Of a DNA stretch of 7,984 bases, positions 1-7,984 are shown one piece after another. The position numbers and the translations under genes are program-made. Position 1 is the stretch's first letter. Every line of letters starts with the position of its first letter. This DNA comes from a virus. Lineage: Duplodnaviria > Heunggongvirae > Uroviricota > Caudoviricetes. The notes beneath the pieces were generated by a model, which was not told the origin of the DNA, ran no database searches, and saw only the letters and a program-made list of their open reading frames with translations. The stretch is taken from IMG/VR virus record IMGVR_UViG_2648501400_000001. One strand, 5' to 3'.

Positions 1-1131
1 CACCACATTACTGCGGTTATAGGTCCACACCTTATCCGATGGCCGGTCCTGCACGAACGTCAGCGTCTGCCCGTTCCATACCGGCATACAGCGCATCGCA
101 GAGCAGAAATCACTGAGCACATCCCACGCCTTACGCTGTGTGGTCAGGTACGCATTACAGGTGATGCGCGGCTCCGTGCCGCCAAAACCGTCCGGCACCG
201 ACTGATCGCAATGCTGGCCGATGACATACAGCGCCCATTTGTCCACATCCGCCGCACCAAGACGTTTCCCCATGCCGTAGCGCGGATGGGTCAGCATATC
301 CCACAGACACCAGGCCATGTTGTTGCTGTATGCTGGCTTAAACGTTCCGTCCCAGATACCGCTGTATTGCCGCGTCTGCGGGTTATAGTTCGACGGCACC
401 TGCAGAATACGCCCGCGCAGATGATAATTACGGCTCACCTGCTGGCTGCCGAACTGCTCCGAGTCCACCTGCACGCCGACCAGTGCCGTGTTCGGGTAGC
501 ACTGTTTCACATCGATGATTTCGGTGTATGACGACCAGAGCGTTTTGTTCTGCAGCTGGTCTGTGGTGCTGTCCGGTGTCATCCTGCGCATCCGTATATT
601 GAACGGGCGCGGCGGCAGGTTACCCACCACCACCGAGGCCAGATACTGCGAGGTGGTTTTGCCCTTAATGGTGATGTCTTTTTCCGTCACCCAGCCACCG
701 TTACGCTGTATCTGAACCAGCAGGCGGACTTCCGACGGATTCCGGTCCCCCTTTGAGGTGGTTTCCACCAGTGCCTGCACACCGAAAGTAAAGCGCAGAC
801 GATCGATGTTTGCCGACGTGATGGTCCGGGTGATCGGCGTGTCATATTTCACTTCCGTACCCAGCACCGTCTCGGAACCGGAGGATTCAAATCCCTCCGG
901 CGGAGTCTGCTCCTGCTCACCGGCCCGGAACACCACCGTGACGCCGGAGATATTGGTATTCCCCTCACTGTCCAGCACCGGCGTACTGTTCAGCAGCACG
1001 CTTTTTAACCCATCCACCGGACCTTCAATCGGCCCTTCGCTGATGGCATCGATCACACTCAGCAACTGCGTGGATTTGAGGTTGTCCTTCGCTTCGCGCG
1101 GGGTATGCCCCTTACTGCTGCCTTTACCCAT
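1..1131 (-). CDS. J: Tail tip / host specificity protein J, N-terminal 377 codons; the 3' end lies beyond the window start
   Basis: Hand translation from the ATG at 1131-1129 gives MGKGSSKGHTPREAKDN..., matching the lambda gpJ N-terminus as I recall it. RBS-like GGAG/GAGGA lies just upstream on the minus strand. The frame is not in the ORF track because it runs off the window; no minus-strand stop is reported across 1-1131. Sits 60 nt downstream of I, as in lambda. Confidence 0.9.
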   Translation of the reverse strand, partial: MGKGSSKGHTPREAKDNLKSTQLLSVIDAISEGPIEGPVDGLKSVLLNSTPVLDSEGNTNISGVTVVFRAGEQEQTPPEGFESSGSETVLGTEVKYDTPITRTITSANIDRLRFTFGVQALVETTSKGDRNPSEVRLLVQIQRNGGWVTEKDITIKGKTTSQYLASVVVGNLPPRPFNIRMRRMTPDSTTDQLQNKTLWSSYTEIIDVKQCYPNTALVGVQVDSEQFGSQQVSRNYHLRGRILQVPSNYNPQTRQYSGIWDGTFKPAYSNNMAWCLWDMLTHPRYGMGKRLGAADVDKWALYVIGQHCDQSVPDGFGGTEPRITCNAYLTTQRKAWDVLSDFCSAMRCMPVWNGQTLTFVQDRPSDKVWTYNRSNVV

Positions 1132-1153
1132 TCCTCACGCTCCATAAACGACA

Positions 1154-1173
1154 AAACCGCCCGCAGGCGGTTT
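1154..1173 (-). terminator. GC-rich hairpin in the I-J intergenic spacer (8-bp stem AAACCGCC/GGCGGTTT, 4-nt loop), followed on the minus strand by a U-rich tract; possible intrinsic terminator/attenuator or mRNA stability element
   Basis: Perfect inverted repeat read directly from the sequence at 1154-1161 and 1166-1173. Minus-strand RNA would be AAACCGCC-UGCG-GGCGGUUU then UUGUCGUUUAUGGAGCGUGAGGA before the J start codon. Confidence 0.3.
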
Positions 1174-1191
1174 CACATAAAACATTTTGTA

Positions 1192-1833
1192 TCAGCGACC
1201 AATCACCACAACCTGACCACCATCCCCTTCGTCTGCCGTGCTGATCTCCTGAGAAACCACCCGCGACCCCACGCGCATTTCACCGTACAGAACGGGCAGA
1301 ACATTGCCCTGGGCAACCATGTTATCCAGTGACGAGAAATACGTGTTCTGCTTACCGTTATCCGTGCTGGTCGTTGTTGCGGTACTGGCTTTCGGTGCCA
1401 ACATCTGTGCAACACCTCCAAGCGTCATCGCCGCGCCCATTGAAAAGAGGATGTCACTAAAAGCGATACTGATCCCCGGCATCCAGATTGCCGTAGCAAT
1501 CAACGCCGCACCCAACACCGCCTGAAAAACACCGCTACTTTTGGCTCCCGCAAGACGCGGAACGATGTGGATCACTGCACCATTTGCCAGCGGCTCACTA
1601 AGACGGGATGATAATTCGTTTTCGCCTGCATCATGCCCGGCAATGCGTACCTGATACCAACCGTCGCTCAGTTTCTGACGAAACGCCGGAAGCTGTGTGG
1701 CCAGCGCCCGGATGGCTTCAGCACCCGTTTTCACACGAAGGTCGATGCGGCGGCCAAATCGTTGTAAATCCCCGTAAAGGCAGATGCGTGCCATGCCCGG
1801 TGACGCCAGAGGGAGTGTGTGCGTCGCTGCCAT
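1192..1833 (-). CDS. I: Tail assembly protein I (213 aa)
   Basis: ORF track 1192..1833. N-terminus MAATHTLPLASPGMARICLYGDLQRFGRRIDLRVKTGAEAIRALATQLPAFRQ and C-terminus TDNGKQNTYFSSLDNMVAQGNVLPVLYGEMRVGSRVVSQEISTADEGDGGQVVVIGR match lambda gpI as recalled. ATG confirmed at 1833-1831. Position between K and J is syntenic with lambda. Confidence 0.9.
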   Translation of the reverse strand: MAATHTLPLASPGMARICLYGDLQRFGRRIDLRVKTGAEAIRALATQLPAFRQKLSDGWYQVRIAGHDAGENELSSRLSEPLANGAVIHIVPRLAGAKSSGVFQAVLGAALIATAIWMPGISIAFSDILFSMGAAMTLGGVAQMLAPKASTATTTSTDNGKQNTYFSSLDNMVAQGNVLPVLYGEMRVGSRVVSQEISTADEGDGGQVVVIGR

Positions 1834-1995
1834 TTGTCGGTATACCTCTCTCGTTTGCTCAGTTGTTCAGGAATATGGTGCAGCAGCTCGCCGTCACCAC
1901 AGTAAATAGCGGCATGATTCGGCACCGATGAACCAAAGCAGCACAGCAGCACATCGCCGGGCGTGCGCCAGAATCGCTGATTCTGTCTCTGTCAT
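1731..1995 (-). pseudogene. K: Tail assembly protein K remnant: N-terminal 14-15 codons (MTETESAILAHARRC, JAB/MPN-type N-terminus) joined out of frame to the C-terminal ~87 codons (His-bearing half of an NlpC/P60-like domain)
   Basis: Only 168 bp separate the L stop (2001) from the I start (1833), so a full K of about 200 aa or more cannot fit. The ATG at 1995-1993 opens a frame that stops after 33 codons at 1896-1894. A second frame, open from 1991 to the stop at 1731-1733, encodes ...RFWRTPGDVLLCCFGSSVPNHAAIYCGDGELLHHIPEQLSKRERYTDKWQRRTHSLWRHRAWHASAFTGIYNDLAAASTFV and overlaps I by 103 bp as the lambda K C-terminus does. The ORF track reports only the GTG-initiated 73-aa piece 1731..1952. 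Confidence 0.65.
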
Positions 1996-2000
1996 GGGAT

Positions 2001-2699
2001 TTACTGCGAAAGTTTGTTAATGGAAAGGAAGCCGCCAAAGTTGCCGACGTTATTGCGAAACTTACAGCCACTCAGGCATTTGCTGCATTTATCCTTCGTG
2101 ATATCGGACGTCGGCTGGTCATATTCATCCGCGACCGCCGGACCGCTATAACCGCACTCATCACCGCGATAGGTCCAGGTACAGGTGTTGGCCAGCATGA
2201 TGCGCCCCGGAAAAACAGCACCATCCGTTTCCGTCGGTGTGGACAACACAAAGGAGGCACTGACCGCGCTCAGTTCGCTGCACTGCTCGATGCGCCAGCG
2301 GCTGATCACCTCCTGCTCCGGATCGGCATCGCTGTTTCCGTTGACGAAGTTCACCGCATCCAGAAAACGGGCGTAAACCTTACGCCTGACCACCGTTCCG
2401 CCGACCAGACTCTGCAGATCTTCCACCATCCCGGTGACCATGCCGTACAGGTTAGAGACTGCCAGCGTGGGGCGCGTACTGGTGCCTTTGCCATTCAGTT
2501 CAAAACCACTCCCCTGAATGGGATACGCCAGATACTGCCGCCCCTGCCAGGTGACCGGCTCACCTTTTTCGTTCTGCTCATTACAGAAAAAATAACGTTC
2601 ACCACCGACCTCTGTCAGATCGATTTCCCAGAGCACCACGCTGGCCGACTGCTCCGCACGGGTGCATTCATTCAGTGTTTCCTGCCGGATATCCTGCAT
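2001..2699 (-). CDS. L: Minor tail protein L (232 aa)
   Basis: ORF track 2001..2699. MQDIRQETLNECTRAEQSASVVLWEIDLTEVGGERYFFCNEQNEKGEPVTWQGRQY... ...CSKCLSGCKFRNNVGNFGGFLSINKLSQ matches lambda gpL as recalled, including the C-terminal Cys cluster. The start ATG shares one base with the M stop (TGATG). Confidence 0.95.
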   Translation of the reverse strand: MQDIRQETLNECTRAEQSASVVLWEIDLTEVGGERYFFCNEQNEKGEPVTWQGRQYLAYPIQGSGFELNGKGTSTRPTLAVSNLYGMVTGMVEDLQSLVGGTVVRRKVYARFLDAVNFVNGNSDADPEQEVISRWRIEQCSELSAVSASFVLSTPTETDGAVFPGRIMLANTCTWTYRGDECGYSGPAVADEYDQPTSDITKDKCSKCLSGCKFRNNVGNFGGFLSINKLSQ

Positions 2700-3028
2700 C
2701 AGTTCACCACCTGTTTAAACTCTGCGCTGAACTCAACACGCAGCATACTGACCCGCGACGTCCATTTTGCGCAGGTCACCTTTATCTGCCGCCAGTCATA
2801 AGGCGGCGTCCACAGAAAGGCTTTCCAGCCTCCGTGCTCTGCCAGAAACGATTCCAGCGCCGTGGCCTCCCAACGGGGGACAGAAATCGTCACGCTGTAC
2901 GTTTTCAGGTTGGCATTCAGCCCGGCAGGCGCGCGCTGGGAGTAACCATCACCAAAGCGCACCTCCCTGACGGAAGGAGTCGAAGCCACATCCATACCCG
3001 GTTTCACTTTCCAGCGGAAGGTTTTCAT
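2699..3028 (-). CDS. M: Minor tail protein M (109 aa)
   Basis: ORF track 2699..3028. MKTFRWKVKPGMDVASTPSVREVRFGDGYSQRAPAGLNANLKTYSVTISVPRWEATALESFLAEHGGWKAFLWTPPYDWRQIKVTCAKWTSRVSMLRVEFSAEFKQVVN is near-identical to lambda gpM as recalled. ATGA overlap with the H stop. Confidence 0.95.
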   Translation of the reverse strand: MKTFRWKVKPGMDVASTPSVREVRFGDGYSQRAPAGLNANLKTYSVTISVPRWEATALESFLAEHGGWKAFLWTPPYDWRQIKVTCAKWTSRVSMLRVEFSAEFKQVVN

Positions 3029-5604
3029 CGTCCACCTCCGGAGAACAGACCACCATCACGCATCTGCCCGGTCACAACATCCATTGCCGCCTTACGGGCT
3101 ACGTCATAAACCGCCTTCAGCGCCTGTGGCCCTATCTGACCGTTCGTGCCGTCGTTGTTAATCACCACATGGTTATTCTGCTCAAACTTCCCGGACGCCT
3201 GCGACCGACTGTCCGCCATGCTGCCCGGTGTACCGACATAACCGCCGGTGGCATAGCCGCGCATCAGCCGGTAAAGATTCCCCACGCCAATCCGGCTGGT
3301 TGCCTCCTTCGTGAAGACAAATTCACCACGGTGAACAATCCCCGCTGGCTCATATTTGCCGCCGGTTCCCGTAAATCCTCCGGTCGCAAAATGGAGTTTC
3401 GCCGCAGCGGCCTGAATGGCTGCACCACCTGACGCTGATGAGCCGCCACCGGTAGCACCTCCAATGGCGCTGCCGATACTCCCGACAATCCCCACCATTG
3501 CCTGCTTAAGCAGAATTTCTGTCATCATGGACAGCACGGAACGGGTGAAGCTGCGCCAGTTCTGTTCACTGCCGGTCAGCATCGCCGCCATATTCTGTGC
3601 AATACCATCAAAGGTCTGCGTGGCTGCACTTTTAACCTGCGACATACTGTCCGTGGCGCTCTCTTCCCACTCACTCCAGCCGGACTTCAGGCCTGCCATC
3701 CAGCTCCCACGAAGCTGGTCTTCAGCCGCCCAGGTCTTTTTCTGCTCTGACATGACGTTATTCAGCGCCAGCGGATTATCGCCATACTCCTCCTTCAGGC
3801 GCTGTTCCGTGCCTTCCCGTTCTGCCTGCCGGTCAGTCAGCCCCCGGCTTTTCGCATCAATGGCGGCCCGTTTTGCCCGTTGCTGCTGTGCGAATTTATC
3901 CGCCTGCTGCGCCAGCGCGTTCAGGTGCTCCTGATACGTAACCTTGTCGCCAAGTGCAGCCAGCTGGCGCTTGTACTCCAGCGTCTCATCTTTATGCGCC
4001 AGCAGGGATTTCTCCTGTGCAGACAGCTGGCGACGTTGCGCCGCCTCCTCCAGTACCGCGAACTGATTCTCCGCCTTCCACAAATCCCGGCGCTGCTGGC
4101 TGATTTTCTCATTCGCTCCGGCATGCTTCTCCAGCGTCCGGAGTTCTGCCTGAAGCGTCAGAAGGGCAGCATGAGCACTGTCTTCCTGACGATCGCCCGC
4201 AGACACCTTCACGCCGGAGTGCTTCGGCTTTTTCAGCGTCGCTTCATAGTCCTTTTTCGCCGCCGCCATCAGCGTGTTGTAATCTGCCTGCAGGATTTTC
4301 CCGTCCTTCAGTGCCTTGTTCAGTTCTTCCTGACGGGCGGTATATTTCTCCAGCGGCGTCTGCAGGCGTTCGTAAGCCTTCTGCGCCTCTTCGGTATATT
4401 TCAGCCGTGATGCCTCAGAGTCGGCCCAGTCCTTTGCTGCCATCTCTCTGGCCTTTTCAAGATCGGCCTGCAACGTGGCGGCTGAAAGCCCAAGTTGCGC
4501 ATTCGCTCTGTCCTCCCATGCTCCACGGAGATTGGCAAGAAATGCTGAGGTTTTACCGCGCCGGTGGCTTCGGCTCTGATACCACTGCCATTTTTTATCC
4601 GCTTCATCAAAAGCCTTTTCAGCTTTGGCGAGCATATCTGCAGAGGAGTCCGGGCGGCCAATATCCAGCACCGCATCCCACATGGATTTGAATGCCTGTG
4701 CAGTCTTGTCAGCCCAGGTCTCCAGCGTACCCATGTTCTCTTTCAGGCGGCGGGTCTGGTCATCAAACCCTTTCGTTGCGGCCTCGTTCGCCGCCTGCAA
4801 CGCCCCGGCCCCATCGCCGGAACGCTGCAACTGAGCAACATACGCAATCTGTTCCGCCGTCACGTTATGGAACTGGCGCGCCATCGCCGTCAACCCAGAC
4901 GTCGGGTCAGTGGTCAGCTTCCCGAAGGCTTCAGCGACCTTGTCCACCTCCACGCCGGATGCAGAGGAGAAACGCGCCACACTCTGGCTGATTGCCTCAA
5001 ACTGCTCACCACCACGCACACCGGCATTCACCAGCGCCGTCAGTGACTCGCTGGTCTGGTTAAACGTCAGCCCTGCCGCCTGCCCGGATCTGGACAGGGC
5101 CAGCATACGATCTGCCGTCAGTCCCGCCTGATTACCGGAAAGGACCAGCGTTTTGTTGAAATTAGACAGGGTTGAGTCACCCTGATACCAGGCATACGCC
5201 AGCGCACCGGTCGCCACCGCTAGCGAAGTGATACCAACCATCGGCAGGGTGATCGCACCGGCAAGCCCCCTGAACATGGGGATCATCCCGCCGAAGGAGT
5301 CCTTCACCTGACCGCCCTGTTGCAGCAGGATCAGCCACGGACTTTGCCCGCCTGCAAGCTGCGTGGCCACGTCGGTGAACTGCGCAGGCAGCATACGCAT
5401 GGCAGCTTTATACTGCCCGACGGAAATCCCCGCTTTCTGTGCAGCCAGCGCCTGTCGGTTCATCGACTGTTCAACGACTGCCGCTGTTTTTTTCGCATCA
5501 CTTTCCGTACCGGAAAAATGACGCCTGACTCTGGCCATCTGCTCGTCAAATCTGGCCGCATCCAGACTCAAATCAACGACCAGATCACCTACCGGTTCAG
5601 CCAT
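3025..5604 (-). CDS. H: Tail tape measure protein (859 aa)
   Basis: ORF track 3025..5604. Long alpha-helical, charge-rich central region (ADLEKAREMAAKDWADSEASRLKYTEEAQKAYERL...) and a Gly-rich hydrophobic C-terminal segment (VGIVGSIGSAIGGATGGGSSASGGAAIQAAAAKLHFATGGFTGTGG) typical of lambda gpH. Strong SD (AGGAGGAG) precedes the ATG at 5604. Sits between G-T and M as in lambda; the length is close to the 853 aa I recall for lambda gpH. Confidence 0.95.
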   Translation of the reverse strand: MAEPVGDLVVDLSLDAARFDEQMARVRRHFSGTESDAKKTAAVVEQSMNRQALAAQKAGISVGQYKAAMRMLPAQFTDVATQLAGGQSPWLILLQQGGQVKDSFGGMIPMFRGLAGAITLPMVGITSLAVATGALAYAWYQGDSTLSNFNKTLVLSGNQAGLTADRMLALSRSGQAAGLTFNQTSESLTALVNAGVRGGEQFEAISQSVARFSSASGVEVDKVAEAFGKLTTDPTSGLTAMARQFHNVTAEQIAYVAQLQRSGDGAGALQAANEAATKGFDDQTRRLKENMGTLETWADKTAQAFKSMWDAVLDIGRPDSSADMLAKAEKAFDEADKKWQWYQSRSHRRGKTSAFLANLRGAWEDRANAQLGLSAATLQADLEKAREMAAKDWADSEASRLKYTEEAQKAYERLQTPLEKYTARQEELNKALKDGKILQADYNTLMAAAKKDYEATLKKPKHSGVKVSAGDRQEDSAHAALLTLQAELRTLEKHAGANEKISQQRRDLWKAENQFAVLEEAAQRRQLSAQEKSLLAHKDETLEYKRQLAALGDKVTYQEHLNALAQQADKFAQQQRAKRAAIDAKSRGLTDRQAEREGTEQRLKEEYGDNPLALNNVMSEQKKTWAAEDQLRGSWMAGLKSGWSEWEESATDSMSQVKSAATQTFDGIAQNMAAMLTGSEQNWRSFTRSVLSMMTEILLKQAMVGIVGSIGSAIGGATGGGSSASGGAAIQAAAAKLHFATGGFTGTGGKYEPAGIVHRGEFVFTKEATSRIGVGNLYRLMRGYATGGYVGTPGSMADSRSQASGKFEQNNHVVINNDGTNGQIGPQALKAVYDVARKAAMDVVTGQMRDGGLFSGGGR

Positions 5605-6435
5605 ACCGGACTCCTCCTGCGATCCCTTCTGATACTGTCATCAGCATTACGTCATCCTCCGTCATGTCCGCCACATCCGGGGAAGCGGGGATAACTTCAT
5701 TCCCGTCAGGGCCAAAACGAACGCCTCCGGCAAGCCCTGCCGCTTTCTGCATCAGCACATCATCTTCAGGCTCTTCGTCAGCCTCACGCCGGCTCAGCAG
5801 ACTGAAATCCAGCGGATGCATATCCGGATCGCTGAAAAACAGGCTGAGCACGGTGTACGTCAGCCCGGAAAAGTGCATATCCAGCAGAACATCATGAAAA
5901 TAATGGGTACTGTAAAAGCGGTGCCAGTCGGCATACTCCGTGGATGACATCCCGGCAAGCATGGCGCGCCAGTCGGGTCGCCCCATCTCACGCGCCAGTT
6001 TCAGGGCAAAACTCAGCTCACCGTCGAACACTTTCCCGCAGAAACAGGCTCTGCAGGCCCGGCGTCATCTGTCTGTTCAGGGGCATTATTCACAACAAAC
6101 TCAGACATTCCGGACAGACGTAACACCACGTTTTCAGCCTGAGCAATTGCCTCCGTGGGCCAGGTGGTAAGCACTTCCTGCTCAATCTGCGTAATGGCTT
6201 CATTCATGGACGGCAGCTTTGTTTTCTGCGGATGGTTATGCCACAGAGACATCGCCACCAGAAACGCCCCGCCTCTGATAAGATCCTCTACAGACACCTG
6301 CAGGTTGCCACTGGATTCAGCCTTTTTTTCCTGCTCTTTCAACCAGGCAAGATGCTCAATACGCTGCAGGGCTGACAGTTCAGAAAGCGTGACGGTCACG
6401 CCGTTATGTTCAAATGATTCGGTTTTCAGGAACAT
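5597..6435 (-). CDS. GT: Tail assembly chaperone fusion G-T, made by a programmed -1 ribosomal frameshift from the G frame into the T frame at 6037-6031; the T-frame segment runs 6031..5597
   Basis: The T-frame ORF (track 5597..6031, 144 codons, ...FDGELSFALKLAREMGRPDWRAMLAGMSSTEYADWHRFYSTHYFHDVLLDMHFSGLTY...) has no independent start. It begins at a GTG inside the slippery site in the -1 frame relative to G and ends 2 nt before the H start. This is the lambda G/gpGT arrangement. Confidence 0.85.
6013..6435 (-). CDS. G: Tail assembly chaperone G (140 aa)
   Basis: ORF track 6013..6435. MFLKTESFEHNGVTVTLSELSALQRIEHLAWLKEQ... ...VVNNAPEQTDDAGPAEPVSAGKCSTVS matches lambda gpG as recalled. GGAGAG RBS in the 15-nt spacer after V. 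Confidence 0.9.
   Translation of the reverse strand: MFLKTESFEHNGVTVTLSELSALQRIEHLAWLKEQEKKAESSGNLQVSVEDLIRGGAFLVAMSLWHNHPQKTKLPSMNEAITQIEQEVLTTWPTEAIAQAENVVLRLSGMSEFVVNNAPEQTDDAGPAEPVSAGKCSTVS
6031..6037 (-). promoter_or_regulatory. Programmed -1 ribosomal frameshift slippery heptamer G GGA AAG (plus strand reads ctttccc) near the 3' end of G
   Basis: Read directly: plus 6031-6037 is CTTTCCC, the reverse complement of GGGAAAG. In the G frame the codons are GGA-AAG (Gly-Lys of ...AGKCSTVS*); a -1 slip reads GGG-AAA-GTG-TTC-GAC and enters the T frame. Confidence 0.8.
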
Positions 6436-6450
6436 CGCTGACTCTCCGGA

Positions 6451-7191
6451 TTAGCTGTCGGTGACGTTGATTTCTGCAACCGCAGCAAACTCACCATTAC
6501 CGGATACGACCGGAATGTTGACCTTGCCTGCAGCAACGCCCTTCACGGTGATGGTCATACCACTGACCGACACGGTGGCTTTTGTTTTATCCGCTGACAC
6601 CGCACGGAAGCTCTTGTCGGTTGCGCCTTCCGGCTGGAATGCCACGGTCAGCGTGGTGCTCTGCCCTTTCACTACGGAAGCACTGGCTGGCGTTACCGTC
6701 ATGCCGGTTGCCGCTGTCACCGTGCTGCGATCTTCTGCCATTGACGGACGGCCCACATTGGTGACCTTCACCGTACGGGTGATCACTTCCTTCGCCGTCA
6801 CTGCCTTACCGATACTGCTGACCCAGCCACGGAACACATCGACCGTGCCGTTCGGGAAGCGGATTTTATAGGCACGGGTATCGCCTTCATTAAACCACGC
6901 CAGCAGCGCCTGCTGCCCCTGCTCTCCGGGCATCCACGCCAGCGTGAAGCTGGTATCTCCGGCGGATTTCTGCCCCTGCCCGGTCGCGGCCCAGTCCGGA
7001 TCTTCATCATCGAGATAACTGTCGTCATAGGACTCTGCGGTCAGTTCGCCGGGCGTCAGTTCTTTAACTTTTGCCAGACGCGACCAGTCAACGTCTGAAA
7101 GCGGGTTCGCATAAGGGTCACCGTTCCCCTTATAAACCCACAGGGTGGTCCCGGCCCCTTTCACCGGTGCCAGAGGATTTGGTGTTGGCAT
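6451..7191 (-). CDS. V: Major tail tube protein V (246 aa from the second ATG), with a C-terminal Ig-like (Big_2-type) domain
   Basis: ORF track 6451..7221. I place the start at the ATG at 7191-7189 ([42 protein letters not shown]...). That ATG is preceded by TGAGGA, lies 7 nt after the U stop, and corresponds to the lambda gpV N-terminus. The ATG at 7221 would add 10 residues and overlap U. Confidence 0.9.
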
Positions 7192-7198
7192 ATCGTCC

Positions 7199-7594
7199 TC
7201 ACATTTCATAGGTAATGACATAAGTCAGATCGGCTGAACTCCACAGGCCCGCATCATCGTCGCGCCGGTAGTCATAGCCACTGGCCACCATACTGGTGAT
7301 CAAATCTGACAGTGCCGGGATATCGCTCATCACCGGATAAATCCGGGACTCCATCCACGCATCCAGCTCTGAATCCGGCACCTGAGCAGGCAGGAAAACT
7401 TCAATATGCAGCTCCGCCTGCCAGGTATCGCTGTCCAGCTCTTCGCCCGTGTATTCAGCGCCGGTGAGATAAACGGCAACTGCCGGAAAATCCGCCTCAT
7501 CAAAAACAGCGGGGCGACCATCAAAAAGCGTCGCCCCGGTGTCATGCTTCTCCAGTGCATCCAGTACGGCTGCACGGAGTTCAGTATGTTTCAT
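7199..7594 (-). CDS. U: Tail terminator / tail completion protein U (131 aa)
   Basis: ORF track 7199..7594. [131 protein letters not shown] matches lambda gpU as recalled. The start ATG overlaps the Z stop (ATGA). Confidence 0.95.
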
Positions 7595-7893
7595 CGCTTT
7601 ATCGCAATCCTCAGTTGTTGTTTCAGGGCGTATTCCAGTTCTTTCGGCAAACGTTCACGCCGTATCTGTTCAATATTCTGTTTAAACGCCGTGGTCAGCG
7701 GCACCGCCATCGGGATTTTCACCACATCAATGGGGTAACGGTTTTTCCCGGCCACACGCTGCATGACATGCCAGCGACCATTTTTTAATCGCTGGATAAA
7801 TGCCCGCTGATAACGATGCTGACCGGCCCGTAGCGTACTGTTGGGACGACTTCCGGTGATCCGTATGATTAGACTTGAGATAAATGGTAAGCG
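7591..7893 (-). pseudogene. Z: Minor tail protein Z, 3' portion only (about 100 codons of open frame; 5' half absent)
   Basis: Hand translation of the minus frame ending at the TGA at 7593-7591 gives ...[71 protein letters not shown], matching the lambda gpZ C-terminus as recalled. An in-frame TGA at 7896-7894 closes the frame upstream. The first in-frame start candidate is the ATG at 7764, giving at most 57 aa, which is why the ORF track lists nothing here. Lambda gpZ is about 190 aa. Confidence 0.6.
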
Positions 7894-7919
7894 TCAACGG
7901 AGCACCGTATTGACGCTTA
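7888..7919. other. Perfect 10-bp inverted repeat (TAAGCGTCAA ... TTGACGCTTA) with a 12-nt loop at the boundary between the Z remnant and unrelated upstream sequence; possible terminator-like hairpin or recombination junction
   Basis: Read directly from the sequence: 7888-7897 taagcgtcaa, 7910-7919 ttgacgctta. A T-rich tract (TTTATT) follows on the plus strand and ATTTAT on the minus strand. Confidence 0.4.
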
Positions 7920-7984
7920 TTTATTGGTGAGTACTACGTTCCATGGCAGGAGTTCATCAACTCGGTTGGAAGGCCATTCCGGCA
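7917..7984 (-). CDS. 3' end of an unidentified minus-strand ORF (...PEWPSNRVDELLPWNVVLTNK*), not recognisable as a lambda tail or head gene
   Basis: Hand translation: the frame is open from the window edge to the TAA at 7919-7917. Too short to judge whether it is really coding; its stop lies inside the right arm of the hairpin. Confidence 0.25.
   Translation of the reverse strand, partial: PEWPSNRVDELLPWNVVLTNK

Follow-up and report, generated by a model that had tools for sequence, protein, structure and literature searches.

The tail assembly protein gpK (TAPK) of phage lambda, encoded between L and I, is needed for tail assembly (PMC12617516), a requirement that the first-pass annotation of the DNA described here had already assumed. 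The protein is absent from virions and hence is an assembly factor (PMC10721106). It is composed of a JAB and an NlpC/P60 domain and is paired with the ubiquitin-like gpI (PMC10721106, PMC12617516, PMC1779556); this architecture of K, described by Iyer et al. 2006 (PMC1779556), matches that of the intact K genes in our comparisons. The locus analysed here occupies the same slot between L and I and is 100% identical, at the nucleotide level, to both ends of the K gene of a near-identical prophage segment (L009, GCA_018158635.1). Unlike lambda gpK, it is devoid of codons 16-175/176, of the JAMM motif, of the catalytic Cys and of a continuous open reading frame. It is a pseudogene derived from the gpK family, not a functional member of it, and very probably the product of a single recent 479-bp deletion between 10-bp repeats in a lambda-type K gene.

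Spontaneous deletions between short direct repeats are well known in E. coli, classically from lacI spectra, and form by RecA-independent slipped-strand mispairing or by microhomology-mediated end joining. The lesion described below resembles them in that its endpoints lie in a 10-bp repeat (13/14 when extended), one copy is kept and an interval of a few hundred bp is lost; no feature of it sets it apart from such deletions. The locus also resembles the cryptic lambdoid prophages of E. coli, with their IS insertions and late-gene deletions, since Z is truncated, K is deleted and the other tail genes are pristine, although its decay is at a very early stage, with one SNP over 7.9 kb when compared with an intact relative; the remainder of the prophage lies off this contig.

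The window, that is, the whole stretch of DNA analysed (7,984 bp), is the entire contig JHSW01000106.1 of the draft assembly GCA_001266175.1, which is short-read in style. Both ends of the contig lie in repeats, an IS66 element on one side and J on the other. The minus strand carries a lambda-type tail module in the order Z', U, V, G, T, H, M, L, K remnant, I, J', belonging to a decaying, defective prophage in a draft Enterobacteriaceae assembly that is almost certainly E. coli. The features are as follows, the K remnant being described by comparison with the K genes of the isolated phage mEp460 and of L009.

1-1131, minus strand: 5' part of J, 377 codons, the frame open from ATG 1131 to window position 1; a gene call in L015 and L021.
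1192-1833, minus strand: I, intact, 213 aa from its first ATG (1833).
1731-1995, minus strand: K pseudogene, 265 bp of a 744-bp gene, with 479 bp missing relative to mEp460 and L009.
1731-1952, minus strand: out-of-frame 3' part of K, codons 175-247, present in the ORF list as a 73-aa ORF with a GTG start; overlaps I.
1894-1995, minus strand: frameshifted ORF of 33 codons, from ATG 1995, six bases past the L stop, to TGA 1896-1894.
1949-1995, minus strand: 5' stub of K, identical to nt 1-47 of L009 K.
1949-1958, minus strand: junction, the sole surviving copy of the 10-bp direct repeat GGCGATGTGC, located by comparison with L009.
2001-2699, minus strand: L, intact, 232 aa, directly upstream of the K remnant, with a TAA stop at 2003-2001.
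Between L and T, minus strand: M (109 aa) and H (859 aa).
Between H and the Z remnant, minus strand: T (144-aa ORF), G (140 aa), V and U (131 aa).
7591-7764, minus strand: Z remnant, an ORF of 57 C-terminal codons matching PF06763 (Minor_tail_Z).
7867-7984, minus strand: terminal part of an ISEc23-like element of the IS66 family, with the 3' end of tnpC and the terminus; none of the relatives is homologous beyond 7866.

The remnant is flanked by L and I and overlaps the latter with its 3' end, as lambda gpK/TAPK does. The ORF map places the L stop, the 33-codon frame from ATG 1995 and the frame ending in STFV* and overlapping I exactly where the first-pass annotation had put them. The short gap that it reported between L and I also stands, though not its figure of 168 nt: 167 nt (1834-2000) lie between the stop of L and the start of I. 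Instead of one uninterrupted ORF of some 247 codons (199 in the lambda annotation), the locus has the 33-codon ORF followed by an out-of-frame 73-codon piece. The 5' stub contributes the start codon, 15 native codons (MTETESAILAHARRC) and two bases of codon 16, so that the 33-codon ORF consists of 15 K residues followed by 18 out-of-frame residues (AAVLLWFIGAESCRYLLW); a Pfam search with it found no match. The 73-codon frame carries ...PGDVLLCCFGSSVPNHAAIYCGDGELLHHIPEQ...STFV*, stops at 1731 and runs over the start of I (ATG 1833). Its Pfam match covers only positions 60-105 of the 105 in the NLPC_P60 profile, with 23.8 bits against a cut-off of 23, and of NlpC/P60 it retains just the C-terminal part with the His. 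Its GTG is not preceded by any visible Shine-Dalgarno-like sequence.

We searched for intact counterparts with megablast, using window positions 1400-2400 as the query against phage records and 5,426 complete E. coli genomes. Every match among the best 30 of each collection (phage and E. coli) aligned in two pieces. Among the matches listed, those from E. coli that covered query positions 1-999 spanned about 1,477 bp, some 479 bp beyond the query, and those from phages showed an equal extra length once their shorter query coverage was allowed for. The extra DNA is annotated as 'tail tip assembly protein K / C40 family peptidase'. In the isolated phage mEp460, a K gene of 744 bp (247 aa) lies between L and I, and the two pieces of the remnant differ from it by few mismatches. 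A protein identical to the L of the window is indexed in 311 blocks of the collection, and in all ten contigs shown it is adjoined by a 744-bp K, the gene call being 247 aa or, with an internal start, 199 aa. The 247 codons are open in each of the 13 natural K genes aligned. In Pfam, the intact protein contains Prok-JAB (PF14464) at residues 4-98 and NLPC_P60 (PF00877) at residues 111-224. As for contigs with an identical I protein, K is intact in L016, L017 is rearranged in a different way, and L018-L020 begin downstream of the junction.

The direct comparison, anchored from the left and from the right, was made with mEp460 and then with L009. The best complete E. coli match (L001, NZ_CP039404.1 1696933-1704408) was dropped as a reference because it is full of frameshifted CDSs. 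PGAP flags H, M, K, I and J in that genome as 'frameshifted', which looks like an assembly-level indel error and not biology. Positions 834-9178 of L009, an independent assembly, align with window positions 1-7866, and they differ by one SNP (window 2601, in L) and by the K deletion, and by nothing else. The SNP is synonymous, since the L proteins are identical, and downstream of the junction there are zero mismatches. The prophage tail module thus circulates nearly unchanged among different isolates.

The K remnant corresponds to nt 1-47 plus nt 517-744 of L009 K, with zero mismatches; its likeness to K is no accident. Exactly 479 bases are lost, and 479 mod 3 = 2. The two frames are thus parts of one ancestral K ORF, as the first-pass annotation had proposed; a single gap, not a multiple of three, accounts for the whole difference, which bears out its frameshifting internal deletion, and the loss falls at the top of its estimate of 350-480 bp. 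It had placed the meeting of the frames at 1948-1962 and had suggested looking for a short direct repeat at the breakpoints in an intact sequence. Such a repeat is present. The sequence GGCGATGTGC occurs in L009 K at nt 38-47 and at nt 517-526, the starts being 479 bp apart, and it is the longest direct repeat in K. If extended, the two copies read GCCCGGCGATGTGC and GCCGGGCGATGTGC and agree at 13/14 positions. Both breakpoints, placed with single-base precision, lie in this repeat of the ancestral K and one copy is kept at the junction, where the perfect repeat occupies 1949-1958 and the extended imperfect form, GCCCGGCGATGTGC, spans 1949-1962. When random deletions in K were simulated, a junction microhomology of at least 10 bp was obtained in 4 of 200,000 cases (2e-5). 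A search for inverted repeats returned one weak 19-nt pair, 79% complementary, which overlaps the left repeat.

Since the breakpoints sit in a repeat of K and the microhomology is above chance, the lesion is a classic short-direct-repeat deletion. It removed one of the two copies together with the 469 bp in between, and its likely route is slipped-strand mispairing in replication or a microhomology-mediated repair of a break. Replication slippage and break repair leave an identical product, from which the route is not readable. The loss of 479 bp shifts the reading frame of K and takes away codons 16-175/176.

The deleted codons include the Glu19 of JAB (ESCG), the JAMM motif HSHPGGLPWLSEAD (residues 68-81) and Cys121 (DCYT). 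The Prok-JAB domain with its JAMM motif (Glu, HxHx7SxxD) is therefore missing, only residues 4-15 of JAB surviving, and so is a complete NlpC/P60 domain with its catalytic Cys, of which the surviving profile positions 60-105 are out of frame with the start codon. The earlier suggestion that most of JAB (here H68-D81 of the JAMM motif) and the Cys-bearing half of NlpC/P60 had been lost agrees with this. Because the frameshift is combined with loss of the whole JAB/JAMM metalloprotease core and of the catalytic-Cys half of NlpC/P60, this locus cannot give a functional K product.

The sequence annotated in lambda itself deserves a comment. The reference record (NC_001416) annotates a K of 199 aa, without the first 48 codons. 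Within the region compared (L024, NC_001416 13300-15600), the record has, at about 834-977 of the locus, one base fewer than the 13 natural 247-codon K genes: the site reads GGAGGC-TATTTCC in lambda and GGAGGCGTATTTCC in the natural genes. The first 45 K codons of lambda (MTQTESAILAHARRCAPAESCGF..., including the conserved JAB Glu) are consequently out of frame with the annotated K. This one-base loss is either an error of the reference record or a real mutation of laboratory lambda. Given the 199-aa K of lambda, the N-terminal portion of JAB is perhaps not strictly required. The deletion in the window takes the start codon of the 199-aa form as well, and 126 of its 199 residues.

We then asked how widespread the junction is. 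An exact scan with the 26-nt junction gave no match in GTDB species-representative genomes, IMG/VR and JGI metagenome contigs, and a 35-nt junction probe gave none in 5,426 complete E. coli genomes, 50,697 phage records and 72,556 plasmids. Since neither half of the 35-nt probe reaches the megablast word length, a score requires a true junction. As a control, run because one half of the junction is TGC-rich, the probe was used under default low-complexity masking and found the window (E = 3.6e-9 at 28 Gb); it gave no match to intact K. The pair of flanks, by contrast, has 9,922 matching places in 4,336 E. coli genomes. Two contigs with exact matches to the 73-aa ORF (L013 and L014) were rejected as further cases, as they do not contain the junction: there the ORF stems from extra copies of K-3'/I-5' or from the end of a contig. 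The junction is private to the assembly of the window, the one assembly known to carry it, and the contig is reported in two samples, one of which is named. The lesion is recent, indeed very recent, since a single SNP in 7.9 kb separates the window from its intact sibling, and the deletion is not a recurrent hotspot.

A junction seen in no other genome or metagenome searched could have been made by an assembler or by a chimeric library molecule, K being intact in the source, in a region of which several lambdoid prophages have copies. The window makes up the whole of a short draft contig that ends in repeats, and several near-identical L-K-I regions are usual in E. coli genomes, which complicates assembly. 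However, the two sides share only 10 exact bases (13/14), which should be far below the k-mer and overlap lengths of assemblers, and a stretch of 10-14 shared bases would not be expected to make an assembler connect two sequences. The flanks are, both of them, 100% identical to a single relative, L009, so that the contig is not a chimera of two prophage types. The breakpoints also coincide exactly with the longest direct repeat of K, as is typical of deletions that form biologically between short repeats, and the contig is reported from two samples. We thus consider it unlikely that the gap is an artefact.

A real deletion might instead have arisen by unequal recombination, that is, by a RecA-dependent homeologous exchange between co-resident lambdoid prophages or between sister chromosomes. 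Exchange does occur here, as L013 and L017 have rearranged K-3'/I-5' segments of mixed sequence type. At L013 5372-6768 an intact K is followed by two extra K-3'/I-5' copies of a different sequence type and then by a full I, and in L017 1-1477 an I-5' fragment precedes K from nt 490, which is followed by I; such segments suggest that co-resident lambdoid prophages have exchanged DNA repeatedly where K and I overlap. Both flanks of the window junction are, nevertheless, of one sequence type, identical to L009, and none of the breakpoints of L013 or L017 coincides with it. RecA-mediated recombination normally needs far more shared sequence than the 10-14 nt found at the junction. We regard this origin as quite improbable and retain a short-repeat deletion as the source of the remnant.

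It could also be argued that the locus is a natural form of K, and that a minimal K, or K fragments translated separately, would suffice in some lambdoid phages. The C-terminal frame of 73 codons is open from its GTG, the annotated K of lambda is without the first 48 codons, and Iyer et al. 2006 (PMC1779556) described prophages with an NlpC/P60-only K; yet those authors suggest that such forms are degenerate prophage variants. The short architecture, which the first-pass annotation had named as the observation that would speak against a deletion, was sought in the phage and other genomes searched and none was found: the junction is present in no phage record and in 0 of the 9,922 matching places of complete E. 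coli genomes. In addition, the 73-aa piece has no catalytic Cys, its Pfam score is marginal and confined to the last 46 of 105 profile positions, and no Shine-Dalgarno-like sequence precedes its GTG. Since the near-identical L009 does not have the frameshift, there has been no time for adaptation to a short K; the comparison with L009 largely refutes a functional short K, to which we give almost no credence. Programmed frameshifting or recoding was rejected, as what brings the two frames together is a loss of 479 bp, seen against a relative otherwise identical across K and its flanks.

The second lesion lies at the other end of the module, where an IS66-family element takes the place of the first ~86 codons of Z; 118 nt into this element the contig stops. 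The segment 7867-7984 is 92-100% identical to annotated ends of ISEc23/IS66-family transposases in more than 4,400 genomes, the matched annotation, 'IS66-like element ISEc23 family transposase', being found in thousands of E. coli records. Z measures 177-192 aa in the relatives. Apart from the source, the IS-truncated Z ORF was found only in L022, a metagenome contig of 526 bp that is too short to reach K. The prophage is damaged in at least two tail genes, Z and K, in keeping with the ordinary decay of prophages.

L, I and J are unaffected by the K deletion and keep their own translation signals; the Shine-Dalgarno-like GAGAGG of I is left untouched. A strong polar effect on I and J would not be expected, because the frameshifted ORF ends about 60 nt upstream of the I start. 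By analogy with lambda genetics, worked out in a phage other than that of the window, a tail module null for K would assemble no tails unless K came in trans. E. coli genomes that have an L-K-I region carry a median of 2 and up to 13 of them, so that complementation by a co-resident lambdoid prophage supplying K is plausible. That the K-less module is tolerated or maintained by K supplied in trans, or that the K repeat pair is a recurrent deletion hotspot, seems to us very doubtful. As K is a non-structural assembly factor, the first of these readings is conceivable: the element would then be a 'tail cassette' that depends on another prophage, and its L, I and J proteins would still enter mixed tails. 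Under the second, the repeat pair would turn tail production off in some lineages.

The type of event is already well understood: the pseudogenisation of a prophage late gene by a deletion between short direct repeats, together with an IS hit, is ordinary decay. With regard to the function of gpK, the lesion neither opens nor closes any question, and its value is one of annotation. The appropriate label for the locus is K pseudogene of a defective prophage, and tools for prophage prediction should not count the tail module of the window as intact. It provides a tidy, resolved case of late-gene inactivation, one SNP away from its intact ancestor and beside an IS66 hit in Z.

Follow-up and report, generated by a model that had tools for sequence, protein, structure and literature searches.

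The gene Z of the lambda-type prophage analysed here has very probably been split by a BcepMu-like prophage, the left end of which was then hit by the insertion sequence ISEc23, that is, by two successive transpositions. The window, meaning the whole stretch of 7,984 nt under analysis, is the entire draft contig JHSW01000106.1 of the short-read assembly GCA_001266175.1, and since it ends within the multi-copy ISEc23, its right edge is an assembly break and not a biological end. The left edge lies inside J and is possibly also an assembly break. Z looks 5'-truncated and joined to "non-tail" DNA in this contig because the assembly broke 98 nt into the repeated IS; both junctions between Z and the Mu-like prophage, the 6-bp duplication, the terminus of the IS and the head genes are present in the data. 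The close relatives of the source sequences are all E. coli, and no mention of assembly GCA_001266175.1 was found in the literature. The features around the break are given in Table 1.

Table 1. Features at the break in Z and at the right edge of the window (window positions).
Feature	Position	Strand	Remark
3' remnant of Z	7591..7865	-	Z nt 260-534: codons 88-177 and 2 nt of codon 87
Residual 57-aa ORF (MQRVAGKN...IAIKR)	7591..7764	-	Longest ATG/GTG/TTG ORF in the Z frame
TCCGTA, copy of the 6-bp target-site duplication	7860..7865		Also follows the Mu-like right end on JHSW01000066.1
BcepMu-like prophage, left (Mor-proximal) end, terminal 21 nt	7866..7886	+	TGATTAGACTTGAGATAAATG; TG terminus, contains GATAAATG
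GATAAATG, 8-bp ISEc23 target	7879..7886		Presumably one copy of the target duplication, the other lying past the contig end
ISEc23 (IS66 family), terminal 98 nt	7887..7984	-	GTAAGCG terminus at 7887; contig ends within the IS
Perfect 10-bp inverted repeat with 12-nt loop	7888-7897 / 7910-7919		TAAGCGTCAA / TTGACGCTTA; part of the ISEc23 end
Last 22 codons of tnpC and stop (7917-7919)	7917..7984	-	Ends ...ELLPWNVVLTNK; unrelated ORF ...PSNRVDELLPWNVVLTNK

A lambda-type tail module fills the window on the minus strand, comprising part of J, I, a damaged K, L, M, H, T, G, V and U, and its last element there is the Z frame (7591 onwards, minus), which has the translation ...R*RLPFISSLIIRITGSRPNSTLRAGQHRYQRAFIQRLKNGRWHVMQRV...IAIKR* and is closed by the in-frame stop TGA at 7894-7896. 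The residual 57-aa ORF is an annotated gene in the source assembly and matches PF06763. Megablast against complete E. coli genomes and phages, in which the matches were prophages and phage 2B8, together with pairwise alignment showed that the DNA is 100% identical to the intact 534-nt Z from 7591 to 7865/7866 and that the identity is noise beyond this point. The intact allele (534 nt, 177 aa) is present in phage 2B8, E. coli RM14723 and several other E. coli prophages, and in 2B8 and E. coli Z1323PEC0014 the 534-nt Z lies between FII and U with the whole head module upstream. The stop codon of the remnant overlaps the start codon of U. The frame in the window matches the Pfam family Minor_tail_Z (PF06763) with E = 2e-34 and 119.5 bits (curated cut-off 23.9) and covers profile positions 107-190 of 190, the intact relative covering 1-190; full-length coverage of PF06763 (about 177-192 aa) by one ORF between FII and U was not found in the window, which holds the 3' half of Z only. 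An earlier sequence-only reading of this DNA had correctly given the approximate end of the Z homology (roughly 7800-7860), the TGA at 7894-7896, the limit of 57 aa, the ORF end at 7917-7919 and the 10-bp inverted repeat, and the alignment to full-length gpZ that it called for puts the end of the homology at 7865/7866, at codon 87/88. It had also considered that gpZ proteins of about 100 aa might exist; no evidence for a naturally occurring Z of this length was found, and most of the short database entries seen carry the label partial from their source or are disrupted genes. The same 57-aa ORF also arises in a metagenome contig (ENA, L012 1-526), where Z lacks 1 nt of a GGGG run at about Z nt 255-258; this is unrelated to the insertion and reflects either a separate frameshift or a sequencing error.

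The break in Z is not a chance end but the terminus of a mobile element, and the same terminus is met again at several hundred loci elsewhere. When 7862-7891 was the query of a sensitive search, (A)TGATTAGACTTGAGATAAATG was matched in 532 complete E. coli genomes (561 places), 521 of them with at least 99% identity; all 561 places are chromosomal, and each adjoins unrelated host genes among the matches listed. The 21-mer lies exactly at the boundary between host and prophage in all three copies examined, where the flanks diverge just before TG and the truncated host genes are a DUF892 gene, hyfJ/hycH and potG. The prophage at this boundary encodes Mor, gp16, Gam, an AAA+ transposition protein and an rve transposase, after which come genes for lysis, head, contractile tail and a Gin invertase. 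A Mu-like copy that was read fully (L013) is about 37.9 kb long. Its left arm, transcribed towards the end seen in the window, encodes an HTH repressor-like protein, a transposase, an AAA+ protein, Gam, gp16 and Mor; the transposase has 589 aa with an rve domain and matches the PHROG family "transposase" with E = 1e-147, and the AAA+ protein corresponds to "DNA transposition protein". On the right arm are genes for lysis, the head, a contractile tail and tail fibres, and one for a Gin-like recombinase. The arrangement is of the BcepMu type. Among named phages, Escherichia phage PhiKM (PQ738613) is the closest, with 95% identity across 92% of the left arm. What the source genome yielded of the element is its two ends, 21 nt on the left and about 3.5 kb on the right, so that the Rve-type transposase, its ATPase partner and Mor/Gam are described from the intact relatives.

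The three Mu-like copies that are fully bounded have TG...CA ends and 6-bp duplications, namely AACAGA, AGCACA and CCTTTA, each in a different gene, and all four insertions examined (source genome and these three) made 6-bp target duplications. The TG is at 7866-7867 of the window and CA finishes the right end in L077; the same termini are seen in L008/L081, L010/L080 and L013. The target duplication of Mu is 5 bp, unlike the 6 bp of this family, and that of Tn552 is 6-7 bp, which matches it. At both Mu-like ends (L013 437-480 and 38300-38348; L077 10266-10315), nt 1-4 are TGAT and nt 14-21 are GATAAATG, the motif common to both ends of the BcepMu-like prophage, and second, similar motifs follow about 22 nt further inward; these terminal motifs are presumably transposase-binding repeats. 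Relatives of BcepMu have been described to possess an Rve core transposase related to that of Tn552 and 5'-TG...CA-3' termini (PMC2628397). Within the family, the tail-fibre region beside the Gin-like recombinase is rearranged or inverted between copies and has internal repeats (L077 10978-13766 versus L013 34400-37600), which fits an invertible host-range segment, and the source contig ends inside this invertible-type region. In E. coli MS 21-1 (L080 2453-4704), a copy of the same family carries ISEc10 (IS21 family) in its tail-fibre region, a further case of decay by IS in this Mu-like family.

The remaining part of Z is on a second contig of GCA_001266175.1. Along this contig, JHSW01000066.1, come in turn lysis genes, Nu1, A, W, portal (B), protease (C), D, E, FI and FII, then Z nt 1-265 (codons 1-88), the Mu-like right end (...GCGCGGCGCATCA), the gene for the Gin-like recombinase and tail-fibre genes; identity is 98% for its head part against the intact reference prophage and 98% for its Mu-like part against L013. 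The Mu-like right junction reads ...GCGCATCA and then TCCGTA. The duplicated Z nt 260-265 read TACGGA in the sense of Z, and the window keeps Z nt 260-534. Because the same 6 bp flank both junctions, the split is attributed to one transposition into Z. With the first 88 residues of Z as the query, a homology search found a 101-aa protein made up of Z residues 1-88 and MMRRAINALYLVR, the translated Mu-like right end, and JHSW01000066.1 is among the contigs encoding it. A 5-bp duplication of the Mu type with an 88-aa N-terminal fragment was also considered, and the sequence predicted from it is absent from the protein collection; the N-terminal fragment has 101 aa and not 88 aa because the duplication is 6 bp. 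At the left junction, a 99-aa protein (MSFISSLIIRITG...) from another E. coli draft reads through the same boundary without an IS: its SFISSLI is read from the uninterrupted Mu-like left end (...CTG TCA TTT ATC...), and the ...TTA CCA TTT... of the window is derived from the IS. This junction between Z and the Mu-like prophage was not found in the complete RefSeq genomes of E. coli, nor by an exact-pattern scan in GTDB representatives or IMG/VR contigs.

These data bear on two other explanations. In the first, the 5' half of Z and the head genes upstream were deleted or replaced, and foreign DNA now abuts the tail module. It would agree with a window that has nothing upstream of Z codon 88 and with a real deletion of 479 bp in K of the same module, but it is very unlikely, for the same assembly holds Nu1 to FII with Z codons 1-88, ending at the complementary break with the 6-bp duplication, and both break points are the exact TG/CA termini of one phage family. 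The head genes that the sequence-only reading took as replaced or deleted (Nu1, A, W, portal, protease, D, E, FI and FII) are thus all there, on JHSW01000066.1. The deletion in K, which encodes a C40 peptidase, is internal and out of frame relative to the closest intact prophage (L003 7969-8447); it is joined at 1949-1969 of the window (K region about 1834-2000) within a direct repeat, imperfect and about 20 nt long, GCACATCGCC(C/G)GG..., and a microhomology-mediated event is suggested. In the second explanation, the assembler created a chimera by wrongly connecting short repeats, namely the 21 nt of the Mu-like end and the end of the IS, and Z is intact in the genome. A short-read draft, a contig that stops inside a multi-copy IS and a Mu-like segment of just 21 nt speak for such an artefact. 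However, the reciprocal junction and its perfect 6-bp duplication come from a different contig that was assembled independently. Two unrelated Logan assemblies, SRR19671056 and SRR14860202, have the identical right junction, and another E. coli record has the left junction without the IS. Exact transposon termini together with a target duplication would not be reproduced by a chimera, and a mis-assembly is highly improbable.

The DNA beyond the Mu-like end belongs to ISEc23, as 7876-7984 is 100% identical in BLAST to an ISEc23 copy on plasmid pGDE043-2 (NZ_CP099723.1) that is 2532 bp long and has tnpA, tnpB and tnpC. The identification as IS66 was prompted by the ELLPWN motif together with GTAAGCG, and BLAST bore it out; a comparison with the ends of IS1, IS2, IS3, IS5 and others gave nothing. 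The terminus of the IS is set at 7887 because all 54 distinct flanks, drawn from E. coli genomes and IMG/VR contigs, diverge exactly before GTAAGCG, and the terminal repeat pairs with the opposite end in the pGDE043-2 copy. An IS end further out, considered from BLAST hits that run past GTAAGCG (query starts 18-27), was ruled out by the 54 flanks, and these extensions appear to be chance or a weak AT-rich target preference. DNA identical to 7917-7984 is annotated as ISEc23 transposase in the pGDE043-2 copy, where the full protein matches DDE_Tnp_IS66 and DDE_Tnp_IS66_C; from the tnpA-tnpB-tnpC set, the window holds the final 22 codons of tnpC alone, 100% identical to the copy that has all three genes. 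The 10-bp inverted repeat includes both the stop codon of tnpC and the TGA that closes the Z frame. A sequencing error as the origin of this TGA, which had been allowed for beforehand, does not apply. The stop is located in the terminal repeat of ISEc23. As RNA, the repeat at the ISEc23 end would fold into a hairpin of -17.7 kcal/mol (z = -2.9), and its assignment as a canonical terminator was rejected after folding. Intact Mu-like ends read GATAAATG and then ACAGGG. The ISEc23 copy in pGDE043-2 has GATAAATG on both sides, and of the presumed 8-bp target duplication the window shows one side (7879-7886).

An insertion of ISEc23 directly into Z, or a mosaic Z allele in which 7867-7886 is divergent Z, could be imagined for a lambdoid gene, such genes being mosaic, and the 8-bp GATAAATG also occurs inside Z at 7795-7802, but it deserves hardly any credence, given that the 21 nt are an exact prophage terminus in 532 genomes, that no Z homologue continuing through them was found, and that the N-terminal Z fragment joins the other Mu-like end and not an IS. 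The split of Z by the Mu-like prophage with ISEc23 in its left end is preferred to all of these. The junction to non-tail sequence noted in the sequence-only reading is real and consists of the Mu-like end at 7866-7886 followed by ISEc23 at 7887-7984. Of the "insertion or rearrangement in Z" that it offered, the insertion was confirmed, Z being split by the Mu-like prophage with the 6-bp duplication at both junctions, and the nested pair of the Mu-like end and then ISEc23 was missed. The search for IS terminal repeats, target duplications and head genes that it recommended yielded the ISEc23 terminus, TCCGTA and the head module.

Based on the sequence evidence, the following order of events is proposed. 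A BcepMu-like phage with an rve-type DDE transposase and an AAA+ helper would first have integrated in Z between codons 87 and 89, where the DDE transposase would have made 6-bp-staggered cuts in Z and joined the TG/CA ends to them. TCCGTA was thereby duplicated, and the head module with Z codons 1-88 came to lie on one side of a Mu-like insert, with Z codons 88-177 and the tail genes U, V, G, T, H, M, L, K, I and J on the other; the insert might measure about 38 kb, as in the intact relative, plus the 2.5-kb IS. ISEc23 would have come next, entering the Mu-like left end behind its nt 21, at GATAAATG, with tnpC reading towards Z. The Mu-like insertion must be the earlier one because ISEc23 lies inside the Mu-like terminal sequence. 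The left junction without an IS in the other isolate is consistent with this order and suggests that ISEc23 may have arrived later in the lineage of the window. We infer that ISEc23 entered by a simple insertion that duplicated 8 bp, in preference to a rearrangement mediated by the IS; in this layout, the tnpA-side end of the IS would be followed by GATAAATGACAGGGAATAAGTGAGAT, that is, GATAAATG and ACAGGG..., and then by Mor. Z would have been left split and the late operon interrupted between FII/Z' and 'Z-U, and the terminal 21 nt of the Mu-like prophage would have been cut off by the IS from the remainder of its left end.

With its Z in two parts, an interruption in the late operon and an internal deletion in K, the lambdoid prophage should be defective and unable to make functional virions. 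A defective prophage had been supposed from the window before, reasonably in view of the large insertion that splits Z and the 479-bp deletion in K, and as regards function itself we infer it from these lesions. The Mu-like prophage is probably immobilised, because the IS separates the terminal 21 nt from the rest of its left end. Both tnpC and, in the layout of the intact relative, the Mu-like early genes read towards the orphaned Z'-U-V...J tail module, and this module might conceivably be expressed by read-through.

It is doubtful, though conceivable, that the terminal GATAAATG motif of BcepMu-like ends, presumed to be a transposase-binding site, is a hot spot for ISEc23. The 54 distinct ISEc23 sites (L014-L076 IMG/VR contigs, L002-L007) show a weak AT-rich preference over 8 bp, roughly G-A-W-W-A-A-T-N, and GATAAATG fits this consensus at every position. 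In pGDE043-2 (L002 4001-4011 and 6544-6600), ISEc23 lies in a remnant of about 31 nt resembling the Mu-like left end (TGAGATAAATGA-AGGG-AAT-AGTGAGATA), in the same register as in the window. The alignment score of this remnant is 43 versus 15.8 +/- 2.5 for shuffles, in a copy that was found via the likeness of its flank to the query and is therefore a biased sample. The DNA around this ISEc23 copy contains no recognisable phage, about 31 nt of it resembling the Mu-like end. The insertion in the same register could reflect a hot spot or shared ancestry. If the hot spot were true, transposable prophages would be a preferred target of ISEc23, which would disable them by interrupting their termini.

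Nested insertions of mobile elements in prophages are common in E. coli, and the present case is ordinary prophage decay by mobile elements; gpZ, the BcepMu-like phage and ISEc23 are all of known families, and no new biology is implied. Mildly unusual are the presence of a transposable phage in the tail gene of another prophage, the constant 6-bp duplication and the possible ISEc23 hot spot. The case is a clear example of nesting, with a prophage in a prophage and an IS in the inner one, and it is instructive for annotation: an apparent 5' truncation with loss of the head module was in fact a split gene, the halves of which are on two draft contigs, so the lambdoid prophage is interrupted and not truncated. 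Contig breaks induced by repeats can mimic deletions in this way. As a by-product, a BcepMu-like family of E. coli is described that made 6-bp target duplications in 4/4 insertions examined.

Compared with lambda gpZ (PF06763) in its 2B8-type allele, the C-terminal 90 codons in the window are 100% identical in DNA, and the remnant keeps the same place directly upstream of U with the overlap of stop and start, whereas codons 1-87 are on another contig, as in an interrupted gene and not a short natural variant. The end at the right edge agrees with annotated ISEc23 in its terminal 98 nt, in GTAAGCG, in the C-terminus of tnpC with the IS66_C motif and in the AT-rich 8-bp target, and there is no visible difference in the 98 nt within the window. 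With BcepMu-like phages, the element in Z shares the TG terminus, the insertion into unrelated host genes and probably, as judged from intact relatives, the same layout of the left and right arms; it differs from them in that 21 nt of the element alone are in the window, that its target is the tail gene of another prophage, and that its left end is itself interrupted by an IS.
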